Shown here: piece after piece, positions 1 through 64,000 of the stretch
Position numbering within the stretch: the first letter of the stretch is position 1
Layout of the letters: every line of letters starts with the position of its first letter
IMG/VR virus record: IMGVR_UViG_3300036832_001166
Span: 32,001 to 96,000 of that record
From: a virus
Length of the DNA stretch: 64,000 nucleotides
Direction: 5' to 3' (one strand)
Position numbers and translations under genes: made by a program
The notes under the pieces: model-generated
Told to the model about the DNA's origin: nothing
Seen by the model: only the letters and a program-made list of their open reading frames with translations
Databases searched by the model: none

Positions 1-33
1 CCACGTCACGGCAGCCGCAGCGCCGGGAGCCGC

Positions 34-975
34 ATGAAGCTGACGCCGCCGAAGAAGGGCCCGGGGATCCTGAAGTACTCGGCGGAGGTGCCGACTGAGC
101 AGCCCGGGCTGGAGGAGACGACGGTCGCGTTCGGCTACGGCGGTCAGCCGTCGATGTCGATCAAGGATGCTCGCGATCAGGAGCCTGCCTACGACCAGCC
201 GGTGTGGACCCGAACCAGCGTTCAGACTGACATCCCGGACCTGACCATCCAAGACGGCCGCGAGCCCTCCCCGCCGACACCGAAGCAGGGCGAGATCCTC
301 GTCGACGGCCGCGAGCCGTCACCGCCGACGCTGCCCGGCCAGATGCTCGTCGACGGCCGCGAGCCCCCGCCGCCGCAGCCGACCGGCGACCTGACGATCC
401 CGGACGGGCGCGTTCACGTCCAGACGATGACCCGGCTCGCCGAGGCCGTGCTGGCGCGCAGGGCCGCCAAGACCGGCGACGAGTTCGTGCGCGCCCGGGC
501 TCGCGAGCGCGTGCTCCGCCAGCAGCTCGCCGAAGCCGGGCTGTACAAGGAGGCGCTTCACCCACGCGGCCGCGGCGGGAAGTGGATGCAGGCGCAGCGT
601 GACCGGGTCGCGCCGTACTTCGATCTGACCAAGCCGCACGAGATGGTGCCCGTGGACGCGCTGCGGCCGACCAAGGAGGACCCGGAGTCGAGCTACCGCA
701 ACGCCGCGAAGCGGATGGACGACGCGGCGCGAGGCGGGCTGGCGAAACGCAAGCCGGTGACCGCTCAGCGCGGCGCTGGCGGCAGGCTGCTGCTCGTCGA
801 CGGTCACGCAACCGTGGAGGCACTCAAGCGCAAGGGCATCACGCACGTTCCGGCCGAGATCCGGCCGCGCGCCACGCCGCTGAACCCGAAGACCACGCAC
901 GAGGCGATCCGCGAGCAGGAGCGGCTGGAGCGGGCCGCGATCGAACAAGAGAGCAAGCGAAGGAGAGCACGATGA
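34..975 (+). CDS. Head-region protein with Pro-rich DGREP repeats and a C-terminal ParB/Srx-like domain; may start upstream of the window
   Basis: Frame open from base 1; DGREPSPP-type repeats; EALHPRGRGGKW motif; LLVDGHATVEAL resembles the ParB-N GH motif. Confidence 0.6.
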   Translation: MKLTPPKKGPGILKYSAEVPTEQPGLEETTVAFGYGGQPSMSIKDARDQEPAYDQPVWTRTSVQTDIPDLTIQDGREPSPPTPKQGEILVDGREPSPPTLPGQMLVDGREPPPPQPTGDLTIPDGRVHVQTMTRLAEAVLARRAAKTGDEFVRARARERVLRQQLAEAGLYKEALHPRGRGGKWMQAQRDRVAPYFDLTKPHEMVPVDALRPTKEDPESSYRNAAKRMDDAARGGLAKRKPVTAQRGAGGRLLLVDGHATVEALKRKGITHVPAEIRPRATPLNPKTTHEAIREQERLERAAIEQESKRRRAR

Positions 976-1307
976 CCCTGCTTGAAGACCGATTGCAGGA
1001 GGCCGTTGACGCGCGCAAGGCGGCGGCCAGCTCGACCGAGTTCGTGCGCGCCCGCGCTCGCGAGACGTACTTCCGCCGCCAGCTTGAGGAGAAGCAGTTC
1101 ACCGCCGCGCGCCGCGAGACGCTCGCCAAGAAGGGGAAGGCGATGCCGCACGGCGGCTTCCCGATCGAGAACGGCGCGGATCTCTCCAACGCGATCCAGG
1201 CGCTCGGCCGCGCGAAGAACCCCGAGGCGGCGAAGGCGCACATCATCAAGCGTGCGAAGGCGCTCGGACTGACCAGCAAGCTGCCGGACTCCTGGAACGT
1301 GAGCTGA
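972..1307 (+). CDS. Phage hypothetical protein (head-region family, LAKxGxAMPxGxFPI...W)
   Basis: ATGA overlap with upstream stop; motif recalled from actinophage head-region proteins. Confidence 0.75.
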   Translation: MTLLEDRLQEAVDARKAAASSTEFVRARARETYFRRQLEEKQFTAARRETLAKKGKAMPHGGFPIENGADLSNAIQALGRAKNPEAAKAHIIKRAKALGLTSKLPDSWNVS

Positions 1308-1810
1308 TGCCGTACGCCTGCCGCGGCAACGACGTCATCCGCTCCGACACCGGCGCGGTGGTCAAGCATCACTCAACGCACGCGAAGGCGCTCGCGCACC
1401 TGCGCGCGCTAAAGGCCAACGTCGAGAGTCAGGAGGCCGAGTGGCGCTGGCTGGATGAGCACGCCGAGGAGTGGCTGCCGACCGACGAGCAGCTCGCGCT
1501 GGAGGAGTCCGAGAAGACGGCCGGGTACTCGGTGACCAAGTCGCCGTTCTCGGCGAGCACCACGAGCAACTGGATCGCTCGGCTCGGGGGGCTCCCGGCC
1601 TACATCCAGAACGTGGCCAAGGGGATCATGAAGCGGGGCAAGACCGAGTCGCAGGCGATCCAGATGGCCATCGGCGTGATCAAGAACTGGGCCAGCGGGC
1701 GCGGCAAGGTCAGTGCTGAGGTGCGCGCGGCGGCAGCGAAGGCGCTCGCCGCCTGGGAGGCCCTGAAGGCCAAGAACGCGGCCAAGAAGGGCGCCAAGAA
1801 GGCCGCATAA
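1307..1810 (+). CDS. Phage hypothetical protein (NWIARLGGLPAYI family)
   Basis: Coupled start/stop; motif recalled from actinophage proteins. Confidence 0.75.
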   Translation: MPYACRGNDVIRSDTGAVVKHHSTHAKALAHLRALKANVESQEAEWRWLDEHAEEWLPTDEQLALEESEKTAGYSVTKSPFSASTTSNWIARLGGLPAYIQNVAKGIMKRGKTESQAIQMAIGVIKNWASGRGKVSAEVRAAAAKALAAWEALKAKNAAKKGAKKAA

Positions 1811-1831
1811 GCGCACGACGTGTGCTATAGT
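1811..1831 (+). promoter_or_regulatory. Repeated operator/extended -10 promoter
   Basis: GCGCACGACGTGTGCTATAGT; TG-C-TATAGT; member of a 13+ copy family. Confidence 0.75.
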
Positions 1832-1836
1832 CGTAG

Positions 1837-2020
1837 ACGTCAGGTGAGGAGTTTCTCCCTGATTGGCGCGAGTCGCCGGTGGGCCCCAGAGGCTTCGACC
1901 CCAGGCATGGGCGAGCAGGCCCGGCGCCAGACTCGCAGCCCCAACGGGTGGCTGACAGCAAGCCCGCTCTGACCCCTGGTCCGACCGACTTACCAGGCTG
2001 AGAGATGAGCGGGCTTCGGG
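1837..2020 (+). ncRNA. Candidate structured non-coding RNA
   Basis: No convincing ORF downstream of the promoter; stems AAGCCCGCTC(1960-69)/GAGCGGGCTT(2007-16) enclose CCTGGT/ACCAGG with loop CCGACCGACTT. Confidence 0.4.
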
Positions 2021-2025
2021 CTATC

Positions 2026-2048
2026 TAGCGCACGTTGTGTGCTAGAAT
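2026..2048 (+). promoter_or_regulatory. Repeated operator/extended -10 promoter
   Basis: TAGCGCACGTTGTGTGCTAGAAT followed by a hairpin and CCGACCGAGGA. Confidence 0.8.
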
Positions 2049-2090
2049 GGAGGTGCGGCCACGAGGCCGTGATCCCCGACCGAGGACACG

Positions 2091-2252
2091 ATGACCACCG
2101 AGAAGACGTTCACTATCACCTGCCAGCACGGCAAGTTCGCCAGTCGCTGGGTTGTGAAGGCGTACTGGCTCGGCGCGGAGCGTGTCGTGTACGAGAGCCC
2201 CAGCGTCTACGCCTGCTGCCGCTGGGTCGCCAAGCAGAAAGAGGAGGAATGA
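2091..2252 (+). CDS. Small hypothetical protein (MTTEKTFTITCQHG...)
   Basis: ATG just after CCGACCGAGGA leader; 53 aa; stop overlaps next ATG. Confidence 0.65.
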   Translation: MTTEKTFTITCQHGKFASRWVVKAYWLGAERVVYESPSVYACCRWVAKQKEEE

Positions 2253-2461
2253 TGAGCTACGCCCCCGAGTTCGTCGCTGACGCCAGCGGCACGTGGGCCG
2301 GTAACGCGCTGCGGTTCGCCACCATGCTGGAGGCCGAGCAGTATGCCTTCGACCTGTCGATGCGCTGGACGCTAGTGCGCGATACGCGCGTCGTCGAATC
2401 CGACGATCCCGTCAACTACGCCATCGTCGACGGCGTGCTCAACAGGATCGAGGCAGGCTGA
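2249..2461 (+). CDS. Hypothetical protein
   Basis: GAGGAGG RBS, ATGA overlap. Confidence 0.7.
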   Translation: MMSYAPEFVADASGTWAGNALRFATMLEAEQYAFDLSMRWTLVRDTRVVESDDPVNYAIVDGVLNRIEAG

Positions 2462-2808
2462 TGGGCTTTCTAACTCGCGCGCTCGTGCCGCGAAGTGTCC
2501 GACGCGCGGCACATCCTGTGCGGACCGCGAAGCGCGCCGCCACGCCTAAGACGATCAAGAAGGCGCGCCGCGCCCTCAGCCCGATCGACAACGCGATGTA
2601 CGACGTCGAGCGCAAGCTGAACACGAAGTCGCCCAAGCAGAAGCGGCAGGCGACACGCCCGAGCCGCAAGCATGGCGGGGCCTACATAGGCGCGTGGGTC
2701 GAGGACCGGGGCACCGGCATGCGCGGGCGAGTGACCGAGCTGCTGGACGACGGCTCCGTGGTGACGATCTGGGAGGACGGCGAGATGAGGACTGCCCGTG
2801 CCGACTAG
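2461..2808 (+). CDS. Hypothetical basic protein, possible SH3/KOW-like C-terminus
   Basis: Coupled ORF; GMRGRVTELLDDGSVVTIWEDG. Confidence 0.6.
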   Translation: MGFLTRALVPRSVRRAAHPVRTAKRAATPKTIKKARRALSPIDNAMYDVERKLNTKSPKQKRQATRPSRKHGGAYIGAWVEDRGTGMRGRVTELLDDGSVVTIWEDGEMRTARAD

Positions 2809-3004
2809 CGCACAGAACGACCGCTTCGACGCGGCCGTCGACCGGCTTGACGACCGGTTCGTCGCACGCGTGCTCGGGCTCGGCAGCTACGGCGCCGACT
2901 ATGAGGCGATCGTCGTGCGCTTCGACAGCCTCCCGCAGGATCGTGCTGAGCGGATTCTGCGGGCGCTGGAGGGCGAGGCCCGCCGGATCCAGGGCCTGTG
3001 GTAA
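2798..3004 (+). CDS. Hypothetical protein
   Basis: GAGG RBS; GC3-biased codons. Confidence 0.55.
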   Translation: MPTSAQNDRFDAAVDRLDDRFVARVLGLGSYGADYEAIVVRFDSLPQDRAERILRALEGEARRIQGLW

Positions 3005-3024
3005 CGCACGATGTGTGCTACAAT
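3002..3024 (+). promoter_or_regulatory. Repeated operator/extended -10 promoter
   Basis: TAACGCACGATGTGTGCTACAAT, then hairpin TGCGGTC/GACCGCA and CCGACCGAGGAG (3052-3063). Confidence 0.85.
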
Positions 3025-3068
3025 GAGGGTGCGGTCAGGAGAGACCGCAAACCGACCGAGGAGCAGAC

Positions 3069-4934
3069 TTGACCACCACCCTGCAAGCCGTTTACGAGCG
3101 CCAGCAGGCTGCCGATAACGCGCGCTGGGATGTCAGCGAGACCTACGAGCGCGTGTACTGGGAGCTGGACGCCCGGGCGCGTGAGCGGGTCAACGTGTAC
3201 GAGCATCCCGACGTCGCCGCCGCCCAGCGCGTCGCTGACAAGCTGAACACTGAGGTCGCCGCGCTCCGCGAGGAGGTCGGCGGACGCGTGTTCCGCGTCG
3301 TCGACAGCAAGCTCGACGAGCTGCGCGCCCGGATCGAGAAGCTGAATAAGAAGGCCGCCAAGTACGAGACCGAGCCGGTCACGCTGATCGTCTCCGACGA
3401 GCACGACCAGCAGGTGATCCGCGAGGCCCGCCCCGCCGGGGACGCGGTCGAGGCCTCCCTGGAGGCCGTCGAGGGCACCCGCCACTACACCGAGCGGATC
3501 GTCGACTACACGTTCGTGGTGGTCGACGGGCCCAGCGCGGTGATCGAGGGCTGGGTGTTCGTGGCCACGCTGGACCACGACGCCGACCAGGGCGCTGACG
3601 AGAGCGTCGGCATCCGCCGGGCGCCCGTGGGCACCAACCTGATCAACCGGGTCGGCGCCGAGGCCGCTGCGGCGGTCGAGGCGGCCGACCTGACGAGCTA
3701 CCGTCACGCGCGCGCTGACTGCGATCACTGCGGCTGGAAGCGGCGCCGCAACCAGACCTACGTGCTCTACGAGCTGGCCACCGGCGCGCTGCGCCAGATC
3801 GGCTCGACGTGCCTGAAGGACTACACCGGCGCCAGCTCCGCTGAGCGGGCCGCCTCGTGGGCCGAGTGGCTGGAGGCCCTGTACAGCGACCTGGGCGGCG
3901 GCGAGTACGGCGAGCCCGGCGACGGCGGCGGACGGATCGCCTTCCGGACCGACGACTTCCTGGCCAACGTGGCAGCGGTCACCCGCGAGAACGGCTGGCG
4001 ATCGCGCTGGAGCAAGGACGGCTACGGCGGCTTCGAGCGCAACCACGACGCCACAGCCGACCAGGCGCTGGCCAACATGAACGCCCGCAAGCCTGACATC
4101 AAGGTCACCGACGAGGACTGCGAGGAGGCCCGGATCGCGCTGGAGTGGGTCCGCGACGACCTTGCCGAGCGCGACGAGCTGGACGAGTTCCAGCACAACC
4201 TCGCGACCTACTGCCGCGCGGACTACCTGCCCGCCAAGGGCGACGGGTTCGTGGCCTACGCCATCGAAGCGCGCAAGCGCGAGATCGGGACGCGGCTGGA
4301 GTACGAGCGCAAGGAGCGGGTCGCGGTCGAGTCCGAGTGGATCGGCGAGCCCAAGCAGCGGATCAAGGGCCTGGTCTTCACCGTCACCTTCACCAAGGTG
4401 ATCGACGGGCTCTACGGCGCCAAGCAGCTCACCAAGGGCCACGACGCCGACGGGAACCTCCTGATCTGGTGGGCGTCCGGCGGCACCTGGCTCGACCAGG
4501 GTCACACCTACGAGCTGACCGCCACCGTCAAGGCCCACGACCGCGACAGCTACCAGAATGACGCGAAGGTGACCGAGATCACCCGGGTCCACGGGCCCTC
4601 CGTCACGGACATCACCGTGTGCGAGACGTGCGGCGAGCGACTCCAGCCCGACCCCGAGAAGGCGGGCTCAAGCAAGGCCGAGATCTGCGCCTGCACCATC
4701 AAGGCGCGGGAGGAGGAGGACGCGAAGCGGGCCGCTGAGGAGGCGGCCTTTGACGCTGAGCACGCTGAGCTGCGCGCGATCTACGACCGCGTCCGCGGAG
4801 ACAACCAGAGCATCTGGCGGCACCTGAAGTTCGGGAGCTTCGTCGCGACCGCGAAGAACGACCCCGAGCTGGTCGAGGCGCTGGTGAAGAGCCTGGACGA
4901 GAAGGCAGCAGCAACGACCGAGGAGACACGATGA
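3069..4934 (+). CDS. Large phage hypothetical protein with CxxC...C zinc site and OB-fold-like C-terminal region
   Basis: CDHCG...QIGSTCLKDYTG; 621 aa; strong codon bias; TTG start after the conserved leader. Confidence 0.75.
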   Translation: MTTTLQAVYERQQAADNARWDVSETYERVYWELDARARERVNVYEHPDVAAAQRVADKLNTEVAALREEVGGRVFRVVDSKLDELRARIEKLNKKAAKYETEPVTLIVSDEHDQQVIREARPAGDAVEASLEAVEGTRHYTERIVDYTFVVVDGPSAVIEGWVFVATLDHDADQGADESVGIRRAPVGTNLINRVGAEAAAAVEAADLTSYRHARADCDHCGWKRRRNQTYVLYELATGALRQIGSTCLKDYTGASSAERAASWAEWLEALYSDLGGGEYGEPGDGGGRIAFRTDDFLANVAAVTRENGWRSRWSKDGYGGFERNHDATADQALANMNARKPDIKVTDEDCEEARIALEWVRDDLAERDELDEFQHNLATYCRADYLPAKGDGFVAYAIEARKREIGTRLEYERKERVAVESEWIGEPKQRIKGLVFTVTFTKVIDGLYGAKQLTKGHDADGNLLIWWASGGTWLDQGHTYELTATVKAHDRDSYQNDAKVTEITRVHGPSVTDITVCETCGERLQPDPEKAGSSKAEICACTIKAREEEDAKRAAEEAAFDAEHAELRAIYDRVRGDNQSIWRHLKFGSFVATAKNDPELVEALVKSLDEKAAATTEETR

Positions 4935-5167
4935 CCACGACCGAGAACACGACCGTCACGATCGGCCGGATCACCTACGAGGTGACCGCCACCGGCGACG
5001 AGAACACGCCGTACGAGCTGCGCGGACCGCGCGGCGCGCACTACGGGCTGATGCGCAACGTGCCCCGACCCGAACTGCTGTTCCTCTTCAACATGAGGGG
5101 CTTCACGCGGGGCACGCCCGACGCCTGGTTCACCGACCGGAGCGGGACACTGGAGCTGCTGCGATGA
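4931..5167 (+). CDS. Hypothetical protein
   Basis: GAGGAG RBS, ATGA overlap. Confidence 0.7.
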   Translation: MTTTENTTVTIGRITYEVTATGDENTPYELRGPRGAHYGLMRNVPRPELLFLFNMRGFTRGTPDAWFTDRSGTLELLR

Positions 5168-5406
5168 CCGATGAACCGTTCAGGATCGGACCCGACTATC
5201 TCAACGAGGTGCTCGACGCCGCTGACGTGAAGGGCGTCACGATGACGAAGGACTGGCGCGGGCAGCTCAAGCTCGACACCGAGCTGTCATCGACCGAGGT
5301 GATCAACCTCCTGATCAGCGGCCTAGCCCTGCTGTACGCCCGGCTGACCAAGGCGCGTGACGAGCTGGCCAGGACGCAGGAGGCAATCATCGGGGATGAG
5401 CCATGA
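5164..5406 (+). CDS. Hypothetical protein
   Basis: ATGA-coupled. Confidence 0.65.
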   Translation: MTDEPFRIGPDYLNEVLDAADVKGVTMTKDWRGQLKLDTELSSTEVINLLISGLALLYARLTKARDELARTQEAIIGDEP

Positions 5407-5621
5407 GCAACCTCAGGCTGCTCTGGATCCGCAGCGCGACGGACCGCTACTCGCGTGACGCGGACGAGGCGTCCAACTGGTACGAGCTGCGCGAGGACGA
5501 CGGCACGCTGATCACCGAGGGCGACGACCACGACATCCTGATGGCGCTCGCGGACCGCGAGGGCGTCGAGATCGACTACGGCCCGAACACCGGCGCCGGG
5601 CGACGGCGGGCTGAAGGATGA
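5403..5621 (+). CDS. Hypothetical protein
   Basis: ATGA-coupled. Confidence 0.65.
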   Translation: MSNLRLLWIRSATDRYSRDADEASNWYELREDDGTLITEGDDHDILMALADREGVEIDYGPNTGAGRRRAEG

Positions 5622-5671
5622 GCCGGATCCTGGCCCGGAAGCAGGAAGCGATCATCGGTGACGAGCCATGA
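5618..5671 (+). pseudogene. 17-codon chimeric remnant MSRILARKQEAIIGDEP
   Basis: 3' end duplicates the end of 5164-5406; 5' end resembles the start of 5668-5796. Confidence 0.45.
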
Positions 5672-5796
5672 GCCGCATTGTTGCTCGTGTGCTCGCGCTG
5701 GTGGCTGACGCGCTCAAGCTGATCGCCGCCGGTGGCTACGCGCAGGCGGCGGGTAGCTTGCGCCAGGCCGCCAACCAACTGGACGAGCTGTCATGA
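5668..5796 (+). CDS. Small hypothetical protein (MSRIVARVLALVADALK...)
   Basis: ATGA-coupled 42-aa amphipathic ORF, translated by hand. Confidence 0.5.
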   Translation: MSRIVARVLALVADALKLIAAGGYAQAAGSLRQAANQLDELS

Positions 5797-5816
5797 ACGC
5801 CGCTCGGGTCCCGGCA

Positions 5817-6725
5817 TCACCGCGGTGACTGCTGAACCTCGGCGCACACGGCGAACGCCGTGACCTGCCACGCGAGCGTGGCGCCGTGGCTGACTACGCC
5901 GATCAGCCAGCCGCGGTCGTCGGGCGCAGGGCCGTCGGCCTGAACGACGAGGTGTGGGTCGGCGGGCTGGTTGGAGAACCCGCCGGAGATCGCGGCCATT
6001 CCCCCCGGGCAGTCCACGGTCAGCAGCTTGGCCGGTGTCGTGTCGGGCCCGTCGACCTGCTTGACGACGGTCACGCTGGAGACTCCCGCTGAGCCCTGGG
6101 GCCCGGCTACGCCCGGCGGCCCCTGCGGCCCGGTGTCGCCCTTCTCGCCCTTTGCGCCACGGATGCCCTGGATGCCCTGGGCGCCCTGGTCGCCGGTCGC
6201 GCCGGGTACGCCCTGGTCGCCGGTCGCGCCCGTCGGACCGATCTCTCCGGTGGCTCCAGCCGGGCCGGTGGTGCCGGGCACGCCTGCGGCCCCGGTGGCG
6301 CCAACCGCGCCGGTGGCGCCGGGTGCGCCCGCCGCTCCAGCGTCGCCCTTCGCGCCCTTGGGCCCGGCCGGGCCCGGCGGCAGGGCCGCGGGGTTAGAGC
6401 CCGGCTGCCCGGGTGCGCCGTCCTTGCCGTTGGCGCCGGGGACGCCCGGTAGGCCGCGCTCGCCGCGCAGGTAGAGGTAGATGTCGTTGCTCTTGTCGTT
6501 GGCGGAGCTGGCGGTCTTGTGCGCGTGATCGGCAGCGAGCTGGGCCGCGTCGGTCTGATCGCGGGCGACGCGTCCGGCCAGCAGCAGCGCCGCGCATGTG
6601 AGTAGGGCCAGGCAGCCGAGCGCGAGCCAGGTGCCGAGGAACCGGTGGCGCGAGTAGCGCAGCACCTGCTTGTTGAGGGCGGCGAGCTGTTGGAGCGGGT
6701 CGGGCGGGGGGTCAGGGGTCGCCAT
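5817..6725 (-). CDS. Membrane-anchored collagen-like protein
   Basis: N-terminal TM helix (FLGTWLALGCLALLTCAALLLAG); long Gly-X-Y tract; small C-terminal Cys-containing domain. Confidence 0.85.
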   Translation of the reverse strand: MATPDPPPDPLQQLAALNKQVLRYSRHRFLGTWLALGCLALLTCAALLLAGRVARDQTDAAQLAADHAHKTASSANDKSNDIYLYLRGERGLPGVPGANGKDGAPGQPGSNPAALPPGPAGPKGAKGDAGAAGAPGATGAVGATGAAGVPGTTGPAGATGEIGPTGATGDQGVPGATGDQGAQGIQGIRGAKGEKGDTGPQGPPGVAGPQGSAGVSSVTVVKQVDGPDTTPAKLLTVDCPGGMAAISGGFSNQPADPHLVVQADGPAPDDRGWLIGVVSHGATLAWQVTAFAVCAEVQQSPR

Positions 6726-7035
6726 CGCTGGTCTCCTTGGGGTCGAGTCTGCGCATCTTGCCGCCCAGCATCGCCTGCGTCTCGGCCAGTTGGCGCCGCG
6801 CCTCGCGCAGCTCGCCGGTCAGCTCGGTGTTGCGCTGGTGCTCCTCATCGCGCTGCGTGCGCAGCTCGGCGGTGAGCGCGGTCATCTCGCTGACGATGGT
6901 GTTCTGCTGGGTGAGGACGGCGGTGGTGTCGTCACGCCGCCAGCGCAGCGCGGTGAAGATCAGACCCGCTACACCGGCGACACCGATGGCGATAGACACC
7001 AGGGAGGGGACGTCTATGGCAGCGAGGATCGGCAT
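6712..7035 (-). CDS. Holin-like membrane protein (TM helix plus coiled coil)
   Basis: GAGGTG RBS; LVSIAIGVAGVAGLIFTALRWRR then heptad-rich tail. Confidence 0.6.
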   Translation of the reverse strand: MPILAAIDVPSLVSIAIGVAGVAGLIFTALRWRRDDTTAVLTQQNTIVSEMTALTAELRTQRDEEHQRNTELTGELREARRQLAETQAMLGGKMRRLDPKETSDGDP

Positions 7036-7138
7036 CACCTCACATCGTCCCGGCCAACCCGGGACAGCCCGGAATCCGAATCCGGGAGGCGCCCAGACCG
7101 GCTGTAGGCTCCGGTCTGTGTCCAGCGAAGGAGACCCC

Positions 7139-7816
7139 GTGAATGAGATCGAGCGGCTGCTGGAGCGTGGTGCTGTCCTCCTGGAGCCTGCCGGGCCGAT
7201 GCTGCCGACCGAGTACGGCAAGCGTTGGCTGGAGCGGATCTGGACCGACCTCGACCGCCACTCCAACACGATCCGCGACGTGGCCAAGCTCGCTGAATGC
7301 GAGCGGACGGAGGCCGGGTGGGAGAGCGAAGCGCAGCGATGGGCGGCGCTGGAGCAGCTCCTGACCGACGAGGGCGTTCCGACCGCGATCAGCTCGGGCG
7401 TCTCGCAGTACGGGATGGCGAAGCTGATCGACCACCTGAACGGCAAGACGGCGTTCACGATGCCGGTCACGGTGGCGATGGCGCTGCTGACGGCCGCGCC
7501 GACCTCCACCACCACCGGCGCCACGGGCGTGGAGGCGACCTATACCGGCTACGGCCGTCAGACGATCGCTGGTGCCGGATGGAACGCTGCGACGGCCGCG
7601 ACGCCATCGGTGGGCACCAACGCGTCGACGATCACGTTCGGCAACTGCACGGCGGGCACGAGCACGCTGCTCGGCTTCACCCTCGATGATTCGGCCACGG
7701 TCAGCGCGGGCAACGCGCTGTGGTACGGGACGCTGACCTCGACGGTCATCTCGACCACGCAGACCCCGCCGACGGTCGCGGCGGGTGCGCTGAGCACGTC
7801 CATGACCGGGACCTAG
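7139..7816 (+). CDS. Virion structural protein, minor tail/fibre family (LIDHLNG...YxRQ...ITF...GNALWYG)
   Basis: GAAGGAG RBS before GTG 7139; C-terminal domain matches a common phage fibre-associated family. Confidence 0.7.
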   Translation: MNEIERLLERGAVLLEPAGPMLPTEYGKRWLERIWTDLDRHSNTIRDVAKLAECERTEAGWESEAQRWAALEQLLTDEGVPTAISSGVSQYGMAKLIDHLNGKTAFTMPVTVAMALLTAAPTSTTTGATGVEATYTGYGRQTIAGAGWNAATAATPSVGTNASTITFGNCTAGTSTLLGFTLDDSATVSAGNALWYGTLTSTVISTTQTPPTVAAGALSTSMTGT

Positions 7817-7828
7817 AGGGGAGCGACG

Positions 7829-8254
7829 ATGGGCGAGATCTACACCCACCCGGACACCGGCGAGGAGGTCGAGATCCCCGACGGGGCGGAGATCACCTAC
7901 GTCGGCAAGGGCAAGGACGCCCAGATCGCCGGGTGGTCAAACCCGCCCGACACGGCCGAGGGCGACCTGCACCCCGACCAGGTCGAGGACTACGAGCCGC
8001 ACTTCGACCGGGCGAGCATCCAGCGTCGCGTGCTCGGCTACATCACCGATGACGACCACGTCGGCCGTGGGCCGCGCAACACTGCCGACCGGCTGAACCA
8101 GGAGCTTGACGAGGATCCGTTCTCGCCGTACGTCGCTGACGACGATGATGTCCAGGCCTACCTGGATGAGTTGGTCGAGGCGGGGCTGGTCGAGGACCGC
8201 GGCGACGGCACCTACGGCGTCACCGAGCCGGGGCGCATCGAACTCGTCAACTAG
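7829..8254 (+). CDS. Hypothetical acidic protein, possible C-terminal winged helix
   Basis: GAGGGGAG RBS; YLDELVEAGLVEDRGDGTYGVTEPG. Confidence 0.7.
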   Translation: MGEIYTHPDTGEEVEIPDGAEITYVGKGKDAQIAGWSNPPDTAEGDLHPDQVEDYEPHFDRASIQRRVLGYITDDDHVGRGPRNTADRLNQELDEDPFSPYVADDDDVQAYLDELVEAGLVEDRGDGTYGVTEPGRIELVN

Positions 8255-8266
8255 GAAGGGGCCGTC

Positions 8267-8545
8267 ATGGTCACCGCTCGCTTCGCTGACGGCACGGCTG
8301 GCGTCTACAACACCGTCACCGAGGCGCTTGACCAGGCGTCCGCGGACCAGATGCTAGGCACGGGTGACCTGCAGGACGTGATCGACGGCGGCCCGTACGA
8401 CGATCCATTCTCCGTCGCCAACCCGACCATCGTGGCGACGCCCGCCGATCTCGCGACGCATTACACGACGTGGTCGCAGGCAAACGGTGAGGTCGGCGGC
8501 CGGGTGATGCCCGTCAACCTGATCGACGCCTCCGGGGTGTACTGA
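8267..8545 (+). CDS. Hypothetical protein
   Basis: GGAAGGGG RBS. Confidence 0.65.
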   Translation: MVTARFADGTAGVYNTVTEALDQASADQMLGTGDLQDVIDGGPYDDPFSVANPTIVATPADLATHYTTWSQANGEVGGRVMPVNLIDASGVY

Positions 8546-9189
8546 TGAGATGGACCCGCGAGCGGGGCGCGCTCGTCCCGGTCGTCGAGGATCTGGTCGC
8601 GTCCGATCTCCTGCGCAAATGGGAGGCGTTTGATCTGAGCCGTGAGCGCGATTGCCAGCGACGCGAGTGGGGGCGGACGCTTCGCGATGTTCTGCGCTCC
8701 GGTCGGCCGACCATGAGCGTGCCGGGCAACGCCTACTCCGTTGTCAGTCCTGTCTTCGCGGTGACCACGACCGCGAAGACGGCGGTCAACCTGATCACCG
8801 GGGCTTCCAACCAGCCGTCGATCGTCGAGTGGGGCGTTTCGTGCGACGGCACGAGCGGCAACCTGCTGATTGAGCTGTGCCAGTCGACGCAGGCGGGCGC
8901 GGGCACGCCGGGCTCCAGCCCGACCCCCACTCAGATTCGCGGCTGGCCCGCTCAGACGAGCGCGAACACGTGCAGCATCAGCTACACCGCCGAGCCGACC
9001 GTGCTCACGACGTCGGGCGTCAAACGCTGGCGCATCCCGCTGCCCGGCGGCCCGCTGGTCATCCAGTCCCCGCTTGGTCGTGAGATCACGGGGATCATCA
9101 CCGCGGCGACGTCCGCGAAAGGACTCTGCCTCCGGCTCACCGCTTCGGTCGCGGCGAACGCCGACAGCTACGCGGAATGGGAAGAATGA
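8545..9189 (+). CDS. Putative virion beta-sandwich protein
   Basis: Coupled ORF; Thr/Ser/Gly-rich beta domain ending YAEWEE; start may be later (about 8713). Confidence 0.6.
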   Translation: MRWTRERGALVPVVEDLVASDLLRKWEAFDLSRERDCQRREWGRTLRDVLRSGRPTMSVPGNAYSVVSPVFAVTTTAKTAVNLITGASNQPSIVEWGVSCDGTSGNLLIELCQSTQAGAGTPGSSPTPTQIRGWPAQTSANTCSISYTAEPTVLTTSGVKRWRIPLPGGPLVIQSPLGREITGIITAATSAKGLCLRLTASVAANADSYAEWEE

Positions 9190-9290
9190 GCGAGAACCAC
9201 CCTGATGCGTCTGGGATGAGGCGAATCGGGACTAGCCGTAAGCAGGGCTAGGCTGTGGCGTTCGCGCTGGTCGGCGCGGCGGGCTGAGCG

Positions 9291-10073
9291 GTGGCCGCCC
9301 CTAGCGCTACCAACGTCGGCGTGCTGTCGGCCAAGGGCCTGAGCGCCAGTCCGGTTACGACAGCAGCAATCGGAACGGCAGCCAGCGGCGCGGGAGCCTA
9401 TGTACTGCTGTTGCAAATGGCTTCGCCGACAGGCACTGGCACCTATACGGCCGTAAGTTGCACCGACTCGGCAGGGAATAGCTATACGGTGGCTGCGGGA
9501 ACGCTGGCTGGCCCCAGCAACTCTGCAGGTCAAGCGGGCGCCATTCTGGTGAGCGGCTCGAATCCGAACGCGCTTCTGACGACCAGCACATTCACCGTGA
9601 CTGCCACGGGCACGACGATCGGAAAATATGTTCTGCATGTACTCAAGATCGACGTGCCGCCTACTGTTGTCGCCGGTACGGGCGCGGCCGGAACGCTGAC
9701 CGGCGGCTCGACGATAGCGGTCACGTCAGGGACGCCTGCTGCGAGCGGCGATTACCTTTGGCTCGGGACAATGGGTTGGGGTTCGAGCGGTCAAACCGCA
9801 ACCATTTCGTCCACGGGATACACGCTCATTCCAACCGGCACGGCCGTCGAGGGGACCACGGGCGGCAGCGCAACGACCAACATCTCGGCGAAGGAGGGCT
9901 ATCAGCAGGTCTTGGCTTCCGCGTCGCCGCAGACGTTCAATGGAACGCTCAGCGGCAATGCGTCATGTCCGGGGGCCTCGATTGTGGCGCTTAGCGTCGT
10001 CGCCGCTGCGCCTGCGAAAGTAGGCACGCCGATCGTTGTCAGCCAGGCCGTATCACGGGCGGCGACGAGATAG
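9291..10073 (+). CDS. Putative virion appendage protein with atypical (lower GC3) codon usage
   Basis: Thr/Gly/Ala-rich beta protein; many A/T-ending codons. Confidence 0.65.
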   Translation: MAAPSATNVGVLSAKGLSASPVTTAAIGTAASGAGAYVLLLQMASPTGTGTYTAVSCTDSAGNSYTVAAGTLAGPSNSAGQAGAILVSGSNPNALLTTSTFTVTATGTTIGKYVLHVLKIDVPPTVVAGTGAAGTLTGGSTIAVTSGTPAASGDYLWLGTMGWGSSGQTATISSTGYTLIPTGTAVEGTTGGSATTNISAKEGYQQVLASASPQTFNGTLSGNASCPGASIVALSVVAAAPAKVGTPIVVSQAVSRAATR

Positions 10074-10904
10074 ATGGCGCGCACCGGGCGCTCCGCACCG
10101 TCGCTAGGCCGGGTCCAGGTACTGCAGACGCGGCTGCCGCCGCCGCCGATCGCGACGCTCCAGGACGCGTTCGTCGGGTCCGTGCTCAACTCGTCGCTGT
10201 GGCAGGTCGAGAGCGGCACCGTGTCGGTCAGTGGCCAGTTGAACCTGACGGCGACCTCGGGGTACTCCGGCGTGGTGTCCAGGAATCGCTACCGGCTCAC
10301 CGGCTCGGCCTTTCTGCTGCAGCTCACCCCGATGGCAGTGGGTAACGGCACGAACCAGGTCGGCTTCGGCCTACGACCCCACCAACTCGACAACAACATC
10401 GGTTCGCTCGGAGCCGACGTTGGTGGATCCGGCCCGCCCCCGACGCTCGAAGCCACCTACCGCGACACCAGCGGCACCCAGCACTTGGTCGGGGCGGGGA
10501 TCCCGTGCCCCACCGGAGCCAGTCCGATCTGGCTGCGCGTCCGAGAATCCGCCGGGACGGTGTATTGGGACTGGTCGGCGGACAACCTGAACTGGACCAA
10601 CGTCTGGAGCCTGGCCGACCCGTTCTCGACCGACGCGCTCTACGTCGAGATCTTCGCCGGGCACTACGGCGCCGAGACCGATACGATCGCGGCGCTCGAC
10701 AACGTCAACGTTCTACCGGCGCTGACGACGCCAGTCGCTGCTGCGGCTACGGCGGCGGCGGCCTACGTGACCGGTGGCCCGGTGCAGCAGATGTTCCCGT
10801 CCGGCGACCTGACTGCCACCGGCTGGACGCCGTCGAGCGGCACGAGCCTGTCCGCGATGCTGAGCGACCAGGCCGACGCCACCTACGACTTCTCGCCGGT
10901 GTAA
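10074..10904 (+). CDS. Putative virion lectin/ConA-like protein
   Basis: WLRVRESAGTVYWDWSADNLNWT beta-sandwich motif. Confidence 0.65.
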   Translation: MARTGRSAPSLGRVQVLQTRLPPPPIATLQDAFVGSVLNSSLWQVESGTVSVSGQLNLTATSGYSGVVSRNRYRLTGSAFLLQLTPMAVGNGTNQVGFGLRPHQLDNNIGSLGADVGGSGPPPTLEATYRDTSGTQHLVGAGIPCPTGASPIWLRVRESAGTVYWDWSADNLNWTNVWSLADPFSTDALYVEIFAGHYGAETDTIAALDNVNVLPALTTPVAAAATAAAAYVTGGPVQQMFPSGDLTATGWTPSSGTSLSAMLSDQADATYDFSPV

Positions 10905-13900
10905 TGGCTCGGCTGCTGACGTGCGGGTTTGAGGGCGGCAGCCTCGCCGCCGACGAGAACCTCAGCGGCTTCTTTGACTCCGGCCTGGGCGGCACCACCT
11001 ACGCCTACTCGACGACCACCGTGCGCTCGGGCGCGCGCTCGTTGCAGCTTGGTGGCGGTGGCTCGCAGAACCTGGGCCTCAGCGCTGGGTCGGTCCTCAC
11101 GAACACGTACTACCAGCGGCTCGCGATCTACCCCACGACGCGCGACGCGAGCGACTGGTATGTGATCCAGATCGCCGATGGCAGCACCGGGCTGCAGTTC
11201 ACGGTCAAGCCCACCGGCGCGATGGAGGTCGAGAACTACAGCTCGAACGCGGCGGTCCTCACCGGCGTGGGCACGCTGGCGCTCAACACATGGACGGTGA
11301 TCGAGTGCAGCTACGTGCCCGCCACGGGTGCGACGGTAGTACGCGTCAACGGGACGCAGGTGGTCTCGGGCACGATCGAGACCACCACCAACGCTGTCTG
11401 CTACATCGCCAATATGTTCGGCTCGGGCGTCGCGTTCGTCGACGACTGGGCCATCAACGACAGCACCGGCGCGAGCAACAACTCGTGGCCCGGTCTGGGG
11501 CGGACCGGCCCGATTGCCGAGGTGAGCCTCGCCGCTGGCGGAGCACCGTCCGCTCGCACCGCTCACTCTCTCGTGTTCCGGGGCCGGACCCAGACGCCCG
11601 CCACCGTGACCCTTCAGCTCGCGTTGATGGAGGGCGCCACGAACCGGTCGGGCACGCTGACGAGCGCTCCGCTGACCACCACGGTCGCCCAGTACGTCGT
11701 CCCGATCCCCGATGCGGTCGCCGCGTCGATCGCCAGCTACAGCGATCTGTCGGTGCGGATGTGGGGCTCCTCGGACGCCCCTGTCGTCATCGAAGTCGAG
11801 CAGCTCTTCCTCCAGGCGCCGCCCGTCGGCGGTCCGCAGGCGCTGACCGCATCGGCGACCGCCGCGACAGCCGCTTCGGCGGCAGTCATCGCGCCTTCGA
11901 CCGCCTACCGCAACGCGATCCTGGCCGAGCCGGGGCTCGTGTCCTACTGGCGGCTCGGTGAGACGTCAGGGAACGTGCTCGACTCCAAGGACTCCAACCC
12001 GGGCACCACCGTCACAAGCATCACGCGCAACGTCCCCGGCCTGATCGTCAACAGCGGCGACGGGGCAGCGAGCACCGACGGGACGACCGGCCCGTACGTC
12101 CGGGTGCCGTACAGCGCGAACATGGACACGGGCGCGGAGCTGTCGGTCGAGTTCTGGATCAAGCCGACGGCGCTTGATGCGTCAAGCCTCATCTATCCCA
12201 TCGGCCGAGATAACCCCAGCACCACGATCTGGTTCGTCCGTTACTACGCCTCCGGTGACGGTCGCTGGGAGGTAGACGTTGTCGACGCGAATAGCGTGAC
12301 CACCGTCCTCACGTCGAAAACGGGCACCGAGGCGGCGGCGGCGGGCAAGCTGCAGCACATCGTCGCGACGTACAGCGCCACGGCCGGGCAACTCAGGCTC
12401 TTTATCAACGGCGTCTCGACCACCTCGACCCAGAACCGGACGCCCAACGCGAACGTCTTGGCGGCGTCGTCTGTCATCGACCTGTTCAGCGGCTGGAGCC
12501 ACACCTCGACGCCTTCGATGAACGGCGTCCTCGACGAAGTGGCGGTCTACAACGCTGCGCTGACGCCCAGCCAGATCGCGAACCACTACGTGCTCGGGAC
12601 CGGGATTCCGTACCTCGCGGCCAGCGCCTCGGGTGCCAGCCAGGCGACGGCGCTTGTCGCGGTGCTGGCCCCGGTGCTCGCAACGGCGACCAGCACGACG
12701 ATCGCCGCGGCCGCGCTCACGGCGGCGGCGCGGATCACCGCCGCTGCCGTCACGCCGTCGGCTGCCCTAGCGGTCATCAGCGCCCCGACGAGCCTCGCGG
12801 CGTCCGCGGCCACCCCGACCGCGGCCACGGCGGCTGTTCTGGCGCAGGGCCAGTTGTCCGCGTCGGCCAGCACCGCGACGAGCGCTCAGGCAGCCGTCAC
12901 GGCCGCCACCGTCGCTCCTGCCGCGTTGACCGCTACGGCCGCTGCCAGCTCCAGCGCGGTCGCGTCCGTGGCTGCGCTCGCCGTGCTCACGGCGACCGCT
13001 CAGGGAGCATCAGCGGCTGTCACTGCCGCCCGCGCAGCCTCGCAGCTCGCGTCGGTCGCGGCCGCGAGTACGGCGGCGCAGGCGCTCACGACCGCTTCGG
13101 CGAAGCTGACCACCAGCGCGCAGGCGACCGGAAGCGTCACCGCCACGATGCTGGTTCCGGGCGTCGCGCTCCTGACCGCTACCGCGCAGGCGGCGACGAG
13201 CGCGAGCGGCTTCACCACGGCGGCGGCGCAGCTCGGCGGCGCGGCCATCACCTACGACGCCGCGATCGCGCCCGACGGCCCGATTCACGCCTACCCGACA
13301 AACGAGAGCGGGGGGAGCGTATCCAGCGATTCGGTGGCGGGCGATAACGCCAGTTGGACGGGCACGTTCACGCTGGCGCAGGCCGGGCCGCCGGGGATAG
13401 GCAACGCCGCCGTCGCGGTCACCGGAGCGACTGCCCAGACATCGGTCGGCGAACTGTCTATCGACACGCTCTCGGAGGAGGTCTGGTTCAAGGTCGCCAA
13501 CGCGTACGCGGCCGGTGGCGGTCTCATCCAGTTCGCAGATGTCACCGGGACCACGGCATACGACCGCCAGGTGTGGATGGGCAATGACGGGAAGATCTAC
13601 TTCGGCTTCTGGCAGAGCGCCGGGGCGATCACCATCGGCTCGCCCGGCGCATATAACGACGGGCTCTGGCATCACGCGGTGGCGACGCACCTGTCGGGCG
13701 GCAACTGCAACCTGTATGTGGACGGCGTCCTGGTCGCTGGCCCAGCCGCCGCGACGGCCGCTGGAGCGGGCTACACCGGCTACTGGAAGTTCGCCAACGC
13801 CTATCTGCTGACGTGGGCGCCGCTGCCCACGAACGCGAGCATCACGGGTGCGGTCGCCAAGATGGCGATCTACAACAGCGCGCTCTCGGCCGCGCGGGTG

Positions 13901-16900
13901 GTCGCCCACTACAACGCGGGCGTCACCGCGGGCGTTGGCGGCATAGCGGTCCAGGCGACGACGAGCGCTCAAGCGACCGTCACGGCCGCCGCCGTCACTC
14001 CTGCCGCGATCACCGCCACTGCTGGCGCTGCTGCTGCTGCCAGCGCCACCACGACCGCACCCGCTCGGCCCACGGCGACCGCCCAGGCCCCGACGGCCGC
14101 AACGTTGACGGTCCTCACCGCTCAGGTCGTGTCCGCGACCGCGCAGGCGAGTGCCCAGGCGACGACGACGCTGACGGCGGCGGCGCGGATTACGGCGAGC
14201 GCGCAGGCCATTGCGGCGGCCGCCGCAAATACGACCGTCGCCGCAATCTTGACCGTTCCCGCCCAGACGGCGACCCAGGCGACGGCCTCCTCTACCGCTC
14301 AGGCAGCGCTGGCGGCTGCGGCTGCGGCCGCGACCGCTGCGAGCATCACGCTGACCGTCCCCGGCGTCGCGTTCCTGACGTCGACGGCGGCTGCCGCTAC
14401 AGCCGCAACGATGGTCGTCAGCGCTGCCGCTGGGCTGACCCCCACGGCCAGTACCGCCGCGCAGGCGGTCGCTCTCGTGACCGCGAGGGCCACTGTGGTC
14501 AACAACGCGGAGGGTGGCGGCGTTGGCGTGACCGTCACCATCGGCAACTCGGGGGGCGCATCCGGCAACGCACCCGACGTCGTCGACATCGGCACCGGCG
14601 CGGCGCTCACCTTCGACAACACGCATGTCGCTCACGGTCGCCTGGCGTACAAGTTCTCCACCGGGGCGACCGCCGCGCTCTCGCGACTCCAGTGGAACGT
14701 CTCTATGGGCCTTCAGGCGAAGGCGTGGTTCCGGACCTACGTCTGGGTGGATGCATGGCCAGCGGCAACGATTCGGCTGATCAACATGGATCAGGGCACC
14801 ACTGCCTGCTGTGTGGTGGTGCTCCTGAGCAGCGGCAAGATGCAGGTCAGGACCGGCAGCGCTGGCACCCAGACGATCACCACCACCAACACGGTGCCGA
14901 CCGGCGCCTGGTTCCGGATCGAGGGCTTCTGCATCGGAGATCCGGCCCTCGGTCAGGTCGAGCTGAAGCTGTTCACAGACCCGGACAGCCCGACGCCTCT
15001 GGAGACGCAGACCTCGGCCGCGAACGTCAACACGTTCGGGCTGATGGATCACTTCAACGTCGGGGTCTCGACCACCACGGCGAACGTTGCCGCGTACTGG
15101 GAAGACGACGTCGGCTTCTCCAACGTCGCCTATCTCGGCCCGCCGATGCAGGCCAGCGCGGGCGCGGCGACGGCCGCGGTGGCCGCGGTTAGCACCGGAG
15201 CGCCACTAGCCGCCAGCGCCGCGAACCAGGCTGCCGCCGTCACGACGGTCACGACAACGAGTCCGCTGACCGCGAGTGCGGCGGCTGTGAGCCAGGCGAT
15301 CGCGCTGCTCGCCAGCGGCGGCGCGCAGCTCGCGCCCGCGGCCAGCGCCACGACGGTCGCCGTCGCCGCGGTCACGGCGGCCGCGACATTACCGGCCGTC
15401 GCCTCGGCGGCCTCGGCGGCGATCGCCGCCGTCATCGCAGCGCCCAGCCTGGCCGTGAGCGCCCAGACCGTGACGGCCGCCAGCGGCTTCACAACGGCGC
15501 CGGTGTCGTTGAGCACTGCGGCTGCGCTGGCTGTCACGTCGCTGACATCGAGCAACGCCGCCGCCACGACCGTCGCCACGACTGCGAGCGTCTCGCCTAC
15601 CGCCAATAGCCTGCTCGTGCTCTGGATCGCGCACGCTGTTTCCGGCGGCACTACGGCCACTCCGTCGGGACTGGGATTGACCTGGACGCTCGCACAGCGG
15701 CTCGTTGTCGCGTCCTCGACGAAGATCGAGTGCTGGACGGCAGTGTGCGGTGCGTCCCCAGGATCGGGCGCAATCACAATCACGCTTGGTGCTGCCGCGA
15801 CCGTCTGCTGGGACGTTGATCAGGTCACGGGCGAAAACGTCTCCGCGCCGCTGGTGACCGCCAACACGAAGACCGCGAGCGGGACGGGCACCGCTGCGGC
15901 GCTGACCTACAACGCGCCGACGGCGACGGACGGGCTGCTGTACGGCTGCGGCGCCTCGGGCTTCGTCAGCCAGACGCCCAATACGGCGGCGGGCTGGACG
16001 GAGCTGGCCGACCGGTCACAGGCGACCCCGTCCATCTCACTGGAAACGCAGCTTTCCTTGCCTCCTGCAAGTACGGCCGGGGCCTCGACACTGAGCGCCA
16101 GCGTCAACTGGGGCGTAATCGGGATCGAGCTTGCGGCTGCGGTGGGGATCGGTCCTAGCGCCACGACCGCGACCAGCGCTACCGCGACCGTCACGACCGC
16201 GCTCGTGCCGCTGCTCGCTCCTGCCGCCGCCGCGGTCACGAGCGTTACGGCGAGCGTCACGGCCGCGGCTCCGATGCAGGCCAGCGCGAGCGCGGCCACC
16301 CAGGCGCAGACAGCCGCGACGGCTGCGACCCAGCTCATCGCAACGGCCCAGACGAGGACGCAGGCCACGGCCGGTCTCATCACCGGCGAGGCGCTCGTCG
16401 CGACCGCGCAGGCAGTTACGAGCTGCACCACTGGCATGCAGGTCCCGGGCGTCGCGTTCCTGACCGTGACGGCCGCGGGGGTGACCGCCGCCAGCGCTAC
16501 CGCAACCGCCGCAGCGCGGCTTGCTGCAGCAACGAGCAGCGCCACACAGGCTCTGGCCACGCTCAGCACGCCCGCCTTCCTGAGCCCGGCTGCGACCACA
16601 ACGAGCGCTGCCACGAGCGCTGTGAGCGCCGCTCCGGCCCTCGCTCCGGCCGCCCAAGCCCTAACCCAGGCCGCGGTGTCGGCCACGACCCCGATCCGGC
16701 TGAGCGTCTCGGCGAGCGCCGCGACCTTGGCCGTGGCGCTTCTCGGGGCCGGGACGGGCCTGGCGCCATCCGCGTCGACCGCGACACAGGCGATCGCCCT
16801 GGTCGCCTGTCCGAGTTCGCTGACGCTGAGCGCAACGGTGCGGTTCGCGGCCACCGCTAGCACGTCGGCAGCGTCGACGCTGCAGGCCGCCGCGACGAGC

Positions 16901-17236
16901 ACCACCACCACCGCCTGCACGCTCGGCTACCGGCCCTGGCTGAGCCCGGCGGCCGCTGCTGCCTCTAGCGCTGGGCTGATCGTGAGCGTGCGTGTCTCGC
17001 TTCGGGCGAACGCGACCAGCCAGACGCTGGCGCAGCTCGTCGTCACCGCGCCGCTGCTCGCGGCTCTGAAGCTGCCGTTCTACGCGGACGTCTTCTCGAA
17101 TCGCACGTTCGCCGATGTCGCGGATGTGAGGGCGTACGTCGACGTGGTCCAGCCGCGCGCCTACGCCGACGTTGCCGACCTGTTCACCTACGCCGACGTC
17201 GAGCGCGCCAGAACCCTGGTCGACGTCGAAAGCTAA
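10904..17236 (+). CDS. Giant (about 2110 aa) Ala/Thr-rich virion fibre/appendage protein with LamG (concanavalin A-like) domains
   Basis: ATG overlaps upstream TAA; LVSYWRLGE...LDEVAVYNAALT and NDGLWHHAVAT...MAIYNSALS LamG signatures; Ala/Thr stalks; C-terminal YADV repeats. Confidence 0.85.
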   Translation: MARLLTCGFEGGSLAADENLSGFFDSGLGGTTYAYSTTTVRSGARSLQLGGGGSQNLGLSAGSVLTNTYYQRLAIYPTTRDASDWYVIQIADGSTGLQFTVKPTGAMEVENYSSNAAVLTGVGTLALNTWTVIECSYVPATGATVVRVNGTQVVSGTIETTTNAVCYIANMFGSGVAFVDDWAINDSTGASNNSWPGLGRTGPIAEVSLAAGGAPSARTAHSLVFRGRTQTPATVTLQLALMEGATNRSGTLTSAPLTTTVAQYVVPIPDAVAASIASYSDLSVRMWGSSDAPVVIEVEQLFLQAPPVGGPQALTASATAATAASAAVIAPSTAYRNAILAEPGLVSYWRLGETSGNVLDSKDSNPGTTVTSITRNVPGLIVNSGDGAASTDGTTGPYVRVPYSANMDTGAELSVEFWIKPTALDASSLIYPIGRDNPSTTIWFVRYYASGDGRWEVDVVDANSVTTVLTSKTGTEAAAAGKLQHIVATYSATAGQLRLFINGVSTTSTQNRTPNANVLAASSVIDLFSGWSHTSTPSMNGVLDEVAVYNAALTPSQIANHYVLGTGIPYLAASASGASQATALVAVLAPVLATATSTTIAAAALTAAARITAAAVTPSAALAVISAPTSLAASAATPTAATAAVLAQGQLSASASTATSAQAAVTAATVAPAALTATAAASSSAVASVAALAVLTATAQGASAAVTAARAASQLASVAAASTAAQALTTASAKLTTSAQATGSVTATMLVPGVALLTATAQAATSASGFTTAAAQLGGAAITYDAAIAPDGPIHAYPTNESGGSVSSDSVAGDNASWTGTFTLAQAGPPGIGNAAVAVTGATAQTSVGELSIDTLSEEVWFKVANAYAAGGGLIQFADVTGTTAYDRQVWMGNDGKIYFGFWQSAGAITIGSPGAYNDGLWHHAVATHLSGGNCNLYVDGVLVAGPAAATAAGAGYTGYWKFANAYLLTWAPLPTNASITGAVAKMAIYNSALSAARVVAHYNAGVTAGVGGIAVQATTSAQATVTAAAVTPAAITATAGAAAAASATTTAPARPTATAQAPTAATLTVLTAQVVSATAQASAQATTTLTAAARITASAQAIAAAAANTTVAAILTVPAQTATQATASSTAQAALAAAAAAATAASITLTVPGVAFLTSTAAAATAATMVVSAAAGLTPTASTAAQAVALVTARATVVNNAEGGGVGVTVTIGNSGGASGNAPDVVDIGTGAALTFDNTHVAHGRLAYKFSTGATAALSRLQWNVSMGLQAKAWFRTYVWVDAWPAATIRLINMDQGTTACCVVVLLSSGKMQVRTGSAGTQTITTTNTVPTGAWFRIEGFCIGDPALGQVELKLFTDPDSPTPLETQTSAANVNTFGLMDHFNVGVSTTTANVAAYWEDDVGFSNVAYLGPPMQASAGAATAAVAAVSTGAPLAASAANQAAAVTTVTTTSPLTASAAAVSQAIALLASGGAQLAPAASATTVAVAAVTAAATLPAVASAASAAIAAVIAAPSLAVSAQTVTAASGFTTAPVSLSTAAALAVTSLTSSNAAATTVATTASVSPTANSLLVLWIAHAVSGGTTATPSGLGLTWTLAQRLVVASSTKIECWTAVCGASPGSGAITITLGAAATVCWDVDQVTGENVSAPLVTANTKTASGTGTAAALTYNAPTATDGLLYGCGASGFVSQTPNTAAGWTELADRSQATPSISLETQLSLPPASTAGASTLSASVNWGVIGIELAAAVGIGPSATTATSATATVTTALVPLLAPAAAAVTSVTASVTAAAPMQASASAATQAQTAATAATQLIATAQTRTQATAGLITGEALVATAQAVTSCTTGMQVPGVAFLTVTAAGVTAASATATAAARLAAATSSATQALATLSTPAFLSPAATTTSAATSAVSAAPALAPAAQALTQAAVSATTPIRLSVSASAATLAVALLGAGTGLAPSASTATQAIALVACPSSLTLSATVRFAATASTSAASTLQAAATSTTTTACTLGYRPWLSPAAAAASSAGLIVSVRVSLRANATSQTLAQLVVTAPLLAALKLPFYADVFSNRTFADVADVRAYVDVVQPRAYADVADLFTYADVERARTLVDVES

Positions 17237-17274
17237 CTGGGGCAGGGCCCGCTGCGGCTCGTACGATCCCGGTC

Positions 17275-17664
17275 ATGGTGCTGCTTCTCACCGGCCCGTG
17301 GAAGATCAAGCGCGGCGCGACGTCACCGCCGTACCGGGTGACGCTGCGCCAGGCGGACAAAAGCCCGGTCGACTTGAGTCAGGCCGACCACGTGAACTTC
17401 GTCATGTGCCTGCGCGGGGCGCCGGAGGAGCCGACCGTCGACGCGGAGGCGACCACGATCCAGCAGGGCGACGCGGATACCGGCACTGACGTTGGCGTGT
17501 GCGAGTACGACTGGACGGCGGGCGACACGGACATCATCGGGATCTACGACGTCGAGTTCGCGCTCTACGACGTCAACGGCAAGGTGTACGCCCGGATCCC
17601 GAACGACGGCTACCTGGAGCTGCAGATCCTCGGAAACCTCTCCGCGCCACCGCCCGGTCCCTGA
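17275..17664 (+). CDS. BppU N-terminal-like (baseplate upper/adaptor) protein
   Basis: IKRGATSPPYRVTL...VDLS...CEYDWTAGDTDIIGIYDVEF...IPNDGYLELQI. Confidence 0.75.
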   Translation: MVLLLTGPWKIKRGATSPPYRVTLRQADKSPVDLSQADHVNFVMCLRGAPEEPTVDAEATTIQQGDADTGTDVGVCEYDWTAGDTDIIGIYDVEFALYDVNGKVYARIPNDGYLELQILGNLSAPPPGP

Positions 17665-17668
17665 CGCG

Positions 17669-17691
17669 AAGCGCACATCTTGTGCTATGAT
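17669..17691 (+). promoter_or_regulatory. Repeated operator/extended -10 promoter
   Basis: AAGCGCACATCTTGTGCTATGAT, then GCGGCC/GGCCGC hairpin and CCGACCGAGGAG (17722-33). Confidence 0.8.
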
Positions 17692-17740
17692 GTAGGTGCG
17701 GCCCGAGAGAGGCCGCTCCCCCCGACCGAGGAGGCACGAG

Positions 17741-17887
17741 ATGGTGAAGGTGAAGGTCACGTTCGCCAGCGGCGTTGTCCGGTCCGGCAAAGGCAAGACC
17801 GCTGAGGCGGCTGTCGCCAGGCTGAAGAAGTACGCGGGCTCGCTGGGTGCCGTCACCGCGGTCGACGTGAAAGGAGCAGCAGCATGA
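17741..17887 (+). CDS. Small hypothetical protein
   Basis: ATG after conserved leader. Confidence 0.65.
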   Translation: MVKVKVTFASGVVRSGKGKTAEAAVARLKKYAGSLGAVTAVDVKGAAA

Positions 17888-18021
17888 ACGCGATGACCAT
17901 CCGCTCGGACGCCTACACCGACGGCATCGACACCTGGTCGGTGTGGCAGGGCAGGCGCCGCGTGGCGTCCTACTTCACCAGCCGCGAGGCAGCCCGGGCC
18001 TGGATCGAGGCGCGGGCATGA
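17884..18021 (+). CDS. Small hypothetical protein (MNAMTIRSDAYTDG...)
   Basis: AAAGGAG RBS; ATGA overlaps at both ends; translated by hand. Confidence 0.55.
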   Translation: MNAMTIRSDAYTDGIDTWSVWQGRRRVASYFTSREAARAWIEARA

Positions 18022-18248
18022 CCGCCGAAACGGAGCGCTGCGGATGGCTGATCCAGGTTCCCAGCGGTAACCCAGAGCCGGACTTCCCCGAGGATCTCTG
18101 GCGGGTCGTTGAGTGCGGCGCTGAGCTGACCGTCAACGAGTACGGGTCCTGGCGCTGCACCGCCGGTCACGAGTACGTGACCTACGACGACCCCGCTCGC
18201 CGCGCCTGGGACGTCGAGCAAGCGTTCATCGAACGACAGGAAGGATGA
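18018..18248 (+). CDS. Hypothetical protein, possible zinc ribbon
   Basis: ATGA-coupled; C...C...CTAGH. Confidence 0.6.
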   Translation: MTAETERCGWLIQVPSGNPEPDFPEDLWRVVECGAELTVNEYGSWRCTAGHEYVTYDDPARRAWDVEQAFIERQEG

Positions 18249-18622
18249 CCGAGATGGACCGACCGACATTCCGAGAGGCCCAGCGTCGGCAGAGCATCTT
18301 CGACTGGGACGAGCTGGCGCGCGAGACACTCCGCACGCCGCTGGGCTGCGAGGCCTGGAGCGGCTACTCGTACGTCGAGATGCTCGACGGCGAGCCCGAC
18401 TGGGAAGAGACCTACATCGACATGATGTGGGCCGACGCCGAGCAGCGCCGCTGGGCCGAGCAGTACACGACGGATCGCGACGCGTACTTCGCGCCCGGGC
18501 CCGACGGCTACAGCCAGCACGACCTGCGCATGGAGGCCGAGTCGATCCGCGAGGAGGAGCGCCGGATGCGCGAGGATCACGAGCGCGACATCGTCCGCGG
18601 GCTGGGGGGGCGGTGGTGGTGA
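18245..18622 (+). CDS. Hypothetical protein
   Basis: ATGA-coupled. Confidence 0.65.
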   Translation: MTEMDRPTFREAQRRQSIFDWDELARETLRTPLGCEAWSGYSYVEMLDGEPDWEETYIDMMWADAEQRRWAEQYTTDRDAYFAPGPDGYSQHDLRMEAESIREEERRMREDHERDIVRGLGGRWW

Positions 18623-18990
18623 GCGGAGTACGAGCCAGCATCTACCGCAAGGACTGGCAGGACTTCGCCAACGGCGGGCTCTCCAGCTACGTCCGCGAGG
18701 TCACGATCACCGACACCGGCCCGCACCTCGGCGGCTTCCCGCCCGAGGTGGCCGAGTATGAGCCGACCGAGACGGCCCCGGCCGTGCGGCTCGTGGCCCG
18801 CTGGCTCAACGGGCACCGCTACGTTCACGCCGAGCCGGTCGACAAGCCCGAAGGCATGGTCGGGCCGATGTTCGGCGGCACCTACATCGCGATGCACGAC
18901 CTCAGCGCCGAGCAGTGCATCGACTTTCAGGGAGCGATCCCGCTGCACGACCGCTACGAGACGGTCGAGCAGTACGCGAGCTACGACTAG
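18619..18990 (+). CDS. Hypothetical phage protein (DFANGGLSS...GPMFGGTYI)
   Basis: GTGA overlap; strong codon bias. Confidence 0.65.
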   Translation: MSGVRASIYRKDWQDFANGGLSSYVREVTITDTGPHLGGFPPEVAEYEPTETAPAVRLVARWLNGHRYVHAEPVDKPEGMVGPMFGGTYIAMHDLSAEQCIDFQGAIPLHDRYETVEQYASYD

Positions 18991-19056
18991 GTGAAGATGG
19001 CCGCCCCCGAGCGGCCACGCCCGGCAGAATCCATCTGGGGGAGCGCCCAAAGGCGG

Positions 19057-19068
19057 CCGTAGTATCGG
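19057..19068 (+). promoter_or_regulatory. Candidate late promoter (CATCTG-N19-CCGTAGTATCGG)
   Basis: Same motif and spacing recurs at 24964-25000. Confidence 0.55.
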
Positions 19069-19076
19069 GGCTCAGC

Positions 19077-20582
19077 ATGAGTGCCACGGTCACAGCGGAC
19101 CCTTCCACTGACACGCTTGAGCTGCGGGAGGCGATGTACGCGCTCCCGCGCAGCGCCGTCGAGTTCCCGATCGAGCTGCAAGAGGCGCGTGTTCAGCGGC
19201 TCGTCGACGACGGTCTCAGCCTGGAAGAAGCAGCCGCGCGCGAGGAGCAGGAGCGCTCCAAACTGCTGCCGCTGCACATCCTGCGGCCGTGCCTCGGCAA
19301 GGGCAAGGGCCGCCACCTCTACGAGGCCAAGATGCTGGAGGAGAACGCCACCAAGTTCGCGGGCTGGCGCCAGTACATCGACCATCTCTCCCCGGAGGCT
19401 CGCCGCGCCGCCAAGGGTCTGCCCCGCTCGATCCGCGACCTGGGCGGACGGATCGTCGAGAGCTACTGGGACGGCAGCGTGCCGCCCAACCCCGACAAGG
19501 GGTTCGACCAGGGCGCCGTGGTCGGCTGGTCGCTCCCGACACCGTTCATCCGTGAGCTGGCCGAGAACGACCCCGAGCTGGTCGAGGCGTCGATCTCCGC
19601 GAACGCCACCAGCGTGCAGCCGATCATGCGCGACGGCAAGCGAGCGTGGCTGGTCGAAGGCATCGAGGACCGCGGAAGCGTTGACTGGGTGACGGAGGCG
19701 GGCGCGGGCGGCCGCGTCGTCGCGTTGATGGAAGCTGCCTACGAGGAGGACGGGATGGGACTGCTTGAGTCCATGACCGACGAGGAGTTCATCGCCTACG
19801 TCGAAGAGGTGCGCCCCCACCTGCTCACCGAGCAGTCCGACGGCGACGCCGAGGATGCGAAGGATGGTGGCGACGACGAGCTGGAGGAAATGATCGCGCG
19901 GATGATGAAGCGCAATCCCAAGCTCACCCGCGGCCAGGCCGAGGCGATGGCCAAGAAGGCTCTCGCTCAGTCGAGTTCGTCAGTGGCGGAAGCCGAGATC
20001 ACAAAGGAGACAGACATGGGTGCGATCACCCCAGAGGCGCTCCAGGAGGCTCTCCAGAGTGAGGACTCTCGCGGCGCCCTTGAGACGATCATCGGGCCGC
20101 TCGTCGAGGAGCGCGTCAAGACGCTGGTCGAGACGGCGGTGGCGGGCGAGCGAGAGCTGATCCGCGCGGAGGCGCGCGCCGACGCTGACCGGCAGCTTGA
20201 GCTGCGCGACATGCGCGACGACGCGCACCGGCAGATCAGCGAGGCCAAGCTTCCCGGAGCGTTCACGGACCGTGCCAAGGCGCTGTTCGAGATCACCGAC
20301 GACGGCCCGACGTCGACGTTGGACGTTGTCGATGACGTCGACGACGACGGCCACGTCACCAAGAAGGCGGCCGACAAGCTCCAGGAGGCGGTGGATGCCG
20401 CCGTCCAGGATCAGCGCGAGCTGCTCGCCGCGGCGAACCCGACGACCGTCCGCGGTCAGGGTCCGGGCGCTCCCGCTAAGCGCGGCGAGGACGGGGAGGA
20501 GGCGAAGAAGGGCGAGGGAACGCTCTACGGCGCCTTGCTTCAGGAAGCAGGAGTCGATCCCTCCAAGGCGTGGGACGACTGA
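19077..20582 (+). CDS. Capsid maturation protease/scaffold fusion protein
   Basis: ILRPCLGKG...YIDH...RSIRDLGG N-terminal domain; acidic helical C-terminus; lies just upstream of decoration and capsid genes. Confidence 0.75.
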   Translation: MSATVTADPSTDTLELREAMYALPRSAVEFPIELQEARVQRLVDDGLSLEEAAAREEQERSKLLPLHILRPCLGKGKGRHLYEAKMLEENATKFAGWRQYIDHLSPEARRAAKGLPRSIRDLGGRIVESYWDGSVPPNPDKGFDQGAVVGWSLPTPFIRELAENDPELVEASISANATSVQPIMRDGKRAWLVEGIEDRGSVDWVTEAGAGGRVVALMEAAYEEDGMGLLESMTDEEFIAYVEEVRPHLLTEQSDGDAEDAKDGGDDELEEMIARMMKRNPKLTRGQAEAMAKKALAQSSSSVAEAEITKETDMGAITPEALQEALQSEDSRGALETIIGPLVEERVKTLVETAVAGERELIRAEARADADRQLELRDMRDDAHRQISEAKLPGAFTDRAKALFEITDDGPTSTLDVVDDVDDDGHVTKKAADKLQEAVDAAVQDQRELLAAANPTTVRGQGPGAPAKRGEDGEEAKKGEGTLYGALLQEAGVDPSKAWDD

Positions 20583-20611
20583 GGCCATCGGTAGGCAGAA
20601 AGGAGTGACTC

Positions 20612-21010
20612 ATGCCGTATAACCGCCCAGGCCCAGGCGTCTACGTCACCAACGGCGCCACGCCCATCGCGCACGGTTCGCCGCAGTACGCCGCGGGGTT
20701 CGTCGGCGTCGCGGTCAAGCAGTTGGCGCGAGTGTGGAGCGACTCGTTCGCGGTCCAGGCACAGATCGACGCGAACGAGCCGTACTTCCTCATCACGAAG
20801 GGTGTGGTCCAGGTGTCGAACGCCGGGATCAGCGCGAACGTCAAGGGCGACACGATCTACATGACGAACGCCACCGGAGTCCTGACACCGACCGGTCCGG
20901 GGTCGGGCACCGTCTCCAAGTTCGGCCGGATCGTCGAGGTGGCCGGGCAGCGCGGCACGCCAGCAGGCAAGGTCAGGATCGACCTGGATACGAAGGACAG
21001 CTTCGTCTAG
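20612..21010 (+). CDS. Capsid decoration/cement protein (DUF2190-like)
   Basis: Size, position before the MCP, FVGVAV...TKGVVQV...GDTIY motif. Confidence 0.7.
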   Translation: MPYNRPGPGVYVTNGATPIAHGSPQYAAGFVGVAVKQLARVWSDSFAVQAQIDANEPYFLITKGVVQVSNAGISANVKGDTIYMTNATGVLTPTGPGSGTVSKFGRIVEVAGQRGTPAGKVRIDLDTKDSFV

Positions 21011-21121
21011 TTCTCAGCCGGGTCCCCCCACCCGGCTGAGTCGGCCCTCGGGCATCATCATGGGCGCGTTGCGCCTTGGCGGGGAAGCAGCGACAGATTC
21101 ATCATCCAAGGAGCAACGCAC

Positions 21122-22177
21122 ATGAACGGCAATCCATACGGGATCTTCGGGCGGCCGATCCGGCTGCTTGAGGCTTACCGCGAGTGGAGGGACGAGCGGA
21201 TGCTGGAGGAGGCCGACTCCAAGGCCGACTTCCCGTCGTTCCTGTTCGGCCCGGTCCGCCAGTCGATGTGGACCGGCTACAGCCGCGCGCAGGCACAGTA
21301 CCAGCGCTACACCCGGCAGGAGTCCGCGCCGGACTTCCGTGACCGGCGGCTGCGTGGCCTCAACGGCCTGCTCGGGATCGGCTACGTGGGCGACCACGGG
21401 CACTATCCCGGGCTGGCTCGCACGGAGCGCCCGGCGGCCCGGCTGGCGGTCGACACCTACGGTGGCGTCTACCAGATCACCCGCCAGGCGATCATCAACG
21501 ACGACAGCAACGAGCTGCTGAACCGCAACCCGGCCGACATGGGCTACGCGGCCGGGGTGTTCATCCTGCAGACCGTGATCGCGATGATCCAGAACCCCGG
21601 CAACGCGCCGGACGGCAACCCGTTCTACAGCGTCGGCCGCGGCAACCAGGTGGTCACGCCGCTGTCCGAGGACGCGATCGCGGACGCGATCGGGTTCATG
21701 GAGTCCCAGGTGGACGACGACGGCCGTCAGATCGTTGTCACGCCGAGCCTCCTGGTGGTCCGCAGCGCGCGGATGCAGATGATCGCCCAGCGGATCCTCA
21801 ACTCGACCCAGACCGGCGTCAACATCCAGTACGCGGGCGCCCCCGGGATTGGGTCCAACGTGTTCGACAAGGGCACGATCAACCCGCTGGCCGGGATCCT
21901 GCCCGCCGACGGCGTGATCCGCGACCCGTGGTTCTCGGACTCCAACGACTGGTATCTGTTCGCGGATCCGGGCGACGTTCCGGGGTTCGCGGTCGGCTTC
22001 CTCAACGGGCAGTCCGAGCCGCAGGTGATGCTCAAGGATCCGATGGTCCGGATGGCGCTCGGCGCCGGAACGGACCCGTACCAGTACGAACTCGATTCCG
22101 TCGACTTCAAGGTCCGTTCGGACTTCGGTGTCGCGCCCGTCGATCCGCGCGGCGCGTTCCGCGCCATCGTCCCCTGA
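21122..22177 (+). CDS. Major capsid protein, Mu gpT-like
   Basis: TYGGVYQITRQAIINDD; DGNPF; WYLFADP; FLNG..P; FKVRSDFGVAPVDPRG. Confidence 0.92.
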   Translation: MNGNPYGIFGRPIRLLEAYREWRDERMLEEADSKADFPSFLFGPVRQSMWTGYSRAQAQYQRYTRQESAPDFRDRRLRGLNGLLGIGYVGDHGHYPGLARTERPAARLAVDTYGGVYQITRQAIINDDSNELLNRNPADMGYAAGVFILQTVIAMIQNPGNAPDGNPFYSVGRGNQVVTPLSEDAIADAIGFMESQVDDDGRQIVVTPSLLVVRSARMQMIAQRILNSTQTGVNIQYAGAPGIGSNVFDKGTINPLAGILPADGVIRDPWFSDSNDWYLFADPGDVPGFAVGFLNGQSEPQVMLKDPMVRMALGAGTDPYQYELDSVDFKVRSDFGVAPVDPRGAFRAIVP

Positions 22178-22195
22178 TCGGCCCCCCAAGGGACC

Positions 22196-22229
22196 AGCGG
22201 CGGCGGCTCGGGGCCGCCGCCGCTCGTTT
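22196..22229 (+). terminator. Intrinsic terminator-like hairpin after MCP
   Basis: AGCGGCGGCGGC-tcggg-GCCGCCGCCGCT followed by CGTTT. Confidence 0.65.
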
Positions 22230-22295
22230 GTGACCCCCCTCCAGGGCACGGGTAGCCTTGTCGGCAGACGACCAGCCCGAAGGAGGCGACTGAAG

Positions 22296-22853
22296 GTGCC
22301 CAGAGGCAACGACGCAGACGCAGCGGGGCAGGAGATGGCAGCCCGCACGGGCCAGAACCCGAACGCTGAGACGATGATCGCGGAGAACCAGGCGCGCTGG
22401 CCCGAGCAGCTCCTCGCGGCGAACAACCGCCCGATCGACGCGGAGGCCACCGAGGAGATGAGCGAGGAGGATGCTCAGGGCCTGCTCGACGACGACAACG
22501 TCACGGTGCTCAGCTACGCGGTGCGCGGCCCGTTCGTTGTGGTCGTCTACGAGGACGCGGACGGCAACGTGTCCAAGCAGGCGTTCGCGCGCGAGGGTCA
22601 CGAGAAGCAGGCCGAGCGGCTCGCACCCAAGCGGGGGGACAAGGACGCCGAGAAGGCTGACGAGAAGTATCGCGAGCGGGCCGAGAAGCGGGCCGAGAAG
22701 CGCGCGAAGGAAGCAGAGCAGGCGGAGGAGGAGCAGGCCGAGGAGGACGGCAGCGAGGCTGAGGCGCCGCCTGCCGAGCCCCCGGCAGCCGAGGCCGCTG
22801 CGGCTGGTGCTGCGACGAGGCCTCCGGCCGGTCGCGGCGCGCGCCGCCAGTAG
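22296..22853 (+). CDS. Hypothetical head-associated protein
   Basis: AAGGAGG RBS; GTG 22296. Confidence 0.7.
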   Translation: MPRGNDADAAGQEMAARTGQNPNAETMIAENQARWPEQLLAANNRPIDAEATEEMSEEDAQGLLDDDNVTVLSYAVRGPFVVVVYEDADGNVSKQAFAREGHEKQAERLAPKRGDKDAEKADEKYRERAEKRAEKRAKEAEQAEEEQAEEDGSEAEAPPAEPPAAEAAAAGAATRPPAGRGARRQ

Positions 22854-22867
22854 GAGGGGGAGCGACG

Positions 22868-23452
22868 GTGAGCGTCACGCCAACGGCGGTGCTGCCGCCC
22901 ACCGTCACCGACCTGACGAGCTGGAGCCGGATCGACTTCTCGTCGCTCGACGCGCCGTACACCGACGACGATCTGGAGGTGCAGATCGTCCGCGCGACGG
23001 GGTACTTGACCGCGGTCACCGGCCGCGCGATGGACGACACGATGCCGCCCCCGCTCGTGCCGATCGCGCAGGACGCCTACCAGCTCCAGGTCGAGCAGCA
23101 GGTGTTCAAGAGCCAGCCGGACTACGTCGAGACGTCGAGCGACGATCTGATCTCGTCGTTCTCGGCGGGCAACTACTCCGAGACCCGAAAGGAGCCGGGA
23201 CGCTCGCGCTACACCGGCCTGACGACGGGCCTGCCGAACATCAACCCGGACCCGCGGCTCAACACCGACATCTGGCTGCTCTGCACTCCGCAGATGCAGG
23301 ACTACTGGCGTTTCATCCTGCAGAACCAGGGCGCGCCGACGACCGAGACCACCGAGGTTGACTGGGGCAACTACGACGGGCTGTACCCGTACAGCTACGG
23401 CGTCGGCATGTACCAGCGCGGGGTGCTCGATCCGAGCGTCTGGGGCGCGTAG
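22868..23452 (+). CDS. Head-tail adaptor
   Basis: Position; helical domain followed by SFSAGNYSET motif. Confidence 0.7.
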   Translation: MSVTPTAVLPPTVTDLTSWSRIDFSSLDAPYTDDDLEVQIVRATGYLTAVTGRAMDDTMPPPLVPIAQDAYQLQVEQQVFKSQPDYVETSSDDLISSFSAGNYSETRKEPGRSRYTGLTTGLPNINPDPRLNTDIWLLCTPQMQDYWRFILQNQGAPTTETTEVDWGNYDGLYPYSYGVGMYQRGVLDPSVWGA

Positions 23453-23850
23453 TGTCGCTGAACTCCGCGCTCGTTGACCGGGCCCGGCGAGTCAGCGACA
23501 CGCCAACCGGCGAGAAGGTCGAGGGCACGACCACGTTTCAGACGCTGCACGGCCCGTGGTTCAAGGTGCGGCTCACGCTGGCACCAGCGCCCGAGTCCGA
23601 CGATCCGCAGGCCGCCCGCCGACGCGTCCCGCATCCCGGGACGATCCTGTGCGGCGTCAAGGACGCCGACGGCGGCGTGGTCACGGTCAGCGCCGCGGAC
23701 CGGCTGTGGGTCGACTCCAAGGAGCTGGGCGGCGCGCTGTATGAGATCACCTCCGACGGCGAGCCGATCCGCAAGAAGCGCAAGCTGATCGGCTGGATGG
23801 CGAACATCACCCGCCTGGAGGAGCACTCCTTCACCCCGGCCGAGCTGTGA
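23452..23850 (+). CDS. Head closure/stopper protein
   Basis: Position; D+L.VD...YEI...P beta fold. Confidence 0.7.
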   Translation: MSLNSALVDRARRVSDTPTGEKVEGTTTFQTLHGPWFKVRLTLAPAPESDDPQAARRRVPHPGTILCGVKDADGGVVTVSAADRLWVDSKELGGALYEITSDGEPIRKKRKLIGWMANITRLEEHSFTPAEL

Positions 23851-24407
23851 CTCCCATCCTCGGCGGCAAGTACGAGGCGTACTACGTTGGGCCGACGCTC
23901 GCGGACCTGTTCGACCCCAGGCCCGCGGAGCGCGCGGCGGAGCGGATGGCCGAGAAGGGCGGCGACAAGCTGCACGACCTGGTGGTCGGGCTGACGCCGA
24001 TCAAGACCGGCAACCTGGCCACGAGCTGGTATCGAAAGCCGACGCTTGTGACCAAGAGCGTGCGGGGAACGCGGTATAGGTCGACCGTTGCGACGGACGT
24101 CGACTATGCGCCGTACGTCAACTACGGGACGGGGCTGTGGGGCCCGGAGCATCGCAAGTACCTGATCGAGCCGCATCCGCCCAACCAGATGCTGTCGTGG
24201 ATCGACCCGCTGACCGGCCGTCGCGTGTTTGCGCGCCGCGTGTGGCATCCCGGCAGTCCCGGCCATCACATGGTCGAGGAGGGCACCCAGTTCCTCGGGA
24301 CGATGCTGAACGTCACGATGGCGAGTGAGATGGAGCGGTTCAAGGGCGAGATGGAGGCGCAGGCGGTGCGTGCGCAGGCTCGGGCGAGGACGCACCGGTG
24401 GCTGTGA
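23847..24407 (+). CDS. HK97 gp10-like neck protein
   Basis: TPIKTGNLATSW...VDYAPYVNYGT...HPG motif. Confidence 0.8.
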   Translation: MTPILGGKYEAYYVGPTLADLFDPRPAERAAERMAEKGGDKLHDLVVGLTPIKTGNLATSWYRKPTLVTKSVRGTRYRSTVATDVDYAPYVNYGTGLWGPEHRKYLIEPHPPNQMLSWIDPLTGRRVFARRVWHPGSPGHHMVEEGTQFLGTMLNVTMASEMERFKGEMEAQAVRAQARARTHRWL

Positions 24408-24961
24408 CCAGCCTCGACGTCGGCCGGACGAACACCGACGCGCTGCGCTCGGTCAAGCGCTACGTCGCCGCCGCGCTCGGCGACGCGTGGGAGGTGCGAC
24501 TGTCGCGCGAGGAGGGCGCGTTTGACCGGCCGTTCGCCCGCGTGTGGCAGGTGGCGGGCACGACCTACCCGTTGACCGGCGGCCGCTGGCTGGCTGACGT
24601 CGTGCAACCGTTCGTGATCTCCGCCTACCCGGAGGCGGGCGACACGCCCGACAACGCGCTGATCGGTGCGCAGGCAGTCGAGGAGCTGCTGTACGCCGCG
24701 TTCCGCTGCGGGGTGGCGGATGGGCGTCCGCTGCGCGTGCCGCTGTACAGCTACACGGGGGTCGCGCTCAACGGGGCGGGCAGCCCGCTGCCGCTGGCGT
24801 TCATGCGCGTCAACGACCTGTCGACGCAGCCGTTTCCCGACCCGGACGAGAACCGTCTGTGGACGGTCGTGTGCGACGTTCGGCTGACCTGGCGCAGGCT
24901 GTCGGATGCGCGTCCTGGCACCCAGCCGCTCACCGACGTGACGGTCGCGCCGACGCCCTGA
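24404..24961 (+). CDS. Tail terminator/completion protein
   Basis: Synteny between neck and sheath genes. Confidence 0.6.
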   Translation: MTSLDVGRTNTDALRSVKRYVAAALGDAWEVRLSREEGAFDRPFARVWQVAGTTYPLTGGRWLADVVQPFVISAYPEAGDTPDNALIGAQAVEELLYAAFRCGVADGRPLRVPLYSYTGVALNGAGSPLPLAFMRVNDLSTQPFPDPDENRLWTVVCDVRLTWRRLSDARPGTQPLTDVTVAPTP

Positions 24962-24988
24962 TTCATCTGTGGCCGCTCGCTTGCGGCG

Positions 24989-25000
24989 CCGTAGTATCGG
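24989..25000 (+). promoter_or_regulatory. Candidate late promoter (second copy)
   Basis: CATCTG 24964-69, CCGTAGTATCGG 24989-25000, upstream of the sheath operon. Confidence 0.55.
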
Positions 25001-25036
25001 CGGCAGCCCGTCTGAGGGCTCACAGAGAGGAGCACG

Positions 25037-25357
25037 GTGGCGGAATCAGGATCACGTCAGAGCAAGGTAACCAAGGCGGCCGCCGCTGCGGACGAGCCCA
25101 CGGTCGAGCCCACGGTCGAGCCCACGGTCGAGCCCACGACCGAGGACACGGAGGACGCGACCGCGGAGGAGGTCGAGGTCTCGGTTGCTCACCTGATTGA
25201 GGAAGGTCCAGACTTCCTGGGTCAGCCGTCCTACGTTGTAGCGGGGGCCCTGAGCGGGCACGACCCTGCCGAGGTGATGACGGTCGGCGAGGGCCGGGTC
25301 GCGGTGGAGGCGTGGCTCCAGCAGCCGGTTCAGGTCGAAGGCGACGAGGAGGGATAA
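25037..25357 (+). CDS. Small acidic tail-associated protein (sheath-upstream family)
   Basis: GAGGAG RBS; FLGQPSYVVAGAL...AVEAWL. Confidence 0.7.
   Translation: MAESGSRQSKVTKAAAAADEPTVEPTVEPTVEPTTEDTEDATAEEVEVSVAHLIEEGPDFLGQPSYVVAGALSGHDPAEVMTVGEGRVAVEAWLQQPVQVEGDEEG
25094..25138 (+). repeat. 12-bp tandem repeat GAGCCCACGGTC x3.75 (EPTV)
   Basis: Read directly from the sequence. Confidence 0.9.
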
Positions 25358-25363
25358 CGACAC

Positions 25364-26878
25364 ATGCCTGGCGTCTTCTCCAAGAGTGCGCGACCGGCTC
25401 GACCGGGCGCCTACTTCGACTGGGCCTCGGTGCCCGTGTCGACCATCCTGCCGAACATCGGCTCGGTCGTGCTGGTGGCGATCACGCACGACTGGGGTCC
25501 GGCCGGGACGGTCGTGTCGTGCGGCTCGCTGGGGGACTTCCAGGCCGCGTTCGGGATGACCACCCTGATCGGCGGCGCGCCAGCGCCCGGCTACGCAGCG
25601 GTCAAGCAGTGCTTCAAGGGCGAGGGTCTTGCTGGTCGCGGCGGCGCTGGAACGGTCCTTGTCTACCGCATGGTCGGCACCAGCGGCAAGGCGGCGACGA
25701 TCACGATTCAGAACACAACGCCCGCCAATGCGCTCTCTCTCACCGCTAAGTACCCGGGCGCGTTCGGCAATCAGATCGGCTTCAAGAGCCACGTCAACGC
25801 TGCGGATGCGACGAAGAATGACCTGCAGATCTGGGTCGCCGGGCAGATGGTCGAGGTGTACACCTACACGAAGGCCACGATTTCGAGCCTGGTCACTCAG
25901 ATCAACGATCCGATCGCGGGCTCGGACTGGGTGACGGCCACGCTCATTCTCGACGGGACGGCGCTCCCGGTCACCACAACGCCGGACACGGTCACATCGC
26001 TGGCCACGGGGGACAGCGGCTCGACGCTCGTCCAGCAGGACTGGGTCAACATGACCAACGGGGTCACCGGCGCTCGCTTCTCGCTGTTCGCCGGGTACGA
26101 CGTGACCGACCCGACGACGCTGACCGCGCTGCAGGGATGGTGTTCGAACGCCAACGTGACGGGTCACCGGTTCATGATGGTCTGCGGCGGAGCGGCCAGC
26201 GACACGGCCGTCACGGCCATCGCACGCTCGGCGTCGATCGTGACGGCGTCACAGGCGGCGGGCACCAGCGGGGAGAACACGGTCAATCTCGGCGTCGGGT
26301 CGCTGTACGACTCCGACCTTGGCGCCACGCTCTCGACCTCGCAGCTTGCGCCACGAGTGGCGGGCATCCTGGCGGCGCGCGGCGAGTCGATGAGCATCAC
26401 GTTCGCGCGACTGGCGGATACGTCGGCGGGAGTGCTCCCGATCGACTCAGACGTCACGAAGTGCTTCAACGGCGGCGTTGTCGTGTTCGGTCAGGACTCC
26501 AACCCGGACTCGCCGATCCGGATCGAGAAGGGCCTGACCTGCTACATCGGCGGCGACTCCACCAAGCCGTACCTGATCTACCGTCAGCCGAAGTTCATGC
26601 GCACGATGCACGGCATCGAGCTGGACATCACCGAGTGGGCTGCGTCCAACGCGATCGGATCGCTGCAGGTCAACGACGCCACGCGCGCGTTCATCGTCGG
26701 TTACGCCCATTCGGCGATTCAGGCGCGCGCGGATCGAGGCGTGATCCAGACGGGCTTCAGTGTCGGCATCGACCCGATTCCGCCGCCGAGTGACGACGAC
26801 GAGTTCGTGGCCCTGCTCTACGGCATTGCGTTCGGCCGCTCCGTCGAGCAGATCTACAACCTCGTGTACATCAGCTAG
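25364..26878 (+). CDS. Contractile tail sheath protein
   Basis: RPGAYF N-terminus; KYPGAFGN; sheath C-domain (IEKGLT...RTMHGI...EQIY). Confidence 0.92.
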   Translation: MPGVFSKSARPARPGAYFDWASVPVSTILPNIGSVVLVAITHDWGPAGTVVSCGSLGDFQAAFGMTTLIGGAPAPGYAAVKQCFKGEGLAGRGGAGTVLVYRMVGTSGKAATITIQNTTPANALSLTAKYPGAFGNQIGFKSHVNAADATKNDLQIWVAGQMVEVYTYTKATISSLVTQINDPIAGSDWVTATLILDGTALPVTTTPDTVTSLATGDSGSTLVQQDWVNMTNGVTGARFSLFAGYDVTDPTTLTALQGWCSNANVTGHRFMMVCGGAASDTAVTAIARSASIVTASQAAGTSGENTVNLGVGSLYDSDLGATLSTSQLAPRVAGILAARGESMSITFARLADTSAGVLPIDSDVTKCFNGGVVVFGQDSNPDSPIRIEKGLTCYIGGDSTKPYLIYRQPKFMRTMHGIELDITEWAASNAIGSLQVNDATRAFIVGYAHSAIQARADRGVIQTGFSVGIDPIPPPSDDDEFVALLYGIAFGRSVEQIYNLVYIS

Positions 26879-26888
26879 GAGGTGAGCG

Positions 26889-27434
26889 ATGCCTGACATC
26901 GGATCAAGCGAGGGCCTGTATCGGTTCTCGGGGATGTACGGCTACGTGATCATGGACGGCTTCGTCCGTGCCGAGATCACGAACGTCACGGCGACGATCA
27001 CGATCGCCAAGGTCGAGCTGCCGCTCGTGGGCTCCACCCGCATGGGCATCAAGCCCGGCCGGGAGACGCGCGACGGCACCTTCTCGGTGCAGAAGATCGA
27101 CACGCACTGGGAGAAGTACGTGTACAGCTACCTGTCGCAGAGCCTCGCGCAGCGGCGCGCCGCGCGTGGGACGCAAGCGGGCATGATGCGGGCGTTCGCG
27201 ATGCAGGTGTGGCTGGACGACCCGGACGCGCTCGGGTTTGAGGTGTGGCAGCTCAACGGCTGCCTCATCTGGGATCTGCCGCTTGGGTTTGACATCACCG
27301 CCGACGTCATCGACAAGCAGTTCAGCTTCGGCTGGGAGACCGAGAAGCCGCTGGAGAGCTTCGAGATCAACCAGGGTCAGACCAACCCGGCCACCGGCCA
27401 GCCCGCGGTCTCGGTGCTCGACTCGCTGAGCTGA
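26889..27434 (+). CDS. Tail tube protein (XkdM-like)
   Basis: Follows sheath; GMYGYVIMDG...GTFSVQKID. Confidence 0.8.
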   Translation: MPDIGSSEGLYRFSGMYGYVIMDGFVRAEITNVTATITIAKVELPLVGSTRMGIKPGRETRDGTFSVQKIDTHWEKYVYSYLSQSLAQRRAARGTQAGMMRAFAMQVWLDDPDALGFEVWQLNGCLIWDLPLGFDITADVIDKQFSFGWETEKPLESFEINQGQTNPATGQPAVSVLDSLS

Positions 27435-27438
27435 CCGG

Positions 27439-27648
27439 GTGATCGTCGATCACGAGAGAGCGTGGATGGAGATGAAGGCCTTCCTGCTCTCCAAGAACTC
27501 GCACGGACAGCGCGACCTGCTGGCGCGAATGGCGCAGATCGAGGTCGACTGCCGCGTGCCCGAGGAGTTCCGGGCGTTCGACCCCGGTCCTCTCCCGCAT
27601 AGGGAGCCCGCTACGCACGCACTCCGCGAGGTGCGGCGGCATGGCTGA
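27439..27648 (+). CDS. Hypothetical protein
   Basis: ORF in tail operon. Confidence 0.45.
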   Translation: MIVDHERAWMEMKAFLLSKNSHGQRDLLARMAQIEVDCRVPEEFRAFDPGPLPHREPATHALREVRRHG

Positions 27649-27693
27649 TCTGTCACACCGTCGCGAGGCCACCGGCCCCGAAGGAGTCACACC

Positions 27694-28281
27694 ATGTCTG
27701 ACACCGCCACACCGGCGCAGCCGCCCACGCCGAGGGAGCGCGAAGCTCCCCAGCCGCTGCCGCCCCCGACGGCCCTAAGGGGCCGCGAAGACCGGCCCGA
27801 CCGGCTCACGCCCGAAGTCCTGGAAGCGCTCGCCTCCGACAAGCAAGTCACCGGCAACGAGGCGCAATCCGCCCTGGACTGGTTCCTGTCTGAGGAGCCC
27901 GAGCAGGACGAGGAGCAGACACACACCATCGAGCTGAACGTCGGCGTCGGCGAGAAGGAGCACTGGATCTCGTGGGTGGTGCGCCCCATCGACTCGGACG
28001 AGCTGCGCCGGATCCAGCGCCAGACCCAGGCGTTGCGGCGCCGCGGCCGCCAGGACGATCTCGCCGTCGACCAGCTCGGCAACCTGAAGGTGATCATCGC
28101 GGGCTCAGTCGAGCCGGACATCGTGACCATCGCTCAGGAGCAGGGCAAGCAGCCGGAGTCGATCCTGCTGAAGCGGTTCATCAAGAAGCCGGGGCTGATC
28201 GCGCAGCTCGCCGGGCAGATCATGGCGCTGTCGGGGTTCGACGACGAGGACGTCCGCGACGCGCTGATCGCAAAAAACTGA
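27694..28281 (+). CDS. Tail assembly chaperone (short form)
   Basis: Between tube and tape measure; ends at slippery A AAA AAC TGA. Confidence 0.85.
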   Translation: MSDTATPAQPPTPREREAPQPLPPPTALRGREDRPDRLTPEVLEALASDKQVTGNEAQSALDWFLSEEPEQDEEQTHTIELNVGVGEKEHWISWVVRPIDSDELRRIQRQTQALRRRGRQDDLAVDQLGNLKVIIAGSVEPDIVTIAQEQGKQPESILLKRFIKKPGLIAQLAGQIMALSGFDDEDVRDALIAKN

Positions 28282-28535
28282 TCAAGGCCGGGGGCGAAGC
28301 GCAGCTCCTGTTCCTGGCCTGGAGGTACGGCGGTGCCGATCCCTACCGGATGTACAACGGGCTCGACGAGGACTACCGGCCGCCGGGGCGCGCCGACGCG
28401 ATCCCGCATCCACCGACGTACCCGTCGCGGCTGCGTCACTTCGTCTACGGCTGCGGGCTCATGGCGCTCGACAACGAGAGCAGGCTCGCCGGAGGGAAGT
28501 CGGGTCAGAGAGTCTCGCGTGCGCTGGGAGGCTAA
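28272..28535 (+). CDS. Tail assembly chaperone -1 frameshift extension
   Basis: X XXY YYZ heptamer AAAAAAC at 28272-78; -1 frame open (KLIKAGGEAQLLFLAWRY...) to 28535. Confidence 0.8.
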   Translation, partial: KKLIKAGGEAQLLFLAWRYGGADPYRMYNGLDEDYRPPGRADAIPHPPTYPSRLRHFVYGCGLMALDNESRLAGGKSGQRVSRALGG

Positions 28536-28538
28536 GCC

Positions 28539-31500
28539 GTGGCGGTGAGCCTGGAGGCGGCGTTCGTCCTGCTCGACAAGGCGTCGCCCGCGCTGAAGGA
28601 CATCCGCAGGAACGCCATCGAGGCCGACAAGGCGCTACGCGGACTCGGCACCGGCCGCGCGGGGCTCGGCGGCAGCTCGTCAAGCTGGACGGGCGGCGGC
28701 TCTGTCACGGGCTACACCCAGTCGATCACGAAGGCGGGCGACGCCACCAAGAAGACGGGCAACGAGGTCAAGAAGACCGCCGACGAGGTCAAGAAGGCGA
28801 GCGGTTGGTTCAAGCGGGTGACGACGGACGTCAAGGACTGGGCCAAGGCGCTTGACAAGACGCATCCGGCGCTGGCGAACCTCGCGAGCCAGCTCGGTGG
28901 CGTGGTCGGTGGCGTGAAGGGGCTGGCGACCGCGCTGCCGACGATGGCCTGGGCGGCGATCGCCGCGGCCGCGGCGCTGGGTCCGCTGGTGGGGGTGATC
29001 GGTGCGCTTGTCTCGTCGTTGACGTTTGCTGTCGGCGGCGCCGGACTGCTCGGCGGTGGGCTGCTCGGCTCCTTCGCGGTCGGGATCGGCTCGGTGATAG
29101 CCGTCGCCAAGCCTGCGCTGACGGGGCTGAAGAAGTACCAGGCGGCGGTCACGGCGCTCAACAAGGCGATGGCGTCCGGCAGCACGACGCAGATCCGGCA
29201 GCGCCAGAAAGAGCTGGACGCGATCGCCAAGGCCAACCCTGGCGTGGCCCAGTTGGCGCAGAACCTGACCGCGTTCGAGAAGAGCTGGAAGAAGGCGACA
29301 GCGCCGGGTCGCGCGAGCTTCTTCAAGCTCGCGGCCGATGGGATCGCCACGCTGCGCAAGTTGACCCCGACGCTCGCCTCCGAGGTCAACAAGAACACCG
29401 CCGCCGTCGAGGGCGGGTTCCGCAAGATCCTCGCTCCATTCCTGACCGGCAAGACGTTCCAGGACATGATCAAGGGCTTCGGCGGCATCTTCCGCGCGAA
29501 CCTGCCGGGGGTCATGCGAGGGATCGTCAACATCATCACCGGCCTGGCCAACGCGCTGAAAGTCGTCACCCCGGAGCTGAAGAAGTTCGGGCCGTGGTTC
29601 GCGGACTTCACCGACAAGTTTGCGAAGTGGACGGAGTCGCGGCGGGGCCGCGGCCAGATGAACGACATGATCAGGGCGTTCCGGGAGTGGATGCGGCTGC
29701 TCGGCGGCATCGGGCGGTTGCTTGGCGAGATCGTCTCGGGCGGCCAAAAGGGCGGGACGTCGCTCGTGACCAAGATGGCGGACTCGGTCAACAAGCTGGC
29801 CGATAACCTGGCTACGCCGCAGGGCAGGAAGGGGACCGCGAACTACTTCAGCAGGGCGCTGGCCGACGCCGACAAGCTGTGGCCGATCCTGCAGAAGCTC
29901 GTGGACGCCCTCTCGGGGATCTACAAGATCCTCAAGCCGGTCGGGTCGGCCACCACGTTCATCCTCAGCAAGCTGCCCGCGGGGGCGTTCACGGCGCTGG
30001 GGGCCGCATTCCTCGGGTTCAAGATGCTCTCGCCCGCCATCAAGGGCTACAAGGCCGTCAGCGGCTTCTTCACTGGCCGAGACGGCTCGACGCCAACCAA
30101 GTCCCTGTGGGTGTCGCTTACTGGCGGCGGTGGCGGCGAGGGCGGTGGCGGCGGCGGTAGCAGCAGGGGCAAGAAGGGCAAGCTGACCGCGGAGGAGGAG
30201 CAGCTCGCCAAGGAGGCCGAGAAGAAGCCGGGCTTCTTCGGGCGGTTCTTCCGGCGGATCCCCGGCGTGTCGAAGGTCAGCGACTTCATCACCGGCGGCA
30301 AGGAGGGCGCGTCGCTGCTCTCGCGGATCCCGGGCGTCGGCAAGATCACCGGCTTCGGTTCTAAGGCAGCGGGCCTGTTCGGGAAGATCCCCGGACTCTC
30401 AAAGCTCGGGAAGGTCGGGGAGATCGCCGGGAAGGTCGGCTCGCACCTCCCGCTCCTCAGCCTTCTCGCGATGGGGTACGGCGCGGCCGCGTCGCCCGAG
30501 AACGCGTCGGCCGCCGGGCGGATCTCTGGCGCGGCCGAGATGGTCGACCCGACGTCACTCCTGAGCCTCATTCCTGGTCTTGGCGGGTTCCGCGGCGTGG
30601 CGGGCTCGATCCTGCATCCGCTTGCGAGCAGCGGCGGCGCAGGCGGCGTCGCTGCTGGTGCGCTCGGCGGCGCCACGATCGGCGGGACCCTCGGCACGTT
30701 TGTCGCCCCCGGGCTCGGTACGGCGATCGGCGCCGGGATCGGCGGGGTGGCGGGCGGCCTCGGTTCGCTCCTGTTCGGTAGCGGTCCGAACCGGCAGCAG
30801 CAGCAGGCCGACCAGGGCCTGAAGAGCTTCGGGAACCGGATCAAGGGCGTGAAGGACGACCTGGCCGAGTTGACACCCAAGCAGCTCCAGGCGCTGAGGA
30901 GCTGGGCGACGCAGCTCGCCAACGACAAGCACCTCAGCAAGTACCGGGACCAGATCCTGGATGTGCGCGATGCGCTGAAGAATCCGACCACGGGGCTGCC
31001 AAGCGCGCTGGACAAGGTCGCGCCCGCGTTCGACTACATGAAGAGGGGCGCCGGGAAGAGCCTCGACGCGATCCAGGTCATGACGAACTTTGCTGTCCAG
31101 GAGATTCAGAAGACGCTGCCCGCGGGCTCCAAGGCCGCGACCGATGCGCTGGCGGTCAACTACTCGATCGCCGCGGACGATGTGAAGGCGTCGATGAAGG
31201 ACGGTGTCGTCAAGAACACCCGGGAGGGCATCGCGGAGGTCAACCGGCTGATGGCCGAGGCGTTCAAGCAGCTCGGCATTAGCCCGGCGACCGCGAAGAA
31301 GCTCGCAGCCCAGGGCTGGTCGCTGAAGGCCATCACCAGCGCTGGGTCAAGCGCGCAGAAGTCGGGCCTGACCGGCTCGGGGGGCGGCCTGACCGGGTCG
31401 ACGGTCAGCGGGCAGTCCTACCAGTACGCGGCGGGCGGACGGATCCCCGGACGGGCACGCGGCGATCACATCCCGCTCTACGGCCGCGGCGGCGGCCTGC

Positions 31501-32819
31501 TCGGGATCGCTGACGGCGGCGAGCTGGTCGTCAACCGGCATACCGAGAGCCGCATCAACCGCAAGCTGGCGGCATACGGGACAACGCTCGGCAAGGAGGT
31601 CGCGAGCGAGACCAAGCCGCATTACCAGACGGGCAGCTACGCGCACGGCGGACGCGTCCAGGGCTACCAGACCGGCGGGGTCGTCGGGCAGATCAACGCG
31701 CTGGCGTCGGCCGCCGGGTTCAACCGGATCGCGATCGCCGGGCTGCTCGGCAATGCGATGCAGGAGTCGAGCCTGAACCCGAACACGCCCGGCGGCGGCC
31801 TGTGGCAGCAGATCTCCAACTTCGGTCAAGGCACCGGCGGCTCGGTCGCGCAGCAGTGGGCGCGCATGCTCCCGCAGATCACCGGGCTGCGCGCGGCAAT
31901 GAACGCGGCAGGCACGCCCGGCGCCGCCGCGACCATCTTCGAACAGGGGTTTGAGAAGGCGGGCATCCCAGCCCTGGCCAACCGCATCCGGTACGCAAAC
32001 GCGGCGTTCGCAGGCAAGCTCGGCAAGATCACCGGCGGCGGAGGTGGCGGAGGCGGCGTCTCCATTCCGCTCCTGAGACCACCGAACGTCGGCGGCCAGG
32101 CGTTCCAGCACGCGCTTGGTCAAGCGACCGTCAACCAGTACACCGGCGCTGCGAACTACGTGCTGCAGCGGGTCGCGGCTTCGATGGGCGGCGGTGGTGG
32201 TGGCATCGGCATGGGCGGCGCGATCCCACGCGGCGCAGCGGGCACGGTCATGGACCCGTCCGGCAAGCCGGTCGCGGGATGGATCGAGCCGATCCTGGCA
32301 TGGGCTCGCACGCACGGCTGGTCGGGCACGGTCACCAGCGGCTACCGCAGCTACGCGCAGCAGGCCGCGATCTACAACTCGGGCGTGCGCCCCGCCGCGG
32401 TGCCCGGCACCAGCAACCATGAGGGCACCGTCTACCCGCGCGGCGCGGTGGACGTCAGCAACGCGTCAGGGCTGTCCCGCGTGCTTCTGAGCGGCCCGTA
32501 CGGGTCCACGCTGGTCTGGGCGGGGGCCAAGGACCCGGTCCACTTCTCGCACCCGCACGGCGGCTCCTACGGGCTCGGCGGGCGCGTTCCGTGGTTCGCT
32601 GGGGGCGCCGACTTCATTGCGAGCCGTCCGCAGCTCATCGGCGTTGGCGACCGCCCCGGCGGCGAGCGCGTCCAGGTCACCCCGGCTGGAGGGCGCACCG
32701 GCGGCGGCGGGCATCACATCGAGATCCACAAGATCGAGGTCAACCGCAAGGGTGACATCCAGAGGATCGTTGATGAGGAGCTGCGGCTTCTCGCTGACTC
32801 GCTGGACAGGCAGAGCTGA
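28539..32819 (+). CDS. Tape measure protein with phage-tail-lysozyme-like and M15 peptidase-like domains
   Basis: 1426 aa helical; IAGLLGNAMQESSLNP; SGYRSYAQQ...PGTSNHE...AVD. Confidence 0.92.
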   Translation: MAVSLEAAFVLLDKASPALKDIRRNAIEADKALRGLGTGRAGLGGSSSSWTGGGSVTGYTQSITKAGDATKKTGNEVKKTADEVKKASGWFKRVTTDVKDWAKALDKTHPALANLASQLGGVVGGVKGLATALPTMAWAAIAAAAALGPLVGVIGALVSSLTFAVGGAGLLGGGLLGSFAVGIGSVIAVAKPALTGLKKYQAAVTALNKAMASGSTTQIRQRQKELDAIAKANPGVAQLAQNLTAFEKSWKKATAPGRASFFKLAADGIATLRKLTPTLASEVNKNTAAVEGGFRKILAPFLTGKTFQDMIKGFGGIFRANLPGVMRGIVNIITGLANALKVVTPELKKFGPWFADFTDKFAKWTESRRGRGQMNDMIRAFREWMRLLGGIGRLLGEIVSGGQKGGTSLVTKMADSVNKLADNLATPQGRKGTANYFSRALADADKLWPILQKLVDALSGIYKILKPVGSATTFILSKLPAGAFTALGAAFLGFKMLSPAIKGYKAVSGFFTGRDGSTPTKSLWVSLTGGGGGEGGGGGGSSRGKKGKLTAEEEQLAKEAEKKPGFFGRFFRRIPGVSKVSDFITGGKEGASLLSRIPGVGKITGFGSKAAGLFGKIPGLSKLGKVGEIAGKVGSHLPLLSLLAMGYGAAASPENASAAGRISGAAEMVDPTSLLSLIPGLGGFRGVAGSILHPLASSGGAGGVAAGALGGATIGGTLGTFVAPGLGTAIGAGIGGVAGGLGSLLFGSGPNRQQQQADQGLKSFGNRIKGVKDDLAELTPKQLQALRSWATQLANDKHLSKYRDQILDVRDALKNPTTGLPSALDKVAPAFDYMKRGAGKSLDAIQVMTNFAVQEIQKTLPAGSKAATDALAVNYSIAADDVKASMKDGVVKNTREGIAEVNRLMAEAFKQLGISPATAKKLAAQGWSLKAITSAGSSAQKSGLTGSGGGLTGSTVSGQSYQYAAGGRIPGRARGDHIPLYGRGGGLLGIADGGELVVNRHTESRINRKLAAYGTTLGKEVASETKPHYQTGSYAHGGRVQGYQTGGVVGQINALASAAGFNRIAIAGLLGNAMQESSLNPNTPGGGLWQQISNFGQGTGGSVAQQWARMLPQITGLRAAMNAAGTPGAAATIFEQGFEKAGIPALANRIRYANAAFAGKLGKITGGGGGGGGVSIPLLRPPNVGGQAFQHALGQATVNQYTGAANYVLQRVAASMGGGGGGIGMGGAIPRGAAGTVMDPSGKPVAGWIEPILAWARTHGWSGTVTSGYRSYAQQAAIYNSGVRPAAVPGTSNHEGTVYPRGAVDVSNASGLSRVLLSGPYGSTLVWAGAKDPVHFSHPHGGSYGLGGRVPWFAGGADFIASRPQLIGVGDRPGGERVQVTPAGGRTGGGGHHIEIHKIEVNRKGDIQRIVDEELRLLADSLDRQS

Positions 32820-33712
32820 TGGCCGTCAGCAACCAGGAGTCGAGAAGCGATGGTCTGAAGGTGACGATCTCCGCGTTCGGCAACGGGCTGACCGTCAACA
32901 AGCAGGGCCGTCCGCTGCTGCCGCGCCCGTTCGTGTTCCAGTGCCCGCCGCTGGAGCAGTTCACGATCGCGCACCAGCAGAACTTCGGCACCTACGACAC
33001 CATCGACGACGACCAGTACTCGCGCCGCGGCTCGCGTCAGCTCGACACCTGGTCGTTCGACACGCTGGCCATGTACCTCGGCGTCGACGCGCAGGGCCGC
33101 TACGAGCCGAGCTGGGTGCCGTACCCGACCCGCGAGTCGCATGGCTTGCAGTACCAGGCGCCAGAGTGGTACCGCAAGCAGCTCTGGGATCTGCACGATG
33201 CCGGGTCGCCGTTCCGCTTCGTCGCCGCGTTCAAGCGGTCCACAACGATCCGCCGCACGTACGCGACGCTGACCGCCTTCAACGAGGACTACAAGCACGG
33301 CGAGGGTGACGTGATCTACTTCAGTGCGGTCAGCTTCCAGGAGTGGCGCGACCCGGGCGACGCGTCACAACCCAAGCCCCGCGGCTCGGACAAGCTGCCC
33401 GCGCACGTGCGCTTCCGCTTCACCGGCGGACGCTATCTCGCCTATGACACCGAGACGGGCCGGACCATCCCGGCGCGCGGCGGAGCGGGCACGACCATGA
33501 ACGATCTCGCGCGCTTCTACTACGGCAACGCGTCAGACTGGCGGCTGATCGCCAAGGCCAACCACCTACGCGGCGGCAGCGGCCTGACGCAGATCTACAA
33601 GCACTGGTATCCGCACCGGATCTCGCGCGGCAAGCCGAACGCCACGATGACGATCCCCAAGCAGCCACACAAGCCCTCTCCGGCCCGTACTGCCCCGGCC
33701 AAGGCGAAGTGA
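32819..33712 (+). CDS. Tail tube initiator with LysM-like domain
   Basis: Post-TMP position; TMNDLARFYYGNASDWRLIAKAN. Confidence 0.75.
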   Translation: MAVSNQESRSDGLKVTISAFGNGLTVNKQGRPLLPRPFVFQCPPLEQFTIAHQQNFGTYDTIDDDQYSRRGSRQLDTWSFDTLAMYLGVDAQGRYEPSWVPYPTRESHGLQYQAPEWYRKQLWDLHDAGSPFRFVAAFKRSTTIRRTYATLTAFNEDYKHGEGDVIYFSAVSFQEWRDPGDASQPKPRGSDKLPAHVRFRFTGGRYLAYDTETGRTIPARGGAGTTMNDLARFYYGNASDWRLIAKANHLRGGSGLTQIYKHWYPHRISRGKPNATMTIPKQPHKPSPARTAPAKAK

Positions 33713-33713
33713 C

Positions 33714-35261
33714 ATGGCCGCCACGATCAGCGCTGCCGAGCGCCACCAGGAGGTCCGCTTTGAGGACATGGTCGTCGATCAGCTTGAGCACACGATCACG
33801 ACGCCCGACCTCTGGAAGACGCGCGTGCGAGTGGTGGCCCGCACCGTCGACGGGAACCAGGACATCTCCAAGCTGTGCGACACCCTGAACTGGCAGGACC
33901 AGTCCACCGACGATCTGCGCAACATCAACACGCAGGCGGCGATGACCGGCTCGATCACGCTGAACAAGCCCGCGCTGCGCCAGTACGCCAAGCTGCTGGC
34001 CCCAGCGTTCTCCGCGCGCATCGTCAACGGCACCGACCGGTGGGGTGCGATGGGGATCGTGATCATCTGCCAGGTCGGCTACGGCAAGCACTACACGAAC
34101 ATCTGGGCGATGCGCGTTGGGCCTGGCTACGACACGGGGATCGCGGAGACGGTGACGCTGTCGAGCGGCAGTGACACGCTGAACCTCGCCGACGATCTGT
34201 GGACGCTCGCGCAGACCGTCGCCGACTTCAAGTACACGAAGGGCAAGGTGTCACGCAAGAACGGCTGGCGTTGTCACGAGATCGCCCATGACGTGTGTCA
34301 GCGCTACCGGGTGCCGGTCCGCGCGCTGTCGCAAGGCACCGCCTACTTCTCGATGGCGGCGTCAAGCACGAAGCTGACGTCGCCGGTGCATGTGATTACC
34401 CGCGCCTACCAGGAGGAGACCAAGCGCACCGGGCGCACGTTCATCATCCGCTGGGGAGCGCCCGACAAGAAGTTCCCGTTCGGAGCGCTGGAGGTGGTCC
34501 CCATGCGCCGCAACCGCAACCTCACGAAGTTCCGCCAGCAGCTCCTCGACGCGACGCTCACCCGCAACCAGGCTGTCGGCTTCGCGACCGTGATCCTGGC
34601 GCGCGGAACGATGAAGGGGCCGAAGGGCAAGAAGACGCAGAAGGTCACCGCGACGGTCACCTCAGATGCGGCGATCCGACGGTTCGGGTTCATCCGCAAG
34701 ACGATCGACTTCGGCACCGTCTCCTCCCGGCTGGAGCTGCAGATCCTGGCGCAGCGCACGCTCGCGCAGCGCCTGTCGCCGATCCGTACCGCCGAGCTGA
34801 ACCATCCGGGGATCGCGACGATCCGCCGCGGCGACGCCGTCCACATTGACCTGCCCGAGGAGGGGTACTCGGACTCGTGGCTGGCCTCGCTGGCGACACC
34901 GGGCACCAAGGGCGACCACTCCAAGGCGCTGATCGCAGCGCTGACGGCCGCGGAGAAGAGCGACCCGACGATGTTCGGCCTACCGGACCCGACGCTTGCT
35001 GCCCAGGCCGCCAGCGCGACGCCTGCCGCGAACGCGCCCGCGTTCATGCCGGTCGCCAACCAGGGGATCGCGTTCGTCACCTCTGCCGCGCACTCGGTGT
35101 CGGCCGGGAGCTACACGATGGATCTCACGACGAGCTTCATCGACGTTCTCGACCCGCGCGAGGTGCGGGCGCAGGTGGACAAGACGGTCCGCGCCTGGAA
35201 GGCGTCGCAGGCGACGACGCCGTCCAAGACCGCGAAGGCCAAGCAGGCGAAGAAGAAGTAG
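33714..35261 (+). CDS. Baseplate hub protein (XkdQ/gp27-like)
   Basis: Position; AIRRFGFIRKT...GIATIRRGDAVHI. Confidence 0.75.
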   Translation: MAATISAAERHQEVRFEDMVVDQLEHTITTPDLWKTRVRVVARTVDGNQDISKLCDTLNWQDQSTDDLRNINTQAAMTGSITLNKPALRQYAKLLAPAFSARIVNGTDRWGAMGIVIICQVGYGKHYTNIWAMRVGPGYDTGIAETVTLSSGSDTLNLADDLWTLAQTVADFKYTKGKVSRKNGWRCHEIAHDVCQRYRVPVRALSQGTAYFSMAASSTKLTSPVHVITRAYQEETKRTGRTFIIRWGAPDKKFPFGALEVVPMRRNRNLTKFRQQLLDATLTRNQAVGFATVILARGTMKGPKGKKTQKVTATVTSDAAIRRFGFIRKTIDFGTVSSRLELQILAQRTLAQRLSPIRTAELNHPGIATIRRGDAVHIDLPEEGYSDSWLASLATPGTKGDHSKALIAALTAAEKSDPTMFGLPDPTLAAQAASATPAANAPAFMPVANQGIAFVTSAAHSVSAGSYTMDLTTSFIDVLDPREVRAQVDKTVRAWKASQATTPSKTAKAKQAKKK

Positions 35262-35609
35262 ATGCTCGGACCCGAACCGCTCGTGCTTGCTGGACGTCAG
35301 GCATTCCCGGATGCGCAGCAGGACTTCCTGGGCGTGGTCGCTCCGCTCGGCTTCTTCGCTGTGAGCTGGTACGGCACCGCGGTGTCGGATGAGCGCGGCA
35401 GCTTCGGCGTCGTGGATCCAGCGATGGGGCTCGCTGCCTCCGTTGGCGATGTCGTCGAGGTCGGCTACGGCGGCCGCACCGTCCGCGTGTATGTGATCGG
35501 CTCTCAGGCGGGGCTCGGCACCGACCTTGGCATCACCCGGCGCTGCTACCTGGCGCTGGCACTGCTCGTGGTCGAGCCGATCACCGCGACGGTGGGCACG
35601 GTCTCGTGA
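35262..35609 (+). CDS. RlpA-like double-psi beta-barrel protein, likely degenerate
   Basis: SWYG...GDVVEVGYGGRTVRVYV...DLGITRR pattern. Confidence 0.5.
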   Translation: MLGPEPLVLAGRQAFPDAQQDFLGVVAPLGFFAVSWYGTAVSDERGSFGVVDPAMGLAASVGDVVEVGYGGRTVRVYVIGSQAGLGTDLGITRRCYLALALLVVEPITATVGTVS

Positions 35610-36313
35610 GCGGACGGCTGGCTCTGCGCGACGCGCTCGGCAATCACGCCAAGCGCCTCGTTGATCGTCACAGGGGCTCGCACTGGGCAACGGTGTCGGA
35701 CACGAGCCCGCTGACGCTCGACATGCACGACTACGACCATCCGCTGTTCTACGGCGACGACTTCGAGCTGTCGCAGTCGGTCACCAGCTACCGCCAGGCG
35801 GTCAGCCTGTTCGTCGGCGACCTGGTGCTGCTGCAGGAGATTGGTGATGCCTGGGTGGCGGTCGACGTCGTCTCTGAGCGAGCCGTCCCGGCGCTCGGTA
35901 GCGTGCCTCCCGCTGCGCCCAAGCCCGCCTTCATCCCCTTCGCTCAGCAGGGGTTGTACGCCGCGAGCTGGTCGGACTACGACACGTCCGGGGGCTACCA
36001 GATCGGCAGCTTCGTGCTCGACAGGAGCTGGATGTCGCTGCGCGGGCTGGTCAAGAAGGCCACGGCGTACGTCGCTGCCGACGTCGTCGCCACGCTAACG
36101 CCAGGGTTCCGGCCGGGGCAGACCGAGATATTCGATTGCATGGCCTACGACTCGGTGATGGGCATCTTCGTCTGCCGCGTCGATGTGGTCGGCGGCACAG
36201 GGGCCAGCGCCGGGCAGATCCAGGTCGCGGGCAACAACGTCCCGAACTTCTCTCCGGCGGGCAACATGGGCTGGCTGTCGCTCGCGAAGATCCGCTTCCT
36301 CCAGGAGCGCTGA
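35606..36313 (+). CDS. Baseplate spike-like N-terminus fused to receptor-binding-type beta domain
   Basis: GDLVLL..IGD.WVAVD OB motif; SLRGLVK...LTPGFRP...RVDV...LSLAKIRF. Confidence 0.65.
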   Translation: MSGRLALRDALGNHAKRLVDRHRGSHWATVSDTSPLTLDMHDYDHPLFYGDDFELSQSVTSYRQAVSLFVGDLVLLQEIGDAWVAVDVVSERAVPALGSVPPAAPKPAFIPFAQQGLYAASWSDYDTSGGYQIGSFVLDRSWMSLRGLVKKATAYVAADVVATLTPGFRPGQTEIFDCMAYDSVMGIFVCRVDVVGGTGASAGQIQVAGNNVPNFSPAGNMGWLSLAKIRFLQER

Positions 36314-36318
36314 GTGCG

Positions 36319-36744
36319 TTGCCCGACATCTACCTCGGCGGCACCCAGATGTTGCGCCACGGACTCGGGGCCAACGGCAGCTTGGTCACCGTTCCCGGCG
36401 GTGGCTGGGGCGGCACGTTGGGTCCCGGGTTCACGCTGCTGTTCCAGTGGCCGGTCACGGTCACCTGCCCGGACGGCAGCTACATCTTCGGACGCACCGA
36501 GTTCAGCGCCTACGGCAGCGGCCTGGTTCTCGAAGGGTGCGCGCAGGAGAACGGCGCCGGGCTCGTCGGCTGGGGCAAGCAGTACACCTATGGGTGGCGG
36601 CAGCAGTTCGCCTACACCTGGTACGTGGGACGCCTCAGCCCCGGCGCGCACACGATCAACAGCGGCGTCTACGTCGAGGCTGGGACGATCTCGTTCGACG
36701 GCAACGCGGGTGGCACGTCGCTGGCGTGGGAGATGCCAGCGTGA
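36319..36744 (+). CDS. Fibre-tip-like paralog 1 of 3
   Basis: TTG start 11 nt after CAGGAG; PGAHTINSGVYV...FDGNAGGTSLAWE. Confidence 0.7.
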   Translation: MPDIYLGGTQMLRHGLGANGSLVTVPGGGWGGTLGPGFTLLFQWPVTVTCPDGSYIFGRTEFSAYGSGLVLEGCAQENGAGLVGWGKQYTYGWRQQFAYTWYVGRLSPGAHTINSGVYVEAGTISFDGNAGGTSLAWEMPA

Positions 36745-37169
36745 GTCCGAGCCAGATCATCGCGGGCGCCAGCCAGCTCAGCGAGCGGGTGCTCGGCCAG
36801 AGCATCATCAACGAGGCTGGCGGCGGCTGGGCGGGCGGGTTCACGGGCCGCGTCGGGCTCAAGCAGCATTCGCTCACCGTGACCAACCCGGCGGGCGCGA
36901 CGGTCCAGGGGGTCATGGACCTGACGTGCTACACGGGGATCGGCGGGTCGGTCATCCAGGGCAGCCTGTCGGTCGACGGTGGCGGTCAGAGCGTCTGGGG
37001 CATTCTGTACTGGAACCTCGTCAGCACCCACTTTCACTTCTGGTGGCCCTGGTCGGTAGCGGTCGGCCCGGGCGCGCACACGTTCAACGTCGGGATCTGG
37101 GTGGCGGCCGGGAACGTCTACTTCGACTCAAACGACGGCGGCACCTCGGTGTGCTGGGAGCGGATATGA
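36741..37169 (+). CDS. Fibre-tip-like paralog 2 of 3
   Basis: GTGA overlap; PGAHTFNVGIWV...FDSNDGGTSVCWE. Confidence 0.75.
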   Translation: MSPSQIIAGASQLSERVLGQSIINEAGGGWAGGFTGRVGLKQHSLTVTNPAGATVQGVMDLTCYTGIGGSVIQGSLSVDGGGQSVWGILYWNLVSTHFHFWWPWSVAVGPGAHTFNVGIWVAAGNVYFDSNDGGTSVCWERI

Positions 37170-37597
37170 GCAAGATCCTGCTCGGCGGCGTGGAGATGTG
37201 CGAGCACGGCCTCGGCCACGACGTTCAGAACAGTTGGGGCGGCTGGGCGGGCTCGTTCGGCGTCGGCGGCGTGGGCCTGTTCAACCACTCGATCACGATC
37301 AAGCGCGACGGTGGCGCGCCCGTCTACGGCATCACCACGTTCACCGGCTACAGCGCCCCGAGCACGATCCCCGGGATCGGTGGCGCGATCTGGATCGACG
37401 GCGCGTTCTACGGCGTCGTCTGGGGCGGCGAGTACCCCGGCTCGGGCAGCACGCACTGGCCGCACACGTTCGAGTGGTGGACCCCGCCGCTGGCGAAGGG
37501 CGCGCACACCCTCAACGCGGGCGCCTACGTCATCAACCCGACCTGGGTGTTCGACGCCAACGACGGCGGCGTGTCGATCTGCTGGGAGCACCCATGA
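37166..37597 (+). CDS. Fibre-tip-like paralog 3 of 3
   Basis: ATGA overlap; KGAHTLNAGAYV...FDANDGGVSICWE. Confidence 0.75.
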   Translation: MSKILLGGVEMCEHGLGHDVQNSWGGWAGSFGVGGVGLFNHSITIKRDGGAPVYGITTFTGYSAPSTIPGIGGAIWIDGAFYGVVWGGEYPGSGSTHWPHTFEWWTPPLAKGAHTLNAGAYVINPTWVFDANDGGVSICWEHP

Positions 37598-37848
37598 GCG
37601 CCCTGCCCGACGCCTACTGGCACACCGACCTCACCACCGCCGACGTCCACTGCTGGTGGGATGCCGCGGGTGAGCCGACGCATGAGCTGAGCGCCGACTG
37701 CCCATGCGGGCCGACCGGCTACACCGTCGCCGAGCACGCCTCGGCCGCCGGGGGCACCATCCCGCAGCACGACGTCTACGTCCACCAGGCGGTCGCGACC
37801 GACCTTCCGCCAGTCCCCGTCGACCTCACCGCGGCGATCGCCATATGA
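37594..37848 (+). CDS. Small His/Cys-rich protein
   Basis: ATGA overlap; HELSADCPCGP...VYVH motif. Confidence 0.65.
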   Translation: MSALPDAYWHTDLTTADVHCWWDAAGEPTHELSADCPCGPTGYTVAEHASAAGGTIPQHDVYVHQAVATDLPPVPVDLTAAIAI

Positions 37849-38432
37849 GCGACTACGCGATCGTCAACACCAACGCCACGCCCGGCGACGTCGTCCAGAT
37901 CGTCACCCACGACCCGGGCGTGGCGAGCTTCCCCAACCCCACCAGCCCCGAACTGGAGTGGGTTGACGTCACCGACCTCGCGCCGCAGCCCGAGATCGGC
38001 TGGACCTACGACGGCACCACGTTCACGCAGTCCCAGGCCGCCCAGAACGCCGCCAGCACACTCGCCGCCAACGCGACGTTCCTCGGCCTGGCGAGCCCGA
38101 ACAGCGCGCAGGTGGCCGCTCAGGTCAAGGCGCTGACATCTCAGGTCAGCGCGCTCATCGAGCAAACCTCCCTGCCTCTGCGCAAGGTCACCGCGGTCAC
38201 CCCCGCGGAGGGTCCTGTTACGGGCGCGACCGCGGTCACGCTGACCGGCGTCGGCTTCACCGGCATCACCGCTGTCACGTTCGGGGGCGTGGCTGCCACC
38301 GGGCTCGCGGTGGTCGACGACGCGACGATCACCTGCCAGACACCCGCAGGGAAGAAGGGCACGGTCGACGTGCAGGCGCTCGACGGCTCGCGGGGCAGCC
38401 CCATCCTTCCGAGCGGCTTCACGTACGTGTGA
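37845..38432 (+). CDS. Tail fibre assembly-like N-terminus plus IPT/TIG domain
   Basis: WVDVTD..PQPEIGWTYDG; VTAVTPAEGPVTGATAVTLTGVGF...VTFGG...TPA...GFTY. Confidence 0.75.
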   Translation: MSDYAIVNTNATPGDVVQIVTHDPGVASFPNPTSPELEWVDVTDLAPQPEIGWTYDGTTFTQSQAAQNAASTLAANATFLGLASPNSAQVAAQVKALTSQVSALIEQTSLPLRKVTAVTPAEGPVTGATAVTLTGVGFTGITAVTFGGVAATGLAVVDDATITCQTPAGKKGTVDVQALDGSRGSPILPSGFTYV

Positions 38433-38442
38433 GGAGACCGAG

Positions 38443-38976
38443 ATGAGCACCATCGAACCCAACGCTCTCGACTACGACCTGATCCCGCCCGACCCGGGGC
38501 TGATCAACCCGGATCTCGCGCTCGACGCTGCGCTCGCGCCCGTCGAGGATCCGGAGACGGACGCGCCGATCCCGTTCGGCAAGAGCTGGCGGTTTGACTT
38601 CATCGCCGGACAGTTCGTGCGCAACGGAACCGCGCCGCAGGAGACCTACGAGCTGGACAGCCTGATCATGTGGATCGAGAAGGCGGCGCGCACCGACCGC
38701 TACGCCCACCCGATGTACTCCGACGCGTACGGCGTCGAGGGCCCGCTGGACCTAATCGGCGTGCAGGCCGACGACGACCAACTCTCCGCCTACCAGGACG
38801 CGCTCACTGATGCGCTGCTGGTCCACGACCGGATCACCGCCGTCGAGGACTTCAACTTCAGCCAGGATCCGTTTGACGAGGTGCTCTACGCATCCTTCAC
38901 AGTGGTCGTGGATGCGGCGCCGCCGCTGGAGGCCCAGCCGCTGGAGTTCTCAAACATCCCCATCACCGGCTCATGA
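38443..38976 (+). CDS. Baseplate wedge protein (gp25/XkdS-like)
   Basis: TDRYAHPMYSDAYG...DALLVHDRITAVEDF. Confidence 0.8.
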   Translation: MSTIEPNALDYDLIPPDPGLINPDLALDAALAPVEDPETDAPIPFGKSWRFDFIAGQFVRNGTAPQETYELDSLIMWIEKAARTDRYAHPMYSDAYGVEGPLDLIGVQADDDQLSAYQDALTDALLVHDRITAVEDFNFSQDPFDEVLYASFTVVVDAAPPLEAQPLEFSNIPITGS

Positions 38977-40475
38977 GCACCACCAGCCCCACCTCCACCG
39001 ACGTCATCGACCTCACCGAGATCTTCTCCGAGACGCTGGCGCGCGTCCGCGCTCGCATGGATCAGGACGCCAACGCGGGCCTGACCACGGACGACCCGGA
39101 CTGGATCGACACCCGCGAAGGGACGTTCTACTGGGACATGACTCAGCCCGCTGCGATGGAGTGCGCGCGGCTATGGGACGCGATGACCGAGACGATCGCT
39201 GCGGCGTTCCCGTCGACCGCATGGGGCGACTACCTCGACGAGCACGGCGCGACGTTCAACCTGTTCCGCAACCCTGCGCAGGCGGCGACCGGCTCGTTGA
39301 CGTTCATCGCGTCGTCGGCGACGCTGATCGCGGCCGGGGCTCAGGCGTCGGCGGTCTCTCCGATCACCGGCGACACGCAGAGCTACCAGACGACCGCGAG
39401 CGGCACCACGAGCACGCCGCTACCCGTGCCCGGCGGCGTGACTGTCACCCCGGCCGCCTCCGGCGGCACGCTGACGGCGGGCACCCGCTACTACCACGTG
39501 ACCGCGCTGAACGCGTTCGGGGAGACGACCGGCAGCGCCGACGTCGCGGGTGTCACGACGGGCACGACCGGCCAGAACACGATCGCGTGGACCGCCGTGA
39601 CGGGCGCGACCTCCTACCGGGTGTACGTCACACAGACGCCAAACTCGACCGGCCTGCTGATCGCCTCGATCACCGGCACGAGCTACGTCGACAGGGGGAG
39701 CGTCACTCCGGATCCGGCGTCGCCCGAGCCGACGACGAACACGACGTCGGGGGTCACGCTCTCGGCGGTCGCGATGACGGCAGGCACGGCAGGCGACGCG
39801 GCCCCCAATGCCGTCACGTCGCTCGACACGGTCATGCCGACGGTGATCTCGGTCACGAACCTGGTCCCGATGGACGGCGGCGCCGAGGTCGAATCCGACG
39901 ATGACTTCCGCGACCGGATCCTCGGCGAGTATGTCGGCACCTCGGGCGGCGGCAACGTCGTGGACTACCAGCGCTGGGCAGCGTCGCAGGGCGTCGCACG
40001 CGCGGCGGTGATCCCCGCCTGGCAGGGCGCGGGCACCGTGCTGGTCATCGCCATGAACTCGAACGGCACGCCGGTCGCAAGCACGGTGGTTACGACGCTC
40101 CAGCAGTTCCTCGATCCCGTGCCGGGGCTCGGTCAGGGCCAGGCGCCGGTTGGTGCGACGGTGACCGTTGTCACGTCCTCGATCCTAGGGGTCGCGATCG
40201 TCGCCGGGGTCGACGGCGAGAACGGCTACACGCTGGACGGCACCGGCAACACCATCGCGACGCGCTCGGCGATCCTGACGGCGCTGACCACCTATCTGCA
40301 GGGCCTGCAGCCGGGCGACACCATCGTCTACACGCACGTGCAGGCGTGCTTCTTCATCACCGGCGTCCACCAGGTGACGGGCCTGACGGTGAACGGTGGC
40401 GCAGCGAACATCACGCTCACGACTACGCCGCCGCAGGTCGCGCAGCTCGCCAGCGCAACGCTGACTGACGTCTAG
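38973..40475 (+). CDS. Baseplate J-like protein with inserted Ig/FN3-like domain
   Basis: WGDYLDEHG; GGAEVESDDDFRDRI; GGNVVDYQRWA; insertion with YYHVTALNAFGET. Confidence 0.88.
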   Translation: MSTTSPTSTDVIDLTEIFSETLARVRARMDQDANAGLTTDDPDWIDTREGTFYWDMTQPAAMECARLWDAMTETIAAAFPSTAWGDYLDEHGATFNLFRNPAQAATGSLTFIASSATLIAAGAQASAVSPITGDTQSYQTTASGTTSTPLPVPGGVTVTPAASGGTLTAGTRYYHVTALNAFGETTGSADVAGVTTGTTGQNTIAWTAVTGATSYRVYVTQTPNSTGLLIASITGTSYVDRGSVTPDPASPEPTTNTTSGVTLSAVAMTAGTAGDAAPNAVTSLDTVMPTVISVTNLVPMDGGAEVESDDDFRDRILGEYVGTSGGGNVVDYQRWAASQGVARAAVIPAWQGAGTVLVIAMNSNGTPVASTVVTTLQQFLDPVPGLGQGQAPVGATVTVVTSSILGVAIVAGVDGENGYTLDGTGNTIATRSAILTALTTYLQGLQPGDTIVYTHVQACFFITGVHQVTGLTVNGGAANITLTTTPPQVAQLASATLTDV

Positions 40476-41711
40476 ATGGCTGCCGTCCCTCTCACCGCGG
40501 GCGCGAGCGCCGTAGCGCAGGCGCTGGCAACAACCCGCGCGGGATCCCAGCTCGTCGCTGTCGCCATCGCACGCACCGGAACGACAGCGCTCGTTCTTTG
40601 GCCCGGCGAAGCGCCGCCGGTGTCGATCGACCCTCTCGCTGTGTTCAGCACGCTGCCGGAAGTGGACCCGATTGACCTGCTCGACGAGGTGCCGCCGTAC
40701 GAGCGCGAGGCCTACGAGATCCAAGCCGTGCTGCAGGTCGTCGGCAACGAGCTGCTCCGGCTTGAAACGGCACGCCAGGCGGTGGCGCTGAACTTCCTGC
40801 CCGGCAGCGCCGACGCGCTGCTGCCGATGTTCGAGCAGCTTCTCGGCCTGCCCGTCGACCCGCCCGGGCTGACGCTCGCGTCTCGTCAGCAGCTCGTGCA
40901 GGCCAGCATGCTGCGCCTGAAGGGTCAAGGCAGCGGCCTGGACTGGGAGGCAGCAATCAGCTCGCTGCTCGGCGGAAGCTGGAGTTATCAGGAGTCTGAC
41001 CCGAACAAGGTGGCGACGAACTACGTCCCGAATCCGTCGTTTGAGCGCGACACAGTCGGTCAGGCTCCGGTGGGATGGGGGAGCCATCCGGGCGGCTGGT
41101 CGCACCTTGTCACCGGGGCGACGCTGATCGTCGGCTCTGGCGGCTACGTCGGAACGCGGCGTCTGCAGGTCACCACGGCAGGCGCGACGCAGGGCATAGC
41201 CATCTCGCTCGGCGCGCTTCCCGCGGGGAACTACACGACGCAGATTGCGGTTCGGGGGGATCAGGGCGGCGAGACGATCACCTGCGTAGCAGGTCAGGAC
41301 GCAGCCTCGGTATCCACGCCGGTCATCACGCTCACCACGGCATGGCAGCTCGTCACCGTGCCGTCGTTCACCTCCGCTGGTGCGAACCCGAGCTTCGTAT
41401 GCGTTCAGCAGTCGGGCGCGGGATCCGAGGTCTTCTACGTCGACGCCGTGATCACCGTACAGGGCACCTTCGTCCCCCCCTACTTCGACGGCGACACCGC
41501 CGGGGCTATCTGGAGCGGCACGCCCGGGAACAGCTCAAGCTCGTGGGCCGCCGCGGTGCCCGCTAACACCGTCTCGATCAAGATTCCCCAGGCGATGGCA
41601 GGCATCGCCTGGCCGTTCATCCGCGACCTCACGCCCGCGCACCTCGCGATCATCGAGGGCTACTCCGACGGCTTCTTCGTCGACATCTCGACCATCGGAA
41701 GCCATCTGTGA
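40476..41711 (+). CDS. Baseplate gpI/XkdU-like protein with inserted carbohydrate-binding-like domain
   Basis: LLPMFEQLLGLP...SRQQLV; NYVPNPSFE...YVDAV...YFDG; PAHLA at C-terminus. Confidence 0.75.
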   Translation: MAAVPLTAGASAVAQALATTRAGSQLVAVAIARTGTTALVLWPGEAPPVSIDPLAVFSTLPEVDPIDLLDEVPPYEREAYEIQAVLQVVGNELLRLETARQAVALNFLPGSADALLPMFEQLLGLPVDPPGLTLASRQQLVQASMLRLKGQGSGLDWEAAISSLLGGSWSYQESDPNKVATNYVPNPSFERDTVGQAPVGWGSHPGGWSHLVTGATLIVGSGGYVGTRRLQVTTAGATQGIAISLGALPAGNYTTQIAVRGDQGGETITCVAGQDAASVSTPVITLTTAWQLVTVPSFTSAGANPSFVCVQQSGAGSEVFYVDAVITVQGTFVPPYFDGDTAGAIWSGTPGNSSSSWAAAVPANTVSIKIPQAMAGIAWPFIRDLTPAHLAIIEGYSDGFFVDISTIGSHL

Positions 41712-41742
41712 GCGAGCCCAGACCCGAACGTAGGCTTGAGCC

Positions 41743-42894
41743 GTGAGCAAGCATCGACAGCTCAGCTACGGCCAGCCGATTCCGCAGGACTTCCTGGACG
41801 CGCTGCAGGAGTTCATCGGTAGCGCCAGCCGGAACCTGGTCCTGACACAGATCGGCACCAACCAGATCCAGATCAGCGCGGGCACCGGCAACGCGCAGGT
41901 GTCGCTCGGGATCGACGGCCTGTGGCGTTACATCAGCTCGACCGTGCAGGCGACCGTGACCGGCGCTGCCGGGACCTACAGCATCTACGCCACCACCGGC
42001 AACAACTCATTCGCGATCAACCCGACACCGCCACCGCCCGAGATCGACTCAACCGACTACACGTTCGCGCTGACCGCGCTGCTCAGCGGCACCCCCGGGA
42101 CCGCGCACTTCCGCAAGATCGGGGAGGCGATCTTCGACGGGACGCGCATCCTGAACCTCCGCCAGCTCGTCGGCGGCATGGACGGCGCGCAGCTCTGGCA
42201 GCCGGGCGACATCAAACTGACCGGCGCGGCCGCCCCCGCCGCCGGATGGCTTGCCTGTGACGGCTCCGCGGTGAGCCGTGCTACCTACCCGGCGCTGTTC
42301 GCGGCACTCGGCGGCACCACCTCGCCGTGGGGTCAGGGCGACGGTTCGACCACGTTCAACGTGCCCGACTTTCGCAGCCGCGCTCCGATCGGAGCGGGCC
42401 AGGGCGCGGGCCTGACCAACCGCGTCCAAGGCTCCTACGGCGGCGGGACGCTTGATGTGGCCAATCCCAAGCGCGGCGAGGAGACTCACGTGCTGGCCGC
42501 GGCTGAGTCGGGCACCAACGGCAGCGGCGGTACCGGCATCGACTCCAACGACCACTCGCACGGCGTCAACATCAACAGCGGCGGCGCGAGCGCCCGGCAC
42601 AACCACTACACGGTCGGCAATGCCCAGGCGGTGCCGTCGGCAGGAAGCTGGCCGGAGGCCGCTGGCGGTGCGAGCATCTCCGCCGGGGCCTACCCGTATA
42701 TGTATCCCGGCGCGAGCTTCACCGGCAGTCAGGTTGGAACCAGCAACGACCTGCAGGACCACGCGCACAACGTCAACGGCGGCACCAGCGGGGTCAGTGC
42801 CTGGCACACGCACGCGCTCACCGCGCGCAATGCCGACAGCGCGCACAACAACATGCCCCCCTGGGTGGCGGCGCTCTACATCATCAAGACGTGA
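41743..42894 (+). CDS. Tail fibre protein with phage tail collar domain
   Basis: PGDIKL...GWLACDGSAVSRATYPALFAALG...GDGSTTFNVPDFR; HNNMPPW..LYIIKT. Confidence 0.88.
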   Translation: MSKHRQLSYGQPIPQDFLDALQEFIGSASRNLVLTQIGTNQIQISAGTGNAQVSLGIDGLWRYISSTVQATVTGAAGTYSIYATTGNNSFAINPTPPPPEIDSTDYTFALTALLSGTPGTAHFRKIGEAIFDGTRILNLRQLVGGMDGAQLWQPGDIKLTGAAAPAAGWLACDGSAVSRATYPALFAALGGTTSPWGQGDGSTTFNVPDFRSRAPIGAGQGAGLTNRVQGSYGGGTLDVANPKRGEETHVLAAAESGTNGSGGTGIDSNDHSHGVNINSGGASARHNHYTVGNAQAVPSAGSWPEAAGGASISAGAYPYMYPGASFTGSQVGTSNDLQDHAHNVNGGTSGVSAWHTHALTARNADSAHNNMPPWVAALYIIKT

Positions 42895-42973
42895 GCCACC
42901 GTGTATCCTGCGAGGCGCGAGGACGCGAACGGCCCTCACTCCTCGGTCGGGATTGAAGCGTTCGCGTCTCGCT

Positions 42974-43004
42974 GAAACGGCCGCCCCACAGAGGCGGCCG
43001 TTTC
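42974..43004. terminator. Bidirectional terminator between convergent tail and recombination operons
   Basis: GAAACGGCCGCC / GGCGGCCGTTTC inverted repeat. Confidence 0.75.
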
Positions 43005-43044
43005 TGTTCCCGACCCCCAGGTAGGGAGGGGGGCCCGGAAAGGC

Positions 43045-43980
43045 TTACGCGGCGGTTGTGGGGCTCTCGGGAGCATCCTCGACGGCTTCGCCCTCGATGG
43101 GGAGCGATCCGCCGTGGCGCAGCACGAAGTCGGTGACCTCCTGCAAGATCGCGGTCCGCTGCGCCTGATCGGCTCCGGCGAGCTTGAGCCGCACCTTCTG
43201 CGGCAGGAAGCTGCCAGGCCGCAGCCGGTTGGCCTCCTTGAACGCGCCCTGTAGACGCCGCCCCAGCTCCTCGTCCGGACCCCAGTCGGGCTCCTGCTCG
43301 ACCGCCTGGTCGGCCTCGACGATCCCGCCGACCCGCTCGTCGTAGTGGGCGCCGACCTCGTCCTCGGGGATCAGGCCGGTGATCGAGAACGCCTTGCGTA
43401 GCGCCATCGACTCCGCGACCTTCAGGATCATCGCGTCCGGGTAGTTGGTCCACGCCTTGTTGCTGCGCTTGTAGCTCGCGTACTTGGCCAGGAAGAACGT
43501 CGGCTTGCGCCCGTCGCGGAACACGCGGCACCACGAGCCGACGATGTTGGACGTCAGCCGCTCCATCGCCGCCACCGGCGCGTAGGTGTGAACGAAACCG
43601 TCAGGGCCGCGGGCGATGACGTCCTGGGCGTAGATGACGTCGCCCTCCATGCCGCCGAACGCGTCGTTGCGGTTGGCGATGGCCAGCAGCCCGTCGCGGG
43701 CGACGATCGTCTGGTAGCTCGGCGGCTCGCCGTCCTTGCCCGGCATCTTCGCCAGGTACACCTGCTTGGCGAACGGGTCGAGCTGGTAGCGCCCGACCAG
43801 CTCCAGGAACATCAGGAACGCGTTGTCGTCAGCGCCGCGGGCGACGGTCCGTTTCATCAGCGCGAGCTGCTCGTTATCGAACGCGAACCGCGCCGGATGC
43901 GTCAGCGGCGTCGGCATCGCCCTGACCGTCAGCTTGCTTCCGGGCCTCTCGGCCTCTGGCTTTACCTCGGTCTCAGCCAT
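43045..43980 (-). CDS. bet: Bet/RecT-family single-strand annealing recombinase
   Basis: FLELVGRYQLDPFAKQVY; DGLLAIA; WTNYPDAMILKVAESMALRKAF. Confidence 0.88.
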   Translation of the reverse strand: MAETEVKPEAERPGSKLTVRAMPTPLTHPARFAFDNEQLALMKRTVARGADDNAFLMFLELVGRYQLDPFAKQVYLAKMPGKDGEPPSYQTIVARDGLLAIANRNDAFGGMEGDVIYAQDVIARGPDGFVHTYAPVAAMERLTSNIVGSWCRVFRDGRKPTFFLAKYASYKRSNKAWTNYPDAMILKVAESMALRKAFSITGLIPEDEVGAHYDERVGGIVEADQAVEQEPDWGPDEELGRRLQGAFKEANRLRPGSFLPQKVRLKLAGADQAQRTAILQEVTDFVLRHGGSLPIEGEAVEDAPESPTTAA

Positions 43981-45178
43981 TCTGTCTCCTCTGTTCGGCC
44001 AGCTCCAGAGAGGCGCGGAGCTGCTCCTCCAGGTCGGGCTCTGGTTCCATCTGCGGCTTAGGGATGTGGATGTCGAAGCGCGTGCCGATCTCGTCACGGT
44101 AGAGATCCTCCGGCGACCGGCCCGTCGCCAGCGCGTTCGCGGTCTCCTCCCGCGTCGGGCGCCGGACCCGCTTCTGGACGCGGTGGCCGTACACCCGGTT
44201 GGCTTTCGCGTCACGGACCGGCACCGGCCCATGCACCGCCGCCCACGCCTTCAGCGCCTCCTTGTTCTGAGCGATCGCCTTCTCGCCGACCAGTACCTGC
44301 TCGACGGCCAGCTCCGCCTCCTCCTCGCTGCGGATCGCACCGCGGCGCCGGGCCTTCGGGAAGATCGGGCAGGCCATCGGCCGCGGGCAGTGGCCGCAAT
44401 GGTTGCCGGGGCTCGGATGCCACACGTCCTCCTGCACCGACCGGTCAAACCGCTCGATCAGCGCCGCCATGCTCTGCTCGATCTCCGGGAGCTGATCGCG
44501 GTACAGCGTCGCCTCCCGCGGCTGCGAGTACCGCGGATAGAACTCCCGCAGCGTGATCGACGTGAACGGCAGATGGTTGCGGAAGCACAGCAGCGCGTAC
44601 GCCCGCTGCTGGAAGAACCCCGACTCGGAGATCTCCGACGGCGGCGGCAGCCACCAGCCTGTTTTCCAATCCAGGACGATGCCGCGCTCCAGGTTCTCGC
44701 CCTCCGCGAACAGGGCGTCGAGCTGCCCGGAGAAGATCCGCTCGACCGAGCCGCCGTCCGGGTTGGGGTAGTACAGCGTCGCGGCTAGGCGCTCCTCGAC
44801 CGACACGAGCCCGGCGATGTTCCAGTCCGTCTCGTGGCAGAACTTCTTGGTCATCCAGATCAGGTCATTGATCTCCTTCATCGGGCAGGTGACCATGTCC
44901 TCGATCGGAACGTCGGCCTGCCGCAGCGTCTCCATCAGGATCGCCAGGCCGACATCAACCTCGATCCGCTCCTCGTCGCGTGCCGCCATCTCGCGCATCA
45001 TCTTCGCGGCGGCGCGGTGCCAGATGATCCCGCGTCCGGCCGCCGAGTCAGACCACGTCTTGCGGTAGCGGCGCTCAAACAGGCTGCCGAGCCCGCACTC
45101 GTCGAACGCCGACAGAGTGCTCTGGCGCACGGACGGGAACTCCTCCAGCGCCCTGGGATACGGCGTGCGCGCGATCAT
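43973..45178 (-). CDS. PD-(D/E)XK (RecB/Cas4-like) exonuclease
   Basis: GQLDAL...IVLDWKTG; QQRAYALL; HCGHCPRPMACP; paired with Bet. Confidence 0.88.
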   Translation of the reverse strand: MIARTPYPRALEEFPSVRQSTLSAFDECGLGSLFERRYRKTWSDSAAGRGIIWHRAAAKMMREMAARDEERIEVDVGLAILMETLRQADVPIEDMVTCPMKEINDLIWMTKKFCHETDWNIAGLVSVEERLAATLYYPNPDGGSVERIFSGQLDALFAEGENLERGIVLDWKTGWWLPPPSEISESGFFQQRAYALLCFRNHLPFTSITLREFYPRYSQPREATLYRDQLPEIEQSMAALIERFDRSVQEDVWHPSPGNHCGHCPRPMACPIFPKARRRGAIRSEEEAELAVEQVLVGEKAIAQNKEALKAWAAVHGPVPVRDAKANRVYGHRVQKRVRRPTREETANALATGRSPEDLYRDEIGTRFDIHIPKPQMEPEPDLEEQLRASLELAEQRRQNG

Positions 45179-45320
45179 GCGCGGGGTCCTCCTCGGTCGG
45201 TTGAGACCATCCTGGCAGGCACGTCGGACGGTACTCCGACATCATCCGAATCGAAGTACCGGCGCGTCCTGCATCCAGCGTAGAGTCCGAGCCCGTGTCC
45301 CGACCGAACCCGCCCGCTCC

Positions 45321-45908
45321 ATGACCGAAACAGCCGTTCGGGCTCGGGCGTGGCACCGGCAGGTAGTCGGCAGTCCGCCCAAACCGTGCGCCAAATGCAA
45401 GGGCAGGGTGCGCGTGCAAGGCCACCACATCATCACGCAGGTGAGGCTTGAGCGCGTCGAGCGCGAGCGTCATCTGGAGCCCGGCACCCTGGTCTGGGAT
45501 CCACGCTCAGGTGTCGTCCTTTGTGAGCGATGCCACGCCCGGCATACGAACGCTTTCAGCCGCATGTCACGCTCGCTGCTCACCGCGGAGAACTGGGCGT
45601 TCATCAACGAGCTGGAGCTTGACTGGTGGATTGCTCGCTACTACCCGGCGCCCCCGGCGGGACACGAACCCCACACCGAACCCCGAGGAGAGCGCAATGG
45701 CACGGCAGAACAGCAACGGCCAGGTCGTCGACGAGCAGGGCGAGCGGGAGTCATTGGACGACATGGACGGGCCGGAGGTGCTGGGCTCCCCGATCGAGGG
45801 CACAGCGGAGCAGCTCAGCTTCGATCTCGGGTCCGAGTGGGATCTGTCGGACTCGACGCTGAAACTGGCGCCGGTGCCGCCGCTGGCGGTGCAGGGACAG
45901 TTCTCTGA
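45321..45908 (+). CDS. HNH endonuclease-like protein
   Basis: CAKC...GHHII...LCERCHARH; its 3' about 210 nt overlap the next gene, so the end is uncertain. Confidence 0.65.
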   Translation: MTETAVRARAWHRQVVGSPPKPCAKCKGRVRVQGHHIITQVRLERVERERHLEPGTLVWDPRSGVVLCERCHARHTNAFSRMSRSLLTAENWAFINELELDWWIARYYPAPPAGHEPHTEPRGERNGTAEQQRPGRRRAGRAGVIGRHGRAGGAGLPDRGHSGAAQLRSRVRVGSVGLDAETGAGAAAGGAGTVL

Positions 45909-46047
45909 GGGTGACCGGGTCAGGGTCGTGCTGGAGATCGAGGTGGAGTACATCGCCTTCCCGCCGATCAAGGACAAGGGGTTCAGGGTCGGCACCGAGC
46001 GCCGACACTTCGGGCAGATCTTGTCTGCCGCTCACCTGACGGACTAG
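45697..46047 (+). CDS. Hypothetical protein
   Basis: GAGGAG RBS; GC3-biased codons. Confidence 0.7.
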   Translation: MARQNSNGQVVDEQGERESLDDMDGPEVLGSPIEGTAEQLSFDLGSEWDLSDSTLKLAPVPPLAVQGQFSEGDRVRVVLEIEVEYIAFPPIKDKGFRVGTERRHFGQILSAAHLTD

Positions 46048-46184
46048 CCCGCAAACTGCGGGATCTTTCCGGTTGTGGGCGCCCGGGGGCGGGTGTAACG
46101 TGAATGGTCTACCGGCCAAAGCGCACGTCGTGTGCTCGGCTGTCTTGTTCGCGTGGAACGGGCCCGGCGGGCCCTGGAGGTCGT

Positions 46185-47996
46185 ATGCCGTCTGAGGCTG
46201 TCACCAAGGTGCTGTCCCGTCTGTGGGCGTTGGACTGTGACGCGAAGGGCTCAGAGCAGCACGGCTGGAACGCCAAGTGCCCGGCGCACGAGGACCGCAG
46301 CCCGAGCCTGAAGCTCGACCAGGGCGACGACGGCCGCGCGCTGATCTACTGCCACGCCGGATGCACCCTGGAGGCGCTGACGGCCGCGATGGCGCTGGAC
46401 CCCTCAGACCTGTTTGAGGCCGAGCCCGCGCCGATCCCCGAGCGGGTCGTGATCGAACGCTACGACTACGTCGACGAGGACGGTACGTTGCTGTTCCAGG
46501 TCGAGCGGATGCGCCCCAAGGCGTTCCGCCAGCGCCGCCCCAACGGCCACGGCGGCTGGGAGTACTCCCTCGGCGATGTGCGCCGCGTCCTGTACCGGCT
46601 GCCGAAGGTGATCGAGGCGGTCAAGGCCGGGGAGATCATCTGTGTCGTCGAGGGCGAACGCGACGTCCACACCCTGGAGGGCAAGGGCAAGGTCGCGACG
46701 ACGTGCCCCGGCGGCGCCGGGAAGTGGCGCGACCAGTACTCAGAGACGCTCCGCGGCGCGAAGGTCGCGATCATCCAGGACGCCGACCCGCTCGATCCGA
46801 AGACCGGCAAGCGCCCCGGCCAGGATCACGCCCTGCAGGTCCGCGCGGCGTTGGACGGCGTCGCTGCTGCTGTCAAGGTGTTCCAGCCCGCCGTCGGCAA
46901 GGACGTCACCGACCACGTGAAGGGTGGCCTGCCGCTGTCTGAGCTGGTCGACGTCACCGACGGGGAGCCTGCTAGACCGAAGATGGAGGTGCTGTCCGCG
47001 CGCGCCATGATGGAGCTGCCGGACCCTGACCAGGAGGGGTACCTGCTCGGCCCGCTGATCTACCGCGGGCACCGCATCGTGATCGGCGGCTGGACCGGCC
47101 ACGGAAAGACCACCTTCTGCATGCACATGGTCGCCTCCGCCGTCGAGGGCCGCGAGTTCCTGCGGCCCGGCTGGACCGGCAAGGGCAAGCTCAAGGCGCT
47201 GGTCGTCGACGTCGAGCAGGGCACCAAGACCGTCAAACGCGTGCTCCGCGAGGTTGGCCTGGACCGCTCCGAGCAGGTGCAGTACCTACGCGTCGCTGAC
47301 GGGCTCGCGCTCGACAACGACCCGGACGCGATCGCGTTCATGGAGAAGACGCTGCACGAGGGCCACTTCGACATCGTCCTTGCCGACCCGCTGTACAAGC
47401 TCGGCCGCGGCGATCTCAACGACGCGCGCGCCGCCACCGACCTGATGCGCCGGTTCGATGACTGGCGTGAGCGCTACGAGTTCGCGCTGCTGCTGCCTAT
47501 GCACTGCCGCAAGCCGAAGGAGACCGCCAAGCTGTCCGCGCATGACTTGTTTGGAAGCAGTGCCTATCAATGGGGTGCCGAGGCCCTGCTCGGGATCGAG
47601 CGCAAGAGCCGGTCGCTCACCTGGCTGCACTGGTGGAAAGACCGCGAGGGCGAGCTGGTCGAGGACGGCGCGCAGCTCGGCGGCCACTGGAACCTGCACT
47701 TCGACCGGCGCCGCGGGTTTGAGAAGTACCCCGAGCATGAGCAGGACAAGCTCGTCGAGGTGTCCGCCACCCCCCGCTTCGATCTCGACGAGTTCTGCCT
47801 CGACGCGATCAAGCAGCTCGGCACCGCCACCCGCGAGGACATCCACCGCCGCCTGCGCCACCAGGGCCGACTCGATGTCAGCGTCGCGAAGATCACCCGC
47901 GCCTGCGAGCGACTCGGCGGCCGCGGCGTCATGAGCAACGGCGAACACTTCCTCAAGGACCGCGCCTACTACCTCCAGGACGAGCTGACGGTGTAG
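46185..47996 (+). CDS. Primase-helicase (zinc finger + TOPRIM + RepA/AAA_25 helicase)
   Basis: CPAHED...CHAGC; VVEGERD...DAD; GWTGHGKTT Walker A; IVLADP Walker B; MHCRK. Confidence 0.92.
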   Translation: MPSEAVTKVLSRLWALDCDAKGSEQHGWNAKCPAHEDRSPSLKLDQGDDGRALIYCHAGCTLEALTAAMALDPSDLFEAEPAPIPERVVIERYDYVDEDGTLLFQVERMRPKAFRQRRPNGHGGWEYSLGDVRRVLYRLPKVIEAVKAGEIICVVEGERDVHTLEGKGKVATTCPGGAGKWRDQYSETLRGAKVAIIQDADPLDPKTGKRPGQDHALQVRAALDGVAAAVKVFQPAVGKDVTDHVKGGLPLSELVDVTDGEPARPKMEVLSARAMMELPDPDQEGYLLGPLIYRGHRIVIGGWTGHGKTTFCMHMVASAVEGREFLRPGWTGKGKLKALVVDVEQGTKTVKRVLREVGLDRSEQVQYLRVADGLALDNDPDAIAFMEKTLHEGHFDIVLADPLYKLGRGDLNDARAATDLMRRFDDWRERYEFALLLPMHCRKPKETAKLSAHDLFGSSAYQWGAEALLGIERKSRSLTWLHWWKDREGELVEDGAQLGGHWNLHFDRRRGFEKYPEHEQDKLVEVSATPRFDLDEFCLDAIKQLGTATREDIHRRLRHQGRLDVSVAKITRACERLGGRGVMSNGEHFLKDRAYYLQDELTV

Positions 47997-48273
47997 GCGC
48001 GATCGCGATGGAGCCCCCACCCCGATAGGGCCACCAAGGGGACCACGGTCGCTCCTCGCCTGGAGCGGAGGCCGTCCGGTAGACCATTGAAGCGCGGAGC
48101 TTGTAGCCCGGGAACGGGGTGAAGTGCGTGGCGCGCTGAGGTCGACGGAGCCCGACGAACTGTCGATGGACTCAGCGTCGGAAGCTCAGGTTTTTCTGCT
48201 CCCCAGGGGCAGTAGGCCTAAGCCCTCGCCTGCCTCGGATCTTGCATCGGAAGGGCCCGACGGTAAGGGGGGG

Positions 48274-48282
48274 TGCTAACAT
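48274..48282 (+). promoter_or_regulatory. Extended -10 for the orphan GGY-NN RNA
   Basis: TG-C-TAACAT 12 nt upstream of the first unit. Confidence 0.5.
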
Positions 48283-48294
48283 CGTGTGCGATGC

Positions 48295-55134: not shown

Positions 55135-55398
55135 ATGAGCAAGGAGAACGGCAGCGAGCCGATGGGGCCGCCTAAGCAGCCGCGCGCGGTCAGGCAGCTC
55201 GACATCGTCGGGACGGCCGAGGCCGCGAAGCTGCTCGGCGTCGAGCGTCCGCGCATCGGCCGGTGGGTCAAGCGCGGCGTGATGCCGCCGACCGCGGCGA
55301 TGCTGCAAGCGACACCGGTCTGGTACCGCCGCGACATCCTGAAGATGCAGGGCTGGGTCGAGCGCAACCGCCGCAACCGCGAGCCGGTGGCGGGCTGA
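55135..55398 (+). CDS. AlpA/excisionase-like HTH DNA-binding protein
   Basis: IVGTAEAAKLLGVERPRIGRWVKRGVMPP...PVWYRRDI. Confidence 0.85.
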   Translation: MSKENGSEPMGPPKQPRAVRQLDIVGTAEAAKLLGVERPRIGRWVKRGVMPPTAAMLQATPVWYRRDILKMQGWVERNRRNREPVAG

Positions 55399-55402
55399 CT
55401 GC

Positions 55403-55621
55403 ATGCACCGCGCCGAACGCGCCCGGCTGGCGCGCGAAGCGGCGCTGGAACGCATCCGCCGCCAGCAGGAGGAGGGGCTGCTCACGATCCGCCAGATGAC
55501 CCCGGAGGAGCGGGAGCGTTGGGGGCCGCCGCGCGACCGCCCGACGGGCCGCAAGCCGGGCTACCGGGCGTCGCTGGCGCGGTTCCAGCAGCCCGCCGAC
55601 GGCGTCCGCGACGACACGTAG
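55403..55621 (+). CDS. Hypothetical protein
   Basis: LTIRQMTPEERERWGPP. Confidence 0.55.
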   Translation: MHRAERARLAREAALERIRRQQEEGLLTIRQMTPEERERWGPPRDRPTGRKPGYRASLARFQQPADGVRDDT

Positions 55622-55656
55622 GCTCCCCCGCAAAACCCGACCCGAGGAGGCCAGAG

Positions 55657-55923
55657 ATGGCAGTAGCGAAGCCCACGACCGCGACCGAGTACGTGGTGCT
55701 GGAGCAGCGCGAGCTGAAGGACCCTAAGAACGACGAGACGGTCGTCGCATGGGTCGAGTCCGGCGTTGTCACCGGTACGACTCGCACGGGCGTGGCTCTG
55801 GAGATCGCGGGAGATCGTGAGGGCATCTGGCGTCCGGTGCCGACTCGCAACTGGGCCGACGCCATCCGGACGCGCGAGGAAGTCAGCCGGAAGATGAAGG
55901 CCGAGCCCGTGGAGGCCTTCTGA
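55657..55923 (+). CDS. Hypothetical protein
   Basis: CCCGAGGAGG leader. Confidence 0.7.
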   Translation: MAVAKPTTATEYVVLEQRELKDPKNDETVVAWVESGVVTGTTRTGVALEIAGDREGIWRPVPTRNWADAIRTREEVSRKMKAEPVEAF

Positions 55924-55925
55924 CC

Positions 55926-56303
55926 GTGGCCGTAGGGCGTAAGCCAACCTGCAACTGTGGCGAGTGCCTGAAGTGCAAGCGGCGCGTCTACATGCGGACG
56001 TGGTATGGCCGCAAGACGTTTGAGGAACGGCGAGCCCACGTCGCCAGGCGCGATCCTGAGAGGGTGCGAGCTGCGGATCAGGCCCGCAGGCCTGCCAGGA
56101 AAGAGGCCAAGGACTACGCGCTCAAGAAGTACGCGAACGGGCAGGTGGCGATTGCTCTGCGGAGCGGGAAGCTCCAGCGTGGCGCATGCGAGGTCTGCGG
56201 AGCGCCGGATGCGCAGGCGCACCACGACGACTACGAGCGCGCGCTGGACATACGCTGGCTATGCACCGAGCATCACGCGGCGGAGCACAGGGTGTTCACG
56301 TGA
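55926..56303 (+). CDS. HNH-like endonuclease
   Basis: CEVCG...AHHDDYERALDIRWLCTEHH. Confidence 0.75.
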   Translation: MAVGRKPTCNCGECLKCKRRVYMRTWYGRKTFEERRAHVARRDPERVRAADQARRPARKEAKDYALKKYANGQVAIALRSGKLQRGACEVCGAPDAQAHHDDYERALDIRWLCTEHHAAEHRVFT

Positions 56304-56629
56304 CCGAGCCCGAGCCCCAGCCGCCTGCCGAGGAGAAGCAGGAGGACCCGTTCGAGGGTCTGCGCCGCGAGATTGCGGACTTCGGCGACTACGACGAGCG
56401 CGCGCTGGACGACTACCGCACGCTGTCCTACTACTTCGCGCTGCGCAGGCAGGGCATGTCGCGCCCCGCCGCCAAGACGCAGACGTGCGCCACGTTCGGG
56501 CATGACGCGCCGCGCGGCAAGTGCGAGCGCTGCGGCATCGGCGTCGACCTCACCAGCGACGAAGGCGCCACCAAGCGCGAGCGCAAGCGGATCGCCGAGC
56601 GCGACGCGTGGCTCGCTGCCCGATGGTGA
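56300..56629 (+). CDS. Hypothetical protein with zinc ribbon
   Basis: GTGA overlap; C...GH...CERCG. Confidence 0.6.
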   Translation: MTEPEPQPPAEEKQEDPFEGLRREIADFGDYDERALDDYRTLSYYFALRRQGMSRPAAKTQTCATFGHDAPRGKCERCGIGVDLTSDEGATKRERKRIAERDAWLAARW

Positions 56630-56798
56630 TGTACAAGAACGGCACGGCGTGGCGCTTCGTCGTCTTCAGTGACGGCGCCTGGGCATGGGTGAGGCAGTGG
56701 CGGGACGCCGGTACGATGGCGCCGTGGACGAGGACGGCGACCGCTCACTCGACGATCTGACCGAACGCCACCTGCGCAAGCGGGGCCGCGTCCCCGGG

Positions 56799-57296
56799 AT
56801 GACCGAGATCGACCGCGAGGAGCGCAACGCAGAGATCGTCCGCGACCGGCTGCGCGGCCAGAGCTGGGCCTACCTCGCGGAGAAGTACAACCTCACCGTC
56901 CGCCAGGTCCGGGACATCTACCGGGCGTGGCGCGCCGACAACCAGCCGACTTACCAGGGCCGCGACCCGATCGAGATCGTCCACTCGATGCTCGACCGGC
57001 TCGATAGCTGGGTCGAGCAGCTCGCGGAGGTCGCCGACTCCGCGACCGTCGACGCGACGCGGATCGCCGCGATCAACGCGCAGCTCAACGCGCTGACGCG
57101 CACCGCCGAGCTGATGCAGGCCACCGGCATCCTCCCGCACGACCTCGGCACCCTGCGCCTGGAGCTGGACGTCCAGACGCTCGCGGTCAAGCTCGTCACC
57201 GTCCTGACCGAGCAGGGCGCCACGCCGGAGATGAAACGCGCGATCCTGGACACGCTGAGAGCCGATGCGGTGCAGCAGCCCGCGCTGTCCGCTTGA
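56799..57296 (+). CDS. Probable terminase small subunit
   Basis: N-terminal HTH (RNAEIVRDRLRGQSWAYLAEKYNLT..QVRDIY) plus helices; upstream of TerL; start uncertain. Confidence 0.6.
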   Translation: MTEIDREERNAEIVRDRLRGQSWAYLAEKYNLTVRQVRDIYRAWRADNQPTYQGRDPIEIVHSMLDRLDSWVEQLAEVADSATVDATRIAAINAQLNALTRTAELMQATGILPHDLGTLRLELDVQTLAVKLVTVLTEQGATPEMKRAILDTLRADAVQQPALSA

Positions 57297-57519
57297 CCGC
57301 GTCGACGGCTCCCGCTTCTGCGCGAGTCACCAGGAGCTGTTCGCCTCCATCGCGACCGAGATCGACGATGGCCGAGACGCGCGCCGCCGCTCGCCCGATC
57401 GCCGCCGCCGCACGCTGTTCAAGGCCTGTGACTGGGCGGGCTGCCCCGAGTGCGCCGCGCCGCGCGAGTCCTACTGCGAGTACCACGTCAGGGTGCTGAG
57501 CCATTCCCCTACGGCTTGA
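57265..57519 (+). CDS. Small protein with two CxxxxC...C..H zinc motifs
   Basis: CSSPRC...FCASH; CDWAGC...YCEYH. Confidence 0.55.
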   Translation: MRCSSPRCPLDRVDGSRFCASHQELFASIATEIDDGRDARRRSPDRRRRTLFKACDWAGCPECAAPRESYCEYHVRVLSHSPTA

Positions 57520-57538
57520 TCCGCGCGACCACTTCGGG

Positions 57539-59266
57539 ATGACCGTCTCCGACGCGTTCCTGGACGCGCTGGAGTCAGACATCGCCGCGCACGAGCAGCG
57601 TCGCGCCAGCTTCCTGGAATGGGCGGTCAAGGTCCCCGAGACTCGCGGCCCGCTGAACTTCACCCGCTGGCCGTTCCAACGCGAGCTGTACGAACAGGGC
57701 TTCGACGACAAGGAGGTCGTCGTCATGAAGGCCACGCAGCTCGGGATCTCCGCGTGGCTCGTTCGCTGGGCGCTGTGCTGGGCCGACATGCACGCCGCCC
57801 GCGTCCTGTACATCTTCCCTCGCGAGCGGCAGCTCCTGGACTTCTCCGACGGCCGGATCAAGCCGCTTATCTTGGGTGAGTACCTGAGGACTCGCGTGCC
57901 GCCCGCGTCGGTGCAGAACAAGACCCTGAAGTCGGTCGGCCTGGGGATCATCTACTTCCGCGGCTCCGAGGCCGAGGCCGGACTGGAGTCCATCGACGCT
58001 GATGCGCTGTGCCTCGACGAGCACGACCTGCTGGTGCAGGCGCACATCCCGGTCGCTGAGCGCCGCGTCGGCGGCCAGGACTCGCTCGGCATGATCCGCC
58101 GGATCGGCTTCCCGACCATCAGCGACCACGGGATCCACAAGGAGTACAAGAAGACCGACCAGCGCGAGTGGACGGTCCGCTGCGAGTTCTGCGGCGAGTG
58201 GCAGGCGCTGACGTGGGCGGAGAACGTCGACCTGGAGCGCGCGATCCGGGTCTGCCGCAAGTGCCGCAAGGGCCCGCTCGACGTCGCCACCGGCGAGTGG
58301 GTCGCGACGCACCCGAGCCGGACCCGGCGCGGCTACCACGTGACGAAGCTGCTGCTCCCCCGCCCCGAGATCGTCGGCTCGCTGATCGAGGCCAGCCACG
58401 AGCAGGTCGCCTACCAGCGCCAGATCTTCTTCAACCGCGATCTCGGCGAGCCGTGGGAGGCCGAGGGCGCCCGGCTAACCCCGGCGATGATCGCCGCGGC
58501 GCAGCGCGGCTACACGCAGCTCACCGCCTACACCGGCACCAACCCGGTGGTCATGGGCGTCGACGTCGCGTCGGTCCGCGCGCTGAACGTGTGGATCACC
58601 GAGCAGCTCTCCGAGACGCAGGGCCGTGTGCTGTGTCTCGGCCTGGTCGACAGCTTCGATGAGCTGGCCAAGCTCATGGACCGCTACCGGGTGGTCATGG
58701 CCGGGATCGACCATCTGCCTGAGAACCGGCTGGCGCAGGCGTTCGCGAACCGGTTTGCCGGGCGGGTGTACATCATCAGCTACGGCACCGAGACGCAGCG
58801 TGACGTGCTCTCCGTCGACGATCAGCAGCGCCGCGCGTCAGTCCGGCGCACCGAGGCGATCGACGCTGCTCAGGAGCGCGTCCGCGCGCAGCACGAGTAC
58901 CTGCCGCAGGATCTGCCGACGGCGTTCGTGGAGCAGATGTGCTCCAATGTCCGCTCGGTCGAGCGCGACGACGTCGGCCGGGTGCGGGTGCGCTATCGCG
59001 CCGACGGCCCGGACGACTGGATGCAGGCGCTTACGTACGCCATCGTCGCGAACGAGTGCTGGTGGATCCGCCAGCAGGTCGACCACGAGGAGATCACCTC
59101 CATCGACGAGATGACCGAGCTGGGGTTCGAGCGTTCGACGCTGCGCGACCCGGAGTCGATGGAGTACAGCCCGGGGCGCTCCGACGGCGACTACCAGCTT
59201 CACGACGGGCACGTCAACGGCAGCACGAACGGGTACGACGACGAGTTCGACGCCTGGGGCGAATAG
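57539..59266 (+). CDS. terL: Terminase large subunit (lambda gpA-like)
   Basis: KATQLGIS Walker A; LCLDEHD Walker B; CEFC...CRKC; MGVDV nuclease motif; DDWMQA. Confidence 0.9.
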   Translation: MTVSDAFLDALESDIAAHEQRRASFLEWAVKVPETRGPLNFTRWPFQRELYEQGFDDKEVVVMKATQLGISAWLVRWALCWADMHAARVLYIFPRERQLLDFSDGRIKPLILGEYLRTRVPPASVQNKTLKSVGLGIIYFRGSEAEAGLESIDADALCLDEHDLLVQAHIPVAERRVGGQDSLGMIRRIGFPTISDHGIHKEYKKTDQREWTVRCEFCGEWQALTWAENVDLERAIRVCRKCRKGPLDVATGEWVATHPSRTRRGYHVTKLLLPRPEIVGSLIEASHEQVAYQRQIFFNRDLGEPWEAEGARLTPAMIAAAQRGYTQLTAYTGTNPVVMGVDVASVRALNVWITEQLSETQGRVLCLGLVDSFDELAKLMDRYRVVMAGIDHLPENRLAQAFANRFAGRVYIISYGTETQRDVLSVDDQQRRASVRRTEAIDAAQERVRAQHEYLPQDLPTAFVEQMCSNVRSVERDDVGRVRVRYRADGPDDWMQALTYAIVANECWWIRQQVDHEEITSIDEMTELGFERSTLRDPESMEYSPGRSDGDYQLHDGHVNGSTNGYDDEFDAWGE

Positions 59267-59279
59267 GGTTGGCGCCATC

Positions 59280-59729
59280 GTGGACCGGCTCTGGGCAAAG
59301 ATCGACAAGCGCGGGCCTGACGAGTGCTGGCCCTGGACGGCATACCGGCTCCCCAAGCCGTGGGACTACGGTCACATCATGGTGGCCGGGAGGCCACGAC
59401 CAGCGCATAGGGTGGTCTATGAGCTGACGGTCGGGCCGATCCCCGAGGGTCTGTTCGTCCTGCATTCCTGCGACAACCCGCCCTGCTGCAACCCGGCACA
59501 CCTGCGGGCTGGCACTCAGAAGGAGAACATCGAGGACGCTGTCGAGCGAGACCGGTTGGCGCGCGGTCGGGCGTTGCCGCAGGCGAAGCTCACAGAGGCC
59601 GCTGTACGCGAGATCCGGCGTCGGTCTGGTGAGGGCAGGTCGCAGCGCGCAGTGGCGGCCGAGTTCGGCGTGTCGCATGACACGGTAGGCAAGATTCTTC
59701 GCGGCAAGCGCTGGACTCACGTGACCTAG
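59280..59729 (+). CDS. HNH endonuclease with C-terminal HTH
   Basis: ECWPW...AHRVVY...VLHSCDNPPCCNPAHL..GTQKEN; SQRAVAAEFGVS. Confidence 0.92.
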   Translation: MDRLWAKIDKRGPDECWPWTAYRLPKPWDYGHIMVAGRPRPAHRVVYELTVGPIPEGLFVLHSCDNPPCCNPAHLRAGTQKENIEDAVERDRLARGRALPQAKLTEAAVREIRRRSGEGRSQRAVAAEFGVSHDTVGKILRGKRWTHVT

Positions 59730-59732
59730 ATT

Positions 59733-59755
59733 TAGCGCACGATGTGTGCTATCCT
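59733..59755 (+). promoter_or_regulatory. Repeated operator/extended -10 promoter
   Basis: TAGCGCACGATGTGTGCTATCCT; GGGCCC-AGAGA-GGGCCC hairpin; CCGACCGAGGAG. Confidence 0.85.
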
Positions 59756-59800
59756 CTAGGTGGGCCCAGAGAGGGCCCTCCCCCGACCGAGGAGGACGCG

Positions 59801-60037
59801 ATGGAGTGGACCACGCTGTATCTGGCCAACGGTCAGGTCCGGACGGTGAAGGGCCGCGCCGAGGACATCGGCATCGCCCTGAAGCGCCGGACGATGAGCG
59901 AGGACGACCGGATCCGTCAGTTCACCACCATCGACGGCGACACGCTGACGATCAACGCGGACGCTGTCGCCATGACCGAGACCGCCGCTGTGCGGACCGA
60001 CCGAGCGTTCGGCTTTAGCCGAGCCCTGGAGGCCTGA
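59801..60037 (+). CDS. Hypothetical protein
   Basis: ATG after conserved leader. Confidence 0.7.
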   Translation: MEWTTLYLANGQVRTVKGRAEDIGIALKRRTMSEDDRIRQFTTIDGDTLTINADAVAMTETAAVRTDRAFGFSRALEA

Positions 60038-60291
60038 TGAGCGACTGGACCACCAAGTACTACCCGGTCGGATCGCGCTACTGGGTCCTGCCCGGCACCG
60101 AGTACACCATCGACACGACCGGCTACAACGCTACGAGCTGGAAGTCCGGCGCCGAGAAGGGCCGCCGCATCGGTGGCGGCTACACCCCGAGCCGAGGACG
60201 GCAGCGCCTGGGCAGCTACCCCACGCTGCAGCAGGCCAAGGACCGGGCCGCCCGCGACATCGCCAGCAAGGCGCAGGAGGAGGCAGCGTGA
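60037..60291 (+). CDS. Hypothetical protein
   Basis: Coupled ORF. Confidence 0.65.
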   Translation: MSDWTTKYYPVGSRYWVLPGTEYTIDTTGYNATSWKSGAEKGRRIGGGYTPSRGRQRLGSYPTLQQAKDRAARDIASKAQEEAA

Positions 60292-60491
60292 GATCTGCGA
60301 GCGAACGGTTCCCGATCGGGACGCGCATCGAGCACGCCACCGACGGCGAGACCGGCACGGTGATCGGCCACCCCTCCTTCGGCATTCGCGTCGCGGTAGA
60401 CGTCAACCCCGACGAGTGGCGCGCGAGCATCATTGGCCCGCCGTCGAACGTCACCGCGGTGTGGGAGTCCTGGACCTGCGCACGAACGTAG
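60288..60491 (+). CDS. Hypothetical SH3-like protein
   Basis: GAGGAGG RBS; FPIGTRIEH...GTVIG. Confidence 0.65.
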   Translation: MRSASERFPIGTRIEHATDGETGTVIGHPSFGIRVAVDVNPDEWRASIIGPPSNVTAVWESWTCART

Positions 60492-60494
60492 GTA

Positions 60495-60517
60495 GAGCAC
60501 ACGACGTGTGCTACAAT
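60495..60517 (+). promoter_or_regulatory. Repeated operator/extended -10 promoter
   Basis: GAGCACACGACGTGTGCTACAAT; GTGGTC-AGAGA-GGCCAC; CCGACCGAGGAG 60546-57. Confidence 0.85.
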
Positions 60518-60562
60518 GAAGTTGTGGTCAGAGAGGCCACACGATCCGACCGAGGAGCTGAG

Positions 60563-60781
60563 ATGGCCAGACGACAGATCATGGACGGCACCGAGCAGGT
60601 CGCCGTCGAGGGCTACACCGGCCGCGTCAAGGTGATCGTCGAGGGCGACGACATCGTCGCCATCGCCTGCGCCTGGTTCGCGCGCTGCGAGAACGAGGCC
60701 ACCACCACCCGGTCGCACCCGATCCTGGGTGAGGCCCCCATCTGCGGCCGCTGCGACGCGCGGGTCGAGGAGCTGTCGTGA
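60563..60781 (+). CDS. Small zinc-finger protein
   Basis: CAWFARC...HP..G..PICGRC. Confidence 0.7.
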   Translation: MARRQIMDGTEQVAVEGYTGRVKVIVEGDDIVAIACAWFARCENEATTTRSHPILGEAPICGRCDARVEELS

Positions 60782-60954
60782 CCTACTCCGCCCGGGAGCT
60801 GCGCGTCGTGGACAACAACACGCGCGACTACGAGGGCGGCTACACCGTCGAGCGCGGCAACGTGATCGTTGCCGGGCCGTACGCCAGCAAGACCGACGCC
60901 AAGCAGGCCAAGGCCGATCTCGTTGCCGGACGCACCGTCCGAGCGGCGGGCTAA
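60778..60954 (+). CDS. Small hypothetical protein (MTYSARELRVVD...)
   Basis: GAGGAG RBS, GTGA overlap; translated by hand. Confidence 0.6.
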   Translation: MTYSARELRVVDNNTRDYEGGYTVERGNVIVAGPYASKTDAKQAKADLVAGRTVRAAG

Positions 60955-60976
60955 CACCACCGACCGAGGAGACCAC

Positions 60977-61327
60977 GTGACCACCACCACCGAGAAGATC
61001 CTGGACGCCGAGGCGGCCGACGCCGCCACGATGAACTCCTGGAGCGACCGCAACCCGGCGACGATCGTCAAGCGAACCGCGAAGACGATCTGGGTCCAGG
61101 AGGACCGCGTCGCGAACCTGAGCAGCGAGGAGAGCCGCGAGAGCGGGCTCACCTTCGCCCGCGGGCACGGCGACGTCGTCATCTTCGTTCGCGACTACGA
61201 CTCGCCGATCCGGAAGTACTCGCTGCGCAAGAACGGGCGCTGGATTCAGCAGGGCGCCCCGGCCAACGCGCGGGGCGGCTCCCTGACCGTCGGGCGCCGC
61301 GACTACTACCGGGATCCCTCGTTCTGA
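60977..61327 (+). CDS. Hypothetical phage protein (ends YYRDPSF)
   Basis: CCGACCGAGGAG leader. Confidence 0.75.
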   Translation: MTTTTEKILDAEAADAATMNSWSDRNPATIVKRTAKTIWVQEDRVANLSSEESRESGLTFARGHGDVVIFVRDYDSPIRKYSLRKNGRWIQQGAPANARGGSLTVGRRDYYRDPSF

Positions 61328-61524
61328 TGAACCGCTACCAGACCGGCTACGGTGCCGGGAAGGTCCACCTTGGTGAGGCCGCCCGGCGCCATCGCTTCTA
61401 CACGATCCTGTACTGCACAGGCCGCGCCGTGAGCGGCGCGTACACCACCGGCGCCGCCGTGGACTGCAAGGCGTGTCTCAAGCGCGCCAAGGCCAACGGC
61501 ATCGACCCGACCGAGGAGACCTGA
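61327..61524 (+). CDS. Small Cys-containing protein
   Basis: KVHL...C...VDCKACLK. Confidence 0.7.
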   Translation: MNRYQTGYGAGKVHLGEAARRHRFYTILYCTGRAVSGAYTTGAAVDCKACLKRAKANGIDPTEET

Positions 61525-61745
61525 TGACAAGCACACGACCCCTGGGCAGCATCCAGCGCCACGTCCTGACGTCACTGGAGCGCGAACCGTGGCCCGGCGG
61601 CTGGATCTGGGAGAACGCTTCCACGACCGCCCGCGTTCTCGACTCGTTGGTCAAGCGCGGGCTCGCCTCGCACACGGACGGTGGCCCGTACCGTCGTGGC
61701 CGCTACCGCATCACCGAGGCGGGCAAGGAGGCGCTGACGGCGTGA
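61524..61745 (+). CDS. Small winged-helix-like protein
   Basis: RVLDSLVKRGLA...YRITEAGKEAL. Confidence 0.7.
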   Translation: MTSTRPLGSIQRHVLTSLEREPWPGGWIWENASTTARVLDSLVKRGLASHTDGGPYRRGRYRITEAGKEALTA

Positions 61746-61969
61746 CCGAGCCGGTTCTCCGCCGTCGCTGCCGCATCTACGTCGATGGCGTCTACGTCGG
61801 CTGGGTGGTCAAGCGCGAGGGCCGGTTCCGCGCGTACGTCACGCACCCGCAGGGCGGCTTCATGAGCGTCGAGGGCAGCTCGCGCCGCGCCGCCGCACAG
61901 AACGCCTGGAGCGCACGATGTGTGCTAGACTCACTGTACAAGGAGCAATCGACCGAGGAGCCGAAATGA
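61742..61969 (+). CDS. Hypothetical protein
   Basis: AAGGAGG RBS, GTGA overlap. Confidence 0.6.
   Translation: MTEPVLRRRCRIYVDGVYVGWVVKREGRFRAYVTHPQGGFMSVEGSSRRAAAQNAWSARCVLDSLYKEQSTEEPK
61909..61931 (+). promoter_or_regulatory. Repeated operator/extended -10 promoter (inside the upstream ORF)
   Basis: GAGCGCACGATGTGTGCTAGACT. Confidence 0.75.
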
Positions 61970-62253
61970 GCGTGAAGATCCGCGCCGTGTACCGCCTTGA
62001 GCCCGCCGGGCTCATAGACCGCACCGATGCGCGCGTGACGGCGTACGCCGGACGCGAGGTGCAGATGATCCAGCCGTGGGGCTGTCCCCGCAACGGGACG
62101 ATGGGGATGGTGTACGTCCAGCTCGCCGAGGAGGGCGAGTTCATCGGGCTCGTCAGCAAGGCGTCGCTGGTCAAGACCGGCCGCACCGCACCGGTGCGCG
62201 ACCTGGCCGCCGAGGCCCGCGACGCGCGCAGCCGCGCTCTGCTGGGGCGCTGA
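61966..62253 (+). CDS. Hypothetical protein
   Basis: CGACCGAGGAG leader. Confidence 0.7.
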   Translation: MSVKIRAVYRLEPAGLIDRTDARVTAYAGREVQMIQPWGCPRNGTMGMVYVQLAEEGEFIGLVSKASLVKTGRTAPVRDLAAEARDARSRALLGR

Positions 62254-62254
62254 C

Positions 62255-62554
62255 GTGAAAATCACCGACGAGCTGGTGCAGCAGGCGTGCCTCGCCTACG
62301 GCGGGGACGCCTTCCCCGGGCGCATGCGCCGCGCGCTGGAGGTGGCGCTCGCCGACGCGCAGCCCGGCCTGCGCGCACCGATGCTGGAGCTGGAGAAGCT
62401 CCAGAAGCTCGCGCGCGAGGCCGTTGAGATCTGGCAGGCCGGATCCGCCATGTACTCCGCCCACGAGTATGAGACCGCGATGGGCGACCTTGCCCGCGCG
62501 CTCCCGCCCAAGCCGCATGCACCGATCGAGAGCCAGCCAGGAGACCCATTCTGA
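62255..62554 (+). CDS. Hypothetical protein
   Basis: ITDELVQQACLAY...MRRALEVAL. Confidence 0.6.
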   Translation: MKITDELVQQACLAYGGDAFPGRMRRALEVALADAQPGLRAPMLELEKLQKLAREAVEIWQAGSAMYSAHEYETAMGDLARALPPKPHAPIESQPGDPF

Positions 62555-62772
62555 TGAGGCACGTCGCAGGTGACATCGTGTTCCAGGTGAGGGGAGTGAA
62601 GGTGCGCTACTCGCCGTCGCAGGGCACGTCGACGCGCTACCGCACCTTCTGCCCGCACGAAGTCGGGGTCAACTCCCGCACGCGGGCAGACGCCGTTGAC
62701 GCTGCCCGCCACGCGGGCGACTGGTGCGCCGAGTGCGCGGCCGAGGGCCAGCCCGGGTACGACGATGCCTGA
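62554..62772 (+). CDS. Hypothetical protein
   Basis: Coupled; CPHE...WCAEC. Confidence 0.6.
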   Translation: MRHVAGDIVFQVRGVKVRYSPSQGTSTRYRTFCPHEVGVNSRTRADAVDAARHAGDWCAECAAEGQPGYDDA

Positions 62773-63154
62773 GCTGGTGACCTGCACCGTCTGCGGCGAC
62801 GAGGACACGCTCACGTTCTCGGGCGACATCGGCGCGCGGATGCGCGAGCGCCGCGAATGCTTCCGCTGCGCGTTCTGGCTGACGCTGGCTGAGCTGGACA
62901 AGGCGGCGCCCGAGAACGTCGCGATCATCGGCGGCTGCCACTACATCATCGCGCCGGACCGCACCACCGGTCCCCCCTCGCTGGCGGGCATGGGTGGCGC
63001 GCGGTGCGTCATCGCCTTCCACGACGGCCGCGAGCGGGTCACGCACAACCTGTGGCACCAGGGCACTATCCCTGACCGCTTCCGCGACCTGTTCCCGGAC
63101 AACGCATCCTGGGGCGAGACGGGGCGACTCACGACCCGCCAGAGAACACCGTAG
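62765..63154 (+). CDS. Hypothetical zinc-binding protein
   Basis: CTVCG...CFRCAFW...HNLWHQGTIP. Confidence 0.65.
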   Translation: MPELVTCTVCGDEDTLTFSGDIGARMRERRECFRCAFWLTLAELDKAAPENVAIIGGCHYIIAPDRTTGPPSLAGMGGARCVIAFHDGRERVTHNLWHQGTIPDRFRDLFPDNASWGETGRLTTRQRTP

Positions 63155-63174
63155 CGCACGATGTGTGCTACAAT
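63152..63174 (+). promoter_or_regulatory. Repeated operator/extended -10 promoter
   Basis: TAGCGCACGATGTGTGCTACAAT. Confidence 0.85.
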
Positions 63175-63180
63175 GAACTT

Positions 63181-63384
63181 GTGACCAGAGAAGAACAGAC
63201 CGCCCGTTACACCGTCGTCGACCGGTACGCCACCACGGCGTCCGCGCTGCGCCCCAAGTCGACCGCCATCAACCCTCGCTACTGGGTGTGGGACACGGTC
63301 GAGCACACGATCGTCGACGAGTTCACCACCAAGCGCCCGGCAACGATGGCCGCGCGCGACCTCAACAAGGAGGCACGCCAGTGA
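63181..63384 (+). CDS. Hypothetical protein, possibly leaderless
   Basis: GTG lies about 7 nt after the -10; YWVWDT...ARDLN. Confidence 0.55.
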   Translation: MTREEQTARYTVVDRYATTASALRPKSTAINPRYWVWDTVEHTIVDEFTTKRPATMAARDLNKEARQ

Positions 63385-63626
63385 CCGGCGCACCGACCTG
63401 GAGCCGCGGCCGCGACGACTATGGCCGCAGCGTCCACTACCTCACCAGCGGGATGACGTTCCGCACCCTCGGCGTCGTCGTCCGCCTCCCGAAGGCGGCG
63501 ATCGAGACGCACGACGGGTGCAAGTACCTCGTCAACAACTGGAGCCTGGCGGACCGCGACGCCGCCGTGAGCTACGCGCGCACGCTGTCTGAGGCCAAGC
63601 GGCGCTTGATCGAGGCGACCCGATGA
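63381..63626 (+). CDS. Hypothetical protein
   Basis: AAGGAGG RBS. Confidence 0.65.
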   Translation: MTGAPTWSRGRDDYGRSVHYLTSGMTFRTLGVVVRLPKAAIETHDGCKYLVNNWSLADRDAAVSYARTLSEAKRRLIEATR

Positions 63627-63874
63627 TCGCGGCGATCCAAGGCAACTGGTGGCTGGACGAGGGGCGAGACTCCGGCGTCTGGCCGTGCGAGGTGCTCGAC
63701 GTGAGCATCTTCGGCGTCCGCGTGCGGACCACGCACGACGCCAGCCTGTACTACGGCGAGACGATCATCGTGGACCACAACCGCGTCTACGACAGCGGCT
63801 TCAACCGCGTCCGCGAGGCGCTGGTCCGTGCCGAAGACAGGCCGTCAGACCAGCCCGCGACAAGCTGGCTGTAG
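63623..63874 (+). CDS. Hypothetical protein
   Basis: ATGA overlap. Confidence 0.6.
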   Translation: MIAAIQGNWWLDEGRDSGVWPCEVLDVSIFGVRVRTTHDASLYYGETIIVDHNRVYDSGFNRVREALVRAEDRPSDQPATSWL

Positions 63875-63894
63875 CGCACAACGTGCGCTAGAAT
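63872..63894 (+). promoter_or_regulatory. Repeated operator/extended -10 promoter
   Basis: TAGCGCACAACGTGCGCTAGAAT; GGCGGC/GCCGCC hairpin; CCGACCGAGGAG 63919-30. Confidence 0.85.
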
Positions 63895-63935
63895 GAACAG
63901 GGCGGCATGAGCCGCCACCCGACCGAGGAGACCCC

Positions 63936-64000
63936 ATGAAACCGACACTGGCAGACGCAACCGCGCGCCTGTCCACCCTGGTGCGCGAGAGCCTGTCCGG
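63936..64000 (+). CDS. 5' end of a gene truncated by the window edge
   Basis: ATG after conserved leader. Confidence 0.55.
   Translation, partial: MKPTLADATARLSTLVRESLS

Follow-up and report, generated by a model that had tools for sequence, protein, structure and literature searches.

A synonymously recoded helicase-motif patch as a probable VIPR-insensitive allele in a guide-carrying phage and a guide-less relative

We found that a soil phage carrying a VIPR locus spells part of its own primase-helicase gene with leucine and serine codons that its own guide RNA does not match, and that one guide-less relative, here called G001, carries the same unusual codons. From comparison of the sequences, we propose with a probability of roughly 0.6 that this patch (47541-47576) is a VIPR-insensitive allele of the coding sequence for an essential helicase motif, which would provide self-immunity in the carrier phage and escape in G001. 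All coordinates refer to the window, the whole 64,000-nucleotide stretch that was analysed, which corresponds to bases 32001-96000 of a complete phage genome of 125,432 bp with direct terminal repeats.

The patch and the guide locus

The patch lies in a primase-helicase gene on the plus strand (46104-47996), identified from its open reading frame and translation of 630 aa. The domain layout comprises a Toprim-like N-terminal part and an AAA_25/SF4 helicase C-terminal part, with a Pfam AAA_25 match at residues 308-472 (E=4e-21). A profile built from homologs of the protein matched the T7 gp4 primase/helicase 1q57 (E=3e-8), while the helicase domain as a single-sequence query against the PDB returned no match, and a close relative with a solved structure was not found. 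Distant homologs from cultured Arthrobacter and Gordonia phages carry the annotation DNA primase/helicase, and the host of the VIPR-carrying phage is probably an actinobacterium. In the alignment to 1q57, the patch peptide HDLFGSSAYQWG falls on the T7 gp4 segment SITDLRGSGALRQ, which we take to be SF4 helicase motif H4.

The twelve codons of the patch read CAT GAC TTG TTT GGA AGC AGT GCC TAT CAA TGG GGT, in frame with the open reading frame at 46104-47996. A sequence-only reading of this DNA had reported the codon string, its frame and its excess of A/T-ending codons, and each of these was confirmed (7 of the 12 codons end in A or T, compared to 9.7% gene-wide). About 300 bp downstream of the gene lies a guide that nearly matches it. 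The targeting part of this orphan vrRNA (48295-48353, plus strand) consists of twelve GGY-NN units, including one of 4 nt (GG-GA) and one GGA-TG, in the order GGC-CC GGC-CA GGC-TG GGC-TA GGC-GC GGC-GA GG-GA GGC-CC GGC-AA GGC-AG GGC-TC GGA-TG. The NN string is therefore CC CA TG TA GC GA GA CC AA AG TC TG, with the reverse complement CA GA CT TT GG TC TC GC TA CA TG GG, and the RNA is antisense to the sense strand of the helicase gene. The GATGC immediately before the guide (48290-48294) could, judging from its letters, form a 13th unit that pairs with a conserved alanine codon (GCN).

The non-targeting 3' end of the vrRNA (48354-48399, plus strand) reads GGCTT GGCGC GGG and continues into a 34-nt hairpin at 48366-48399 in the computed fold. 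This arrangement parallels the GGCAC GGCAC GGG and hairpin that close the linked arrays, and when 14 units were scored, GGCTT and GGCGC had no match in the phage's own gene or in those of its rivals. A putative extended -10-like promoter, TGCTAACAT (48274-48282, plus strand), resembles the TG-C-TACAAT cassettes that are repeated in this phage; a sigma-70 two-hexamer scan for a promoter before the orphan guide returned nothing. Two linked GGY-NN arrays were located downstream of the vipr gene (51301-51716, plus strand), and across the phage genome the GGY-NN pattern gave 32 matches compared to 4 for a control pattern.

The vipr gene itself (50585-51301, plus strand) encodes a lone RAMP protein homologous to the SUSP1 Vipr protein. 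Using phmmer, the frame at 50585-51298 matched PDB entry 36pp_D, "SUSP1 Vipr protein", over residues 18-199 (E=1.1e-15), and a Pfam search of the product gave no match. Because this frame is homologous to the solved SUSP1 Vipr, the locus belongs to the VIPR class. Published VIPR criteria include 9-16 tandem GGY/NN units and a structured 3' tail, with an accessory vap gene defining the type (10.64898/2026.04.26.720920, 10.64898/2026.04.26.720927, 10.64898/2026.10.15.759431). Here, we observed a RAMP homologous to Vipr, tandem GGY/NN units with a structured tail, and targets with a one-nucleotide skip in coding sequence; where an accessory vap gene adjoining vipr was sought, three divergent minus-strand frames at 48398-50584 yielded a sub-threshold DUF2786 match only. 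No other carrier of the orphan guide was found among IMG/VR contigs, and no close Vipr relatives were found by peptide patterns.

In published VIPR systems, a Vipr filament assembles on a GGY/NN RNA in which each NN pairs with two target bases and one target base is skipped (10.64898/2026.04.26.720920, 10.64898/2026.04.26.720927, 10.64898/2026.10.15.759431). Binding is to dsDNA, silencing occurs from either strand, and self matches of at least 80% are absent (10.64898/2026.04.26.720920). A scan of both strands of the 125,432-bp genome with the one-nucleotide skip placed the guide's top match on the patch (plus strand), with 19 of 24 NN bases paired and a runner-up of 16/24. A plain two-of-three pattern of the guide had no match in the window because GGY stands between the NN pairs, and the tract at 48295 was decoded instead. 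At the amino-acid level, the guide fits 12/12 residues of the patch peptide. All five mismatches fall inside a recoded core, TTG TTT GGA AGC AGT (47547-47561, plus strand), which relatives spell CTG TTC GGC TCN TCN. They comprise position 1 of the leucine codon (TTG against CT) and positions 1 and 2 of both serine codons (AG against TC). Leucine, serine and arginine are the only amino acids whose codon positions 1 and 2 can change silently. The guide, its wobble-aligned register and the confinement of the mismatches to six-fold codons (Leu, Ser), as first proposed from the letters, were thus all found to be real.

In the predicted RNA-DNA hybrid at the own site, the leucine unit contains an rG:dT wobble only, and the two adjacent central serine units contain four purine:purine mismatches. 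Measured against the published 80% NN threshold, the own site reaches 79.2% over 12 units and 80.8% with the GATGC unit counted. By this measure the own site is borderline, which counts against our main reading, as does a leucine switch that gives only an rG:dT wobble. Guides of arrays 1 and 2 had no outlier self site in the phage's own genome, and the peptide decoded from array 1 had no homolog there and no match in the compared loci or in G001-G005; the helicase is thus the only self-homologous target. A templated mutation from a nearby repeat was also considered as the source of the recoded core and was ruled out, as no second copy or template was present in the window within 3 mismatches.

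Codon states in relatives and a mosaic relative

We assessed how other phages spell the same peptide. An exact search for the target of the guide returned perfect 24/24 targets in five independent IMG/VR contigs, all with the same peptide and all in frame at the corresponding codons of helicases that share 60-68% identity with the phage's own. A degenerate peptide search of IMG/VR, JGI metagenomes and GTDB genomes, with two variants added, gave 16 lineages in all; approximately 20 further exact-peptide homologs exist, and the codon counts cover the DNA of the 16 lineages. Besides this phage and G001, the leucine codon was CTN in 14/14 lineages, the first serine codon TCN in 13/14 and the second TCN in 10/13. 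The guide matched 24/24 NN bases in five lineages and 21-23/24 (87.5-96%) in four to five more, and the lowest match, 19/24 (79%), was shared by this phage and G001. Single AGC switches were noted in four other lineages, at about the background rate. On the protein tree, CTN/TCN/TCN is the ancestral state, present in all other ingroup clades and in the outgroup. The earlier prediction that guide-less relatives would use these codons therefore held across the 14 lineages and failed in the VIPR-less G001.

These counts also bear on whether the Vipr-guide complex might weakly repress the adjacent primase-helicase gene, a tuned partial self-targeting that would serve autoregulation or timing rather than avoidance. 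The guide does lie 300 bp downstream of the nearly matched gene, and the own match does reach the published 80% threshold when the 13th unit is counted. However, one would expect a regulatory guide to pair well with the gene it regulates, whereas five other phages are matched perfectly here and the phage's own gene is the worst match among its relatives, with two adjacent units fully mismatched through purine:purine clashes. We consider this explanation very improbable.

The three codon-family switches were compared with several null expectations. From the phage's own codon usage, the probability of TTR, AGY and AGY together is 0.06 x 0.41 x 0.41, or approximately 0.01. A null based on site-specific frequencies gave about 1.5e-3 for three of three switches, and a rough estimate from branch lengths gave about 2e-3 along the lineage leading to the carrier; overall, the site-specific and tree-based nulls lie near 2e-3 (range 2e-4 to 1e-2). 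Among invariant Leu/Ser/Arg columns, the phage switched family in 3/3 within the footprint compared to 1/38 outside, a test that overstates significance because the carrier and the target phages differ in serine family at 36% and in leucine family at 11% of conserved positions. None of the 38 other invariant columns carries a switch common to the phage and G001. The frequency of serine family switches, which are common at this divergence (36% pairwise), also counts against the main reading, and the recoding is a single evolutionary origin common to two genomes (n = 1).

G001 (IMGVR_UViG_3300036846_000555, L006/L007) is a genome of 122 kb and 99% completeness. Its core is identical to the recoded core of the VIPR carrier except for TTC in place of TTT, with TTG, GGA, AGC and AGT in common. 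It was noted that G001 contains no Vipr match, no GGY-NN tract in the same search that gave 32 matches in the carrier, and no guide DNA, despite a neighbouring gene (48408-48871) with 96% nucleotide identity. A guide-less relative with the same TTG/AGY codons had been named in the sequence-only reading as the observation that would speak against it, and G001 is such a relative. A causal role of the guide in the recoding of its own phage was not borne out as stated and is not demonstrable, because a genome without VIPR spells these codons alike.

From the helicase alignment, the primase-helicase gene is a mosaic relative to G001. Across columns 30-360, the N-terminal two thirds of the gene, the two phages share 92% nucleotide identity, compared to 76% across columns 360-565, which include the footprint. 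Over columns 480-550, G001 instead shares 85-86% identity with the target phages L008 and L001. With the footprint removed, trees of the two blocks conflict with strong support: in the N-terminal block the carrier and G001 are sisters (support 1.0), and in the C-terminal block G001 is nested among the target phages with the carrier outside. Columns 480-565 contain 45 informative sites at which the carrier departs from the target-clade consensus. G001 follows the carrier at 6 of these 45 sites, and the recoded core (codons 512-516) accounts for 5 of the 6 (hypergeometric P = 2.9e-5 for this clustering). The G001 core is thus a 15-nt island of carrier-like sequence in a target-like helicase block, and because 5 of its 6 carrier-like sites fall in these five codons, the core is an island with its own history. 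This island test is independent of the class-switch nulls and is the strongest single result of the analysis.

Simple shared ancestry for the G001 codons is rejected in this block by the block trees and the informative sites. The two genomes are unlikely to have reached the same codons by convergence, as escape would require neither GGA (8% usage) nor AGT (8% of AGY codons). The core was either transferred as a micro-tract or retained by selection while its flanks were replaced, and the island points to selection on the patch, as an escape or immunity allele, rather than to neutral sharing. It is plausible that G001 encounters this VIPR system during infection of the same cells, since it clearly recombines with the carrier's lineage, as indicated by the 96% identity of the gene at 48408-48871 and the 92% identity of the primase part.

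The same evidence weighs on a reading by permissive drift, in which TTG, AGC and AGT were neutral in an ancestor and a guide against the majority spelling could persist only where the genome already differed. The patch would then be a precondition and not an adaptation. Several observations agree with drift: AGY accounts for 41% of the phage's serine codons, 36% of conserved serine positions differ in codon family between relatives, codon usage gives a null no smaller than about 0.01, G001 spells the patch this way and lacks VIPR, and the guide cassette resembles an insertion after a conserved intergenic element. However, drift leaves unexplained both the sharp five-codon island in the target-like block of G001 (P of about 3e-5) and the occurrence of all three six-fold switches on one lineage, with 0/38 other columns switching jointly with G001. 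On balance, we regard it as unlikely.

The third codon positions were less informative. The patch has 47% GC over its 36 nt compared to 68% for the genome, 1.2% of the genome's twelve-codon windows contain seven or more A/T-ending codons, and the patch ranks 285 of 31,168 windows by rare codons. This A/T-ending enrichment is weaker evidence. It had been suggested from the letters that the extra changes hint at some importance of the skipped third bases, a suggestion that the relatives did not sustain. L008, which is not recoded and which the guide matches at 24/24, also has TAT, CAA and GGT; GGA and AGT belong to the core that the carrier has in common with G001, and CAT and TTT alone are private to the carrier. 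The skip rule of the guide does not account for the A/T third positions, and the L008 comparison argues against an escape role for them. We likewise dropped the notion that VIPR binding leaves a mutational footprint of C-to-T changes at the flipped-out skip bases, given that only CAT and TTT are private and that relatives lack such a bias.

An origin of the patch unrelated to VIPR could take the form of a cis-acting DNA or RNA element (AT-rich and origin-like, or a pause site), of a site targeted by a different, contiguous guide (for instance a host CRISPR spacer), or of a chance cluster of rare codons. Such an origin would agree with the low GC content of the patch (47%, compared to 68% genome-wide), with a position in the top 1% of rare-codon windows, though some 300 other windows are as extreme, and with the presence of GGA and AGT, common with G001 and outside the skip-rule explanation. 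Yet it would leave to chance the exact coincidence with the guide footprint and the restriction of position 1 and 2 changes to the three codons that permit them. The core has no second copy or template in the window, the AT-rich third positions are not common as a block with G001, and an Rfam scan of the interval downstream of the patch, 47900-52000, returned only weak noise at E<=1. Together, these points make a VIPR-unrelated origin highly improbable.

A proposed guide-insensitive allele

The reading that we favor, a VIPR-insensitive allele, would operate as follows. The orphan vrRNA and Vipr would bind dsDNA encoding HDLFGSSAYQWG in related phages, with the guide pairing to codon positions 1 and 2 of the rivals' helicase gene and skipping the wobble base. 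The primase-helicase gene of the rivals would then be silenced during co-infection, by the mechanism known from the SUSP1 work. The carrier itself needs the same peptide, which its own gene spells with TTG for leucine and AGY for both serines, as does only one other lineage. At its own site this leaves a G:T wobble in one unit and, near the center, a pair of neighboring units without a match at either base. As positions 1 and 2 of such codons can change silently, a phage can target a motif common to its rivals while sparing itself.

Nucleation of the Vipr-vrRNA filament is reported to start at the guide's 3' end (10.64898/2026.04.26.720927). In the present pairing, the 3' end would correspond to the His-Asp side of the target, and 12 (perhaps 13) units would hand off in succession on rival DNA. 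Along the phage's own gene, the filament would encounter the wobble in unit 3 and then units 6 and 7, both of them dead. From the aligned sequences we infer reduced binding at the own site, and hence self-immunity here and escape in G001; this would entail that five mismatches abolish binding and that the guide is expressed, with an order of events that may have been guide-first or recoding-first. The five-codon core would act as a selected, transferable unit.

A broader interpretation, which we hold only tentatively and with somewhat less than even confidence, is that Leu/Ser/Arg codon-family switching is a general route of silent escape and self-immunity against wobble-skipping guides, with the five-codon patch as a mobile micro-tract and guide and patch together as a poison-antidote (greenbeard) pair that marks kin. 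According to the VIPR preprints, skipping of the wobble base keeps targets from escaping silently, and escape requires an amino-acid change (10.64898/2026.04.26.720920, 10.64898/2026.04.26.720927, 10.64898/2026.10.15.759431). If the general route is real, it would overturn this view that VIPR targets escape only by protein change. The locus would be a natural counter-example: where leucine, serine or arginine occurs in the targeted peptide, positions 1 and 2 can vary silently, and a rival can acquire the same five codons. Confirmed binding differences would provide a design rule for programmable VIPR tools, namely to avoid or exploit six-fold codons, and would explain self/non-self distinction without a PAM. 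Codon-family islands under guide footprints would also become a signature for mapping phage-phage conflicts in metagenomes.

Comparison with known systems

VIPR itself, its code, its use against competing phages and the lower guide scores on a carrier's own vrRNA locus are already known. Silent escape through six-fold codons is absent from the VIPR preprints, which make no mention of six-fold codons (leucine has 0 occurrences, and serine appears only as a catalytic residue), and no mismatch-tolerance series was found in them. The targeted protein is of the T7 gp4 (SF4) primase-helicase type, with the same Toprim and RecA-like helicase build, and the targeted peptide aligns with "DLRGSGALRQ" of gp4; the relationship is only distant (profile E=3e-8, AAA_25 type).

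The locus resembles the VIPR systems of Escherichia phage SUSP1 and of the P. fulva prophage in its lone Vipr homolog, its GGY-NN tandem units and its wobble-aligned one-nucleotide skip. It also resembles them in that its natural targets lie within coding sequence of competitor phages, that the 3' end of the guide is structured and that no strong self match exists. Unlike in those systems, the carrier also needs the targeted gene and encodes an identical peptide, and it is switches of leucine and serine codon family that discriminate between self and rival. The 3' end is also a simple hairpin here, whereas the SUSP1 tail is a pseudoknot.

Another parallel is found in the self-sparing, vrRNA-targeting vrRNAs of VIPR-null phages, in which the guide likewise scores lower on the carrier's locus, and in which this lower score avoids autoimmunity (10.64898/2026.10.15.759431). 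In those phages the targeted vrRNA loci are non-coding and can vary freely, whereas the motif targeted here encodes protein whose amino acids are strictly constrained, and therefore only its six-fold-degenerate codons can vary.

A further comparison can be made with CRISPR. There too the carrier must be spared, phages escape by point mutation in the PAM or seed, and pairing of the repeat handle discriminates self. The system described here is like CRISPR in being RNA-guided, in sparing its carrier and in having targets that escape through mismatches. Unlike CRISPR, VIPR works without a PAM and its guide is non-contiguous; silent third-position mutations are useless against such a guide, so that escape is limited to Leu/Ser/Arg codon-family switches.

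Mosaic helicase gene and the variable slot behind it

Relative to IMGVR_UViG_3300036846_000555 (G001), a relative without VIPR, the primase-helicase gene of this phage (window 46104-47996; L007 10029-11927 in the relative) was found to be a three-part mosaic: nucleotide identity is about 92-100% over the primase part, falls to about 76% over the helicase block, and is about 50% over the C-terminal tail. The trees of these blocks were in strongly supported conflict with one another. In every relative compared, the helicase is separated from a RusA-like resolvase gene (window 51744-52268) by a variable slot of 2-4 kb. When the slot of this phage (window 47997-51743) was compared with the matching slots in L003, L007, L008, L009, and L010, the VIPR locus was encountered as the slot filling in this phage only.

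Surroundings of the orphan guide

Directly 3' of the helicase stop lies a conserved intergenic element of ~250 nt (window 48014-48262; about 1500-1760 in the relative locus L031), which shares 78% identity with G002, a target phage carrying the same peptide in the guide-matching codons, and contains a near-invariant core (GAAGCGCGGAGCTTGTAGCCC...GGGGTGAAGTGCGTGGCGCG). This element, which G001 lacks, may serve in replication or fold as a structured RNA. Its homology with G002 stops just short of the orphan guide's promoter, as if the guide cassette had been inserted after the element.

On the other side, a small gene on the minus strand in both phages (window 48398-48874; L007 12477-12950) is convergent on the guide hairpin. 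It shares 96% nucleotide and 98% amino acid identity with the G001 copy while its neighbours are far more diverged, and from this pattern the two phages look to have exchanged it recently. It matched no Pfam family. It was also noted that GATGC (window 48290-48294) stands immediately 5' of the guide's first GGY unit. As a putative 13th unit, which would require the RNA to start early enough to include it, GATGC would pair with the Ala GCN directly after the footprint, a codon kept in every relative.

Single serine switches in other lineages

In four other lineages, a single Ser codon of the two in the footprint was switched from TCN to AGC (L009 4646; L024 11140; L026 5594, minus strand; L036 2016, minus strand). 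Each would disable one unit of the orphan guide (22/24 match). Other conserved Ser columns showed this change at a similar rate, and the single switches therefore cannot be called partial escapes.

Further GGY-NN tracts

A fourth tract of ~16 units was encountered on the minus strand beyond the window (G000:C1:110437-110514), where the sequence also forms an open frame, and may be a vrRNA or a coding sequence; no outlier match to it was found in this phage's genome or the relatives' loci compared. The peptide decoded from array 1 (window 51307-51429) reads [IM]PYGV[DE]SR[DE]LGG[WC]...; this phage has no counterpart of it and relatives G001-G005 gave no match, which argues that the predicted targets of its guide are a different group of elements from those of the orphan guide.
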